Positions 1-33,742 of a DNA stretch of 33,742 bases are shown here, one piece after another. The translations under genes were made by a program, and so were the position numbers. Positions within the stretch are counted from its first letter, which is position 1. Each line of letters starts with the position of its first letter. The notes under the pieces are model-generated. The model did not search any database, was not told where the DNA came from, and was given only the letters and a program-made list of their open reading frames with translations. Source of the stretch: an uncultured Bacilli bacterium (GTDB lineage Bacteria > Bacillota_I > Bacilli_A > RF39 > UBA660); NCBI GenBank assembly GCA_947624635.1, contig CANQLF010000001.1, positions 1 to 33,742 on the forward strand, written 5' to 3'.

Positions 1-140
1 ATTTATTGACTTTTATGGTCATTATTTGAATTTAGTATGATTTTATCCTGACGGTTTTCTTACTTTTTGATGTAAATTCATAGTGAAAATTAAAATTTTA
101 AAATTAAACTGTATCGTTCTTTAAAAATTTAAATACATAT

Positions 141-167
141 AAAAATATAGGATATTTTTTCCTATAT
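141..167 (-). terminator. Rho-independent terminator after TasA-like gene A
   Basis: 8-bp stem ATATAGGA (145-152) / TCCTATAT (160-167) with a 7-nt loop. A5 at 141-145 on the + strand gives the U-run for the - strand transcript. Lies about 10 nt past the stop codon (177-179). Confidence 0.55.
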
Positions 168-176
168 TTTTATTTA

Positions 177-827
177 TTAATTATTATTTGGTAAGTTGGC
201 TGCTGCTTGATTTGCTTCAACTTTTATTGTTGCATTAAGAGTCAATCCTTGTAAATTATCTTGTGGTTCGTTATTTTCTTGAATCCATATTAATAAAATA
301 TATTTATCTTCGGATATTGGAGAAGTTATACTTATTGGGTTTGTATTTAATCTATAATCAGTCATATCCCCACCAAACGTACCATTATCTAATACAGAAT
401 ATGTTGTTGAGTCACCTTCTGTTACTTTAACTAGTGCCCAATTTATATCAGAAGGAATACCATTATCTTCTTCATCAATAAGATTATCTAATTTATCTTC
501 ACTAGTTGTCGTTAAATATATACTATAATATGCATCAATTGTTGTATCAGTAGGATCAACTGTAAATGATAATTGGGCAATATCATTATTTTTTAAAGCA
601 CTTTCTATATTTGCATCATCTCCATCAAAATCAGTTGGTTTAATATTTTTTTGACTTACTTCAGTTGATGTTACTGCTATATTCAATCTACCTGTTGTAA
701 TATCTTGTTGTATCGCCTCAGAAGTAGCTGAGAAATAAGCAAACGTAGCTCCTATTATTGCTACTAATAATGTTGCAATTGCAATTATAATTAATAAAAT
801 ATTGCTATCTTTTTTTTCTTTTTCCAT
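177..827 (-). CDS. Secreted TasA/camelysin-like protein, paralogue A, with SipW-type signal peptide
   Basis: ORF-track ORF 177..911 trimmed to the internal ATG at 827 (M29), which is preceded by GGAAGGAGA. N-terminus MEKEKKDSNILLIIIAIATLLVAIIGATFAYFSA fits the SipW-cognate signal-peptide pattern (K-rich n-region, TM helix, G-x-T-F-A-Y-F). The mature part has TasA-like landmarks (TTGRLNI, NIKPTDF, C-terminal TIKVEANQ). Family call is from pattern memory, not a search. Confidence 0.6.
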   Translation of the reverse strand: MEKEKKDSNILLIIIAIATLLVAIIGATFAYFSATSEAIQQDITTGRLNIAVTSTEVSQKNIKPTDFDGDDANIESALKNNDIAQLSFTVDPTDTTIDAYYSIYLTTTSEDKLDNLIDEEDNGIPSDINWALVKVTEGDSTTYSVLDNGTFGGDMTDYRLNTNPISITSPISEDKYILLIWIQENNEPQDNLQGLTLNATIKVEANQAAANLPNNN

Positions 828-883
828 ATATATTCTCCTTCCAAAAATTGCGGGATAAGTATTATCTGTAATCCTACTAAAAG

Positions 884-911
884 TATATAAAAATTCAATA
901 TCAAATGTCAA
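884..911 (-). promoter_or_regulatory. Sigma-A-type promoter of TasA-like gene A
   Basis: On the - strand: TTGACA (906-911), 16-nt spacer TTTGATATTGAATTTT, TATATA (884-889). Same architecture as the paralogue B promoter, with a roughly 50-nt leader. Confidence 0.5.
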
Positions 912-1023
912 TAGTTTCGTGCTTCTTTCTAAATTTTATATTTTCCCCTGAAATTTCAAACAAAAAAATACAGGAAATAAATCCCATATTTTTAATGTAG
1001 CAAATTAATAATTAATTTATTTA

Positions 1024-1728
1024 TTATGATCCAGCTGGTAAATTAGCTGCTGCTTGATTTGCTTCAACTTTTACTGTAGCATTAATGGTTAATTCTTGTA
1101 ATTCATCTTGAGGTTCATTATTTTCTTGAATCCATATTAATAAAACATATTTTTTTTCTGCTTTTGATGCTTGTTCTGTTAATGTTTTTACTTGTTCTGC
1201 AGTTATACTTTCAACTGAGCTACTTTCAGTATTATTAAGTAGTTTATGATTAGTCATGTCTCCACCAAAAGTTCCATCTTCTAATTTTGTATATGTTTTT
1301 GCTCCTTCAGCTTCTGTAACGCTAAGTAATGCCCAATTAATATCTTGTACTACACCATTTTTTGGTTCAGGTGCTGAATCTGCTTTAGGAAGATCTTCTA
1401 GATTTGTTGTAGTTAAATAAAAATTATAATACGCATCAATTGTCGTTCCAGTAAAATCAACAGTAATTGGTAGTTGCGCAACGTCTGTATTTTTTGTTAA
1501 TATTTCATCTGTTAAACCTTCAACTGTAAAATCTGTTGGTTTAATGTTTTCTTGAGAAACTGTTCCTGATGTTGCTTGAACTTTTAGTTCTCCTGTAGTA
1601 ATATCTTGTACATCTACTGTATCAGCTGCACTAAAGTATGCAAAAGTTGCACCTACTATTGCTACTAATAATGTTGCTGCTCCAATTATAGTTAATAGGA
1701 CATTATTATTTTTTCTTTCGTTTTCCAT
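1024..1728 (-). CDS. Secreted TasA/camelysin-like protein, paralogue B, with SipW-type signal peptide
   Basis: ORF 1024..1812 trimmed to the ATG at 1728 (M29), preceded by AGAAGGAGA. N-terminus MENERKNNNVLLTIIGAATLLVAIVGATFAYFSA. N- and C-terminal thirds are closely similar to paralogue A (KYVLLIWIQENNEPQDELQELTINATVKVEANQAAANLP). The middle is diverged, with an extra ~25-aa segment. Confidence 0.6.
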   Translation of the reverse strand: MENERKNNNVLLTIIGAATLLVAIVGATFAYFSAADTVDVQDITTGELKVQATSGTVSQENIKPTDFTVEGLTDEILTKNTDVAQLPITVDFTGTTIDAYYNFYLTTTNLEDLPKADSAPEPKNGVVQDINWALLSVTEAEGAKTYTKLEDGTFGGDMTNHKLLNNTESSSVESITAEQVKTLTEQASKAEKKYVLLIWIQENNEPQDELQELTINATVKVEANQAAANLPAGS

Positions 1729-1784
1729 ATAAATTCTCCTTCTAAAAATCGTGTTACAAATACTATTCACAATTCTAACAGAAG

Positions 1785-1812
1785 TATATAAAAATCCCCC
1801 CCCGGTTGTCAA
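1785..1812 (-). promoter_or_regulatory. Sigma-A-type promoter of TasA-like gene B with a G8 tract in the spacer
   Basis: On the - strand: TTGACA (1807-1812), ACC, GGGGGGGG (1796-1803), ATTTT, TATATA (1785-1790). Spacer is 16 nt. Confidence 0.5.
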
Positions 1813-1856
1813 GGGTTTTTAACAGTTTTTTTCAAAAGCAAGTAATTAATGTAAAG

Positions 1857-2921
1857 TTATTGTTCTTTTAATTTTCTTGTTTGGTCCTCCATAATTAGAG
1901 CTTCTATTATTTCGTCTAAGTCACCTTCCATTACTCTATCTAACTGTTTAGTTGTAAAACCAATTCTATGATCAGTTACACGGTTTTGTGGGTAGTTATA
2001 AGTTCTTATTTTTTCACTTCTATCTCCTGTACCTATTTTACTTCTTCTTTCTGCACCTTGTTCTTTTTCTTGTTCTTTCATTTTTAAATCATATAATCTT
2101 GTTTGAAGTATTTTAATTGCTTTTTCCTTATTTTTAATTTGACTTCTTTCTGTTTGTGAATAAACTATTATTCCTGTTGGAATATGTGTAAGTCTTACTG
2201 CAGAGTCTGTTGTATTAACTCCTTGCCCACCACAACCAGATGAACGTGTTATATCTACTCTTACTTCACTCATATCTAGTTTAAAATCTACTTCTTCAGC
2301 TTCAGGCATAACTAATACTGTAGCAGTTGAAGTATGAACTCTACCTTGTGTTTCTGTTGTAGGTACTCTTTGTACTCTGTGTGCGCCACTTTCATATTTT
2401 AATTTTGAATAAACATTATCACCTTTAACCATGAATTCAATTTGTGAGTATCCTCCTGATGCACCTTCTTCTTCGTTATATACATCTATTTTCCAATCTT
2501 GTTTTAGTGCATATTTAGAGTACATTCTAAATAGATCTCCAGCAAATATATTTGCTTCATCTCCACCTGCTGCCCCTCTTATTTCTATAATAACGTTTTT
2601 ACCATCATTAGGATCTTTAGGTAAAAGGATTATTTCTATCTCACTAAGTAATTGCTCTTTTTGTTCATTTAATTTTTTCAACTCTTCTTTAGCAAATTCT
2701 TCTAATTCTTTATCAGAAAGCATTTCATTAGCCGACGTTATATCTTCAATAATTCTTTTATATTTTTGATAAGCATTATAAGCATCAACTAATTCAGCTT
2801 GTTCTTTATTTAACTCTAAAGTTCTTTTAATATCACTTATAACTTCTGGTTTCATAAGTTCTTCAGTGATTTCATTATATTTTTGTTCAATACTTTCTAA
2901 TCTTTCTATCATAGGTGTCAC
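1857..2921 (-). CDS. prfA: Peptide chain release factor 1
   Basis: 354 aa. GGQ motif ([24 protein letters not shown]) and RF1-type P-x-T region ([17 protein letters not shown]). Typical RF1 length. Confidence 0.95.
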
Positions 2922-2968
2922 CCTTTCTTATTAAATTATAACATTATTTAAACAAAAGAAAAAGAAAA

Positions 2969-3391
2969 TTATTCTTCTTCTTCACTTTCATCTTTATCTA
3001 TTATAACTAAGTCTTCTAAATCATCGTCTTCGTAATCTTCATTTGCATCGTAGTCTACATCTTTTTCATCATCTTCGTCGTCATCATCATCTTCGTCGAT
3101 TTCTACATCTATATCATCTTCGTCATCTATAACTATTTTAGCACTGTGTCTTTCTCTTAAATCCCAATTACCACTATCTAGTGCATAAAATCTTTTATCT
3201 GTTGTAAGTGATGTATAAAAGTCACCAATTCTATCTGCATATTCATCATCAGATAATTCTAATAATTTAGCAATTTCTTTAAACAATTCAACAGTTGTTT
3301 TCTGTTCTTTACATTTTTTTAATATTTCATAAGCTATATCAGTGAATGATAATAATTCTAATTCATCTTTTTTCATTTTGTAAATGTTCAT
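2969..3391 (-). CDS. rpoE: DNA-directed RNA polymerase delta subunit
   Basis: 140 aa. N-terminal HARE-HTH-like domain (FTDIAYEILK...LFKEIAKLL...RIGDFYTSLTTDKRFYAL..WDLR) followed by a long D/E-rich acidic tail. GGAGGA RBS lies 6 nt upstream of the ATG at 3391. Confidence 0.85.
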   Translation of the reverse strand: MNIYKMKKDELELLSFTDIAYEILKKCKEQKTTVELFKEIAKLLELSDDEYADRIGDFYTSLTTDKRFYALDSGNWDLRERHSAKIVIDDEDDIDVEIDEDDDDDEDDEKDVDYDANEDYEDDDLEDLVIIDKDESEEEE

Positions 3392-3402
3392 AAATATTCC
3401 TC

Positions 3403-5016
3403 CTACATTTTGTCAGGTGATGATACACCGATTAAATTAAGTGCATTACTAATTGTAATTTGTACTGCTTTAATAAGGGCTAATCTTTCACTTGAGTATT
3501 TAACATCATCACTTAACACTTTTTCTTGTGCATAGTATGTATGGAAAAGTGATGCAAGGTCATATACATAGTTAGCAATCAAATGTGGCAGTTTTTTATT
3601 CGCACTACTTTGAACTATTAATTCAAACTCATATATTTTTTTCAAAATATCATATGCAACTTCATTATCAATTGTTTCAAATTTAGTTGCAAATGGTATT
3701 TTTTTAGCTTTTTCATCATTAAGTATAGAACAGATTCTAGCATGTGCATATTGAATATAGTATACAGGATTTTCATTAGATTTTTTAACAGCTAAGTCCA
3801 TATCGAAATCCATTTGAGTATCTAAGCTACGCATTGCAAAAAAGTATCTTGCTGCATCTATTCCTACTTCTTCCATGAGTTCTCTCATAGTAATAGTAAG
3901 ACCTGTTCTTTTACTCATTTTAACTTCTTCACCATTTCTTAGTAGTCTAACCATTTGTAGTATTTTTATGTGAATTTTATCTTTATCATAACCTAAAGCT
4001 TCTACACTTGCTTTAAGTCTTTTTATATATCCGTGATGATCTGCACCTAATACATCTACTATTTCATCATATCCTCTATTAATTTTATCTAAGTGATATG
4101 CGATATCTGGTACTAGATAAGTATAGTTTCCATCAGATTTAATTAGTACTCTATCTTTGTCATCTCCAAATTTAGTAGTTTTAAACCATACTGCGTCATC
4201 ACACTTATATAGATTATCATGACTTTCAAGTATATTCAAGCATTTTTCGATATTTCCTGATTTTCTTATTGATTGTTCACTTGTCCATACGTCAAATGAT
4301 ACTCTAAAATCTTTTAAATCTTCTTTAATTATTGAGGTTAATGTATCTTTTGCGATATTAGAAAAATATGTATCATCTTCATCTAATTTTGTATCTTTAT
4401 ATTTGTCATATAAATCTTGTGCGATATCTATTATTTCTTGTCCGTGATAACCATTTTCTGGTAAATCTTTTTTAATACCACAAATAGTTGAATATCTTGC
4501 TTTTAATGATTTACCTAAGTTTTCTATTTGAACACCACCATCATTAAAGTAGTATTCTCTTGTTACATCATATCCTGCAAAATCTAATATCCTACATAAA
4601 TTATCACCGTAAGCTGCACCTCTTGATGTACCAACGTGTAAAAGTCCTGTAGGATTAGCGCTTACAAATTCTACATTTATCTTAATATTTTTTTTATCTT
4701 TAGCTCTACCATAATCTTTATCTTCTTTAATAACTTTATTAATGTTATCAAATAAATATTTCTTATTTAAATAAAAATTTATAAATCCAGGATTAGCTAT
4801 TTCTATTTTTTCAATATTTTCATCATTATTAAATGAATCTTTTATAGTATTAGCAATATTCATTGGATTATCTTTTAATACTTTTGATAGTTTTAAAGCA
4901 ACATTACTTGAGTAATCACCATTTTTTTTATCTTTTGGCACTTCAAGTTCAATATTTGATTTATCTATATTAAGTTTTTCACTTATTTTTGTTATTAAAT
5001 AATCTTTAATATCCAT
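3403..5016 (-). CDS. argS: Arginine--tRNA ligase
   Basis: 537 aa. Class I synthetase motifs ANPTGLLHVGTSRG (HIGH-like) and KMSKRTG. C-terminal anticodon-binding (DALR-like) region. Confidence 0.92.
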   Translation of the reverse strand: MDIKDYLITKISEKLNIDKSNIELEVPKDKKNGDYSSNVALKLSKVLKDNPMNIANTIKDSFNNDENIEKIEIANPGFINFYLNKKYLFDNINKVIKEDKDYGRAKDKKNIKINVEFVSANPTGLLHVGTSRGAAYGDNLCRILDFAGYDVTREYYFNDGGVQIENLGKSLKARYSTICGIKKDLPENGYHGQEIIDIAQDLYDKYKDTKLDEDDTYFSNIAKDTLTSIIKEDLKDFRVSFDVWTSEQSIRKSGNIEKCLNILESHDNLYKCDDAVWFKTTKFGDDKDRVLIKSDGNYTYLVPDIAYHLDKINRGYDEIVDVLGADHHGYIKRLKASVEALGYDKDKIHIKILQMVRLLRNGEEVKMSKRTGLTITMRELMEEVGIDAARYFFAMRSLDTQMDFDMDLAVKKSNENPVYYIQYAHARICSILNDEKAKKIPFATKFETIDNEVAYDILKKIYEFELIVQSSANKKLPHLIANYVYDLASLFHTYYAQEKVLSDDVKYSSERLALIKAVQITISNALNLIGVSSPDKM

Positions 5017-5382
5017 CTACATCACCTCGTAAGTAATATCTATTTCACATATGTTATCATCATTCACTATAAACTGTATTAATATGTGATTATTTTTATT
5101 AATTAATTTAGTTGTTTTAATATTTAAGTTTGTATATAAGTTATTTTCTTTAATTAAATATATATTATCATTTGTTATTTCATTATAAATAAAATTATAG
5201 GTTAATGATGTATCATTATTATCTTTTATAAATTTAATAGCATCTGACAATATAATTTTTATATCATCACTATTATTTTTAAAAGTAATTATGTCATCAT
5301 TTATAAAACCTATTTCATCATAATTTATTATGTTATTTAATGCACTATTTTTAAAATAGCCTTTTATCCTAATTTTATTCAT
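5017..5382 (-). CDS. DUF1934 (YwiB-like) beta-barrel protein
   Basis: Small ORF abutting the argS start, as ywiB does in Bacillus. Start moved from 5406 to the ATG at 5382 (MNKIRIKGYF), which has GGTGGA 5 nt upstream. The 5406 ATG would fall at or before the predicted transcription start. Confidence 0.6.
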   Translation of the reverse strand: MNKIRIKGYFKNSALNNIINYDEIGFINDDIITFKNNSDDIKIILSDAIKFIKDNNDTSLTYNFIYNEITNDNIYLIKENNLYTNLNIKTTKLINKNNHILIQFIVNDDNICEIDITYEVM

Positions 5383-5411
5383 AAAAATCCACCACGACAA
5401 ACTCATTTGAC

Positions 5412-5420
5412 ATTATACCA
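5412..5420 (-). promoter_or_regulatory. Extended -10 element (TGGTATAAT) for the DUF1934-argS-rpoE-prfA operon
   Basis: Reverse complement of 5412-5420 is TGGTATAAT. A second TATAAT lies at 5425-5430 (- strand). No good -35 seen. Confidence 0.4.
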
Positions 5421-5495
5421 CAACATTATACTTTTTGCACTCATATTTTATAATTTTTTTTTCATACTAATAAATGAAATTGGAGTTGGGTAATT

Positions 5496-7463
5496 ATGAG
5501 GAAAATTAAAAAGTTTATTAAATGGAATTTTTTGCTTATTTTACTTGGAATTTTGGGTGTTGGTGCATTTTATTTAGTTGCTTATATTAATCCAAAATTA
5601 GAAATAAAAAGTGCGAATAGTTTTAGCTTTTATGATAAAAATGACAATTTATTTTTTACAGGTAACAATAACAAAGAATGGGTCAATATAGAAGATGTAT
5701 CAGAAAACTTGATTAATGCGACTATTTCTATAGAAGATAAATACTTTTATAAACATAAAGGTTTTGATTTTTTAAGAATAATGAAGGCAATGTATATGAA
5801 TGTTATTAATAAAGATATTGTACAGGGTGCTTCTACTATAACTCAACAATATGCAAGAAACTTATATCTTACTATGGAAAAAACTTGGAAAAGAAAATTA
5901 GATGAAGCTTGGATTACTACTAGATTAGAAACTCATTATTCTAAAGATGAGATTTTAGAAGGATATTTAAATACTATTAATTATGGACAAGGTGTTTATG
6001 GTATTGAAAATGCTGCTCATTTTTACTTCGATAAAAGTGCGAAATCTCTTACTTTAGCAGAAGCTTCTATGCTTGCAGGTATTCCTAACTCTCCATCTAA
6101 TTATTCACCTTTAGTAGATGAATATAGTGCGAAAAAAAGACAAAAATCTGTTCTTAATATGATGGTTAAGAATGGTTATATAACAGAAGAAGAAATGGAT
6201 GATGCTTATAACACAACTCTTACTTATTATGGTAAAAAAGAAAAATATAATTTAGCTACTTTGATGTATTATCAAGATGCAGTTATAGATGAGTTAGAAA
6301 GTATCGATTCTATTCCTCCATCATTTTTATCTACAGGTGGTTTAAAGATATATACTGCTTTAGATATAGATGCACAAACTGTTTTTGAAGAAGCAATGCA
6401 GAAGAATATGACAGATTATACGGAAGCTCAAACTGCAGGTGTTATGATGAATCCTAATAATGGTGAGGTTATTGCTTTAATAGGTGGAGTTGATTATGCT
6501 AAAAGTGAATATAATAGAGCTGTAACTGCGAAAAGACAAGTTGGATCATCTATGAAACCTTTTCTTTATTATGCAGCTTTAGAAAATGGTTTTACTGCTT
6601 CAAGTAGATTTTTATCTTCTCCTACTACTTTTACTTTTGCAAGCGATAAAACTTATACTCCTAAAAATTATGCAGATAAATATCCTAATAAAGAAATATC
6701 TTTAGCAACCGCACTTGTTTATTCTGATAATATTTATGCGATTAAAACTCACATGTTTTTAGGTGAAGATGTATTAGTTAAAACTGCAAAAAGAGTTGGA
6801 ATAGATGCAAAGTTAGATGCAATACCATCTCTTCCTTTAGGAACTAATGAAATAAGTATCATGGATTTTGTTGGTGGATACGGTAGTTTTGCAAATACTG
6901 GATATAAGGTAAATCCACATATTATAAAAAGAGTTGAAGATAGTAATGGTAACATTTTATATAAAGCTAAAGATACTAAAGAACGTGTATTAAATGAAAG
7001 CACAGTGTTTATTTTAAATGAGTTGTTATCTAACACTTATAGTTATGATTTTGTAGATTATTCTACACCGACACTTATTAGTATTGCACCTAAGCTTACT
7101 CAAAAATATTCTATTAAATCAGGAAGTACAGATACAGATTTTTGGACTGTTGGTTATAATAAGGATTTAGTACTTGGTATTTGGTATGGATATGATGATA
7201 ATAAAAAGGTAGATTCATCTGAATCTAGAATTAATAAAATGATATGGGCAGATACTGTGGAGGCATATTTTAAAGATAAGGAAACATCATGGTATGATAT
7301 ACCAGAAGATGTTGTTGGCGTTTTAGTTAATCCTGTAACTGGAGAACTTGCTAAGGAAACTGATAAAAAGAAACATATTTGTTATTATATAAAAGGTACT
7401 GAACCAGGTAGTGATGGAGATATTCTAAGTGTTGAAAAACAAGAAGAGAAGAAAGAAGAATAA
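5496..7463 (+). CDS. Bifunctional class A penicillin-binding protein (glycosyltransferase + transpeptidase)
   Basis: 655 aa with an N-terminal TM anchor. GT51 motifs: EDKYFYKHKGFD, GASTITQQYARN. Transpeptidase motifs: SSMKP (SxxK), YSDN (SxN), KSGST (KTG-like). Confidence 0.9.
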   Translation: MRKIKKFIKWNFLLILLGILGVGAFYLVAYINPKLEIKSANSFSFYDKNDNLFFTGNNNKEWVNIEDVSENLINATISIEDKYFYKHKGFDFLRIMKAMYMNVINKDIVQGASTITQQYARNLYLTMEKTWKRKLDEAWITTRLETHYSKDEILEGYLNTINYGQGVYGIENAAHFYFDKSAKSLTLAEASMLAGIPNSPSNYSPLVDEYSAKKRQKSVLNMMVKNGYITEEEMDDAYNTTLTYYGKKEKYNLATLMYYQDAVIDELESIDSIPPSFLSTGGLKIYTALDIDAQTVFEEAMQKNMTDYTEAQTAGVMMNPNNGEVIALIGGVDYAKSEYNRAVTAKRQVGSSMKPFLYYAALENGFTASSRFLSSPTTFTFASDKTYTPKNYADKYPNKEISLATALVYSDNIYAIKTHMFLGEDVLVKTAKRVGIDAKLDAIPSLPLGTNEISIMDFVGGYGSFANTGYKVNPHIIKRVEDSNGNILYKAKDTKERVLNESTVFILNELLSNTYSYDFVDYSTPTLISIAPKLTQKYSIKSGSTDTDFWTVGYNKDLVLGIWYGYDDNKKVDSSESRINKMIWADTVEAYFKDKETSWYDIPEDVVGVLVNPVTGELAKETDKKKHICYYIKGTEPGSDGDILSVEKQEEKKEE

Positions 7464-7502
7464 AACAAGCACATTACTTTATGAAAGTAAATTGCTTGTT
7501 TT
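7463..7502. terminator. Bidirectional terminator between the convergent PBP and serine-hydrolase genes
   Basis: Long hairpin: AAACAAGCA (7463-7471) pairs with TGCTTGTTT (7493-7501). An inner stem pairs TTACTTT (7474-7480) with AAAGTAA (7484-7490). Flanked by A-runs and T-runs. Confidence 0.65.
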
Positions 7503-7507
7503 AAATT

Positions 7508-8854
7508 TTATCTTCTTAGTTTTCCATTTTCTACTTCAACATTAACAGATTTATTATAATTTGGTTCATATTCTCTAATCAATGTATTTAAAAATGCTAA
7601 TTTTAATTTTAACTTTGCCATTTCTTCTCTTAAAGGTTTTACTACTGTTGTTAATGGTAATACAATTTGTGTTGCAAGTTGAACATAGTCTTGTCCCTCA
7701 AAATTATATTCTGTAACAAATTTTTTATTTAATTTTTCTTCTAATTCTTTTGCTTTTTCTAAGCCCATTGATGATGGATTCATTAAAATTGTAGAAGATG
7801 TTAATATTCCATTTTGATCTCCCATATTAACTTGAGTTTTTGTACTTCCTTGGTATGAAGATTCATTTGTTGGTGATAATTTATCTACAAATCCACCTAC
7901 CCCTACACAAGCATTTCCCATAATACCCCTATGCCATCCTTTAACTTTTGAAAACTCACTTTCTGTATATGTATGAGATAAATACTTACTTGGAAAGAAG
8001 TTTGGATTAATATATAAATTTTTAACTAAAGTAATCAAATCATTACTTGATGCAAACACACCAGCGTGACCACTATACCCTCCTAATTTAATAGCTTTTA
8101 AATCATTATTTTTTCCTATCTCTGAATTAGGTGTTCCTGTTATTAAATCCCTTTTTATTTCTGGTACATTTATGAATGTATTTTCTAAATGTAATTTTTG
8201 TATTATATACTTATTTATTAATTCTTCATAACTTAATCCTGTAACTTTTTCCATTACATCTTTAAGACACATCATACCATAATCTATGTAGTTATAATCA
8301 TTTTTTTCTATTACACCCAAAGTGTGTAATATTTGATTAGCTTCTTCAATTGATGTTGCATTATTAATATTTCCTTCTATGTTATATGAAAAAGTAAATC
8401 CCATTATAGTTTTAATATCTAAATTAGTTGCATTTTTATATCTTGGATCTAAATCGGATACTACACTATCGAAATTATAATATCCTTCACTAATTAAATT
8501 ATAAGAAATAATTTGTGCAAATAATTTTGATATTGATGCAATATCAAATATGGCATCTTTACTCATTTTATTTTGTTTATTATCAATATCTCCACCATAA
8601 CTTGTTACATTTATTATTCCTGTATTATTTTGCATTACATATCCTGGTATTGGATTACTGTTCATAACTTCCTTTGTTTGATTAAGTAGTCCAGGTAATA
8701 GTGCATAAACAATTTCTTCTAATGATTTATCTTTGTTATCTTTTAAGACTGGTTCTACTTCATTAATTACTTGTAATATTTCTTCTTTTGATGCATAGCT
8801 TCCTTGTTTTACTGCATCAACTGCAAATTTTTCTGCTATTTTGTTAAAGTTCAT
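7508..8854 (-). CDS. Serine hydrolase, beta-lactamase (class C-related) family; apparently cytoplasmic
   Basis: 448 aa. S-x-x-K nucleophile motif in DIASISKLFAQ, typical of the beta-lactamase/esterase fold family. No signal peptide visible. Confidence 0.6.
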   Translation of the reverse strand: MNFNKIAEKFAVDAVKQGSYASKEEILQVINEVEPVLKDNKDKSLEEIVYALLPGLLNQTKEVMNSNPIPGYVMQNNTGIINVTSYGGDIDNKQNKMSKDAIFDIASISKLFAQIISYNLISEGYYNFDSVVSDLDPRYKNATNLDIKTIMGFTFSYNIEGNINNATSIEEANQILHTLGVIEKNDYNYIDYGMMCLKDVMEKVTGLSYEELINKYIIQKLHLENTFINVPEIKRDLITGTPNSEIGKNNDLKAIKLGGYSGHAGVFASSNDLITLVKNLYINPNFFPSKYLSHTYTESEFSKVKGWHRGIMGNACVGVGGFVDKLSPTNESSYQGSTKTQVNMGDQNGILTSSTILMNPSSMGLEKAKELEEKLNKKFVTEYNFEGQDYVQLATQIVLPLTTVVKPLREEMAKLKLKLAFLNTLIREYEPNYNKSVNVEVENGKLRR

Positions 8855-9138
8855 ATTAGATAATCTCCCCTTTATATATTATACATAATACATTTCTTTT
8901 TTGTTTATTCAATTTTATTTTTTTTAATCTTTTTTTTATTATTTTAACACAATATCAAACTTAATAATTAAGCAAATGCAAAATTTTACAAAATAATATG
9001 TAAAAAGTCCTATTAAACTAATAATAGAACTTTAAAACATTTACAACCGAGATCACTTATTTCTCACAACACCTAGAAGTGATTAACATTTATATTATTA
9101 ATGTCAATATTTTTTGTTAATTTTAATAAAAGATGAAT

Positions 9139-9870
9139 CTATTCAGATTCACCCTTATTGTCATTAGCTTCATTTTTTCCTTCTTGTATACCTTTACTAA
9201 TTGATTTTGCTATGTCACCAATTGCCGGTGCAACTTCTTTACCAATTGTTGCCCCTACTTTACCAACGGTTGGTGCCATTTTTTCCATACCTTCTTGTGC
9301 TACAGGCATAACTTGTTGAACTCCAAATGCAAGCATTTCTCTACGTTTAGAGAATAAATAAACTCCTAATGATATAATACCTGATACTAGTATTATAAAT
9401 CCTCCAAAGACATATAATGGAACGTATTTTGCCGTTGAAATTTTATTATATAATACAGGATAAACAGTATTTGATAAATTAAATTCTTCCATCTCTAAAT
9501 CTGACAATTGAGAGTTTAATGCACTAGATTCTCTTTCACATTTATTAACATTTGCAAACCAATTACTTCCATGTTCAATTGAGTCACACTCTGTTTCCTT
9601 TTCATCTATTTTTGCATTTAATTCTTCTTTTTCATTTTTTATTTCTTCTAATCTTTGTTGATCTTGTACTTTCTTTTGTTCTACTTGTTTATATATTTTA
9701 TTATAATTTTCTTCATTTGTTTTTTTAGCATTATTTGATAATACTAATCCTGTAGTTATTAATCCTGTTCCTATTAATATTCCAGCTATTAATATAATTA
9801 AAGCTATTTTTTTAATTTTCTTTTTTGATTTTTCATAGTTTTCTTCTGTTAAAAATTCTTTCTTTTCCAT
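9139..9870 (-). CDS. Membrane protein with two TM helices flanking a coiled-coil ectodomain; function unknown
   Basis: 243 aa. TM helices at IALIILIAGILIGTGLITTGLVL and YVPLYVFGGFIILVSGIISLGVYLF. E/K-rich heptad-like segment between them. AAGGAGTGA RBS. Starts 16 nt after the stop of the upstream gene, so likely the same operon. Confidence 0.5.
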   Translation of the reverse strand: MEKKEFLTEENYEKSKKKIKKIALIILIAGILIGTGLITTGLVLSNNAKKTNEENYNKIYKQVEQKKVQDQQRLEEIKNEKEELNAKIDEKETECDSIEHGSNWFANVNKCERESSALNSQLSDLEMEEFNLSNTVYPVLYNKISTAKYVPLYVFGGFIILVSGIISLGVYLFSKRREMLAFGVQQVMPVAQEGMEKMAPTVGKVGATIGKEVAPAIGDIAKSISKGIQEGKNEANDNKGESE

Positions 9871-9885
9871 ACTATTTTCACTCCT

Positions 9886-11472
9886 TTATTCATTATTCAT
9901 ATTTGAATTTATATTATCATTATTACTAGTAGTAATATTATCTATATTTGGTGTTGGACTATCATCTATTATATCTATTATTTCTTCATTTGATTCTTCA
10001 ATTGGCATTTCATTATTTTCTATATTGTTTTGTTGTTGAAAGTCAATGTTATCTTGTGTATTCAATTCTTTTGGTGGAGTATTATCAATATTATTTTTAT
10101 TGTTTTTATTTTTCTTTTTAATAAAATAGAATACTATTAAACCTATAATTATTAATAATTCTATAATAGTAAATACTACAAAGATATTAAAGCTATTATC
10201 TTTTTTATCATTATTAGTTTTAATATTAGTTTTAATGTTTGATTCTACATTTTTTATATTTGACATAGTTATTAAATAATTATTGCCATTTGTAGTAGAA
10301 AATTCTATATATCCATCTTTAACTATTAAATTATCTTCAATTTTTACTAATTTATTATTAACTTTATCATAGTAATATATATTTAGTTTATCACCATTAT
10401 TATATTTATCACCAACATATAATTTTATTTTTGTTCCTTCTGGTAAATTATTATTAATTATTATTTGTTTTCCATCTGCATAATTTGATAATTCGTTTAT
10501 TTCTTTTGATGGTTTTTTAATATCAATATTTAAGTTTAATTCTTTAGAATTATTTATTTTAGAACCATCTAATAAAATACTATAAAGTAATTTATTGTTA
10601 TTATCATAGTAATCAAAATTAATTTTTTTACCACTCTTTTTAATTTTATCTATATCGTTTGATGATAATTTAGTATTAGCATCTACTTTTATATTAGCTT
10701 CTTTAATATTAGAATCTTTTAATATATTATCTAAATCTTCTATAGTATAACTATCTTTTCTAGTTATTTTAATATTTATTTTGTTTTGTGTACCTGATTG
10801 TGAAGTAACAATTATTTCAATATTATTTTCCCCTACTTTTAATTCATGTGTTCCTGTACCTGTTATTTTTGCATTAATATCTTCTGCTACTGCTTTAATA
10901 TTAACTTTATCTGTACTATATGGAACTGTTAATGTGTAATTATTTTTATCAACTTTGTTTAAGTTGAAACCTTCGACTTCTAAACTAGTAAGATCTACAT
11001 TTGATGATTTATTATTTGTATTAGATGATGGTTTATTATTGTTTGTATTTGAGTTATTATTTGTACCACCTGTACTTGGTGATGGATTAGGTTTTGGTGT
11101 AGATTTTCCTACTACATTAACATTTATTGTATATGTTTTTCCTGTTAAATCTTCATCATCATAACTTGTAACGTCAGTTGTATATACTTTTATAGAAGTC
11201 GACCCAACACTATTTGCTTTAACAGTTATAGTTACACTATTCATATCTAAAAATTCACTAGTACTAGAGATACTTGCAATGCTAGAATTATTTGTTGAAA
11301 TATCAACTCTACCTGCACAATTATCTGCATTTATGGTAAATGTGGCACTACTACCTTTAGTTATAGTTAAGTTTGTTGTAGAAACACTTATACTACCTCT
11401 TGCAAGTACATTTATCGGTATCATTAGTAATATTAGTGCAAGGGTTAGAAATATATTTTTTAACTTCTTCAT
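9886..11472 (-). CDS. Surface protein: signal peptide, Ig-like beta-sandwich domain, N/S/T-rich linker, cadherin-like beta-sandwich domain, C-terminal TM anchor
   Basis: Start moved to the ATG at 11472 (MKKLKNIFLTLALILLMIPINVLA), preceded by AGGAGA. The segment LTSLEVEGFNLNKVDKNNYTLTVPYSTDKVNIKAVAEDINAKITGTGTHELKVGENNIEIIVTSQSGTQNKINIKITR fits the bacterial cadherin-like repeat pattern. TM helix FNIFVVFTIIELLIIIGLIVFYFI lies near the C-terminus. Confidence 0.6.
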   Translation of the reverse strand: MKKLKNIFLTLALILLMIPINVLARGSISVSTTNLTITKGSSATFTINADNCAGRVDISTNNSSIASISSTSEFLDMNSVTITVKANSVGSTSIKVYTTDVTSYDDEDLTGKTYTINVNVVGKSTPKPNPSPSTGGTNNNSNTNNNKPSSNTNNKSSNVDLTSLEVEGFNLNKVDKNNYTLTVPYSTDKVNIKAVAEDINAKITGTGTHELKVGENNIEIIVTSQSGTQNKINIKITRKDSYTIEDLDNILKDSNIKEANIKVDANTKLSSNDIDKIKKSGKKINFDYYDNNNKLLYSILLDGSKINNSKELNLNIDIKKPSKEINELSNYADGKQIIINNNLPEGTKIKLYVGDKYNNGDKLNIYYYDKVNNKLVKIEDNLIVKDGYIEFSTTNGNNYLITMSNIKNVESNIKTNIKTNNDKKDNSFNIFVVFTIIELLIIIGLIVFYFIKKKNKNNKNNIDNTPPKELNTQDNIDFQQQNNIENNEMPIEESNEEIIDIIDDSPTPNIDNITTSNNDNINSNMNNE

Positions 11473-11495
11473 AAAATTTTCTCCTATCATACTTA

Positions 11496-14400
11496 CTATT
11501 CAATAAACTCTGTTCCCATAATGTGTTTTCTAATCTTGATGTAATCTTTTGAAGTAATAACTTCATCTAGGTTAATATCTGCTGCATAGAATAATGTTTT
11601 ATCAGTTATTACTTCAGATCCCATTATATGCTTTCTAATTTTAATATAGTCTTTTGAAGTTATTTCACCATCCCCATTTATATCTCCTGCTAAAGCAATT
11701 TTATAATCAAAATCTTTTGTATTATTTATTTTAATTCTTACTATATCTTTTGTCTTAACATCATCTGAAGTAGTTAATTCATTACTTGATTCGTAATGAG
11801 AATATGCTATTTCATTAGCAAAATAATTAAATCTTTCAATTATTTTAGAAAAACTTTTATTTTTTGTTATTACTACATTATCTCTAATTGATAGTGGAGG
11901 ATTAACACCTCTTATACCATATATTTTTACTTTATTACTTCCCATTAAAGTTTCATAACCTTCAGCAGTTACCTTGTATTTAACTGTGTATTCACCAACA
12001 AACATGAACGAAGGTACCTTACTTCCATAGTCTGTATCATCAACGGAATACTCTATTTCATAATCATCTATATCCAATTTAATATCAAGTGAATGTAATT
12101 GACCATCATATATACCCTCATAATCTTTTGTATAATTAAATATTATATTGGTATTATATACATTAACTGATAATTCAATATTTTCAATCACTTCATAATT
12201 TTCAGTATCTTCTGGTGTATATTTTGCTAGAAATGTTTGTTCACCTACTTCTGTTATTGTTTGATTTTTATCCATCCACTCAAATCCTGTTGGTAAATCT
12301 ATATCACTTAATTTCATGTTTACTTTTGCTTTTAGATTATTTGGCTTTTCATAATTAGGTGTTGCTTTTGATACATTTACATTTACATTTTTTTCATAAG
12401 TTTCATTATATATATCATTAATTATTACTGTGTAATATGAATGATTAAATCTAAAACTATCTAAATTATTTATATATTTAATTGTATATCCATCTGTTAT
12501 AGTTTTACTATTAGTTTCTTCTTTATATTCGTTATCTTTATTATATCCTTTTTCAAAATTTAAAGATATTGAACTTATGTCACTGCTAGTAACTTTTTCA
12601 AATGCTTTATATGATGTTTTATTTGCATTAATAGTTATTTCTGGATTTAAGGTTTCATATTTTATTTTATTATTTTTTGCATATTCTTTTGCATAAGCAT
12701 CACTGTATGTATAAATTGTTAAATCTATTTTTTCTTGTTGTGTATTTTTATCAAAAGAATTTGTAGCTATTGAATCGACTGATCTTGGAATATAAACTTC
12801 TTTTAATTTTTTACAAGCATAAAAAGCATGATCTTTAATTTCTTTAACTTTTTTTGGAATAATAATACTATTTATACCACTATTTACAAATGCCATTGCA
12901 TTTATTTGTTCAATTGATTCTGGTAAATTAACCGTTTCAAGATTTTCACAATTAAAGAAGGTATTGGATTCAATTGTTTTAACACCATCTGGAATATCAA
13001 TACTCTTAATATTAGTTCCAGAAAAAGCATTACTGCCTATATATGTAATACTTTCAGGTATATTTATATGTTCAAGTTTAGAACATCCAGAGAAAGCACC
13101 ATTTTCTATTCTAGTAATTTTTTCTGCTAATTTAATGTTATCCAAGAATTCACAACCTGAAAAAGCTTGAGAACCAATTTTAGAAATCACACCATTAAAT
13201 GTCGTAAGTTTGTAATTATACATAAAAGCATTTTCATTAATTTCTATTTCTGGACTGTTTATTATTACTTTTTCTAATGTAGATTTTGAATCTTGTGATA
13301 ATATTTTTTCAGCACGAAAAACATTTTTTCCAATTTTAGATATTGTTTTTGGTAAATTTATAATTTTAAAGTATTCAAAATCTTTTGAATTTTTAAACAT
13401 ATCTGAACTACTACTTGATGTTGAATCTGCTAATGATACTACATTATATTCGTTAATTGTTTCAGGAAAATATAAACTAAGATATTTTTGATTATTATCT
13501 TTGTAATGTGTTAATTCTATATTAGATGAATCAAGAATATTATATTCCCAGCCTACATCTTCAAATCTCGGATTTGTTATATTAAAGGCTTCCGTTAAAC
13601 CATCATATTTAATTGTTACAGTTTGTTGGGTATTACTATTTGGATTATATCCTTCTATTTCTATATTCTCTAATTTACCCAAAGTCCTTGTTATTTTTCT
13701 ACCGTCATTATAGTGAATTAAAATTTCTGTTGGAAATAAATTATTTACACTATAATAATTATAGTCTGTTGTTTTAATGTTAGTTACTTCTATTTTAGTT
13801 ATTTCAGTTGCACTTTTAGAAAATATACCATATTCATCACATTCATCTTCTTGACTATTATCACAAAATTTAGCATTATTAAATGAGATTAATCCATATC
13901 CATAGTATTCATCCCATCCTTCATCACCTAAATCTTGAGCATATATTTTTAATAATTCGATTGCATCATCAATTGTAAGGTCTTTATTAAGTGATTTTAA
14001 AATTGCTACTGAACTTACTGCATGTGGTGTAGCCATAGAAGTTCCACTCATTTTTCCATTAATACTTTCTATATCTGTTCCAGGGGCAGTAAAAGTTATA
14101 TATCTTCCATAATTTGAAAAATCAGATTTATTTAAAGACGAATCTACTGAAGAAATAGCAATTGTAGTATCAAGAGCTGCAGGATATGATTTATCAGATG
14201 TGCTTTCATTACCTGCTGCAGCAACACTTATTATATTTTGTTCTTTTGCTGCTTCTATTGCACTATCAAGTGCTAAATCGTTTCTTTCTGAGCCAAAGCT
14301 CATGTTAATAACATCTGCTTTTTTGTCTTGAACTATATAATTTACTGCTGCTACTATTTTAACTGTATCAATAGATTTATCATCTGATACTTTAACTGGT

Positions 14401-15056
14401 AAAATTTTAACGTTATTTGGTGTACTTTCAGCAATTGTTCCAGCTATATGTGTACCATGTCCATAATTATCAAACATATCACTATCTGAAGTTAGTATAT
14501 TATAAGTTTTTTCTATTTTTCCTGAATAATTTTCATTAAATAAATCCATATCACAACCTGTATCTATTATTGCTACTGTAATATCATTTAATTTTTGTGA
14601 ATTAGCAAATTCAATTGCATCATCTAGTCCCATTTTTTCTACTCCCCAAGAATTATAATTTCCATCTACATTTGAAAAAGTATAAGTTATATTTTCTTGT
14701 ACAATAATAGAAGGATCATTTTTTAATTTATTAAATGCTTTATCTTTATTTTTCAAATTGTCATATTGTAGGATATATTGATTATTAGGAGCATCAATTA
14801 TTTTTTTAGCTCCGTATGTTTCTTTTAATTTTTCTTCAGATATTACAATTAATATATTGTCTTTTTCATCTTCTTTTATTTCTGATACTTCTTTAAAATA
14901 ATTATTCATAAATTCTTTTGGTAATTTTGAAATATTTATTAGGTCATCAGTTAGTTTATTATTATTTAATAATTTATGTTTAAAATAAAAGCAACAAGTT
15001 ATTGAACCAATTAAAAAGATTACTAAAAAGGCACTGATATACAATCTTTTTTTCAT
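11496..15056 (-). CDS. Large secreted subtilisin-family (S8) serine protease with BspA-type leucine-rich repeats, Ig-like modules and a C-terminal dockerin
   Basis: 1186 aa. S8 catalytic triad contexts: AIIDTGCD (Asp), HGTHIAGTIA (His), GTSMATPHAV (Ser). LRR_5-like repeats, e.g. FSGCSKLEHINIPESITYIGSNAFSG. Duplicated Ca-binding dockerin segments GDINGDGEITSKDYIKIRKHIMG and ADINLDEVITSKDYIKIRKHIMG at the C-terminus (about nt 11499-11714). Confidence 0.85.
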   Translation of the reverse strand: MKKRLYISAFLVIFLIGSITCCFYFKHKLLNNNKLTDDLINISKLPKEFMNNYFKEVSEIKEDEKDNILIVISEEKLKETYGAKKIIDAPNNQYILQYDNLKNKDKAFNKLKNDPSIIVQENITYTFSNVDGNYNSWGVEKMGLDDAIEFANSQKLNDITVAIIDTGCDMDLFNENYSGKIEKTYNILTSDSDMFDNYGHGTHIAGTIAESTPNNVKILPVKVSDDKSIDTVKIVAAVNYIVQDKKADVINMSFGSERNDLALDSAIEAAKEQNIISVAAAGNESTSDKSYPAALDTTIAISSVDSSLNKSDFSNYGRYITFTAPGTDIESINGKMSGTSMATPHAVSSVAILKSLNKDLTIDDAIELLKIYAQDLGDEGWDEYYGYGLISFNNAKFCDNSQEDECDEYGIFSKSATEITKIEVTNIKTTDYNYYSVNNLFPTEILIHYNDGRKITRTLGKLENIEIEGYNPNSNTQQTVTIKYDGLTEAFNITNPRFEDVGWEYNILDSSNIELTHYKDNNQKYLSLYFPETINEYNVVSLADSTSSSSSDMFKNSKDFEYFKIINLPKTISKIGKNVFRAEKILSQDSKSTLEKVIINSPEIEINENAFMYNYKLTTFNGVISKIGSQAFSGCEFLDNIKLAEKITRIENGAFSGCSKLEHINIPESITYIGSNAFSGTNIKSIDIPDGVKTIESNTFFNCENLETVNLPESIEQINAMAFVNSGINSIIIPKKVKEIKDHAFYACKKLKEVYIPRSVDSIATNSFDKNTQQEKIDLTIYTYSDAYAKEYAKNNKIKYETLNPEITINANKTSYKAFEKVTSSDISSISLNFEKGYNKDNEYKEETNSKTITDGYTIKYINNLDSFRFNHSYYTVIINDIYNETYEKNVNVNVSKATPNYEKPNNLKAKVNMKLSDIDLPTGFEWMDKNQTITEVGEQTFLAKYTPEDTENYEVIENIELSVNVYNTNIIFNYTKDYEGIYDGQLHSLDIKLDIDDYEIEYSVDDTDYGSKVPSFMFVGEYTVKYKVTAEGYETLMGSNKVKIYGIRGVNPPLSIRDNVVITKNKSFSKIIERFNYFANEIAYSHYESSNELTTSDDVKTKDIVRIKINNTKDFDYKIALAGDINGDGEITSKDYIKIRKHIMGSEVITDKTLFYAADINLDEVITSKDYIKIRKHIMGTEFIE

Positions 15057-15084
15057 ACTGCTAAACCTCTCTTACTCTGGGATA

Positions 15085-15114
15085 ATTATATCATTTATTG
15101 ACACCCTTTTTCAA
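15085..15114 (-). promoter_or_regulatory. Promoter of the protease operon (extended -10)
   Basis: On the - strand: TTGAAA (15109-15114), 18-nt spacer, and TGATATAAT (15085-15093, a TGn extended -10). Confidence 0.45.
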
Positions 15115-15135
15115 CTGATATAACGACAATTTTTT

Positions 15136-15165
15136 AAAGAAAAAAACTAACAATTTTGCTAGTTT
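15136..15165 (-). terminator. Rho-independent terminator after the noc-like gene
   Basis: - strand RNA AAACUAGC-AAAAUU-GUUAGUUU (15144-15165, 8-bp stem with one G-U pair), followed by UUUUCUUU. Starts immediately after the stop codon at 15166-15168. Confidence 0.65.
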
Positions 15166-16572
15166 CTATTTTTGTATATTTATTACTATTTGATGAGTAG
15201 TACCCATGTCTTGTTCATCAACATTAATTATATATCCATTGTTTTGTAAATTAACTACTGTATTTCTTATAACTGCAACTGCACCTGTTATATCTTGTTG
15301 AGCTATAAATGATGTAGGTTGAGCCTCAGTCATTGGAGGCATACCAGTAAGGCCTGCTTGATTAGGTGAACCAAATGCAGGTGGTTCTTGCATGAAATTG
15401 TTATTTGGTTCTATTTGATGTTCATTTATATTTGGATTACCAAATTGATTTGGATCAAATGTAGCATTATTAGGGTTAAATGTATTACCCATATTCATAT
15501 TTGCTGCTTCATCATCTAAGTTGTTAAAGAACCTTCCTCCTATTGATTCATTATTTTGTTGTGCCATACCATTTTGCATTCCCATTTGATTTGGATCTTG
15601 CATTATTGCTGGATTATTTGGAACATCTTGATTCATTGGAGTTCCACCAAATACTGGAGGCTCACTTGGTTGTGATGGTTGTGGTATTGGTTGATTATTT
15701 ATATCCAAAGGATTTGGAACATCACTAATAGGCATTTGATTTAAATTATTTTGGTTATTTATATTTGAATTTTCTTGATTAATGTTATTATCAATTGGTG
15801 GTGCATCAACATTATTTTGATTCATATCTTGTTCACCTTCAATACTTATAGGAGTTGGTTCTACTTCAATATTTGGTGTATCAACATTATCTGTACTTGC
15901 TTCAGGTGAAGCTGGAGTATCTATTTGAAAATCTATTATTTCACTATCTTCTTCTGTATCTTGTGGTGTATCATTTCCTAACATGTTTTTAATTTCATTA
16001 TCAGTTTCTCTAACAGTAAGTCTATTTTCAATTATTTTATTTAACATTTCATTTTGAGCAGTTTTATCTTTTAATTTTAATAAACTTCTTGCATGTCTTT
16101 CTGATATTTTAGTATCGAGTAATGCTTGTTGAGCTTCATCACTTAAATTTAATAATCTTAATTTGTTAGATACTGTTGATTGAGTCTTACCTACTCTTTT
16201 AGCTAATTCTTCTTGATTCATTTGTCCTAATTCTAATATTTTTTCATAAGATTTTGCTTCTTCTATTGCAGTTAAATCTTTTCTTTGTATGTTTTCAACT
16301 AAAGCTATTTCTGCACTATCTGCATCATTTATTTCCATAACAATTGATGGAACAGTTTTAAGACCTATTATATTTGCAGCTTTAAATCTTCTTTCACCTG
16401 CAATTATTTCATACTTATCTCCTAGTTTTCTTAAAACTAATGGTTGAATTAGGCCATGTTGTCTAATTGAATCAGCTAATTCGTTTAATGATTCTTCATC
16501 AAAGTTTTTTCTAGGTTGAAATCTGTTAGGAATAATATCATTAACACTTATTTGTTCAACTTGATTGTTCAT
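15166..16572 (-). CDS. noc: ParB/Noc-family CTP-switch DNA-binding protein with Noc-type HTH and a long Q/N/P-rich low-complexity insertion
   Basis: 468 aa. ParB box IIPNRFQPR and GERRFKAA arginine patch. HTH region GKTQSTVSNKLRLLNL...ISERHARSL resembles B. subtilis Noc rather than Spo0J. Sits directly downstream of rsmG, as noc does in Bacillus. AAGGAGGGG RBS before the ATG at 16572. An in-frame TGA lies 14 codons upstream with no start codon between, so the N-terminus cannot be longer. Confidence 0.75.
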   Translation of the reverse strand: MNNQVEQISVNDIIPNRFQPRKNFDEESLNELADSIRQHGLIQPLVLRKLGDKYEIIAGERRFKAANIIGLKTVPSIVMEINDADSAEIALVENIQRKDLTAIEEAKSYEKILELGQMNQEELAKRVGKTQSTVSNKLRLLNLSDEAQQALLDTKISERHARSLLKLKDKTAQNEMLNKIIENRLTVRETDNEIKNMLGNDTPQDTEEDSEIIDFQIDTPASPEASTDNVDTPNIEVEPTPISIEGEQDMNQNNVDAPPIDNNINQENSNINNQNNLNQMPISDVPNPLDINNQPIPQPSQPSEPPVFGGTPMNQDVPNNPAIMQDPNQMGMQNGMAQQNNESIGGRFFNNLDDEAANMNMGNTFNPNNATFDPNQFGNPNINEHQIEPNNNFMQEPPAFGSPNQAGLTGMPPMTEAQPTSFIAQQDITGAVAVIRNTVVNLQNNGYIINVDEQDMGTTHQIVINIQK

Positions 16573-16620
16573 AGGACCCCTCCTTATTCTATCTATTATT
16601 GTATCTTTTTTTCATTATTT

Positions 16621-17319
16621 TTACAATGGATTTTTTTTAATTTGTTCAAATTTTCTTGGATACTTTTCATCTGTTTTACTTATTTTTTTAAATTTTATTA
16701 GTGTTCTCTTACTATTTTCTATTGGAAGAGTAAATTCTTTTATACTATCTAGTTTACAGTTTAACTTTTTACAAGCACTATCTATATTGTTTAATTCATC
16801 ATTAATATTTGCTTTTAGTGCAATGAAGTATCCATTAATTTTAGTTAGTGGCATTGCAAGTTCTATAAGTGTATTTGTTTTTGCAACTGCACGTGCTACT
16901 ACCAAATCGTATTTTTCTCGTTTCTTAAAATCTTCTATTCTTGTATGTATTGCTTCTATATCTTTTAAGTTTAATTTAGCTATTACATCATTTAGAAAAT
17001 TAATTCTTTTTTGTAATGAATCAATTAATGTTACTTTAATATTTGGAAAAAGTATTTTAATAGGAATTCCAGGAAAACCTGCACCACTACCCATATCGCA
17101 TAATGTATTTATGTTTTCTAAATTAATTGATAGATTTAGGGTTAGTGAATCATAAAAATGTTTTAAGTAAACATCTTTTTCTTCTGTTATTCCTGTTAAG
17201 TTCATTACTTTGTTATATTCTATTAACATTTTATAATATGTATCAAACATATTTAATTGTTCATCTGTAATTTGTATGTTTAAATCTTTTAAATAAGTAA
17301 TAAATTCATTCTTATTCAT
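16621..17319 (-). CDS. rsmG: 16S rRNA (guanine527-N7)-methyltransferase
   Basis: 232 aa. SAM-binding motif DMGSGAGFPGIPIKI. Conserved position after mnmG, with a 1-nt TAATG overlap with the mnmG stop. Confidence 0.9.
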   Translation of the reverse strand: MNKNEFITYLKDLNIQITDEQLNMFDTYYKMLIEYNKVMNLTGITEEKDVYLKHFYDSLTLNLSINLENINTLCDMGSGAGFPGIPIKILFPNIKVTLIDSLQKRINFLNDVIAKLNLKDIEAIHTRIEDFKKREKYDLVVARAVAKTNTLIELAMPLTKINGYFIALKANINDELNNIDSACKKLNCKLDSIKEFTLPIENSKRTLIKFKKISKTDEKYPRKFEQIKKNPL

Positions 17320-19175
17320 TAGTAACCACCTTTTTTTAAATACACAGATAATATGGATATATCTGATGGATTAACTCCACTTATACGTGATGCTTGTCCA
17401 ATTGATTTTGGTCTTACTTCTATTAATTTTTGTCTTGCTTCTGATGCAAGATTTGGTATTTTTTTATAATCTATATCTTCAGGTATTTTTTTATTTTCTA
17501 ATTTCAACATTTTTTCTGCTTCTCTTATAGCTTTTTTTATGTATCCATCATATTTAATATTTATTTCTACTTGTTCTTTTATTTCATCTGTATAATCTAT
17601 ATTTTTAAAATGAGTTAATTTATCTATTGTTATTTCTGGTCTTTTTAATAGTTCATAAAGTGTTATACCATCTTTTATTTCAGCACTATCTAATTCTTTT
17701 AAATATTCATTTACTTCTTTAGTTGGTGTAACTTTTATACTTTGTAGTTCTTCTTCTAATTTCTTAATTGATTCTATTTTTTCATCTAGTTTTTTCTTTC
17801 TTTCTTCACTAATTAATCCTACTTCATAACCATAATTACTTAATCTTAAATCTGCATTATCATGTCTTAATAATAATCTAAATTCTGCTCTTGAAGTTAA
17901 TAATCTATACGGTTCTTTTGTACCTTTTGTAACTAAATCGTCTATTAACACACCAATATAAGCTTCATTTCTTTTAAGTATTAATGGTTCTTTACCTTCT
18001 AGTTTTAGCGAAGCATTTATTCCTGCAATTAAACCTTGAGCTGCTGCTTCTTCATAACCACTTGTTCCGTTTATTTGTCCTGCAGTAAATAAATTTTCTA
18101 CTAATTTTGTTTCAAGTGAAGCATTTATTTGTAATGGATTAATCGCATCATATTCTATTGCATAAGCATATTTTAATATTTTAACGTTTTCTAATCCTTC
18201 AATACTATGTACCATATTCTCTTGTACATCATAAGGCATACTAGTAGAAAATCCTTGTAAGTATATATCATCATAATATAAGCTTTCTGGCTCTAAAAAT
18301 AATTGATGTCTATTTTTATCACTAAATCTTACTACTTTATCTTCTATTGATGGGCAGTATCTTGGACCAATTCCTTTTGCATATCCACCATACATACTTG
18401 ATCTATTTAAATTATCCATTATTATTTTGTGAGTTTTTTCATTTGTATAAACTAAATAACATGGTTCTTGTTTATCTATATCGTAAGTTGGATTTGTTTC
18501 ATAACTAAAACTCCATCTTACTTTATCTCCATCTTCTCTTCTAGTTTTAGAGTAATCTATAGTTGCTCTATCAAGTCTTGGTGGTGTTCCTGTTTTAAGT
18601 CTTTGAATATCGAATCCTAATTCTTTTAAATCATCACTTAAAAACATAGATGGTCTTTGATTATTAGGACCTTTTCTTGTTCTAGTATCCCCTACTAAAA
18701 TATCAGCTTTTAAATATGTTCCTGTTGTAAGTATTACTGTATCTGCATATATTTTTTCTCCACCTGCAAGAACTATACCTTTTATTTTTTTATCTTCAAC
18801 TATTAAGTGTTCAACCATATCTTCTAATAAGGTTAAGTTTTCAGTAGATTTTAAAGTTTCTTGCATATTTTTTGGATAAGTTATTTTATCTGCTTGGGCA
18901 CGTAAGCTTCTTACAGCTGGTCCTTTAGATGAATTAAGCATTTTGATTTGTATATGACTTTTATCTGCATTTTTACCCATTTCTCCACCTAAGGCATCTA
19001 TTTCTCTTACAACTATACCTTTCGCACTTCCACCTATTGATGGATTACATGGCATATCTGCAATATTATTTATATTTCCTGTTATAAGTAGAGTTTTATG
19101 ACCAATTCGTGCACATGCTAATGATGCTTCACAACCAGCATGTCCACCACCTACTACAATTACTTCGTATTTCAT
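17319..19175 (-). CDS. mnmG: tRNA uridine 5-carboxymethylaminomethyl modification enzyme MnmG (GidA)
   Basis: Start moved to the ATG at 19175 ([20 protein letters not shown]-binding GxGxxG), preceded by AGGAAGTGG. Full-length GidA-like sequence. Confidence 0.93.
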
Positions 19176-19252
19176 TTGTAACCACTTCCTAAAAAATACT
19201 TCGTACATATTATACTACATATTTTTCCATTTTTATTTATTTTTTTAAATAT

Positions 19253-19285
19253 AAAAATATCTAGAAATAATAATAAATCTAGATA
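19253..19285 (-). terminator. Probable terminator/attenuator between mnmE and mnmG
   Basis: 8-bp stem TATCTAGA (19258-19265) / TCTAGATA (19278-19285) with a 12-nt loop. A5 at 19253-19257 gives the U-run on the - strand. Confidence 0.45.
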
Positions 19286-19305
19286 ATTTTTATAAATATT
19301 TAATA

Positions 19306-20661
19306 CTATTTTCCCAAGCAAAACTTACTAAATAATTCATCTAATAATTCATCATGATATGTTTCACCAGTAATCTCTCCAAGTAAATCCCATATTGCTT
19401 TTAAGTCTATTGCAATTATATCTGTTGGGATATCTTCTTTAATTGCTTTATTTATATCATCTATTTTATTTAAACATTTTTTTAATATAGAAATACTTCT
19501 AGCATTACTTAAATAAGTTAAATCTTTTTCTTCGATTTTACCTAAGTTAAATATTTCCACTATTTTATTTTTAAGTTCATTTAAACCATTACTATTTATA
19601 GTATTAGTAAATATTATTTCATCTTTATTGAATCTAGATATATCAAGTTTGTTTTCTAAATCATTCTTATTAATAACTATTATTCTATTTTTATCTTTAG
19701 TTTCATCTAAAAGTTCTAAATCATTATCAGTTAGTTCTTCATTATTATTAAGTACTATCATTGCAAGATCAACATCATTTAAAATTTTCTTACTCTTCTC
19801 TACTCCAATTTTTTCTACAATATTTTCAGTATTTCTAATACCTGCAGTATCTATTAAATTTATCATAATACCATTAAACAAGAAACTACCTTCTACTATA
19901 TCCCTTGTTGTACCTTCTATATTTGTAACTATTGCTTTATCTTCATTTAATAGTCCATTTAATATACTACTTTTACCAACGTTTGGTCTACCGAATATAC
20001 CAACTGTTATACCCTCTTTTATCATTTTTGTATTTTCGCTTTTTTCTAATATTTCATTTAATTTAGATTTAATATATTTAATTTTTTCTTTTAATAATTC
20101 ATTAGTATATTCAATTGCATCTTCATATTCAGGATAGTCTATGTTTACTTCAATATTAGCTAAAACTTCTATTATACTTTGTCTTAAATCTTTTATTATT
20201 CCTGATATTTTTCCTTCAATACCATTTATTGCCATCTTTCTTGTTAGTTCTGTTTTTGAATTAATTATATCCATTATAGATTCTGCTTCAACTAAGTCTA
20301 TTCTACCATTTAAAAATGCTCTTTTAGTAAATTCTCCCGGTTCTGCAAGCCTACAACCATTATTTAAAAGTAATTCTAATATTTTATTAGTTGTAGACAT
20401 TCCCCCATGTGAATTTATTTCTACTACATCTTCTTTAGTAAATGTTTTAGGTGATTTCATTATAGAAATTAAAACTTCATCTATAATTTCGCCTTTATCT
20501 ATAATATATCCATAATGTATTGTGTGAGTTTCTACTTTTGTTAGGTCTTTACCTTTAAATATCTTATTAACAATATTTATTGCATCATCTCCACTTACTC
20601 TAATTATAGATATTGCGCCTACTCCTAAAGATGTTGAAATTGCAGCTATTGTATTATTCAT
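19306..20661 (-). CDS. mnmE: tRNA modification GTPase MnmE (TrmE/ThdF)
   Basis: 451 aa. G-domain motifs GRPNVGKSS, DTAGIR, NKND. C-terminal C-x-G-K motif (FCLGK). Confidence 0.93.
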   Translation of the reverse strand: MNNTIAAISTSLGVGAISIIRVSGDDAINIVNKIFKGKDLTKVETHTIHYGYIIDKGEIIDEVLISIMKSPKTFTKEDVVEINSHGGMSTTNKILELLLNNGCRLAEPGEFTKRAFLNGRIDLVEAESIMDIINSKTELTRKMAINGIEGKISGIIKDLRQSIIEVLANIEVNIDYPEYEDAIEYTNELLKEKIKYIKSKLNEILEKSENTKMIKEGITVGIFGRPNVGKSSILNGLLNEDKAIVTNIEGTTRDIVEGSFLFNGIMINLIDTAGIRNTENIVEKIGVEKSKKILNDVDLAMIVLNNNEELTDNDLELLDETKDKNRIIVINKNDLENKLDISRFNKDEIIFTNTINSNGLNELKNKIVEIFNLGKIEEKDLTYLSNARSISILKKCLNKIDDINKAIKEDIPTDIIAIDLKAIWDLLGEITGETYHDELLDELFSKFCLGK

Positions 20662-20664
20662 ACT

Positions 20665-21198
20665 TTATGACTCCTTCCTATTAAGTCCTAAATATTTGGG
20701 TAAATTCTTAGGTGATTTTAATATTTCTAAAGAACAATATTTATCTACTATATTTATTACCCAAGATTCTTTATATTTAGGAGGTTTTATATTAAGTGGA
20801 AACATGTGTTTTAATATTATATCTTCTATCTTTTCATTCATAAACTCATCAAAATGTAACTTTGAATTATCTTTAGCTTCTTTTGCATGAACAAAGCCAT
20901 GCTTTTTAAAAAAAGGTTTATTTTTATTTGAAGTTGTTTGCCAGTCGTTATAGTAAAAATCGTGTAATAAGCCACCTATTGCGGCTGATTTATAATCCCA
21001 ATTTAATTTTTTTGTAATTTTATATGAATAAATAGATACCATAAGACTATGTAAGAATACGGATTTATTTTCGTGATGATGATAATTTAATCTTTTCTTA
21101 AATTCATCATTTTCTAATATATCTTTGACAATCATGTAGTATTCATTATCTATATTTAATAAAATTTGATTTATTTTATCTTGTTCATTATTTGCCAT
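20665..21198 (-). CDS. HD-domain metal-dependent phosphohydrolase family protein
   Basis: 177 aa. H...HD pattern (FLHSLMVSIYSY ... GGLLHDFYY ... HGFVHAKEA ... LKHMFP). Confidence 0.6.
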   Translation of the reverse strand: MANNEQDKINQILLNIDNEYYMIVKDILENDEFKKRLNYHHHENKSVFLHSLMVSIYSYKITKKLNWDYKSAAIGGLLHDFYYNDWQTTSNKNKPFFKKHGFVHAKEAKDNSKLHFDEFMNEKIEDIILKHMFPLNIKPPKYKESWVINIVDKYCSLEILKSPKNLPKYLGLNRKES

Positions 21199-21223
21199 GT
21201 TACCACTCTTTTCAAAAAGTTTT

Positions 21224-21247
21224 AAAAAGAAACCTTAATTGGTTTCT
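21224..21247 (-). terminator. Weak terminator/attenuator hairpin after jag
   Basis: Stem AGAAACC (21228-21234) / GGTTTCT (21241-21247) with a 6-nt loop, followed by only 4 U on the - strand transcript. Overlaps the jag stop codon. Confidence 0.35.
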
Positions 21248-21854
21248 ATTCATTTATTGGTTTAATTACTACATATCTATTTGGTTCTTCTCCCATACTT
21301 TCAGTAGTAACACCTCTAAAATTTGAAAGTATACTATGTACTACTCTTCTTTGATAAGAATTCATAGGATCTAACTTAGCTTCTATTTTACTTCTTGAAA
21401 CTTCTTTTGCTGTTTTCTTAGCTAAAAATTCTATGTTCTTAATTTGCTTTTCTTTATAGTTTTCTACGTCTAGTAATATATTCATTTTAGTATTATATTT
21501 ATTTTGCAATATTTGTTTTACTATATGTTGTAGTGCAGATAATGTTTGTCCATTTTTCCCAATTAAAATCGGATTATGTTCTGAATACATTTTCATATTT
21601 ATAGTATTATTTCTAACTTTAATAGCAATTTGTACATCTATTCCCATAGATTTTGTTATATTTATTAGAAAATCGTTTATGTCAGTTACTACATCATCTT
21701 TTTTAATTACTTCAATTTCCACCTTTTTACTAAATAACCCTTGTTTTTTATCCTTTTCAATAATTATTAAATCATCTTTGCTTATTCCTAAATCTTTTGT
21801 TGCCTCATTAATTGCTTGTTCTAATGTTTTTCCTGAATACTCATATTTTTCCAT
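21246..21854 (-). CDS. jag: Jag/KhpB RNA-binding protein (Jag_N, KH, R3H domains)
   Basis: 202 aa. R3H-type C-terminus (LDPMNSYQRRVVHSILSNFRGVTTESMGEEPNRYVVIKP). Conserved position after yidC. Confidence 0.85.
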   Translation of the reverse strand: MEKYEYSGKTLEQAINEATKDLGISKDDLIIIEKDKKQGLFSKKVEIEVIKKDDVVTDINDFLINITKSMGIDVQIAIKVRNNTINMKMYSEHNPILIGKNGQTLSALQHIVKQILQNKYNTKMNILLDVENYKEKQIKNIEFLAKKTAKEVSRSKIEAKLDPMNSYQRRVVHSILSNFRGVTTESMGEEPNRYVVIKPINE

Positions 21855-21856
21855 AA

Positions 21857-22780
21857 TTATTTAGATACCTCTTTCTTAACCCATAGGTTTTGTAATATTG
21901 TAAATACAGAAGTTGCGATCCAATATATTGCAATTGCAGTTGGCAAACTGAATGATGCCACTGTAATAAATATGATCATAAATCTAGTCATAAATTTCAT
22001 TTGTTTTTCTTGATCAGCTGTTGTTGCAGTTGCGTTAAGTTTAAATGAGAAGTATGTTGTTAAAATAATTAAGGCTATTAATATAAGATAGTAATATTCT
22101 CCTTTTGCCAAAGCTACAAGTGGGTTTGTTCCTAAATGTAATCCTAAGAACTTATCTTCAAATAGTGCTGGTACTCTATTTACCGCTTCTAAGAATGCAA
22201 AGAATACAGGTATTTGTAATAGTGAGAATAGACATCCAGACATTGGATTAATATTATATTTCTTATATATAGCAAGTTGTTCTTGTGTTTTTTGCATCAT
22301 TACTTGTTGATCATCTTGTGGTTTATTTTTGTATTTCTTTTCTAACTTTTCTAAATCAGGTTGTGCTTTTTTCATATTTTCAGATTGCATAGCAGTTTTC
22401 TTTGTAATTGGTAATGTTACTAATCTTATTAATATACTAACTATTAGTATACCTAAACCATAACTTTTAAGTAAGTTACCTATTTTAATAACTAACCATG
22501 CAAGAGGTTTAACAAATATACTAGTCCATAATCCTTCATATCCACCTGATGTTACTTTAAAATCTTTACATTCTACTAGTTTGTCTACATTAACTTTATT
22601 ATCCTTATATATATCTATAACATCTTTATTTGTGGGCCTACATAATATATTTTCATTTAATGTTTGACCAGTTTTTTCATAAGTAACTACTTTATTATCT
22701 TTTCTTAATGTTTTAGTACATCCTGTTACAAAAAACATTGCACATAATAAAATTAATAATATTTTTTTCTTATTCTTCAT
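21857..22780 (-). CDS. yidC: YidC/SpoIIIJ/OxaA membrane protein insertase (lipoprotein type)
   Basis: 307 aa. Lipobox FFVTGC after a K-rich N-terminus. Conserved insertase core (NPMSGCLFSLLQIPVFFAF...). Conserved position after rnpA. Confidence 0.9.
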   Translation of the reverse strand: MKNKKKILLILLCAMFFVTGCTKTLRKDNKVVTYEKTGQTLNENILCRPTNKDVIDIYKDNKVNVDKLVECKDFKVTSGGYEGLWTSIFVKPLAWLVIKIGNLLKSYGLGILIVSILIRLVTLPITKKTAMQSENMKKAQPDLEKLEKKYKNKPQDDQQVMMQKTQEQLAIYKKYNINPMSGCLFSLLQIPVFFAFLEAVNRVPALFEDKFLGLHLGTNPLVALAKGEYYYLILIALIILTTYFSFKLNATATTADQEKQMKFMTRFMIIFITVASFSLPTAIAIYWIATSVFTILQNLWVKKEVSK

Positions 22781-22793
22781 TGTATCATCTATC

Positions 22794-23120
22794 CTATTCT
22801 AATGTTTTGAGTAAATTTAATAATTGTTGTTCCATTTCTTTGAAATTACAATCTAATATTTCTCTTCTTACTATTATAATATAATCTTTGTTATTTTTAA
22901 ATAGATTTTTGTTTTTATCTATAATATTTTTTAATTGTCTTTTTATTTTATTTCTAGTTACTGCATTTCCTATTCTTTTTCCAACGGATAATCCAAATCT
23001 TGCTATATTTAAATTATTATCATTATAATATATAGAATAAAATTTATTATATATTCTTTTTTTTGTTTCAAGTATTTTTTTAAAATCTTGGTTTTTTTTA
23101 ACGATTTCATTTTTTTTCAT
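22794..23120 (-). CDS. rnpA: Ribonuclease P protein component
   Basis: 108 aa, basic. Motif RFGLSVGKRIGNAVTRNKIKRQLKN. Directly downstream of rpmH. Confidence 0.9.
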   Translation of the reverse strand: MKKNEIVKKNQDFKKILETKKRIYNKFYSIYYNDNNLNIARFGLSVGKRIGNAVTRNKIKRQLKNIIDKNKNLFKNNKDYIIIVRREILDCNFKEMEQQLLNLLKTLE

Positions 23121-23150
23121 GGAATAACACCTTCTTACAATATTTATAGT

Positions 23151-23173
23151 AAAAAACCACTGATGATCAGTGG
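23151..23173 (-). terminator. Hairpin plus U6 terminator/attenuator between rpmH and rnpA
   Basis: CCACTGAT/ATCAGTGG inverted repeat (23157-23173). A6 at 23151-23156 on the + strand gives U6 on the - strand RNA. Confidence 0.65.
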
Positions 23174-23179
23174 CATGTA

Positions 23180-23302
23180 TTACTTACTAAGTCTTTTACG
23201 ACCTTTTCTTCTTCTTTTTGATATAATACCAGATTTAACACGTGAGAAAAATCCATGTTTCTTTTGTTTTTTTCTGTTATTTGGTTGATATGTTCTTTTC
23301 AT
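23180..23302 (-). CDS. rpmH: 50S ribosomal protein L34
   Basis: Not in the ORF track (too short). Hand translation of the - strand gives [40 protein letters not shown] (40 aa) with a GGAGGTG RBS upstream. Classic rpmH-rnpA arrangement divergent from dnaA. Confidence 0.9.
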
Positions 23303-23349
23303 TTTTGCATACACCTCCATTACTAAAAAGTTTTTCGAACGCATTTATA

Positions 23350-23377
23350 ATTATAAGGAAATATAATATTTTGTCAA
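23350..23377 (-). promoter_or_regulatory. rpmH promoter
   Basis: On the - strand: TTGACA (23372-23377), 16 nt, TATAAT (23350-23355). Confidence 0.6.
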
Positions 23378-23493
23378 TAGATTATATTCCTTTTTTTTAG
23401 TTTTTAAAACATTATTAAGTTTAATTTTACAAATTATTTAAAAATAAAAATATCATTTATAATATTAATTCTTCAACAAAATTGTTGAAAAAA

Positions 23494-23509
23494 TATTTCC
23501 CGGGAAATA
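23494..23509. promoter_or_regulatory. Noc-binding-site (NBS)-type palindrome 1
   Basis: TATTTCCCGGGAAATA, a perfect 16-bp palindrome (extends to 24 bp, 23490-23513). The core equals the B. subtilis NBS consensus ATTTCCCGGGAAAT. Confidence 0.7.
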
Positions 23510-23539
23510 TTTTATTTCCCGGGAAATATTTTATTTCCC
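23495..23539. repeat. 19-bp tandem direct repeat, 2.4 copies (ATTTCCCGGGAAATATTTT)
   Basis: Identical units at 23495-23513 and 23514-23532, plus a partial unit at 23533-23539. Confidence 0.9.
23513..23528. promoter_or_regulatory. Noc-binding-site (NBS)-type palindrome 2
   Basis: Second perfect TATTTCCCGGGAAATA, with its centre 19 bp from the first. A third half-site TATTTCCC follows at 23532-23539. Confidence 0.7.
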
Positions 23540-23823
23540 AAATCCACAGGTATCTGTGGAAAACTATACTATATTTTTATAGTTTTTATAGAGTTTTCCA
23601 CAGTTTCAACAGCTATGTTGATAAATTTTACCACAAGTGTGTTTAATTTATCAACAAGAATGTGTATAATTTAATATTTATATTATAAAATATTAAATTT
23701 TGCTGTGGAAAAGTCTGTGAATATTAAATTTTCTTTAATTTTTTTCATATTTTTGTTTTCTTTTCAACAGTTTTAGTTTAAAATATTAATTAGATTGGAA
23801 TACTTTATTGGAGGTGATTGGTT

Positions 23824-25185
23824 ATGAACACGGAAGTAATATGGCAAAACTTTTTACAAAAAATAAAAGAACAGATTACTTCCTTAGCATTCGATACCTG
23901 GTTTAAAGATACTAAACTGATAGAATTAAAAGATGGAAAAGCAAAAATTGTTGTTCCTATGCATGTGCATAAAAAGCATCTAATTGAAAATTATACAGAT
24001 ATGATACAGAACACATTAAATATTATTACTGGAACTAATTTTGATTTAGAATTTATTTTAGAAGAAGAATTAAATGATGAAAACGATGTCGACATAGATG
24101 TGGATATGATAGGAGTTCCAACGGTTAAGAGTAAAGTCGATACTAACCTTAATCCAAACTATGTATTTGAAAATTTTATAGTAGGAGAGAGTAATAGATT
24201 TGCTCATGCGGCAGCTTTATCTGTAGCTGAAAATCCTGGTAAGATGTACAATCCACTATTTATATATGGAAAAAGTGGTTTAGGAAAAACCCATCTAATG
24301 CATGCAATAGGTAATTATATTACAAGTAATTCATCTAAAAATGTATTATATGTTACAAGTGATCAATTTATTGAAGATTTTGTTGGTATTAATAAAAAAG
24401 ATAAAAAAGGAACTAACTTTGATTATGTTGATTATTTTAAAAATAAATATAGGAACATAGATGTACTTATTATAGATGACATACAATTCTTAGGAAGTGC
24501 GACGCAAACACAACAGGAATTTTTCCATACATTTAATAAATTATATGACGATAATAAGCAAATAATTATATCGTCAGATAGATCACCTGATGATTTAAAA
24601 ATACTTGAAGATAGACTAAGAACTAGGTTTAGCTGGGGATTATCAGTTAATATATTTCCACCTGATTTTGAACTTAGAAAAAATATATTAATAAAGAAAA
24701 TAACAGGACAGTCAATGGGTAATGATGTACCAGATGATGTGATAGAATATATTGCTAATAATTGCCAATCTGATGTAAGACAACTTGAGGGGGCAGTAAC
24801 TAGACTTTTTGCTTATGCAACTATGATGAATGGTAGTGATATAACCTTGGAACTTGCAGTAGATGCCTTAAAAGATTACTTACATAAGTCTATTGGTGTA
24901 AAAAATAGTGTTCAAAGAATACAAAGAGTAGTTGCTGATTATTATCAAATATCAGTAGATGATTTAAAAAGTAAAAAACGTCATGTTTCAATTGCTTATC
25001 CAAGACAGATTGCGATGTATTTAACTAGAACTTTAACAGATGAATCATTTCCTAAAATAGGTACTGAATTTGGTGGAAGAGATCATTCAACTGTAATACA
25101 CTCAGTTGAAAAAATAAAAGAAGAGATGAAGAATAATAAACAATTAAAAAATTTAATAACAACATTAAAAGAGCAGATTAAATAA
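23824..25185 (+). CDS. dnaA: Chromosomal replication initiator protein DnaA
   Basis: Walker A GKSGLGKTHL, Walker B LIIDDIQF, DnaA signature/HTH (IAMYLTRTLTDESFPKIGTEFGGRDHSTVIHS). Start set to the ATG at 23824, which is 9 nt after GGAGG (23810-23814). The ORF-track TTG at 23818 is too close to the RBS. Confidence 0.95.
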   Translation: MNTEVIWQNFLQKIKEQITSLAFDTWFKDTKLIELKDGKAKIVVPMHVHKKHLIENYTDMIQNTLNIITGTNFDLEFILEEELNDENDVDIDVDMIGVPTVKSKVDTNLNPNYVFENFIVGESNRFAHAAALSVAENPGKMYNPLFIYGKSGLGKTHLMHAIGNYITSNSSKNVLYVTSDQFIEDFVGINKKDKKGTNFDYVDYFKNKYRNIDVLIIDDIQFLGSATQTQQEFFHTFNKLYDDNKQIIISSDRSPDDLKILEDRLRTRFSWGLSVNIFPPDFELRKNILIKKITGQSMGNDVPDDVIEYIANNCQSDVRQLEGAVTRLFAYATMMNGSDITLELAVDALKDYLHKSIGVKNSVQRIQRVVADYYQISVDDLKSKKRHVSIAYPRQIAMYLTRTLTDESFPKIGTEFGGRDHSTVIHSVEKIKEEMKNNKQLKNLITTLKEQIK

Positions 25186-25191
25186 CAGTCT

Positions 25192-25290
25192 TGTGGATAA
25201 GAAGAGAATTTTCGACAACTTTTGCACAACTAAAAATATAAAAATAGTTCATTTTTAGGTTATTTTTTTAAGTTATCCACAGTTTCCACA
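25192..25290. promoter_or_regulatory. oriC part II: DnaA boxes in the dnaA-dnaN spacer
   Basis: Perfect TTATCCACA at 25192-25200 (- strand, as TGTGGATAA) and at 25273-25281 (+). The latter is directly followed by GTTTCCACA at 25282-25290. Confidence 0.8.
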
Positions 25291-25340
25291 GTAATAATAA
25301 AAATATTAATAAAAGAAAGAAAAAAGAAATATTAAAAATT
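25291..25340. other. Candidate DNA-unwinding element (AT-only stretch with TAA trinucleotide repeats)
   Basis: GTAATAATAAAAATATTAATAAAAGAAAGAAAAAAGAAATATTAAAAATT immediately follows the tandem DnaA boxes. It is almost free of G/C and begins with TAATAATAA. Confidence 0.45.
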
Positions 25341-25355
25341 AGGGAGGTTATTTTT

Positions 25356-26477
25356 ATGAATTTGAAAATTAAAAAAGATATTTTATTAGAAAGTTTATTA
25401 CATGTATCAAAGGCAATATCATCTAAGAATATAATTCCAGTTTTGTCTGGTATAAAGTTTGACTTAAAAAAAGAAGGGCTATATTTAACAGCTAGTGACA
25501 ATGATATAACAATTCAATCATTTATAGCAAGTAAAGATATAGATAGCATTGAAAAAGAGGGAAGCATAGTACTTCAAGGAAGATATATAGTAGAAATTAT
25601 TAGAAAGTTACCTGGAAATGTTATTTCAATAGAAGTAATAGATGAATACAAAGTATGGATTCATTCAAAAACATCTGAATTTAATTTAAATGCAATTAAT
25701 CCTAATGAATTTCCACAAACAAATTTAAATGATTCAAAAAATCCAATATATATGGATAAAACATCATTTAAAAATATATTACTTCAAACATCATTTGCTA
25801 CTTCAACACAAGAGTCACGTCCTTTATTAACAGGTATTAATTTTAAAATAGAAGAAAATAAATTGGAATGTACAGCTACTGATTCATATAGACTTGCTAA
25901 AAGTATAATAGATATAGATACAACAGTTGAAAATCCTATAAATATAGTTATTCCTTGTAGAAATTTAATAGAATTACTAAAAATCTTAAAAGAAGATAAT
26001 AAAAAATTAGAATTTCATGTGTTTAGTAATAGAATATTATTTAAATTTGATAATATATTGTTTCAATCAAGATTACTTAATGGAACTTATCCAGATACAT
26101 CAAAGCTGATACCAGATGAATTCTTAATAAAAATGGTAGCTCCAACACAAGAATTATTAGATGTAATAGATAGGGCATCGCTTTTATCAAGTGATAGAGA
26201 TAAAAATACAATAAAATTAGAAACTAAAAATAATAAAATGATAATTTCATCAAATGCGCCAGAAATAGGAAGAGTAGAAGAAACTTTAGACATAGTAAAA
26301 GAAACAGAAAACGATATAATAATCTCTTTTAGTTCTAAATATATGATGGACGCATTAGGGTCATTAACAACAAATAAAGTTGAATTATTATTCAATAGCG
26401 AAATAAAACCTATAATATTAAAAGAAGTAGGTAATGATAAAATTACTCAATTAATTTTACCAATTCGTACATATTAA
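25356..26477 (+). CDS. dnaN: DNA polymerase III beta sliding clamp
   Basis: 373 aa, with clamp-typical length and position after dnaA. Motifs SRPLLTGINF, TDSYRLA. AGGGAGG RBS. Confidence 0.93.
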   Translation: MNLKIKKDILLESLLHVSKAISSKNIIPVLSGIKFDLKKEGLYLTASDNDITIQSFIASKDIDSIEKEGSIVLQGRYIVEIIRKLPGNVISIEVIDEYKVWIHSKTSEFNLNAINPNEFPQTNLNDSKNPIYMDKTSFKNILLQTSFATSTQESRPLLTGINFKIEENKLECTATDSYRLAKSIIDIDTTVENPINIVIPCRNLIELLKILKEDNKKLEFHVFSNRILFKFDNILFQSRLLNGTYPDTSKLIPDEFLIKMVAPTQELLDVIDRASLLSSDRDKNTIKLETKNNKMIISSNAPEIGRVEETLDIVKETENDIIISFSSKYMMDALGSLTTNKVELLFNSEIKPIILKEVGNDKITQLILPIRTY

Positions 26478-26493
26478 TCACTAAAAAGTTGGA

Positions 26494-26523
26494 TTTTGCG
26501 ACATTTTTCGACAATTTTCGACT
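26494..26523 (+). promoter_or_regulatory. Three helically phased TTTTCGACA-type direct repeats (degenerate DnaA-box / Spo0A-box-like)
   Basis: TTTTGCGACA (26494-26503), TTTTCGACA (26505-26513), TTTTCGACT (26515-23 of 265xx, i.e. 26515-26523). Related pair at 25209-25217 (TTTTCGACA) and 25220-25228 (TTTTGCACA). Confidence 0.4.
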
Positions 26524-26610
26524 TTTTTTTATGTTATAAAAAGAATGAAAGCAGATTTTTTGCGTTATATATAAGTGTAAGCAATCTGCTCAAGAGTAGG
26601 GGGTGAAATA

Positions 26611-27051
26611 ATGAATTGCTACGAAATAAATGAGGAAACATTAGCTATATTACCTTATGGAGATACACAAAGTAAAATAATTGAAAAATATAAGGAATTT
26701 ATAGTTAATAAAACTCCTTATGAAATTATAACTTACAGTTGTTTATATTTTGGCAGTTCCTATGAAGGAAGAATTTCAGCAACTAAGTACCTTCTTGGAA
26801 TATCATATAAATCACCAATTGTAATAGAAGAATCTCGCAATTTAATTTTCTTTCCAACAAACTCGCCAAAATTACAAGACTGTAGCTGGATTTCTTTGAA
26901 AAGTATAGTAGACTATAAGAGAAATAATAGTAAATCAATGATATTATTTGATAATAACGTTAGATTACCACTTGATATTTCTTATGGTTCTCTAGAAAAT
27001 CAAATTATGAGAGCTTCTAGGTTAGACTCTATGTTAAGAAACAACAGATAA
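26611..27051 (+). CDS. comK: ComK-family protein (competence transcription factor-like), short form
   Basis: 146 aa. Aligns by eye with B. subtilis and S. aureus ComK landmarks: AILPYGD..SKIIEK, SCLYFGSSYEGR, GISYKSPIVIE, IFFPTNSP, CSWISL, ISYGSLENQ. GGGGGTGA RBS. Confidence 0.65.
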   Translation: MNCYEINEETLAILPYGDTQSKIIEKYKEFIVNKTPYEIITYSCLYFGSSYEGRISATKYLLGISYKSPIVIEESRNLIFFPTNSPKLQDCSWISLKSIVDYKRNNSKSMILFDNNVRLPLDISYGSLENQIMRASRLDSMLRNNR

Positions 27052-27117
27052 ATAAATTAAAAAAATAGGAAAAATTTTATATTTTACCTATTTTTTTAAC
27101 TATAACCCTTGATTTTG

Positions 27118-27126
27118 TGATATAAT
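27118..27126 (+). promoter_or_regulatory. Extended -10 element (TGATATAAT) upstream of recF
   Basis: TGATATAAT at 27118-27126. No convincing -35 at 17 nt. Confidence 0.3.
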
Positions 27127-27192
27127 TAATATGCGTATAGGAGTATTGATGAGGTATTAAGGTGGTTTTATGGGTAAAAAAATAGGCTTAAA

Positions 27193-28308
27193 ATGGTTTT
27201 AACAAATATTTCATTAATTAATTTTAGAAATTATTCTAAAGTAGAATTAGATTTATGTAAAAATATAAATATACTTATCGGAAATAATGCCCAAGGAAAA
27301 ACAAATATACTTGAATCAATATACGTTTTAGGAATTACAAAATCTCACAGATCTAATATAGATAATAATTTAATAAAAAATGGAGAAGAATTTTGCAAAA
27401 TAAGAGGTAGGGTTACAACGAGTAATATATCTAGAAGATTAGAGTTTTTTTTATCTCTTATAAATAAAGAAAAAAAAGTATTTATTAATAATAATCAAAT
27501 AAGAAAATTAACGAATTATATATCTAAATTTAATATAATAATATTTACTCCTGATGATTTAGAATTAGTAAAATCATCGCCAAATGTTAGAAGAAAGTTT
27601 CTAAATATAGAAATAGGGCAAATGGATAATAAATATTTAGATGTTGTAAATGATTATAATAAATTAGTAAAAACAAGAAATGAATATTTAAAACAATTAA
27701 ATTATTCTAAGAAAAAAGATGATTTATATTTAAAAGTTTTAAATGAAAAAATAATAGAAAAAGCTTTGTATATTTATAAATTAAGATTTGAATTTATAGA
27801 TTTAATTAATAAAAATATTGGTGAAATTTATAAGGATATAACAGGTGATTCTAATTTAAAAATAGAATATATAAACAATATTGGTGTGGATAAATACAGT
27901 GAAGATGAAATAAAAAGAAAATTAGAAGAAAAATTTAGATTAAACTTACAAAGAGAGATAATGCTTGGAGTTACACTTCATGGTCCACACAAGGATGATT
28001 TTTCATTTTTATTAAATGGAAATGATTTAAAGTTATTTGGTTCACAAGGTCAACAAAGAAGTTCAATATTATCTTTGAAACTTGCAGAAATTGATATATT
28101 TATTGATAAAACAAAAGAAAAACCAATATTACTTTTGGATGATATATTTAGTGAACTTGATGATATAAAGAAAAATAATTTGATAAAACATATTAATAGA
28201 GATATACAGACTATAATAACTACAACTGATTTAAATCAAATAAATAGTGAGTTATTAGAGGGTGCATATATATATAAAATAGATGATGGCAAAGTAGAAA
28301 GGCAATAG
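27193..28308 (+). CDS. recF: DNA replication and repair protein RecF
   Basis: 371 aa. N-terminus L.NFRNY, Walker A GNNAQGKTNILE, signature GSQGQQRS, Walker B ILLLDDIFSELD. Confidence 0.93.
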   Translation: MVLTNISLINFRNYSKVELDLCKNINILIGNNAQGKTNILESIYVLGITKSHRSNIDNNLIKNGEEFCKIRGRVTTSNISRRLEFFLSLINKEKKVFINNNQIRKLTNYISKFNIIIFTPDDLELVKSSPNVRRKFLNIEIGQMDNKYLDVVNDYNKLVKTRNEYLKQLNYSKKKDDLYLKVLNEKIIEKALYIYKLRFEFIDLINKNIGEIYKDITGDSNLKIEYINNIGVDKYSEDEIKRKLEEKFRLNLQREIMLGVTLHGPHKDDFSFLLNGNDLKLFGSQGQQRSSILSLKLAEIDIFIDKTKEKPILLLDDIFSELDDIKKNNLIKHINRDIQTIITTTDLNQINSELLEGAYIYKIDDGKVERQ

Positions 28309-30237
<1,929 letters not shown>

Positions 30238-30249
30238 GAGGTTTTTTAG

Positions 30250-32691
30250 ATGGACAGATTAGAACAAAATAATATAGTTAAAGAAGTAAGAGATTCATTC
30301 TTAGATTATTCAATGAGTGTCATAGTAGCACGTGCACTTCCTGATTTAAGAGATGGATTAAAACCTGTTCACCGTCGTATATTATATTCGATGTATGAAT
30401 CTGGTTATACTCCTGATAAACCTCATAAGAAAAGTGCGAGAATAGTAGGGGATGTAATGGGAAAATACCATCCACATGGTGACTCTAGTATCTATGAAGC
30501 AATGGTACGTATGGCACAAGACTTTAGTTATAGATATGAACTTGTGGATGGACACGGAAACTTTGGTAATATCGAAGGTTATGGCGCAGCTGCGATGCGT
30601 TACACTGAATCTAGATTATCAAAAATTTCCCTTGAACTTCTTAGAAACATAAATAAAGATACAGTAGATTTTATTGATAACTTCGATGAATCAGAAAAAG
30701 AACCAACAGTTTTACCTTCAAGATTTCCGAATATTTTAGTAAATGGTACTATGGGTATTGCAGTTGGTATGGCAACTAATATTCCACCACATAACTTAGG
30801 TGAAGTAATAGATGGTTGTGTTGCTTATATTGATAATCCAGATATCGATGTTCCAGGATTAATGCAATATATTAAAGGACCTGACTTTCCTACAGGAGCT
30901 GTTATTTTAGGTAATAGTGGAATTAGAAAAGCTTATGAAACTGGTAGAGGAACAATTACTATCAGAAGTAGAGCTCATATAGAAGAAAATCATGGTAAAC
31001 AATACATAATAGTTGATGAAGTACCTTATGGTGTTAATACTTTAGAACTTAAAAACAAAGTTGCAGAATTAGTACATAATAAAACTATTGATGGAATTAC
31101 TGATTATCATGCGGATTTAAAAGATGGTATTAAAATAACTATTTCATTAAAAAGAGATGCAAATGCTCAAGTTGTTTTAAATAAATTATATAAACATACT
31201 GCTTTTCAAGTTAATTATGGTATTATTTTCTTAATGCTAGATCAAGGTGTTCCAAAAACTTTAGGATTAAAAGATATAATTGTTAAATATATAGATTACC
31301 AAAAAGAAATTATAATTAGAAGAACTAGATTTGATTTAGATAAAGCTGAAAAAAGAGTACATATCCTAGAAGGACTAAAGATAGCTTTAGATAATATTGA
31401 TGAAGTAATTAAATTAATTAGAGGTTCTAAAGCGGATGAAGAAGCAAAAAGTGGACTTATGGAAAGATTTGGACTTTCTGAAGCTCAAGCTAACGCAATT
31501 CTTGAAATGCGTCTTAGAAGATTAACTGGTTTGGAACGCGAAAAAATAGAAGACGAATTAAAAGAATTAACTGAATTAATAGCTGAACTTAAATCTATTT
31601 TAGCTTCTGAAGAAAAAGTTTTAAGTATAATTAAAGAAGAGTTATTAGAAATCAAAGAAAAATATGGTGATGAAAGAAGAACAGATATAGATATGACAGC
31701 TATTGAATATATCGAAGATGAATCACTTATTCCAGAAGAAAATATTATTGTTGCTTTAACCAAGAATGGTTACATTAAGCGTACAACTACTGATACTTTC
31801 AAAGCACAAAGACGTGGTGGTGTAGGTATTAAAGGTATGAGTACAAATGAAGAAGATTTTGTTGACAATATGATTAATTTATCTTCTCACGATTATCTAT
31901 TATTCTTTACTAATAAAGGTAAAGTTTATAGAATGAAAGGATACGAAGTTCCTGAATTTAGTAGGCAATCAAAAGGATTACCAATTATTAATTTATTATC
32001 AATAGAAAAAGACGAAAACATTAGTTCGATGCTAATGATTAAAAAAGATGAACAAGATGCAAAATATTTGCTATTTGTAACTAAAGATGGTGTAGTTAAG
32101 AGAACTAAGTTAGAAGAATTCGATAATATTAGAAATAATGGTAAGATAGCAATTACTCTAAAAGAAAATGATGAATTAATTAGTGTTAAGAAAACTACTG
32201 GAGATAACTTTATATTAATTGGATCTGATCAAGGAAGAATGGTAAGATTTAATGAAAATGAAGTTAGAGTAATGGGTAGAACTGCATCTGGTGTTAGAGG
32301 TATAAATATGCCAGAAGGTGCTAAATGTGTTGGTGCAGAAATATCTAATAGTGAAGATGAAATATTAATTGTTACTGAAAAAGGTTACGGAAAGCGTACA
32401 AAGGTTGAAGACTTTAGAGAAACAAGACGTGGTAGCAAGGGTGTTAAAGCACTTAATGTTACTGAAAAGAATGGAACTATAGTTGCATTTAAGATTGCAA
32501 ATGATGATGAAGATGTTATGGTAGTAACAAATAGCGGAATTATTATTAGATTACCTATTAATCAAGTTTCTGTTTTAGGTAGAGTTACTCAAGGTGTTAG
32601 ATTAATTAATTTAAAAGATAATCAAGTAGTAGCAACAGTTTCTACTGTTGTTAAAGAACAAGAATCTGATGAAGAAGAAGTCGAAGAATAG
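30250..32691 (+). CDS. gyrA: DNA gyrase subunit A
   Basis: 813 aa. QRDR region [17 protein letters not shown], catalytic Tyr context [11 protein letters not shown]-terminal beta-pinwheel repeats, acidic tail. TAGGAGG RBS. Confidence 0.95.
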
Positions 32692-32702
32692 ACTTCTTTT
32701 TT
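32677..32702 (+). terminator. gyrA terminator
   Basis: GAAGTC (32677-32682) / GACTTC (32691-32696) stem with an 8-nt loop, followed by T6 (32697-32702). Overlaps the gyrA stop codon. Confidence 0.55.
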
Positions 32703-32704
32703 AA

Positions 32705-32720
32705 TGTTTCACGTGAAACA
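32705..32720. promoter_or_regulatory. parS site 1 (ParB/Spo0J centromere-like site)
   Basis: TGTTTCACGTGAAACA, a 16/16 fit to the Firmicute parS consensus TGTTNCACGTGAAACA. Perfect palindrome, 18 bp with flanking A/T. Confidence 0.85.
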
Positions 32721-32810
32721 TAGGTAGAAATTCTAATAAAAAAATAAAATTTAACAAAAAAATATAATTAAATATTGAAATAAATACTATTGATTATAAA
32801 AATAAAACAA

Positions 32811-32826
32811 TGTTTCACGTGAAACA
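32811..32826. promoter_or_regulatory. parS site 2
   Basis: Identical TGTTTCACGTGAAACA, 106 bp from site 1. Confidence 0.85.
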
Positions 32827-32917
32827 TAGGATTGAAATACTAATAAAATAATTGAGTTTAATCAAAACTATAATTAAATGTTAAAATAAATAATATTAAT
32901 TATAAAAAAAAAGACAA

Positions 32918-32933
32918 TGTTTCACGTGAAACA
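32918..32933. promoter_or_regulatory. parS site 3
   Basis: Identical TGTTTCACGTGAAACA, 107 bp from site 2. Confidence 0.85.
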
Positions 32934-33024
32934 TTAGATAGAAATGCAAATAAAATAATAAAACTTAATTAAAAATATAATTAAATGTTAAAATAAATAA
33001 TATTAATTATGAAAACAAAAATAA

Positions 33025-33040
33025 TGTTTCACGTGAAACA
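33025..33040. promoter_or_regulatory. parS site 4
   Basis: Identical TGTTTCACGTGAAACA, 107 bp from site 3 and 14 bp upstream of the ffs -35 element. Confidence 0.85.
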
Positions 33041-33053
33041 TTAATTATATTTC

Positions 33054-33083
33054 TTGCATAATTAAAATAATTTATAATATAAT
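33054..33083 (+). promoter_or_regulatory. ffs promoter
   Basis: TTGCAT (33054-33059), 18 nt, TATAAT (33078-33083). A second overlapping TATAAT lies at 33073-33078. Confidence 0.5.
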
Positions 33084-33087
33084 ATTA

Positions 33088-33167
33088 GTGCACAACAAAT
33101 ATGTTGGAACCAGGTCAGAATTGGAAGATAGCAGCCTTAACAACCTCTGTTTGTGTGTGCTTTTTTT
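33088..33167 (+). ncRNA. ffs: Signal recognition particle RNA, short (4.5S-like) form
   Basis: Domain IV signature CCAGGTCAGAATTGGAAGATAGCAGCC, including a GGAA tetraloop closed by AUU/GAU and the conserved AGCAGCC strand. The 5' GTGCACAACAAA pairs with the 3' TTTGTGTGTGC and is followed by T7. Ends uncertain by a few nt. Confidence 0.75.
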
Positions 33168-33179
33168 ATGGTGATGTTT

Positions 33180-33608
33180 ATGAATAATAAATTTTTGAAT
33201 GAAATAATTAAATTAGCAGAAAAAGCTGAGAAAAATAATTGCGTTCCAGTAGGTGCAATTGTAGTTAAAGATAATAAGATAATTAGTAAAGGCTATAATA
33301 AGAAAGAAAAAACTAACAATCCTATGGATCATGCAGAAATAATTGCAATTAAAAAAGCTTCTAAGAAAATTAAAAATTGGAGGATGCCAGATTGTGAAAT
33401 TTATGTAACGATGAAACCATGTGCTATGTGTCAAAAAGTGATTGCTGAAAGTAGAATAATGAAAGTACACTACTTAATTGATAATAAAAAACAATCAAGC
33501 ACAACAAATAATATTTTAAATAAAATAAATATGCAAAAAGAAAACGAACGTATATATGAAATAAATTATACTAAAATAATAACAAATTTTTTTAAAAAAA
33601 GACGATAA
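33180..33608 (+). CDS. tadA: tRNA-specific adenosine deaminase (CDA-fold zinc deaminase)
   Basis: Zinc-binding motifs DHAEIIAIKKA (HAE) and PCAMCQKVI (PCxxC). Start chosen at the ATG at 33180 (MNNKFLNEI), 4 nt after GGTGAT. The ORF-track start at 33153 lies inside the SRP RNA. ATGs at 33168 and 33174 are also possible. Confidence 0.8.
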   Translation: MNNKFLNEIIKLAEKAEKNNCVPVGAIVVKDNKIISKGYNKKEKTNNPMDHAEIIAIKKASKKIKNWRMPDCEIYVTMKPCAMCQKVIAESRIMKVHYLIDNKKQSSTTNNILNKINMQKENERIYEINYTKIITNFFKKRR

Positions 33609-33692
33609 AATTATATTTATTAAAAGTTAACATGATATAATAACAAGAGATTCAAACTGATATAAAATTTTCACAAACCTGTTGATAAGAGC

Positions 33693-33721
33693 TTGACTTC
33701 GGGGGGGGGTTAATTTATAAT
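33693..33721 (+). promoter_or_regulatory. Near-consensus sigma-A promoter with a G9 tract in the spacer, driving a gene beyond the window edge
   Basis: TTGACT (33693-33698), TC, GGGGGGGGG (33701-33709), TTAATT, TATAAT (33716-33721). Spacer is exactly 17 nt. Confidence 0.6.
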
Positions 33722-33742
33722 AAAATTAAGGCTAGTGGATAA

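Follow-up and report, generated by a model that had tools for sequence, protein, structure and literature searches.

A G8 tract in the promoter spacer of a TasA-like gene is a candidate slippage-prone expression element in an uncultured gut Bacilli lineage

The window analysed here is a whole metagenome contig of 33,742 bp with 26.2% GC, which originates from an uncultured gut Bacilli or 'Mollicutes-like' lineage with a reduced, AT-rich genome. It includes the replication origin region (Table 1), and at its left end the minus strand carries prfA followed by two tandem paralogues, called gene B and gene A here. In a prfA-anchored scan of species genomes, the closest prfA matches were found in Bacilli MAGs of the human, goat and rabbit gut at 81-83% identity, and the region after prfA in the related genomes is non-syntenic, containing prmC or other genes and no G tract. 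The DnaA-box clusters around dnaA have the predicted layout of a typical bipartite Firmicute oriC, and the dnaA-dnaN spacer (25192-25281) contains two perfect TTATCCACA boxes. The sole 12/12 consensus promoter of the window (TTGACA-N16-TATAAT, 23348-23377 on the minus strand, with the -35 at 23377) adjoins the DnaA-box-like cluster upstream of dnaA (23555-23712) and has the strand and side expected for rpmH. We also noticed a full-length ComK homologue (Pfam E=6e-45) between dnaN and recF at 26611-27051 on the plus strand, and two large putative surface proteins encoded on the minus strand within 9886-15056, one being an S8 subtilase of 1186 aa that combines BspA-type leucine-rich repeats with a C-terminal dockerin, and the other a 534-aa protein with a cadherin-like domain.

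Table 1 Positions of the genes, promoter elements and neighbouring motifs in the window
Feature	Position	Strand	Details
Gene A	177..827	-	216-aa paralogue, 57% identical to gene B
Gene A promoter (paralogous)	882..911	-	TTGACA (911-906), TTTGATATTGAATTTT, TATATA (889-884), CT; without tract
Gene B	1024..1728	-	234 aa, exported TasA-like; RBS AGGAG 1740-1736, ATG at 1728
Gene B -10 candidates, overlapping	1783..1790	-	TATATA 1790-1785 (16-nt spacer); TATACT 1788-1783 (18-nt spacer)
ATTTT between G8 and -10	1795-1791	-	
G8 homopolymer (plus strand C8)	1796..1803	-	spacer positions 4-11
ACC between gene B -35 and tract	1806-1804	-	
Gene B -35 hexamer TTGACA	1807..1812	-	6/6 consensus match; A-rich stretch GAAAAAAACTGTTAAAAACCC upstream
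Weak hairpin UAAAAACCCUU...GGGGG-A-UUUUUA using the G tract	1790..1821	-	from terminator scan; possible leaky prfA terminator
prfA (release factor 1)	1857..2921	-	PCRF and RF-1 domains; ends 45 nt upstream of gene B -35
Origin-region genes rnpA, yidC, jag, mnmE, mnmG, rsmG, parB		-	
Origin-region genes dnaA, dnaN, comK, recF, gyrB, gyrA, SRP RNA, tadA		+	
DnaA-box-like TTATCAACA (TGTTGATAA)	33680..33688	-	4 nt upstream of G9-promoter -35; aligned L088 position is TGTGGACAG
G9 promoter	33693..33721	+	TTGACT (33693-98)-TC-G9 (33701-33709)-TTAATT-TATAAT (33716-21), 17-nt spacer
DnaA-box-like TTATCCACT (AGTGGATAA)	33734..33742	-	contig end, just past predicted G9 transcript start; AGTGGATAA fully conserved in L088

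The products of genes B and A have a SipW-type signal peptide (NCBIfam TIGR04088, cutoff 19), scoring 26.8 and 25.3 bits, respectively. Both proteins also barely pass the Pfam Peptidase_M73 model (PF12389), and only with the N-terminus; in gene B the match is restricted to residues 11-69, at 23.0 bits versus the 22.5 cutoff. The AlphaFold model of the gene B protein, built from 38 homologues, has a pLDDT of 75, and its only significant PDB match is the TasA fibre 8aur_A (E=7e-4, TM 0.40, 13% identity). A TasA-like exported fibre subunit is a reasonable reading of this modelled product, and a firm family assignment is not warranted. The gene B protein is a singleton among 5.8 billion proteins, no homologue besides gene A exceeds 54% identity, and an exact-protein lookup returned no contig with this protein or with its nearest outside homologue, P0003. 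The TasA-like clusters of closer relatives (L081-L085) have TTGCAT-N17-TAATAT promoters without a G tract.

The original prediction described a G8 homopolymer within a promoter of the form TTGACA-ACC-G8-ATTTT-TATATA, and we found this anatomy to be exact on the minus strand at 1812-1785; read on to 1783, the strand is TTGACA-ACC-G8-ATTTT-TATATAct. The view that the tract occupies the spacer of a predicted near-consensus promoter, driving a gene for an exported TasA-like protein, is supported. This promoter matches the consensus at 11 of 12 positions in an arrangement common to paralogue A, with two possible -10 registers (16 or 18 nt). TATATA does not have the conserved final T of the -10 element, which the overlapping TATACT has, and a consensus scan pairs TTGACA with TATACT at an 18-nt spacer in both gene A and gene B. 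Because TATACT contains the conserved last-position T and is the hexamer picked by the scan, the -10 of gene B is probably TATACT at 18 nt rather than TATATA at 16 nt. The 16-nt spacer proposed earlier is correct as the distance to TATATA, with the 18-nt distance to TATACT being the likelier spacing. The gene A promoter was confirmed to have an equal 16-nt distance between TTGACA and TATATA (911-884) and an AT-rich spacer with conserved flanks, and it also has overlapping TATATA and TATACT with a 2-nt offset (882-889, minus strand). The paired -10 candidates in genes A and B would buffer expression against spacer changes of +/-2 nt. In a BLAST search, neither the gene B promoter nor the contig end proved to be repeated elsewhere in the window.

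The occurrence of the tract in this DNA is extremely non-random. Just two G/C runs of at least 6 are present in the 33.7 kb, the G8 of gene B and a G9 near the right end of the contig, and both lie inside promoter spacers, which bears out the rarity that had been noted by eye. Overlapping G8 matches number three in the window, compared with 0.03 +/- 0.22 expected from dinucleotide shuffles. Counting both strands, the window has no more than six places where 11 or more of the 12 promoter consensus positions are matched, and two of the six hold both tracts. The spacers of these near-consensus promoters make up 0.15% of strand-positions, and the tracts would coincide with them by chance with a probability of at most about 1e-5. 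Related low-GC DNA totalling 331 kb contains a single further run of at least 8, which belongs to the L088 orthologue of the G9 promoter.

The G9 promoter follows tadA, and 21 nt separate its -10 from the contig end. A locus in another assembly, L088, is colinear with it (TadA 80% identical, SRP RNA upstream) and contains the orthologous promoter TTGACT-TC-G8-CCATTA-TATAAT with a 16-nt spacer. The tract is G9 here and G8 in L088 and the neighbouring spacer bases have diverged; therefore, the tract was kept with a one-G difference. DnaA-box-like 9-mers on both sides of the promoter align between the two contigs (window 33680-33742; L088 1005-1086). Relatives identified through TadA mostly have dnaX 35-55 nt downstream of tadA, and in L086, where dnaX comes directly after tadA, GGTGGATAA precedes the dnaX ATG. 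The G9 promoter occupies the place of this tight tadA-dnaX junction. The window contig and the L088 contig both end 33-52 nt past the tract, no tRNA is present, and no Rfam family was found downstream of the G9 promoter. The contigs of the three closest DnaX homologues likewise have tadA directly followed by dnaX and come from a different organism. Possible targets are an rRNA operon, dnaX with a long leader, or a repeated gene family, and the promoter may drive a housekeeping gene. That the second tract switches a surface structure, as suggested before, is unsupported: the promoter has DnaA-box-like flanks, follows tadA where relatives have dnaX, and has its target beyond the contig end. It looks DnaA-regulated rather than surface-related, and because its target is possibly housekeeping, it does not qualify as another switch of surface structures. 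In the same region, the SRP RNA (33084-33169, plus strand, 54 bits) overlaps the listed GTG start of the tadA ORF (33153-33608, plus strand), and translation of tadA probably begins at the ATG at 33180.

Promoters of this type were also found outside the window. One metagenome scan with the pattern TTGACWWCSGGGGGGGN{4,10}TATAWW gave 66 loci, corresponding to 54 distinct promoter sequences. The tract lengths of these 54 are G7 in 14, G8 in 11, G9 in 20, G10 in 6, G11 in 1 and G12 in 2, a non-geometric distribution with its peak at G9, and the distance from the -35 to the best -10 is between 14 and 21 nt, with only about half of the promoters within 16-18 nt. A perfect TATAAT is present in 32 of the 39 promoters with G8 or more, compared with about one quarter expected from the pattern alone; many promoters of the class have a TGn extended -10, and most are located 20-180 nt upstream of a co-oriented ORF. 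Because of the TATAAT enrichment, the frequent extended -10 and the co-oriented ORF downstream, the metagenome loci are regarded as behaving like real promoters. A strand-asymmetry comparison on viral contigs gave 0 hits for the G-tract and the C-tract pattern alike. The base after the tract is T in 25 of 37 cases, and the hosts of the module range from 27% to 67% GC. Among unselected runs of G8 or more in the class loci, three of seven again lie within promoter spacers.

An N-terminal signal or membrane (hydrophobic) segment was found in 25 of 33 downstream proteins at G8 or longer and in 3 of 11 at G7 (Fisher p=0.009), and these sequences suggest that the G-tract design is common before exported proteins. 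The downstream proteins include a TIGR04088 SipW-type protein in L147, lipoproteins and collagen-repeat proteins, and promoter, leader and signal peptide are common to the members of L101/L115/L132 and to those of five ERZ1643251 contigs. The closest look-alike outside the window is on the low-GC contig L133, with TTGACA-ACC-G8-TGATT-TATATAAT, i.e. TTGACAACC-G8, and a perfect TATAAT at 18 nt. Another low-GC contig, L140, has TTGACAACC-G9 and is near-identical to the gene B promoter. The design shared by the two, TTGACAACC-G8/G9-N5-TATATAAT, precedes exported proteins similar to that of gene B, which have a K/N-rich and then hydrophobic N-terminus as gene B does. The tract had been described as a specific acquisition in one of the two paralogues; this change is not polarisable, because L133 and L140 carry TTGACAACC-G8/G9 before similar genes, and for the same reason the tract may have been lost from copy A.

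The non-random promoter-tract design of the original prediction thus recurs elsewhere, from G8 to G12, with non-optimal spacers in half of the cases and mostly before exported proteins. Recurring tracts of variable length in front of exported proteins look like the signature of slippage-controlled contingency promoters. A spread of spacers from 14 to 21 nt is unusual for functional sigma-70-type promoters and is expected if the tracts drift and many copies are caught in a weak state.

Several arrangements within this class were observed. Five contigs of ERZ1643251 (31-35% GC) contain the cassette TTGACAACG10TATTCATGTATAAT with a 20-nt spacer and G10 in all copies (L106 6337-6368, L108 1438-1469 on the minus strand, L117 5045-5076, L130 1338-1369, and L137 2092-2123 on the minus strand). 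The cassette heads different exported proteins, two pairs of which have common N-termini, and because the cassette is common and these N-termini are shared, the five represent a multigene family with identical G10 tracts. Tandem G-tract promoters 74 nt apart, CCCTTGAC-G9-TAACATGGTATACT and then TTGACAAC-G8/9-...TATAAT, are found in L109 (minus strand, about 5808 and 5882 of the reverse complement) and L122 (6588 and 6662), within a conserved module followed by surface-protein genes that differ from case to case; L098 shares its downstream gene with L109 and has a different upstream sequence. For the upstream modules common to L109, L122, L152 and L098, an origin by recombination or a shufflon is conceivable. 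In L091, L096, L097, L114, L120 and L156 (53-55% GC), a G7 in a 17-nt spacer lies upstream of a trigger-factor-like gene. This G7 is constant across several sequence variants and is located within the inverted repeat ACAACC-G5-GGTTGT, and because of this embedding the tract is suggestive of an operator rather than a slippage switch.

We hold with moderate confidence that the sigma-A-type promoter of gene B has in its G8 a spacer element prone to slippage, by which the exported TasA-like subunit would be tuned relative to the invariant paralogue A. Gains and losses of G during replication would shift the distance from TTGACA to the -10 and thereby change the promoter strength in a heritable and reversible manner. 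If TATACT serves as the -10, the optimal 17-nt spacer would come with G7, the sub-optimal 18-nt spacer with G8, and a weaker promoter with G9 or more. Owing to the 2-nt offset between TATATA and TATACT, every tract length from G6 to G10 would leave one hexamer or both at 16-18 nt from the -35. Because the overlapping hexamers would tolerate this range, we expect the tract length to act as a graded dial rather than as a sharp ON/OFF switch; the idea of an ON/OFF or graded switch by slippage is therefore retained in its graded part, and a sharp ON/OFF response is unsupported given the overlapping -10s. Paralogue A, with its non-repetitive spacer, would be expressed invariantly, and the population would vary in its B:A ratio and, as a consequence, in fibre composition or antigenicity.

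The position and rarity of the tract, the quality of the promoter, the exported product and the recurrence elsewhere with varying lengths are directly established. We infer that the tract length varies in the source population and that expression follows it. The ordinary promoters of the TasA-like clusters in L081-L085 count against this reading, as does the tolerance of G6 to G10 that the two overlapping -10 hexamers would confer. In addition, a G tract in a spacer is by itself no proof of a contingency switch, because the other tract of the window is in a DnaA-box-flanked, possibly housekeeping promoter. Identical lengths at the six metagenome loci sampled twice and the constant G10 of the five ERZ1643251 paralogues count against hypermutability; they lack the scatter expected of very unstable tracts, though the resampled populations may coincide.

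The same invariance would fit an explanation in which the tract is a fixed cis-element, either a stiff A-form-like spacer or the site of an unknown regulator, kept in a conserved module TTGAC[A/T]-[A/T]C-G8-12-T...TATAAT for certain strongly regulated genes. The position of the tract within the spacer is conserved between orthologous promoters whose neighbouring bases have diverged, the module is present over the full GC range given above with a preference for T after the tract, the five G10 copies all have the 20-nt spacer, and the G9 promoter appears DnaA-regulated, not surface-related. We nevertheless regard a fixed element as unlikely. To our knowledge, there is no factor that reads poly-G in sigma-A spacers, and tracts from G8 to G12 in spacers of 14-21 nt are hard to square with a fixed geometry. 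Moreover, paralogue A has an unrelated AT-rich spacer of equal length, and the strong bias towards exported proteins is a hallmark of contingency loci. Equally doubtful, in our estimation, is a broader proposal that these promoters represent a widespread and undescribed cassette, TTGAC[A/T]-[A/T]C-G8-12-T...(TGn)TATAAT, in uncultured Firmicutes-like bacteria of 27% to 67% GC. Such a cassette would head exported families of TasA/SipW-type, lipoprotein, collagen-repeat and pilin-like proteins, sometimes in tandem (L109, L122) or in common to five paralogues (ERZ1643251), as well as one DnaA-box-flanked promoter by replication genes. Because of this last promoter, it is thinkable that the G tract has a role beyond its length, for example by linking expression to DNA topology or replication, either through its structure or through a regulator that reads it.

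Two further explanations concern whether the tract belongs to the promoter at all. The terminator scan flags CCCTTG-ACAAC-CGGGGG followed by GGGATTTTTA, and no alternative hairpin exists between the prfA stop (1857) and the promoter, as would be the case if the tract were mainly the 3' arm of an intrinsic prfA terminator (A5-CCCUU...GGGGG-A-U5) that overlaps the gene B promoter incidentally. We consider this highly improbable, since the fold reaches only -8.6 kcal/mol with a z-score of +0.88 and 164 of 200 shuffles fold at least as well. Genes A and B themselves have terminators with longer, AT-rich hairpins, and the tracts of the G9 promoter, L088, L133, L140 and other tract promoters have no C-run partner upstream. 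That the tract is a neutral accident, or an error of the consensus or the assembly, and has no effect on regulation is scarcely more credible. Homopolymer counts may be off by one in a metagenome assembly, and both contigs with the second tract end shortly past it. Chance, however, accounts for 0.03 G8 matches, both tracts fall within the small fraction of strand-positions taken up by near-consensus spacers, and the same design is present in independent assemblies (L088, L133, L140).

With slippage as the preferred reading, the gene B tract is a probable instance of a well-known type of switch in a new lineage and a new gene family. If the tract varies, classical repeat phase variation would extend to TasA-type biofilm or adhesion fibres and to an uncultured, reduced-genome lineage of gut Bacilli. 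It would also mean that commensals diversify surface fibres stochastically, which bears on phage and immune escape and on metagenomic 'strain' variation. Because the survey suggests that the design is common before exported proteins, promoters with a G tract in the spacer could be used to find contingency genes in MAGs. Since the mechanism itself is textbook, the conceptual advance is modest; the importance would be somewhat higher if the wider cassette is a general undescribed feature of uncultured Firmicutes.

Repeat-mediated phase variation is known mainly from pathogens such as Neisseria, Treponema, Mycoplasma and Campylobacter. Tracts in promoter spacers are found in porA (poly-G) and opc (poly-C) of Neisseria meningitidis, in the vlp genes of Mycoplasma hyorhinis (poly-A) and in hifA/B of Haemophilus influenzae (TA repeats), where the spacer repeat sets the promoter strength of surface antigens via slipped-strand mispairing. 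The conserved cassette of promoter, leader and signal peptide in the Mycoplasma vlp genes resembles the ERZ1643251 and L101/L115/L132 families. In contrast to gene B, these systems belong to other phyla and have other products, and their ON, intermediate and OFF states were measured. In their likely product class and in having paralogous major and minor subunits, genes A and B resemble tapA-sipW-tasA of Bacillus subtilis and tasA/calY of B. cereus, whose products have a SipW-type signal peptide and a TasA-like fibre fold. Regulation of the Bacillus genes depends on SinR, AbrB and RemA and involves no repeat tract, whereas gene B has one. No sipW was found among the 13 ORFs scanned of the 33.7-kb contig.

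In Bifidobacterium breve, the pilus tract lies in the coding region and acts as a frameshift switch, unlike the promoter-spacer tract at gene B. The likeness to gene B is that of a gut commensal in which slippage at a G homopolymer during replication turns a fibre or pilus on and off; a replication-slippage ON/OFF switch is reported for the expression of the sortase-dependent pilus (PMC9187656). The closest parallel in promoter architecture is in Treponema pallidum, where tp0126, encoding an OmpW homologue, has a poly-G between the -35 and the -10 and is transcribed best at a 17-nt spacer, and the poly-G promoter tracts of tpr genes (tprL) vary from 7 to 11 G within isolates (PMC7864442). What gene B has in common with tp0126 and tprE/G/J/L is a poly-G of about 7-11 nt within the sigma-70-type promoter of a protein that is exported or located at the surface. 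The Treponema tract was validated experimentally in a spirochaete pathogen, whereas the gene B tract is a candidate, before the gene of a SipW/TasA-type subunit in uncultured low-GC gut Bacilli, and, unlike in Treponema, a non-variable paralogous promoter adjoins it.

Follow-up and report, generated by a model that had tools for sequence, protein, structure and literature searches.

A probable Noc orthologue with an acidic disordered linker and no N-terminal membrane helix in uncultured Bacilli

Is a ParB-family protein that carries a Noc-type DNA-binding core but begins without the Noc membrane helix still a Noc protein, and which of its parts might then do the work of the helix? The question is raised by a CDS on the minus strand (15166..16572, stop codon TAG at 15166-15168) of a 33,742-nt stretch of DNA from an uncultured Bacilli bacterium, called the window below. 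As the initial annotation had proposed, the ORF list gave a 468-aa ORF at this place, and Pfam and NCBIfam searches identified its product as a Noc-like member of the ParB family.

The gene and its surroundings

The noc-like gene stood directly after rsmG in the window and in every relative locus compared, an arrangement shared with known Noc systems. A Shine-Dalgarno sequence, AAGGAGGGG (16577-16585, minus strand), was read 4 nt before the ATG. The rsmG stop codon (16621-16623), with 48 nt up to the ATG, was in frame with it, the sequence reading aaa TAA TGA aaa, and in-frame TAA and TGA codons were read 15 and 14 codons upstream of the ATG, in agreement with the earlier statement that the start was fixed by a ribosome-binding site and an upstream stop. 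An N-terminal extension under genetic code 4 (TGA = Trp) was rejected, because TAA is among the codons ahead of the start as well and because rsmG ends in the same frame.

At the 3' end of the gene, an AT-rich hairpin followed by a U-run (15135..15167, minus strand; RNA fold -9.4 kcal/mol, z -2.59) was a probable intrinsic terminator; this hairpin was missed by a simple G+C-dependent terminator scan. Beyond it lay a strong promoter-like site and then an S8 subtilase/LRR/dockerin gene, in place of the soj-spo0J genes whose absence had been noted initially, and no ParA gene was found in the 33,742-nt window. Among the relatives' loci, soj-spo0J followed the noc-like gene in one relative only (L002/L003), in the order rsmG-noc-soj-spo0J. 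The Noc of this relative was likewise helix-less with a long linker, indicating that the helix can be missing where soj-spo0J still follows the gene. The Spo0J of L002/L003 was canonical, with a ParB-type HTH (R...G) and an N-terminus starting LGKGL.

The protein had first been described as an atypical paralogue, but its form proved to be the standard one in a very large clade. Two samples of the clade were compared, the closest 120 homologues and a further 138 representatives of 50%-identity clusters. Intact ORFs of this architecture occurred in hundreds of independent clusters (NCBI, JGI, ENA and Logan assemblies), and close relatives aligned end to end with the window protein. One homologue was named Ca. 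Coprovivens, a genus placed in RF39 by GTDB, and a scan of genome contigs returned one relative.

A Noc-type DNA-binding core

Pfam matched ParB_N at residues 4-96 (1.3e-34) and HTH_ParB at residues 98-197 (5.5e-33). The ParB N-terminal (CTP-binding) domain, residues 1-96 (16285..16572, minus strand), was modelled with pLDDT 84-95 and had no a1/a2 leader; like the ParB/Srx CTP-binding N domain of Noc from B. subtilis, G. thermoleovorans and S. aureus it had GERR and ENxQR boxes (G59 E60 R61 R62 and E93 N94 Q96 R97), which were invariant in 74 clade members. The HTH DNA-binding domain, residues 97-198 (15979..16284, minus strand), matched the fold of the Noc DBD-NBS structure 6Y93. By sequence and by fold, the closest PDB matches were Noc of G. 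thermoleovorans and B. subtilis (reference structures: Noc 7NFU, 7NG0, 7OL9 and 6Y93; B. subtilis Spo0J 6SDK). The best NCBIfam match was TIGR04285 (nucleoid_noc) at 291.7 bits, which unlike that of Noc was under the 315-bit cut-off; the alignment covered only model positions 1-212 of 255, ending at position 212 because of the linker.

HTH specificity follows four residues, R-T-A-G in ParB and Q-K-K-R in Noc, and Q and R together with one permissive K suffice for NBS binding (PMC7383237). In Caulobacter numbering, a Noc is expected to have Q173, R201 and a K at one or both of positions 179 and 184. In the alignment the residues were Q131, K137, N142 and R159, three of the four being Noc-type just as had been read from the sequence alone; Q131 and R159 stood at the positions of the parS-specifying R173 and G201. 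QKNR was the most frequent combination in the clade, and position 184 was, unlike in Noc, N and never K.

The Noc-type C-terminal dimerisation domain, residues 427-468 (15169..15294, minus strand), was predicted by AlphaFold2 as one helix and two strands (pLDDT ~94). Comparison by hhalign of the clade domain with the canonical Noc C-terminal domain gave a probability of 97.3% (E 1.8e-11) over 44 columns reaching the C-terminus, so the resemblance remarked on before was upheld as homology. Noc models and structures, specificity residues and C-terminal domain all sided with the earlier assignment to Noc rather than Spo0J, and, taken with the place of the gene after rsmG, they make it very probable that this is the Noc orthologue of uncultured Bacilli that have AT-rich genomes and form a large clade.

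The N-terminus and the acidic linker

Ahead of PNRFQPR there were 14 residues here versus 39 in B. subtilis Noc, i.e. 25 fewer leading residues; the N-terminus reads MNNQVEQISVNDII and contains no LG(K/R)GL ParA-stimulating peptide. The N-terminal membrane helix (a1, ~25 residues) and a2 are thus absent, the short leader and the upstream in-frame stops agreeing with the initial annotation on this point. No MKHxFSRFF-type leader was found in the 120 closest homologues or the 138 further representatives, all of which had short N-termini. In contrast, a highly conserved amphipathic N-terminal helix (aa 1-10) was present in all Noc homologues examined by Adams (2015, PMC4331003), where N-delta-10 was non-functional and K2E and R7E abolished membrane localisation of B. 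subtilis Noc, whose membrane binding and nucleoid occlusion need a1. The literature searched contained no description of a helix-less Noc or of disordered linkers in ParB/Noc.

A disordered acidic linker, residues 199-426 (15295..15978, minus strand), was delimited by composition and by AlphaFold2, in which pLDDT was < 50 over residues 204-425; the disordered insertion noticed earlier between the DNA-binding and dimerisation domains was therefore real in the model too. Residues 200-426 (227 aa) comprised 18.5% N, 13.7% P and 10.1% Q, with 33 D+E, 1 K+R and a net charge of -32. With the composition of the other proteins in the window as background, a linker with one basic residue or none has a probability of ~1e-12. 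Enrichment of P and Q ran opposite to the AT bias, and N-richness was in keeping with a 26% G+C genome. The linker had been described as acidic and then Q/N/P/M-rich; the richness in N, P and Q stood, but the linker was primarily acidic and almost K/R-free throughout. It replaces the ~15-aa, 46% K/R linker of Noc, and its length ranged from 45 to 504 aa in close homologues, with a maximum of 739 aa in representatives. Wherever a linker could be delimited it was acidic, in the 120 closest homologues as well as in the 138 representatives (median net charge -33 in the latter).

Conserved islands sat in linker sequence that was otherwise unalignable among relatives. Island 1, SEIIDFQI (residues 210-217; 15922..15945, minus strand), was defined by alignment, and the sub-clade did not vary at E211, I212 or D214; island 3, FDPNQFGNPNINEHQIEP (residues 372-389; 15406..15459, minus strand), was defined by alignment and a regex scan, with P380 and N381 nearly invariant. 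Against its own reading the initial annotation had set the possibility that a membrane-targeting helix lay elsewhere in the protein and that the insertion was common and functionless. Half of this applied: the insertion was indeed lineage-wide and held a candidate amphipathic [KR]FF motif resembling the Noc membrane helix, but the presence of several conserved islands indicated that it was not functionless.

This motif, IGGRFFNNLDDEAANMNMGNT (residues 344-364; 15481..15543, minus strand), was recognised by alignment, PSSM and hydrophobic moment. Its general form, GG[RK]FFN(N)LDDEAANMNM, was the strongest conserved motif of the linker, and its R347 was the sole basic residue of the 227 aa. The strict pattern [RK][FLWIM]F occurred in the linkers of 76 of the 120 close homologues, and a loose pattern in 128/254 linkers versus 4/254 shuffled linkers (~30-fold enrichment); a clear [KR]FF was missing from a third to half of the clade, which had variants only. 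The motif was found in Noc-like proteins only and in no other protein of the window or the relatives' loci (~190 kb of related DNA). Its identity as a beta-clamp-binding (QL[SD]LF type), FtsZ C-terminal or SSB-tail-like peptide was rejected on sequence pattern.

The motif weakly resembled the canonical Noc a1-a2 sequence SRFFGLGEKE. A membrane-targeting amphipathic sequence of MinD contains ...KSFFG..., and with this and the ...SRFFGLG... of Noc the motif shared an FF preceded by a basic residue, and its periodicity was likewise amphipathic; unlike them, it was internal, net acidic and followed by conserved DDEAANMNM. Its helical hydrophobic moment, 0.60, was the linker maximum and compares with 0.50 in the helix of B. 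subtilis Noc, and its net charge was -1 to -3 versus +2 for the canonical Noc helix. In ungapped PSSM scans the motif and the canonical Noc N-terminus were reciprocal best windows, the shuffle P values for the two directions being 0.028 and 0.13; since this significance is weak, homology with a1-a2 is not claimed. A local HMM of the canonical Noc N-terminus, run against the clade, gave only 3-8-residue fragments with negative scores. AlphaFold2 predicted neither a helix nor docking on the N domain for the motif of the window protein (pLDDT just > 50 at 346-349), and the model of a homologue (P0050) had a short weak helix at the equivalent motif (pLDDT ~51). Membrane binding would be disfavoured, because the motif is net acidic, the linker carries -32, and K2E and R7E abolish localisation of B. 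subtilis Noc.

Origin sites and possible modes of action

A site scan with the NBS consensus tATTTCCCGGGAAATa located two perfect NBS (23495-23508 and 23514-23527) and a half-site, ATTTCCC (23533-23539), in oriC, and directly after the half-site stood the inverted DnaA boxes AAATCCACA (23540-23548) and TGTGGAAAA (23555-23563), all unstranded features. The NBS core, ATTTCCCGGGAAAT, was the same as that of Noc. The observed count was reached in 0/100 shuffles, and the NBS of the 33.7-kb window were confined to oriC. The NBS pair had been pointed out in the initial annotation, and its position was kept in four related genomes (L001, L006, L007 and L008), each with one perfect NBS at the equivalent place. 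In these five genomes, the window included, the NBS lay 11-30 bp from the inverted DnaA-box pair with varying flanks, a conserved adjacency unlike the situation in Noc. The more distant clade members L002-L004 had no perfect NBS in oriC, indicating that these sites were specific to the sub-clade. That the oriC NBS are conserved would fit origin organisation, which the initial annotation had suggested as a mechanism alongside condensate formation. A site scan for parS gave four perfect 16-bp sites in a 107-bp tandem repeat (32703..33041, unstranded), and this four-copy array is indirect evidence for a separate ParB that binds parS and has its gene elsewhere. No parS was found in the relatives' loci, which cover 20-34 kb per genome and stop short of the region downstream of gyrA.

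The best explanation as a whole, which we put at about an even chance, is a Noc orthologue that has no N-terminal helix and has a long acidic linker with conserved motifs in place of the short basic one. From what is known of the family, the protein would dimerise through its Noc-type C-terminal domain, its Q-K-N-R HTH would recognise the 16-bp NBS, and its intact GERR/ENxQR N domain would close a CTP-dependent clamp; in the sub-clade, the conserved NBS near the DnaA boxes would be the loading site. The last step of this explanation, a shift of the effector function to the linker with the [KR]FF-acidic motif acting like a1-a2, is tentative and falls somewhat short of an even chance. The motif might then be a weak amphipathic element, working only once many clamps have gathered on NBS-flanking DNA, and might touch the membrane, fold back onto the N domain, or do both. 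Origin-proximal DNA would stay linked to the envelope. As a long spacer or brush, the acidic linker would suppress non-specific DNA binding.

It is possible, if rather doubtful, that the protein is instead a membrane-independent origin regulator, which loads at the oriC NBS, spreads and, through its linker motifs, binds a putative protein partner (DnaA, or some other factor of replication, segregation or division), thereby controlling initiation or origin organisation. This would suit the confinement of NBS to oriC and the adjoining DnaA-box pair kept in five genomes. In S. aureus, Noc restrains initiation, and ChIP-seq gave small enrichment peaks around dnaA (PMC5540599), an effect in line with such a role. 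The conservation of ANMNM, EIIDF and FDPxQF..NEHQ is more like that of protein-binding short linear motifs than of a generic amphipathic anchor, and an acidic motif in an acidic linker is ill-suited to anionic membranes. However, the motif occurs only in Noc-like proteins in ~190 kb of related DNA, and L002-L004 have no perfect oriC NBS. NBS may also be scattered as in Bacillus, because the view is limited to 20-34 kb per genome.

It is improbable that the protein is a Noc remnant that has kept its DNA-binding core (e.g. for chromosome organisation), lost the helix and acquired a linker with no specific function, drifting by the low-complexity expansion common in AT-rich genomes. The hugely variable linker length (45-504 aa in close homologues, to 739 aa in representatives), the disorder predicted by AlphaFold2 and an N-richness fitting 26% G+C are what such drift would give, but the extreme K/R depletion (P ~1e-12), the enrichment of P and Q against the AT bias, the negative charge of every delimited linker in 138 representatives, the islands conserved amid unalignable sequence and the ~30-fold excess of the motif over shuffled linkers are not, and past the linker the C-terminal domain is in frame and conserved.

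Very improbable is the reading of the protein as Spo0J, the partition ParB of the chromosome, whose HTH would have diverged and which would serve the window's parS array. Over the N domain and DNA-binding domain its identity to B. subtilis Spo0J was 46.6%, about equal to the 46.9% to B. subtilis Noc; it shares the N domain and HTH fold with Spo0J/ParB (B. subtilis 6SDK and the L002 Spo0J; 42-47% identity over residues 1-200) and presumably the CTP-clamp chemistry, and the window has four perfect parS sites and no further ParB gene. The Q and R specificity positions, in place of R and G, are however Noc-type and incompatible with a parS preference, the N-terminus has no LG(K/R)GL ParA-interaction motif, no ParA gene is adjacent in the window, the C-terminal domain is of the different, Noc type, perfect NBS are present, and relatives have a separate canonical Soj and Spo0J beside the gene. 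A chimeric long ORF produced by an assembly or sequencing artefact or a pseudogene has next to no probability: metagenomic contigs can be assembled wrongly where their DNA is of low complexity, but the architecture recurs as intact ORFs in hundreds of independent clusters and close relatives align end to end.

The gene is very probably a Noc orthologue in a new structural variant, one that annotation pipelines miss as Noc, the clade proteins being given generic ParB/RepB/Spo0J names. With the Noc dimerisation domain and an NBS-specific core of CTP type kept, the helix dropped and the linker charge inverted, this large natural clade amounts to a natural experiment on what each part of Noc is needed for, on whether nucleoid occlusion can do without a membrane tether at the N-terminus, and on whether NBS beside DnaA boxes could mediate the link of Noc to initiation seen genetically in S. 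aureus. Jalal and colleagues reported in 2021 a gating of the Noc membrane helix by CTP. An unlikely but far-reaching reading is that of a clade-wide Noc without the N-terminal switch, which would load at the NBS beside the DnaA boxes and coat the origin with an acidic disordered brush, its motifs either engaging the replication or division machinery or forming an internal, CTP-gated switch like a1-a2. If true, it would mean a membrane-independent or internally anchored Noc action, tying the firing or positioning of the origin to division.

Noc-type identity and gene neighbourhood

The 468-aa CDS at 15166–16572 (−) lay directly 3′ of rsmG. The 48 nt from the rsmG stop to its ATG were in frame with the ORF and contained TAA and TGA, and AAGGAGGGG was located 4 nt 5′ of the ATG, indicating that the short N-terminus was real. 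Pfam placed ParB_N at residues 4–96 and HTH_ParB at residues 98–197. In a profile search the top NCBIfam model was TIGR04285 (nucleoid_noc, model positions 1–212 of 255), at 291.7 bits and so below its cut-off of 315 bits. Sequence matches to solved structures ranked G. thermoleovorans Noc (206 bits) above B. subtilis Noc (186) and B. subtilis Spo0J (179), and the top fold match of the AlphaFold2 (AF2) model was G. thermoleovorans Noc (7NFU, E 5e-22). Since identity over residues 1–200 (46.9% to Noc, 46.6% to Spo0J) did not tell the two apart, the Noc assignment was based on specific features.

The four positions switching between parS (ParB/Spo0J binding site) and NBS (Noc binding site) were Q131-K137-N142-R159 in the initial annotation, and alignment to Noc structures gave the same residues. 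The switch itself lies in Q173 and R201, and for the permissive role a single lysine, at either 179 or 184, is enough (Jalal et al. 2020, PMC7383237). The last residues, described as Noc-like, proved to be so: a profile built on the final ~50 residues of clade members matched the canonical Noc C-terminal dimerisation domain (CTD) with 97.3% probability (E 1.8e-11) up to the exact C-terminus, and AF2 predicted one helix and two strands there (pLDDT about 94). In one relative (L002/L003), a protein of the same kind (P0031, 404 aa) was followed by soj and canonical spo0J (start MENKRRALGKGLEELF, ParB-type R...G residues), indicating that the helix-less protein takes the place of noc in the cluster alongside a true ParB. 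Switch residues, CTD profile, rsmG adjacency, the noc slot and the perfect NBS and parS sites of the window were the grounds for the Noc type.

In the closest relatives L006, L007 and L008 (Noc 55–65% identical) the order was noc, a convergent class A PBP gene, argS, rpoE and prfA, and none of the three had soj-spo0J within 10 kb. The window shared this order, except that inserted genes (about 8 kb) separated noc from the PBP gene; in L004, uvrB came after noc. A terminator and an unrelated protease operon had been described in place of soj-spo0J, and 3′ of noc there was indeed an AT-rich hairpin with a U-run, after which came a promoter close to consensus and a gene of S8 subtilase/BspA-LRR/dockerin type. 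The ancestral Firmicutes ORI cluster comprises parA, parB and noc (PMC8136486); it is broken after noc in this sub-clade. Because L002/L003 have the helix-less long-linker form together with soj-spo0J, this form is older than the break.

The insert (7508–15056, −), absent from the closest relatives, carried genes for an S8 subtilase of 1186 aa (BspA-type LRRs, dockerin domain), a protein combining a cadherin-like domain and N-rich tracts, a membrane protein of 243 aa and a protein of beta-lactamase fold. A lineage-specific insertion of genes for surface proteins is its probable origin. Two tandem paralogous genes (177–911 and 1024–1812, −) encoded secreted proteins whose N-terminal signal (...ATFAYFSA) resembled that of TasA/camelysin and which gave a weak Pfam Peptidase_M73 match; the TTG starts called by the ORF finder are probably too far upstream.

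Short N-terminus and acidic linker

Noc of B. subtilis and G. thermoleovorans begins MKH(S/P)FSR(F/L)F..GEKEQE, as did 120/120 Bacillaceae Noc sequences retrieved. These proteins have 39 residues ahead of PNRFQPR, whereas the window protein has 14, with in-frame stops upstream; the membrane helix reported as missing is absent. An N-terminal amphipathic helix was present in all Noc homologues examined by Adams et al. 2015, and Noc N-delta-10 was non-functional (PMC4331003). No description of a helix-less Noc was found in the literature searched.

The 120 closest database homologues (290–747 aa) all had 14–21 residues ahead of PNRFQPR. When 1.84 billion 50%-identity representatives were searched exhaustively, the best 150 matches were solely proteins of the window type (252–339 bits, 245–982 aa). 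Among the 138 of these that were new, about 94% had 14–19 leading residues and none an MKHxFSRFF-type start; where specificity residues were readable, Q and R were always there and position 184 was never K; and linker net charge was negative in every delimited case (median −33, minimum −160). The protein, first noted as atypical, thus differs from characterised Noc but is not a singleton, its architecture being common to both sets. Source names were generic (e.g. 'ParB/RepB/Spo0J family partition protein [Bacilli bacterium]'); one homologue was from Ca. Coprovivens (GTDB placement RF39/CAG-1000).

The ~230-aa insertion between the DNA-binding and dimerisation domains, earlier read as a disordered linker, was predicted as such by AF2 (pLDDT <50 over residues 204–425). 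Residues 200–426 contained 33 acidic residues and one basic, with P and Q 4–5-fold above their level in the rest of the window's proteins; by composition, one K/R or fewer had a probability of about 1e-12. Canonical Noc has a linker of about 15 aa, 46% of it K/R. Sub-clade alignment revealed several conserved islands among unalignable spacers, (E)EIIDFQxD, GG[RK]FFN(N)LDDEAANMNMGNTF, FDPxQF..PN(F/I)NEHQI(N/E)P and PQPIIxQQDITGAV, the last running into the CTD. A 140-aa ORF at 2969–3391 (−) also had an extremely acidic C-terminal tail; by synteny its product may resemble the RNA polymerase delta subunit (RpoE), in which case the genome would encode a further nucleic-acid-related protein ending in an acidic disordered tail.

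NBS and parS sites around the origin

Perfect sites in the window were two NBS and four parS. The NBS pair noted in oriC was recovered within a 19-bp duplication followed by a half-site and an inverted DnaA-box pair, this whole cluster (23495–23563) lying about 270 bp upstream of dnaA. With 20–34 kb viewed per genome, one perfect NBS was detected at the same place in L001 (3206), L006 (3152), L007 (3681) and L008 (2317), and in these four the DnaA boxes AAATCCACA-N7-TGTGGAAAAC followed within 11–14 bp. ATATTTCCCGGGAAATAT (16–18 bp) was invariant in oriC of all five genomes, with varying flanks. No perfect NBS was present at the oriC position in the more distant clade members L002–L004.

The four perfect 16-bp parS (TGTTTCACGTGAAACA) lay at 32703–33041, where a tandem repeat with a 107-bp unit (3.2 copies, 86% matches) fills the stretch from the stop codon of gyrA towards the SRP RNA gene. 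They form a centromere-like array unlike the scattered parS sites of Bacillus, implying that a parS-binding ParB is encoded outside the window. The bacterial small SRP RNA (33084–33169, +; Rfam RF00169, 54.3 bits) overlapped the predicted GTG start of the 151-aa ORF downstream of it (33153–33608), a start thus probably called too far upstream. In the origin cluster, dnaN and recF flanked a ComK-family gene (26611–27051, +; Pfam 6e-45), which also occurred in L002, L004, L006 and L007.

TGA ended 0/26 ORFs in the window (TAA 15, TAG 11) and 1/75 long ORFs over five loci (mnmG in L008, with a second stop directly after); L002–L004 had TGA stops in 3–4 of 16 long ORFs. No in-frame TGA splitting conserved genes was seen in the window, L001 or L006–L008. 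The scarcity in the sub-clade may reflect RF2 loss or TGA avoidance.

A candidate effector element and its rivals

The most widespread linker island was the [KR]FF motif, which in the window protein (residues 344–364) contained the linker's sole basic residue. Its strict pattern occurred in linkers of 76/120 close homologues (2–3 copies in some) and a loose pattern in 128/254 linkers versus 4/254 shuffled ones; variants in other homologues included NKILNLDDEEANMNM, GGRFITLEDEETNMDM and SKTFDFPE. In the window protein the motif's helical hydrophobic moment was the linker maximum (0.60; B. subtilis Noc helix 0.50). By a PSSM of the canonical Noc N-terminus (FSRFFGLGEKEx), the motif was the top window in the protein and in 45/120 homologues, and the reverse PSSM picked position 5 of canonical Noc, both at low scores (8.4 and 6.0 bits; shuffle P 0.028 and 0.13). 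In AF2 models the motif was not helical in the window protein, while that of the homologue P0050 had a short helix (about pLDDT 51). Because the motif has a net acidic charge, and because B. subtilis Noc loses membrane localisation with K2E and with R7E (PMC4331003), a relocated element resembling a1-a2 (the N-terminal membrane-targeting helix and the element after it) was treated as a lead, not a result.

By family knowledge, the protein would bind NBS, dimerise, and clamp and spread in a CTP-dependent manner; speculatively, the effector would then be an internal element of a1-a2 type that contacts the membrane or docks on the protein itself. We give this best overall explanation an even chance; the internal element as effector, conditional on orthology, is held tentatively. 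A membrane-independent origin or partner-binding role, which we judge rather unlikely, would fit the conserved NBS/DnaA-box adjacency, which makes an origin-directed role plausible, and S. aureus Noc, which restrains initiation and gave small ChIP-seq enrichment peaks around dnaA (PMC5540599). A neutral linker is improbable, as the several islands mean that it is not featureless. Spo0J identity is very improbable, and an artefact can practically be dismissed.

The initial observation is thus confirmed and its reading partly supported. Characterised Noc proteins are defined by the membrane helix that this protein lacks; on its sequence features, it is an orthologue of Noc, and the structural variant to which it belongs is very widespread and had not been described before.

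Follow-up and report, generated by a model that had tools for sequence, protein, structure and literature searches.

The window, by which we mean the whole stretch of 33,742 nucleotides from an uncultured Bacilli bacterium that was analysed here, contains a replication origin of the bipartite Firmicute type. The genes rpmH, dnaA and dnaN lie in this order, DnaA-box clusters flank dnaA, the cumulative GC skew reaches its minimum at about 23-24 kb, where the skew switches, and the genes diverge from the same point (Table 1). Within the rpmH-dnaA spacer there are two perfect copies of a 16-bp palindrome, TATTTCCCGGGAAATA, with their centres 19 bp apart, followed by a half-site, and the first copy is embedded in a larger perfect palindrome of 24 bp (AAAATATTTCCCGGGAAATATTTT, 23490-23513). 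The original prediction had described these elements as Noc-binding sites (NBSs), and upon rereading the region 22900-24400 all of its coordinates for the two palindromes, the half-site and the 24-bp palindrome hold. The pair lies on the rpmH side, at the outer limit of the upstream DnaA-box cluster and not within it, ~150 bp upstream of where the dnaA promoter is likely to be.

A DnaA-box-like word TGTTGAAAA, said to overlap the 24-bp palindrome, is indeed present at 23483-23491, but has two mismatches to the DnaA box and is not conserved in the relatives. The word is part of an inverted repeat, TTCAACAA-aa-TTGTTGAA (23471-23488), situated directly upstream of the first NBS, and this repeat is probably incidental, judging from the sequence comparison. 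As functional DnaA boxes both were rejected, and since neither is found in any relative, they are given no weight. Downstream, a comK-family gene lies between dnaN and recF (26611-27051, plus strand), as it does in every relative examined (L088-L096).

Table 1 Positions of the origin-associated features in the window.
Feature	Position	Strand	Remarks
Linker motif GGRFFNNLDDEAANMNMG of Noc (residues 345-362)	15487-15540	-	consensus [KR]FFxxLDDEAANMNM
noc orthologue, 468 aa	15166-16572	-	ParB_N and HTH_ParB domains, Q-K-N-R, GERR CTP motif, Noc-like C-terminal domain
rpmH (ribosomal protein L34)	23180-23302	-	orthologous 40-aa genes called in L088-L096
rpmH promoter	23350-23377	-	consensus sigma-70 (TTGACA-16-TATAAT), 117 bp from NBS copy 1
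NBS copy 1, TATTTCCCGGGAAATA	23494-23509		perfect 16-bp palindrome, same as the NBS of the Noc co-crystal DNA GGATATTTCCCGGGAAATATCC (PMC7383237)
19-bp tandem repeat	23494-23539		2.4 copies, 100% matches (Tandem Repeats Finder)
NBS copy 2, TATTTCCCGGGAAATA	23513-23528		perfect, aligns with the single NBS of relatives
NBS half-site TATTTCCC	23532-23539	+	abuts DnaA-box-like word AAATCCACA (23540-23548)
Inverted pair of DnaA-box-like words, AAATCCACA-N6-TGTGGAAAA	23540-23563		conserved in the subclade alignments
Upstream DnaA-box cluster of oriC	23555-23712		six boxes with at most one mismatch
dnaA	23824-25185	+	
dnaA-dnaN spacer	25186-25355		contains an AT-rich run as well as two perfect DnaA boxes; forms the second half of the bipartite oriC
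parS array	32703-33041		perfect parS TGTTTCACGTGAAACA in four copies, on a tandem repeat with a 107-bp unit; flanked by gyrA and the SRP RNA

The palindromes and the noc gene

The 22-bp duplex that was crystallised with the DNA-binding domain of B. subtilis Noc contains exactly the 16-mer found in the window (PMC7383237), and the published B. subtilis consensus, a 14-bp core ATTTCCCGGGAAAT (PMC3020112), is present in both copies, which bears out the proposed identity with the B. subtilis site. A perfect 16-mer would be expected 8e-6 times in the window and is observed twice. The two copies are also the only ones, as the original prediction had noted: no further NBS with up to two mismatches exists in the window, and a search for the 14-bp core with up to three mismatches gave no other good match there.

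The Noc-type ParB paralogue expected about 7 kb away is encoded 6.9 kb from the pair, and several lines of evidence identify it as Noc-like. Its domains match PF02195 at 1.3e-34 and PF17762 at 5.5e-33, and its best PDB matches are Geobacillus Noc (206 bits) and B. subtilis Noc (186 bits), ahead of Spo0J (179 bits). The best NCBIfam match is likewise the Noc model TIGR04285 (nucleoid_noc), with a score of 291.7 bits that is below the 315-bit cut-off and still remains below it at 303.7 bits when a long linker is removed, even though the alignment then spans positions 1-255 of the 255-position model. Four positions switch the specificity of ParB (RTAG) to that of Noc (QKKR), these being Q158, K164, K169 and R186 of Noc (PMC7383237). 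The window protein reads Q-K-N-R, and thus has both specificity-switching residues, Q and R, and one permissive lysine, with an asparagine instead of lysine at the specificity position 184. The protein and its 120 closest homologues read QKNR, QKSR, QKAR and similar. The GERR motif is present in all 121 of these sequences, and the asparagine of the ENxQR motif is also found in the window protein. Judging by these residues, the window Noc is predicted to have NBS-type specificity, and the palindromes are very probably its loading sites.

The genomic position of the gene points in the same direction. The rsmG gene (16621-17319) precedes noc with a gap of 48 bp, and as noc directly follows rsmG it represents a positional noc orthologue. 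The canonical order rsmG-noc-soj-spo0J is kept in one relative (L094), while in the window soj-spo0J are not adjacent to noc. The place that they take in B. subtilis and L094 is here (9139-15056, minus strand) filled by three other genes. The first encodes a subtilase of 1186 aa that has BspA-type leucine-rich repeats and a dockerin domain, and genes for a 534-aa cadherin-like protein and for a 243-aa protein without a family follow. With other genes following noc, soj and spo0J must lie elsewhere in the genome, and relatives do encode separate Spo0J and Soj proteins.

At its N-terminus the protein departs from the Noc proteins described so far. An amphipathic membrane-targeting helix of about 10 residues is conserved in all Noc proteins examined and is required for function (PMC4331003), and this N-terminal helix and the helix alpha2 have been described as Noc-specific (PMC8429893). 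The window protein aligns to Noc only from residue 27-29 and does not have the N-terminal helix. The open reading frame already uses the most upstream start, so that no earlier start is possible, and in all 120 closest homologues only 14-18 residues precede the PNRFQPR motif; the whole clade therefore lacks both the membrane-targeting helix and alpha2. With the helix missing, the Bacillus paradigm, on which the original prediction had leaned, cannot simply be transferred to this protein. A second, canonical Noc may be encoded elsewhere in these genomes.

Another distinctive feature is a disordered linker of ~210 residues, rich in Q, N and P, which separates the DNA-binding domain from the Noc-like C-terminal domain, and the expansion of this linker accounts for the range of lengths among the 120 homologues (308-542 aa). 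Amid an otherwise unalignable linker sequence, one short motif is conserved in the window protein and its counterparts in L001, L088-L092 and L094. The motif loosely resembles the N-terminal SRFFGLGEKE of B. subtilis Noc, but has an acidic face, and no PDB match was found for it. The possibility that this RFF motif is a relocated membrane-targeting helix was rejected in view of the acidic polar face and the missing PDB match; from its sequence it reads better as a protein-binding peptide, which may recruit a partner. In one relative (L090, ~1600-2960) the linker-coding part of noc contains a run of N together with near-identical proline/glutamine-rich repeats, and it seems that short-read assemblies break at this repetitive linker.

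Noc-binding sites at related origins

About 10 kb on either side of dnaA or noc were compared in the relatives. The first of these, an uncultured Bacilli MAG (L001) with a DnaA protein 89% identical to that of the window, was found by scanning genome contigs with the Noc protein, and further relatives were taken via DnaA homologues, with the DnaA-centred loci L088-L096 compared. L001 has one NBS and a half-site at the same place as in the window. L088, L089, L090 and L091 (DnaA 92, 90, 87 and 85% identical, respectively) have a perfect NBS between -296 and -317 relative to the dnaA start, and L092 (82%) and L095/96 (77%) have one with a single mismatch, so that across the window and these eight relatives, all with DnaA at least 77% identical, the site stays within -296 to -330. 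Each of the eight keeps one NBS with at most one mismatch as well as the half-site. In a further relative, L093 (DnaA 78%), only degenerate remnants of the NBS are left, still beside the DnaA boxes though rpmH is 7.6 kb away. The half-site, as TATTTCCC or GGGAAATA, lies between the full NBS and the inverted DnaA-box pair in every subclade lineage, and in L089 it overlaps the DnaA box by 4 bp.

In the alignment the NBS and the DnaA boxes form one conserved block, and the flank on the rpmH side cannot be aligned. The first NBS of the window is an insertion relative to the relatives, which carry 1.4 copies of the 19-bp unit versus 2.4 in the window. The site itself is thus conserved in the eight close relatives, but the 19-bp tandem pair of the original prediction is found in the window only. 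The complete identity of the repeat copies and the lower copy number in the relatives suggest that the duplication is recent and specific to the window, and the second copy is most simply explained by a 19-bp slippage between the two TATTTCCC words of the NBS and the half-site.

Beyond the subclade the picture is different. The distant set comprises 81 loci, namely 80 metagenome loci with DnaA 59-68% identical plus L093 and L094, and in none of the 70 distant loci (DnaA <80%) with enough upstream sequence is there an NBS upstream of dnaA. The placement of the NBS inside oriC therefore stands for the subclade, where it is conserved at the edge of the DnaA-box cluster, but does not extend to these 70 loci, and strict juxtaposition with the oriC DnaA boxes is not generally required. 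Instead, the 34 distant loci whose sequence extends to +10 kb all have NBSs immediately behind gyrA, between one and seven per locus and at a distance of 9-11 kb from the DnaA-box cluster; parS is also found there in 31 of the 34. In the dereplicated loci 48 NBSs fall within the 52 kb at +8 to +11 kb, compared to five in 488 kb elsewhere, a density ~90 times that of the rest.

After gyrA, perfect NBSs usually form tandem arrays in which parS sites are interspersed. In L023 (~18900-19400) parS and NBS alternate every 119 bp, and in L074 (~18900-20450) a 45-bp module NBS-TTATCCACA-parS, in which TTATCCACA is a perfect DnaA box, is repeated five times. DnaA-box-like words also abut the NBS in L027 (~19780-20640), L030 and L045 (~18970-19235). 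A DnaA box lies within 30 bp of 10 of 64 NBSs against a background of 5.4%, although the counts come from few lineages with repeated units and are not independent; the enrichment of DnaA boxes beside the NBSs is real in those few lineages, and is taken as suggestive. In the window's subclade the position after gyrA holds parS only. The window itself has four parS sites there, starting at 32705, 32811, 32918 and 33025, which agree with the consensus TGTTNCACGTGAAACA and are origin-proximal. A small bacterial SRP RNA (Rfam RF00169, 54.3 bits; 33084-33169, plus strand) directly follows the array, and a tadA-like deaminase gene (33153-33608) comes after the RNA.

Isolated NBSs at other positions are few (-3.85 kb, -7 kb and +4.6 kb). 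The first of these positions is shared, with an extra perfect NBS ~3.85 kb upstream of dnaA in L027/L028 (-3888), L074 (-3842) and L094 (-3858), with the L094 copy located between mnmE and mnmG; a further NBS is present at -2486 in L027/L028. No NBS is present in the noc-centred loci L002-L007 of more distant relatives, some of which do not have dnaA close to rpmH, and these loci gave no information on oriC. In L004-L006 (~150-2770) rpmH is preceded divergently by soj-spo0J and not by dnaA, so the rpmH-dnaA linkage is not universal in the family.

Taken over this family of AT-rich, uncultured gut Bacilli, an origin-proximal NBS within ~10-11 kb of dnaA is universal, whereas its exact place is either after gyrA or at oriC. 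A universal proximity to the origin combined with a variable place suggests that selection acts on the loading of Noc in the vicinity of the origin. The relocation of the NBS from the array after gyrA to oriC is a single evolutionary event, and the either/or pattern thus carries little statistical weight.

Weighing the explanations for the origin-proximal sites

One alternative is that the palindromes have nothing to do with Noc, and are a restriction-modification target, an operator of some other regulator, or a hairpin or terminator. The CCCGGG centre is a target of the SmaI/XmaI type, and the 24-bp palindrome would be capable of hairpin extrusion. Both CCCGGG occurrences in the window, where 0.17 would be expected, are however inside the NBS copies, and in 1.42 Mb of sequence from the gut Bacilli family 86 of 90 (96%) are part of a full 16-bp NBS, while other GC-rich 6-bp palindromes occur 0-13 times in the same sequence. 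A dispersed restriction-modification target, an outcome that would have spoken against the original prediction, is therefore ruled out. All 16 bp are moreover conserved, and not merely the central six. A terminator or RNA element was likewise rejected, as no terminator-like site and no Rfam family overlapping the NBS was found and no transcript runs into it. Altogether a site unrelated to Noc is extremely improbable. That the NBSs are ordinary nucleoid-occlusion sites, scattered as in B. subtilis and of which one happens to sit here without an origin-specific role, agrees with the isolated NBSs elsewhere in the loci, but is hard to reconcile with a position that is kept while DnaA identity falls from 92 to 77% and the rpmH-side flank has diverged beyond alignment. 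It is also at odds with an NBS within ~11 kb of dnaA in all 34 distant loci reaching +10 kb and in all nine subclade lineages, and with the concentration of sites after gyrA, and the window Noc does not have the membrane helix that nucleoid occlusion needs (PMC4331003). We regard this explanation as quite unlikely.

A direct control of initiation, where Noc at the NBS pair would compete with DnaA sterically, act as a roadblock or boundary, or repress the dnaA promoter and so tune origin firing, deserves more serious consideration. In all nine subclade lineages the NBS and half-site are placed directly against the first conserved DnaA-box pair, to the point of overlap in L089, and in L093 the remnants have stayed with the DnaA boxes and not with rpmH; the modules of NBS and DnaA box in L074, L027, L030 and L045 are in line with such a role, as is the over-initiation of S. 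aureus without noc, where small Noc ChIP peaks flank dnaA (PMC5540599). Against this, the 34 distant relatives have their NBSs 9-11 kb away and none in the spacer, from which it follows that close contact with the oriC boxes is dispensable in most of the family. The adjacency to DnaA boxes outside the subclade is contributed by just three or four lineages in which the units are repeated, hence the lack of independence in the counts. The window NBS is outside the box cluster and upstream of the likely dnaA promoter, and for S. aureus an influence by way of dnaA expression was considered improbable by Pang et al. (PMC5540599). On balance direct control of initiation appears rather unlikely as the explanation of the sites.

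We consider it more likely than not that the NBSs serve as nucleation or loading sites from which a membrane-independent Noc clamp would coat the origin region, and so mark or organize the origin domain together with Spo0J-parS. By analogy with the CTP-clamp biochemistry of Noc and ParB (PMC8429893, PMC7053999), Noc dimers would attach to the NBSs and, dependent on CTP, close into clamps that travel along the kilobases next to the origin. With a pair of neighbouring NBSs the loading rate would double, spreading could be biased towards rpmH by DnaA that blocks the way on the boxes beside them, and the conserved linker motif may recruit a partner. The missing membrane-targeting helix means that the output is probably not classical membrane-tethered nucleoid occlusion, and marking or organization of the origin domain with Spo0J-parS is the more likely one. 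The identity of the site, its conservation and origin-proximal distribution and the features of the protein are observed here, and from them and the established biochemistry we infer the binding, spreading and physiological output of the window Noc. The asparagine at position 184 and the TIGR04285 score beneath the cut-off weigh somewhat against this loading-site reading, and NBSs may also be scattered elsewhere in the chromosome as in B. subtilis, the view taken here spanning flanks of ~10 kb.

Relation to known systems and implications

Noc and the NBSs reportedly constitute the nucleoid occlusion system of B. subtilis that was set out by Wu et al. in 2009. The system has been characterized further by Adams et al. 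2015 (PMC4331003), Jalal et al. 2020 (PMC7383237) and Jalal et al. 2021 (PMC8429893), and its resemblance to that of the window is considerable. The 16-bp site is identical, and the proteins are both ParB-family CTPases with Noc-type recognition residues (Q, K, R), GERR/N CTP motifs and a Noc-like C-terminal domain, encoded after rsmG. Unlike B. subtilis Noc, the window protein has neither the N-terminal amphipathic helix nor alpha2, and instead has the ~210-residue disordered linker with its conserved motif. In contrast to the scattered B. subtilis sites, the NBSs of the gut Bacilli concentrate at the origin, in oriC or in the parS arrays, within the flanks read.

The coupling of Noc to initiation, which had been proposed as undescribed, has a precedent in S. 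aureus, where replication initiation is under the control of Noc and dnaA is flanked by small Noc ChIP peaks, at the location of the DnaA boxes (Pang et al. 2017, PMC5540599); such a coupling is therefore not wholly new. In that organism Noc spreads over 8-10 kb, and occlusion of DnaA was raised as a formal possibility (PMC5540599). Both systems thus link a Noc protein to oriC. The S. aureus origin peaks are however minor with no consensus NBS reported in oriC, whereas the window and its subclade have one or two consensus NBSs in a conserved oriC module, and S. aureus Noc appears to be membrane-associated, in contrast to the helix-less window protein.

In several respects the arrangement is similar to that of ParB/Spo0J and parS. 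Both have CTP-clamp loading sites in a cluster no more than a few kb from oriC, NBSs and parS share tandem arrays in most relatives, and the window Noc, like ParB, is without a membrane helix. The recognition residues and the site are nevertheless of the NBS and not the parS type, and the window genome has separate perfect parS sites. The visible distribution of the NBSs is closer to that of parS than to the scattered B. subtilis pattern. In the literature we found no report of a consensus NBS built into oriC, of arrays combining NBS, parS and DnaA boxes, or of a helix-less Noc clade.

A further-reaching idea, which we put forward tentatively, is that Noc in the gut Bacilli might be an origin-dedicated, membrane-independent CTP clamp, and not a nucleoid-occlusion factor that tethers DNA to the membrane, with its sites in oriC or in composite DnaA-box/parS modules, where the linker peptide would recruit DnaA, Soj, or a division or replication factor, in a distinct and possibly ancestral mode of action. 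If true, origin firing or segregation would be coupled to a second ParB-type clamp, which could also explain the initiation phenotype of S. aureus noc mutants. The family provides a natural experiment on the influence of Noc over replication initiation and on the reach of the membrane-tethering model outside Bacillales, with a Noc that has lost the helix or never had it, loading sites always parked at the origin beside parS, and one subclade in which the site is inside a conserved DnaA-box module. It also suggests that ParB proteins of the Noc branch may have an older, or else an alternative, function directed at the origin.

Follow-up and report, generated by a model that had tools for sequence, protein, structure and literature searches.

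Dense groups of parS sites have been described on several bacterial chromosomes. M. xanthus carries 22 parS sites in ~3 kb (PMC3899335), and C. glutamicum has ten redundant sites in 35 kb, mostly intergenic, where a single parS supports ~32 kb of spreading as well as SMC-dependent arm alignment (PMC7083940). P. aeruginosa has four parS sites near oriC, one of which suffices (PMC4368675). The known clusters are mostly intergenic and nucleate ParB and, where tested, SMC loading. Repeated sites also occur on plasmids: F-plasmid sopC consists of a 43-bp direct repeat present 12 times, and SopB binds the 16-bp inverted repeat found in every copy (PMC3177203). The NBS sites of Noc differ from parS at two positions per half site (PMC7383237).

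The array described here lies in a window of 33,742 nt, which is the whole stretch of DNA that was analyzed. As in M. xanthus, C. glutamicum, P. aeruginosa, and B. subtilis, it consists of redundant, origin-proximal copies of the same 16-bp consensus palindrome. It differs from the known chromosomal clusters in that its sites are carried on an obvious recent tandem repeat with a 107-bp unit and in that it occupies the gyrA-ffs interval instead of adjoining parAB, which is not origin-linked in this subclade. With sopC, the array shares direct repeats with one palindromic ParB-family site each; in contrast to sopC, it is chromosomal, its parS sequence is of the chromosomal type, and its unit is longer and more diverged. 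It is neither plasmid borne nor adjacent to a partition operon. The array therefore belongs to an already known kind, with similar arrays present in related gut Bacilli and in many other bacteria; specific to it are the site behind gyrA, the clear origin by tandem duplication, the recurrence in a clade of Bacilli, and the absence of a linked parAB. The array is real and probably functional, and we consider it likely, from sequence comparison, to be a genuine origin-proximal chromosomal centromere with redundant loading sites for a canonical ParB whose gene lies elsewhere than in the window.

Sequence and surroundings of the parS array

The window represents a chromosomal origin region with the rpmH-dnaA-dnaN-recF-gyrBA context. 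On one side of the origin, the minus strand carries rsmG, mnmG, mnmE, jag, yidC, rnpA, and rpmH; on the other side, dnaA, dnaN, a ComK-family gene, recF, gyrB, and gyrA run along the plus strand ahead of the array, the gene for the small SRP RNA, and tadA. Since dnaA is at 23818 and clusters of DnaA boxes were found at 23555 to 23712 and 25192 to 25281, the array is ~9 kb from oriC and is thus origin proximal, close to the 8 to 9 kb given in the original prediction. The left flank is gyrA (30250 to 32691, plus strand), identified by a Pfam DNA_topoisoIV match (5.5e-166) and six GyrA C-terminal repeats. A terminator-like hairpin with a T-run at its 3' end (32670 to 32703, plus strand; RNA fold of -15.2 kcal/mol, z = -5.1) forms the left bound of the array, although this hairpin was not called by a simple terminator scan. 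The right flank is ffs (33084 to 33169, plus strand; Rfam RF00169, 54.3 bits), after which comes tadA (33153 to 33608), assigned by its Pfam deaminase domains. An exact-protein look-up of the window GyrA returned no match on record, and a look-up with L34 (rpmH) returned three short contigs ~94% identical to the window which end before oriC and the array.

When the window was scanned with the 16-bp palindromic consensus TGTTNCACGTGAAACA, four exact 16/16 matches with the sequence TGTTTCACGTGAAACA were found at 32705 to 32720, 32811 to 32826, 32918 to 32933, and 33025 to 33040, against a chance expectation of 0.01; a value of 5 was not reached in any of 100 shuffles. Each of the four matches extends to AATGTTTCACGTGAAACAT, so both the number of perfect sites and their positions agree with the original prediction. 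The first copy begins 2 nt past the U-tract of the gyrA terminator, and ffs begins 44 bp downstream of the last. The next-best match in the window, TGTTTCAAGTGAAGCA at 18108 to 18123 within mnmG, has two mismatches and is probably due to chance.

Tandem Repeats Finder (TRF) reported a 107-bp repeat from 32703 to 33041 (3.2 copies, 86% matches, score of 490), and a repeat search gave start-to-start spacings of 106 and 107 bp. There is one parS per unit. The region has a G+C content of 18%, reflecting its AT-rich spacers, compared to 26% for the window. Alignment of units 1 to 3 showed variation in 30 of the 89 noncore columns and none in the 19-bp core, an outcome with a probability by chance of ~4e-4 (binomial) or ~1e-3 (hypergeometric); pairwise, the spacers differ by 16 to 28%. 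Judging from the TRF period and the unit alignment, the four copies arose through tandem duplication of the 107-bp unit, and the cores have been conserved against drifting spacers, both as originally proposed.

The copy number of four is taken from a metagenome assembly. The longest exact repeat within the array is only 35 bp, and the units are therefore distinguishable, which makes four copies credible as assembled. A true copy number different from that of the assembly appears highly improbable: the window is a metagenome contig, and arrays in two relatives described below contain runs of N, but the many columns at which the units differ and a longest repeat shorter than normal assembly k-mers and reads mean that each unit would be placed uniquely.

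It was also considered whether the palindromes might be RNA hairpins or sites of an unrelated CACGTG-binding regulator of ffs rather than parS. Each site can fold into a 7-bp hairpin (-6 kcal/mol, z = -2.9), and the final copy is just upstream of ffs. This fold is weak and has no T-run, however, and the 16-mer is identical to the site that adjoins parB genes across phyla, leaving such a reading with a negligible likelihood; a hairpin or terminator role was rejected on account of the weak fold and the absent T-run. Promoter-like motifs were no more common in the repeat units than in shuffles.

parS clusters in relatives and in other bacteria

The original prediction had suggested comparing the gyrA-ffs spacer in related genomes. 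Five syntenic loci (L146 to L150) were reached via DnaA homologues 85 to 92% identical to the window DnaA, and all five carry parS in this spacer, either perfect or as the accepted variants TGTTCCACGTGAAACA and TGTTTCACGTGGAACA. The comparison thus revealed arrays at the same place on different units: L146 has four sites at irregular spacing, L147 has a ~36-bp unit in three copies plus two further sites, L148 has a pair of sites at a distance of 54 bp, and L149 and L150 have ~54-bp units broken by runs of N. These runs, which are scaffold gaps at L149:19090-19190 and L150:18925-19020, fall inside parS arrays with nearly identical units. In short-read assemblies, the copy numbers of such arrays are not reliable.

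Among the matches listed from a wider scan, 16 loci from low-GC metagenome-assembled genomes (MAGs) labeled "uncultured Bacilli," Tenericutes, or "Mycoplasma sp." have 3 to 11 parS sites adjoining tadA, and 14 of the 16 contain a gyrA that is 61 to 78% identical to that of the window. One of these arrays, L114, comprises seven perfect parS sites at ~107 bp, the period of the window array; homology between the two 107-bp units was rejected (z = 0.87). Another, L070, has 11 sites, of which ten are spaced at 55 bp. These clade arrays and the five syntenic ones resemble the window array in locus, motif, and tandem-amplified character and differ from it in that unit, period, and copy number are specific to each genome, the repeat units being nonhomologous. 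Independent amplification has therefore happened repeatedly, an argument that the sites are under selection. In the five relatives and the 16 MAG loci alike, parS is kept at the orthologous spacer while the flanks differ.

These observations bear on whether the window array might be a neutral or relic repeat, in which one ancestral parS was recently duplicated by slippage and the extra copies are functionless or unbound. A single parS is enough in P. aeruginosa (PMC4368675) and C. glutamicum (PMC7083940), copy number and period vary freely among relatives, and no site was found in the gyrA-ffs spacer of three of them (L001, L014, and L151). On the other hand, the spacers of the window array have diverged around cores that stayed identical, and consensus parS has been retained through independent amplifications in many relatives. 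We therefore regard a relic as very unlikely.

More distant relatives have NBS as well as parS in the same spacer. In L152 (19150 to 19700) and L153 (18930 to 19095), parS and NBS are interleaved within tens of base pairs, a further difference from the window array. Both loci carry a Noc-type gene, and the L153 sequence ends inside it. L002 (4960 to 5320 and 6970 to 7045), whose GyrA C-terminal region is 63% identical, has four ParB/Noc-type palindromes in the spacer, all with A1, in place of parS: TATTTCACGTGAAATA, TATTTCCCGGGAAATA, TATTTCGCGTGAAATA, and TATTTCCTGGGAAATA. One of them is a perfect NBS and one an NBS carrying a mismatch; the others are hybrids whose core, CACGTG or GCGTG, is parS-like. 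From these sequences, the L002 spacer could be a centromere that switched from the parS type to the NBS type. The presence of both kinds of site in the gyrA-ffs spacers of distant relatives suggests that the spacer is an ancestral landing pad for both paralogues, and their interleaving in L152 and L153 raises the question of how two sliding-clamp paralogues divide one loading zone.

The original prediction had viewed the array as unusual for a chromosome and more like a plasmid centromere. This was not borne out by a scan for pairs of perfect parS sites 92 to 122 bp apart in a single representative of each species, which yielded at least 120 loci spanning Bacillota, Actinomycetota, Proteobacteria, Spirochaetes, Patescibacteria, and others, nor by the dense clusters in the literature (PMC3899335, PMC7083940). 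Among the matches listed, four or more parS sites are chained within 300 bp in 32 of 120 loci, and in most other phyla the clusters adjoin mnmG, rsmG, or parB. A TRF-detectable tandem array with parS was present in 15 of the 127 loci checked (the 120 listed and seven relatives), with units elsewhere of ~36, 46, 54, 55, 57, and 175 bp.

It had further been proposed that the ~107-bp spacing, which corresponds to about ten turns of the helix, places all four sites on the same face. Across 127 gaps of 92 to 122 bp in the 120 genomes listed, no 10.5-bp phase preference was detected (Rayleigh p = 0.29), and the relatives have other units or irregular spacing. Helical phasing of the parS sites was therefore rejected.

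A Noc-type protein and NBS sites at oriC

The original prediction was correct in stating that no canonical ParA or ParB is encoded in the window but overlooked a ParB-family gene at 15166 to 16572 (minus strand), directly downstream of rsmG. This gene, the only one of its family in the window, encodes a 468-amino-acid (aa) protein with Pfam ParB_N and HTH_ParB domains. The best NCBIfam model for the product was nucleoid_noc (TIGR04285), at 291.7 bits below its cutoff of 315, with the match spanning profile positions 1 to 212 of 255. Structure matches likewise ranked Noc (7NG0/7NFU, 206 bits) above B. subtilis Spo0J (6SDK, 179 bits). In an alignment with 7NG0, the residues at specificity positions 173, 179, 184, and 201 are Q, K, N, and R. 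Jalal et al. found that Q173 reads adenine 1 and R201 cytosine 6 of NBS if position 179 or 184 has a permissive lysine, and that parS-specific variants in their mutational scan, like natural ParBs, always have R173, with natural ParBs having G201 (PMC7383237). The window protein, with Q173, R201, and a permissive lysine, is of the NBS type, and by these rules it is predicted to bind NBS and not parS; as a binder of the parS array it was judged unlikely. By its position after rsmG, its HMM score, and its specificity residues, the product is assigned as a Noc orthologue.

As in B. subtilis, then, a Noc-like protein is encoded downstream of rsmG and perfect NBS sites are present. In contrast to B. 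subtilis Noc, the window protein lacks the N-terminal membrane-targeting amphipathic helix. Its longest possible open reading frame begins 3 residues before the start of the 7NFU alignment, which is residue 27 of the Noc chain, and its homologues share this start point. It also differs in having a long disordered linker, a Q/N/P-rich insertion of ~230 aa ahead of the Noc-like C-terminal domain. More than 100 homologues of 290 to 750 aa have a similar layout, and among the 120 best homologues all 83 scorable sequences have Q173 and R201. Within the subclade, variation is seen at positions 179 and 184 (QKNR, QTDR, QTER, and QMDR), some sequences being without a permissive lysine. ParB-family HTH matches across all fetched loci comprised 38 of the R...G type, one R..S, one R..A, and 11 Q..R; hence 38 of the 40 non-Q..R matches carry R173 and G201, and 9 of the 11 Q..R matches are Noc-type genes of the window's own subclade.

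Two perfect NBS sites, exact matches to TATTTCCCGGGAAATA at 23495 and 23514, occupy 23494 to 23528 in the rpmH-dnaA spacer, 19 bp apart (TRF, 19-bp period at 100%), with a half site trailing to 23541. The chance expectation for perfect NBS matches was 0.04, and these are the only true NBS sites in the window; the array sites carry G1 and A6 instead of the A1 and C6 of NBS and are thus parS. The distance from the pair to the first of the oriC DnaA boxes is ~30 bp, and each of the five relatives L146 to L150 has one perfect NBS at this same location, ~300 bp upstream of dnaA. This location in oriC itself differs from B. subtilis, where NBS sites are scattered along the chromosome. The Noc-type protein is predicted to load at this pair, and the location of the pair inside oriC suggests that the protein acts at the origin.

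The cognate ParB and the proposed role of the array

In two more distant relatives, L154 (DnaA 71% identical) and L152 (66%; one source attributes its DnaA to Candidatus Faecimonas intestinavium), the gene order is rsmG, noc-like, soj, spo0J, and mscS. The regions compared were L152:376-3609, L154:494-3431, and 11496 to 16572 of the window. Their canonical ParB is 295 aa long and has the motif GKSRS...GHAR, that is, R173 and G201, and both loci also carry parS in the gyrA-ffs spacer. In the window and L146 to L150, the slot after the noc-like gene is filled by a penicillin-binding protein or an S8 protease, without soj-spo0J. Neither ParA nor a second ParB was found within 10 kb of dnaA in these six genomes, nor was a parS-type ParB with R173 and G201 found in the window or for L146 to L150, its five closest relatives. 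When the L154 ParB was used as the query, none of its 120 best homologues, which are 66 to 83% identical and belong to closer relatives, was on the known contigs of the subclade.

One explanation would be that the subclade has lost soj-spo0J and that the Noc-type paralogue, with its QKNR residues and no membrane helix, loads at both the parS array and the NBS pair in oriC as the sole, dual-specificity centromere protein. It is the only ParB-family gene seen within 10 to 23 kb of oriC in the six genomes, the slot that holds soj-spo0J in L152 and L154 is without that pair here, positions 179 and 184 are unusually variable in the subclade, and the NBS and hybrid sites of L002, such as TATTTCACGTGAAATA, demonstrate that Noc-type sites can sit in the spacer. 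Against this, Q173 and R201 read A1 and C6, the very positions at which NBS differs from parS, and the parS-specific variants all have R173 (PMC7383237). Genomes in which perfect NBS holds one fixed place and perfect parS another bear the signature of two binders, and under a single Noc-type binder the array sites would be expected to drift to A1, as in L002, whereas they have stayed G1 and A6. Such a takeover by Noc is therefore unlikely. We give an equally low likelihood to a Noc-derived, ParA-less origin-organizing system that would use the long disordered linker and two loading zones bracketing the dnaA-gyrA block.

That the ParB is encoded elsewhere in the genome is most likely, since the subclade retains perfect parS (G1 and A6) and continues to amplify it, since perfect NBS (A1 and C6) occupies a separate fixed place in the same genomes, and since L002 illustrates how a spacer with A1-type sites looks. 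We therefore infer that the cognate ParB gene is located outside the window. As a precedent we take the Bacillus-class genome of Staphylococcus aureus, in which noc presumably lies beside rsmG while spo0J is elsewhere and soj is absent.

According to the centromere model that we favor, each of the four palindromes would be a nucleation site for a canonical CTP-dependent ParB (Spo0J type, R173/G201), which closes there to form a sliding clamp. Spreading of these clamps would cover the adjoining 10 to 20 kb and so reach oriC 9 kb away, and the resulting ParB-DNA complex would organize the origin region, segregate it, and, if B. subtilis and C. glutamicum are a guide, load SMC. ParB binding, spreading, and SMC loading at the array are thus expected from homologous systems. 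The duplication took place in the gyrA-ffs spacer, where this clade of low-GC, uncultured gut Bacilli traditionally houses its parS and NBS sites. The additional copies would provide redundancy and loading capacity with neither number nor period being fixed, and the Noc-type paralogue should load instead at the oriC pair of NBS sites.

Should the proposed function hold, the array would mark where the centromere of this uncultured lineage of gut Bacilli lies, and it would show that the parS copy number at the gyrA-ffs spacer repeatedly grows and shrinks via tandem duplication; the variation among relatives is natural material for asking what is gained from additional parS sites. The surroundings offer the more useful lead, namely, parS and NBS clusters at fixed, separate positions around the dnaA-gyrA block. 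A Noc paralogue without its membrane anchor, together with the departure of soj-spo0J from its ancestral slot, provides a natural system for studying how ParB and Noc divide or exchange roles. The interest of the locus lies less in the array than in the clade-wide arrangement of parS and NBS and in the atypical Noc paralogue.

Several other features of the window were recorded. A subtilase gene at 11496 to 15056 (minus strand) encodes a 1,186-aa protein with BspA-type leucine-rich repeats and a C-terminal type I dockerin, and two camelysin-like genes are located at 177 to 1812. Together, these genes hint at a cellulosome-associated or herbivore-gut lifestyle; the dockerin subtilase is not at the syntenic position in relatives. 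At the contig end past tadA (33690 to 33742), there is a near-consensus promoter with TTGACT and TATAAT separated by 17 nt that include a run of nine Gs, at a place where relatives have dnaX. Finally, the ComK-family gene (26611 to 27051, plus strand; Pfam, 6e-45) is kept between dnaN and recF in all relatives examined (L146 to L154), an unusual location for a competence regulator such as ComK.

Follow-up and report, generated by a model that had tools for sequence, protein, structure and literature searches.

The right edge of the 33,742-nucleotide stretch of DNA examined here (hereafter called the window) carries a promoter-like element whose -35 and -10 hexamers are separated by a spacer containing nine consecutive G nucleotides. 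We think it probable that this element acts as a contingency (phase-variable) promoter like those represented by porA of Neisseria meningitidis and tp0126 of Treponema pallidum, that it belongs to a wider family, and that it drives a probable inserted gene for a surface protein. In the mechanism we propose, a hypermutable G tract would determine the -35/-10 spacing of a sigma-A (sigma-70-type) promoter. Whenever a G was gained or lost through slipped-strand mispairing in replication, the spacer would shift among lengths of 16, 17, and 18 nt, and the downstream gene would be transcribed more or less strongly in a heritable and reversible manner. A switch based on a poly-G spacer is a known mechanism, and to our knowledge the lineage is new for it; a literature search for poly-G-spacer promoters in low-GC gut Bacilli found no report.

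Anatomy and genomic setting of the right-edge promoter

A sequence-only reading of this DNA had described the element as TTGACT-17-TATAAT with a G9 tract in the spacer. It is present exactly as described, and 11 of the 12 hexamer positions match the consensus (Table 1). The element thus has a homopolymer exceeding about 7 to 8 nt between the two hexamers of a sigma-70-type promoter (G9, spacer of 17 nt), and no other promoter-like site in approximately the last 1.1 kb of the window (32600-33742) ranks above it. The same reading had likened its layout to that of the promoter of TasA-like gene B, and the two promoters do share one design. Both TasA-like genes of the window match Peptidase_M73/camelysin. 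The promoter of TasA-like gene A (882-911, minus strand) has the form TTGACA-TTTGATATTGAATTTTTA-TATACT and is paralogous to that of gene B: the two have the same -35 hexamer and the same ATTTTTA-TATACT, with the ordinary sequence TTTGATATTGA in A and ACC plus G8 in B. A G tract is therefore found in the promoter of only one (B) of these two tandem genes.

Table 1. Positions of the promoter elements and neighboring features in the window
Feature	Position	Strand	Description or basis
TasA-like gene B promoter	1785-1812	-	TTGACA (1812-1807), ACC, G8 (1803-1796), ATTTT(TA), TATATA/TATACT; read directly
gyrA	30250-32691		Start of the gene order at the right end of the window
Small SRP RNA (ffs)	33084-33169	+	RF00169, 54.3 bits, E = 2.3e-9
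tadA, tRNA adenosine deaminase	33168-33608	+	146 aa, last complete gene; P0001: PF00383, PF14437
Extended -10 TGATATAAT	33633-33641	+	Equals the promoter directly before dnaX in relatives; kept here 5′ of the poly-G promoter
TTTTCACAA	33668-33676	+	-25 to -17 from the -35; resemblance only to the TTAACAACA-type box
DnaA-box-like TTATCAACA (also written TGTTGATAA)	33680-33688	-	8/9, just 5′ of the -35; sequence match, weak alone
-35 hexamer TTGACT	33693-33698	+	5/6 to TTGACA; same in orthologue L003
Spacer TC-G9-TTAATT	33699-33715	+	17 nt; read directly
G9 homopolymer	33701-33709	+	Proposed slippage-prone element; read directly
-10 hexamer TATAAT	33716-33721	+	6/6, then conserved AAAA; read directly
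Box TAGTGGATAA	33733-33742	+	11 nt past the -10 both here and in L003; roughly +5 to +14 of the predicted transcript

The hexamers and the G tract differ greatly in how much they can tell us. The window is only 26% GC, and sites with at least 11 of 12 hexamer matches number 6, compared to 4.6 ± 2.1 in first-order Markov simulations. A consensus promoter scan gave 10 sites with 9.8 expected. The hexamer match by itself is thus at chance level in DNA of this composition. The G tract, in contrast, departs significantly from chance. Tracts of at least seven Gs are expected 0.08 times per window, yet there are exactly two, the G8 of 1796-1803 and the G9 of 33701-33709, each of them inside a promoter spacer.

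The tract is also not an artifact of sequencing. We rejected a poly-G artifact of two-color chemistry because ordinary, non-repetitive sequence lies on both sides of the tract. Such an artifact is furthermore ruled out by an independent run, by the related locus L003, and by the occurrence of the design in the assemblies of many projects. The independent support is a unitig from another study that equals positions 33475-33708 with no mismatches and runs into the tract.

Two other properties of the region were evaluated. The box TAGTGGATAA downstream of the -10 is DnaA-box-like, with eight of nine positions of its 9-mer (33734-33742) matching TGTGGATAA. It is a possible operator, and when judged as a ribosome-binding site it is not a good one. 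Within positions 33600-33742, a search for a terminator found none and a structured-RNA reading was rejected (z = 0.88). Therefore, neither an RNA structure nor a terminator offers an alternative role for this region.

The DNA ends 21 nt past the -10 hexamer. The tadA protein P0001 is recorded on a single 33,742-bp contig, which means that the window is the complete contig and that its right edge is an assembly end rather than a cut. Consequently, the gene under the poly-G promoter lies beyond the assembly end and was never assembled. The host is a low-GC “Bacilli”-type rabbit-gut bacterium that has a very low depth (approximately 3x) in all public runs found, and even the best of these runs contain only 4 to 28% of the sampled window words. 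The unitigs from these runs are of low depth; none of them extends through the tract to sequence beyond the contig, and the one exact unitig stops inside it.

In metagenome-assembled genomes (MAGs), contigs very often start or stop no more than about 60 nt away from a poly-G promoter. Such cases occur at L017, L038, L044, L051, L063, L065, L081, L096, L098, L100, and other loci, as well as at the end of the window and of L003. This tendency accounts for the missing downstream gene at the present site. The breaks could be caused by heterogeneity of the tract, by poor reads past G runs, or by the existence of cassettes in multiple copies. As a result, genes behind poly-G promoters are probably under-represented in MAGs and systematically under-assembled. 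The value of the present site is limited until its downstream gene is recovered.

The order at the right end of the contig is gyrA, a 107-bp tandem repeat array, the SRP RNA gene, tadA, an intergenic stretch of 84 nt, and the promoter. The array (32703-33085, 3.2 to 3.6 copies) is located between gyrA and the SRP RNA gene, and each unit bears an 18-bp palindrome, ATGTTTCACGTGAAACAT. The repeat is kept in two relatives (L003, positions 1-361; L002, positions 1-140). The array looks like a set of putative sites for a dimeric binding protein.

Comparison with the tadA regions of relatives

One relative, L003, comes from another sample, has a tadA that is 80% identical to that of the window, and carries an orthologous promoter after tadA: TTGACT-TC-G8-CCATTA-TATAAT, with a spacer of 16 nt. 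Its contig ends 40 nt past the -10. An alignment of the two sequences shows conservation of the -35 plus TC (TTGACTTC), the tract, TATAATAAAA, and TAGTGGATAA. The stretch of six bases that separates the tract from the -10 is not conserved (2/6), and the seven bases after AAAA largely differ. The retention of these elements while the bases between them diverged constitutes a footprint of constraint on the promoter elements. L003 also has TGTGGACAG and ATATCCACA near the position of the DnaA-box-like site found 5′ of the -35 in the window.

The orthologous tracts have different lengths (G9 in the window and G8 in L003) despite identical -35 and -10 hexamers. The sequence-only reading had proposed that a tract fixed in length in populations and in relatives would count against a switch, and among relatives the tract is not fixed, as judged from a single orthologous copy that belongs to a different species-level lineage rather than to a population. 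By analogy with the known systems considered below, the G9 state (17 nt) would be the most active one and G8 as in L003 would be weaker. The prediction that the promoter is ON at G9 is tempered by the 16-nt spacer of L003 and by the fact that 16 nt is also the most common spacer in the low-GC promoters described in the next section.

A different arrangement is seen in eight other relatives (L001, L002, L004, L005, L006, L135, L136, and L137), where tadA is followed after 35 to 55 nt directly by dnaX and then by ybaB and recR. In the five of these that were recovered via tadA, this gene is 60 to 80% identical to that of the window. No poly-G tract is present in the tadA-dnaX gap of these eight. 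Instead, the gap carries an extended -10 of the form TGATATAAT/TGTTATAAT and, in most of these relatives, a GGGGTG ribosome-binding site. The window retains TGATATAAT and diverges thereafter. The poly-G promoter thus appears to be situated in extra DNA between tadA and the site occupied by dnaX in relatives. In L001 (554-2282), dnaX is represented by two open reading frames (ORFs; 256 and 284 aa), compared to a single ORF of 551 to 555 aa in L004 and L006; with coverage at 2.5x, this split may reflect a sequencing frameshift, or it may be real.

We also considered whether dnaX might begin immediately past the contig end. The dnaX start in L001 and L002 has the sequence GGGGTGGATAAAAATG, and GTGGATAA is common to it and to the last bases of the window. 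An immediate start was rejected because L003 runs 19 nt beyond GTGGATAA without a start codon. It is also disfavored by the bases that precede GTGGATAA (CTAGTG / ATAGTG), which make a poor Shine-Dalgarno sequence compared to the GGGGTG of relatives. The driven gene is most likely an inserted gene for a surface or secreted protein, and not dnaX, with a predicted leader of more than 40 nt. A search for the dnaX gene of the window's lineage on another contig returned three closest homologues that all lie directly 3′ of tadA without a poly-G tract, and a scan of JGI metagenomes (TTGACTTC-G7+...TATAAT) produced eight loci from other organisms (GC 0.40 to 0.67) and zero orthologues.

Recurrence of poly-G-spacer promoters and the genes they precede

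One genome per GTDB species was scanned with the pattern TTGACW-N2-3-G7-N4-9-TATAWT, and at least 120 loci were found in these species-representative genomes. Among the matches listed, 43 loci are low in GC (0.34 or less) and contain 45 promoters. These low-GC matches are mostly from MAGs of rabbit (“Lapin”) gut Bacilli, together with goat and human gut Bacilli, “Mycoplasma sp. CAG:611”, “Clostridium sp. CAG:417”, and an uncultured Tenericutes MAG. The concentration in low-GC Bacilli MAGs from rabbit and other guts is strong but qualitative, as it is drawn from the matches listed and the scan was conducted without a matched control pattern. Individual MAGs among the matches listed have two to four such promoters, with four in Lapin-001__bin81 and in Lapin-017__bin4 and three in Lapin-016__bin44 and in Lapin-022__bin6. 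Accordingly, the earlier suggestion of a recurring and possibly genome-wide family is borne out with respect to recurrence and, for related MAGs, with respect to genome-wide distribution. The latter part does not extend to the genome of the window, which is represented by one contig.

Tracts range from G7 to G13 among the matches listed, where the most common spacer is 16 nt in low-GC loci (24 of 45) and 17 nt in the others (26 of 77). Many copies form near-identical cassettes in which essentially only the tract length differs, for example ttaacaaca...aaaac-TTGACWCC-G8/9/10-TAWTATATAAT-leader. In 350 kb of low-GC loci, most of which had been selected for a poly-G promoter, 48 of 51 tracts of seven or more Gs are in a promoter-spacer context and two to three are elsewhere. 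One of these genomes, L008, can be aligned collinearly to the window's left part, with 70.6% nucleotide identity over 1,078 nt of a release-factor (PCRF/RF-1) gene, and it has a poly-G promoter 3′ of that gene.

The right-edge promoter of the window has the core of this family, TTGAC(A/T)-N2-3-G(7 or more)-N-TATAAT, in the genome of a low-GC gut bacterium of the Bacilli. In the extended conserved cassette of the main low-GC family (G-tract-TATTATATAAT with a common leader), the G tract runs directly into TA(T/A)TATATAAT, a TTAACAACA-type box lies 17 to 25 nt 5′ of the -35, and the copies have a common AAYCWTATARAATAG leader. This cassette was not found in the window promoter, which has TTAATT-TATAAT and a different leader and in which only TTTTCACAA, at the position of the box, bears a resemblance. 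The window promoter would thus work like those of the low-GC family without being a copy of the extended cassette. A TTAACAACA-type box 17 to 25 nt 5′ of the -35 is present in 14 of 45 low-GC promoters among the matches listed. The 5′ leaders of cassette genes also contain palindromes, such as TGTTGTTAATAAT-ATA-AATTATTAACAACA in L008 (approximately 4840-4870), and these are likewise seen in the leaders of L009 and L022. The palindromes and the TTAACAACA-type box may represent a second regulatory layer.

The sequence-only reading had raised the question of whether surface or secreted proteins are enriched downstream of such promoters, and they are. Taking the first ORF 3′ of each promoter that is preceded by a ribosome-binding site, we found an N-terminal hydrophobic anchor in 33 of 37 low-GC ORFs and in 31 of 65 others, compared to 176 of 781 ORFs taken as controls in these loci (odds ratio 5.8, p = 8.5e-16). 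Several of the downstream ORFs have SipW/TasA-type signals (…GATFAYF…) and one has an ALK/LTK-type glycine-rich domain, whereas most have no Pfam match. When the poly-G-driven protein of L008 was compared to the TasA-like proteins of the window, no significant homology was detected, and only L082 shares the signal-peptide region.

Variation of tract length can be observed in one of the cassettes. For L090, unitigs with one G fewer are present beside the reference length in four rabbit-gut runs, and unitigs with two fewer are present in one. The unitig depth of this cassette (3042-3149 and 1962-2069, covering the promoter and first codons) is 1,200 to 1,600, compared to 5 to 50 for its flanks. 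This excess points to many copies, and therefore the tract variants cannot be assigned to one locus. Corresponding slippage is predicted for the window tract within its own population.

Unrelated gut and oral bacteria also have conserved poly-G-spacer promoters before genes for lipoproteins or membrane proteins. These were observed in Faecalibacterium (L045, L056, L074, L087, and L110), Rothia (L012, L120, and L121), Treponema ruminis (L070), and JGI data (L128-L130 and L133). The five Faecalibacterium copies precede lipoproteins and have tracts of G8, G8, G8, G10, and G8, three Rothia species have G9, and the design is also found in T. ruminis. Tract length thus varies among orthologues or copies, with G8/G10 in Faecalibacterium and G8/G9 in L128-L133.

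Alternative explanations and known systems

The ordered arrangement of tadA and dnaX in relatives gives rise to one competing proposal, that the element is a second, housekeeping promoter of dnaX-ybaB-recR, possibly regulated by DnaA, in which the G tract is mere spacer filler and not a switch. We consider this unlikely. In its favor are the position of dnaX after tadA in 8 of 8 relatives, the ancestral dnaX -10 kept at 33633-33641, and GTGGATAA shared with the dnaX start of L001 and L002. The gene order bears on our own interpretation as well, since an ON/OFF switch on a housekeeping gene would be odd. Furthermore, the promoter lies between two 8/9 DnaA boxes (33680-33688 and 33734-33742), which L003 has retained, but 8/9 matches of this kind are common in the window (20 compared to 12.5 expected). 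The missing start codon downstream of GTGGATAA in L003 and the poor Shine-Dalgarno match again speak against dnaX. Moreover, no gene for replication or another core housekeeping function is driven by any of the 37 low-GC promoters that could be scored among the matches listed, and a run of G8 or G9 would be hard to maintain in 26% GC DNA without selection. A combined version, in which dnaX-ybaB-recR are driven from a hypermutable G tract located between DnaA-box-like sites, strikes us as quite improbable. If true, it would place a core replication gene under a stochastic, heritable switch coupled to DnaA. The contingency loci described to date control surface or restriction functions, and we know of none that resembles such a switch.

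An equally improbable proposal is that the promoter belongs to a repeated rRNA or tRNA operon inserted after tadA and that the contig stops because the operon is a repeat. The strong consensus promoter would suit this role, as would the contig ends 21 and 40 nt past the -10 in the window and L003, since rRNA operons often break metagenome assemblies. Bacillus subtilis, moreover, has rrn operons in this chromosomal neighborhood. However, the window has no Rfam match other than the SRP RNA, and an Rfam search of seven poly-G loci gave zero hits. Contigs also commonly end within about 60 nt of family promoters that demonstrably drive protein genes (L017, L044, L051, L098, and others), and the break is therefore explained by either the tract or the presence of multi-copy promoter cassettes. 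In Faecalibacterium, the copies close to contig ends likewise drive a lipoprotein gene and not rRNA. We give the least weight of all to the idea that the site is nonfunctional, either because hexamers that arose by chance surround a G tract with another role or with none, or because the contig end is mis-joined. Hexamer quality at the chance frequency for AT-rich DNA agrees with this idea, as does the fact that the promoter is known from sequence alone. Nevertheless, the -35, tract, -10, and downstream box were kept in L003 while the intervening bases diverged, related genomes have this layout in front of ORFs with ribosome-binding sites at least 45 times, and the independent unitig backs the assembled sequence. 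We thus continue to favor a phase-variable promoter.

Nearly all that has been worked out about phase variation through slippage of repeats comes from pathogens, including Neisseria, Haemophilus, Campylobacter, Treponema, and mycoplasmas, and in gut commensals attention has been given to invertible promoters. In Mycoplasma hyorhinis, which is of the low-GC Mollicutes type, the vlp family of surface lipoproteins has a poly-A tract in the promoter spacer of each gene and is switched ON and OFF in a combinatorial manner. This is the closest analogy to the families with several members per genome in the Lapin MAGs. The two differ in that vlp involves poly-A and lipoproteins, whereas the gut Bacilli have poly-G and TasA/camelysin-like or other signal-anchored proteins.

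The best-studied counterpart of the window promoter is porA of N. meningitidis, where expression is high with 11G between the -35 and -10, intermediate with 10G, and low with 9G (PMC3639595). The optimal spacing of porA is 17 nt, as summarized in a later article on T. pallidum (PMC7864442). Like the window promoter, porA has a G homopolymer of about 9 to 11 nt in the spacer of a sigma-70-type promoter, and slippage in porA shifts the spacing and grades expression of a surface protein. Unlike the window promoter, it is a single, well-studied locus of a Gram-negative pathogen in which switching has been proven, whereas our element comes from uncultured gut Bacilli and is represented solely by its DNA. 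The opc gene of Neisseria has a poly-C tract in its core promoter that tunes transcription (PMC6389960, PMC7864442), although that tract overlaps the -35 region whereas the window tract fills the spacer.

In T. pallidum, the tp0126 promoter has a poly-G tract between the -35 and -10 and is optimal at 17-nt spacing; several poly-G promoters per genome precede putative outer-membrane proteins, and 76% of 17 tested poly-G tracts vary in vivo (PMC7864442). The genome of this spirochaete is 52.8% GC (PMC7864442), and G tracts are less improbable at this composition than in the window. Some tracts of the tpr genes overlap the -10 or fall outside the spacer, whereas the window tract is within it. The gut Bacilli further differ from T. 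pallidum in having multi-copy, near-identical promoter cassettes that head paralogous gene families.

The loci collected here indicate that uncultured low-GC gut Bacilli, as well as Faecalibacterium, Rothia, and other gut Firmicutes, carry many poly-G-spacer promoters before genes for surface proteins or lipoproteins. These promoters often occur several per genome and on paralogous families. If their switching is confirmed, they would represent a sizeable and unrecognized set of phase-variable genes in commensals.

Two further features were noted elsewhere in the window. Clusters of DnaA boxes at 23555-23712 (5′ of dnaA) and 25192-25281 (in the dnaA-dnaN gap) constitute the expected bipartite oriC. 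In addition, a ComK-family gene (26611-27051; PF06338, E = 6e-45) is located between dnaN and recF, and this placement is kept in L004 and L006.
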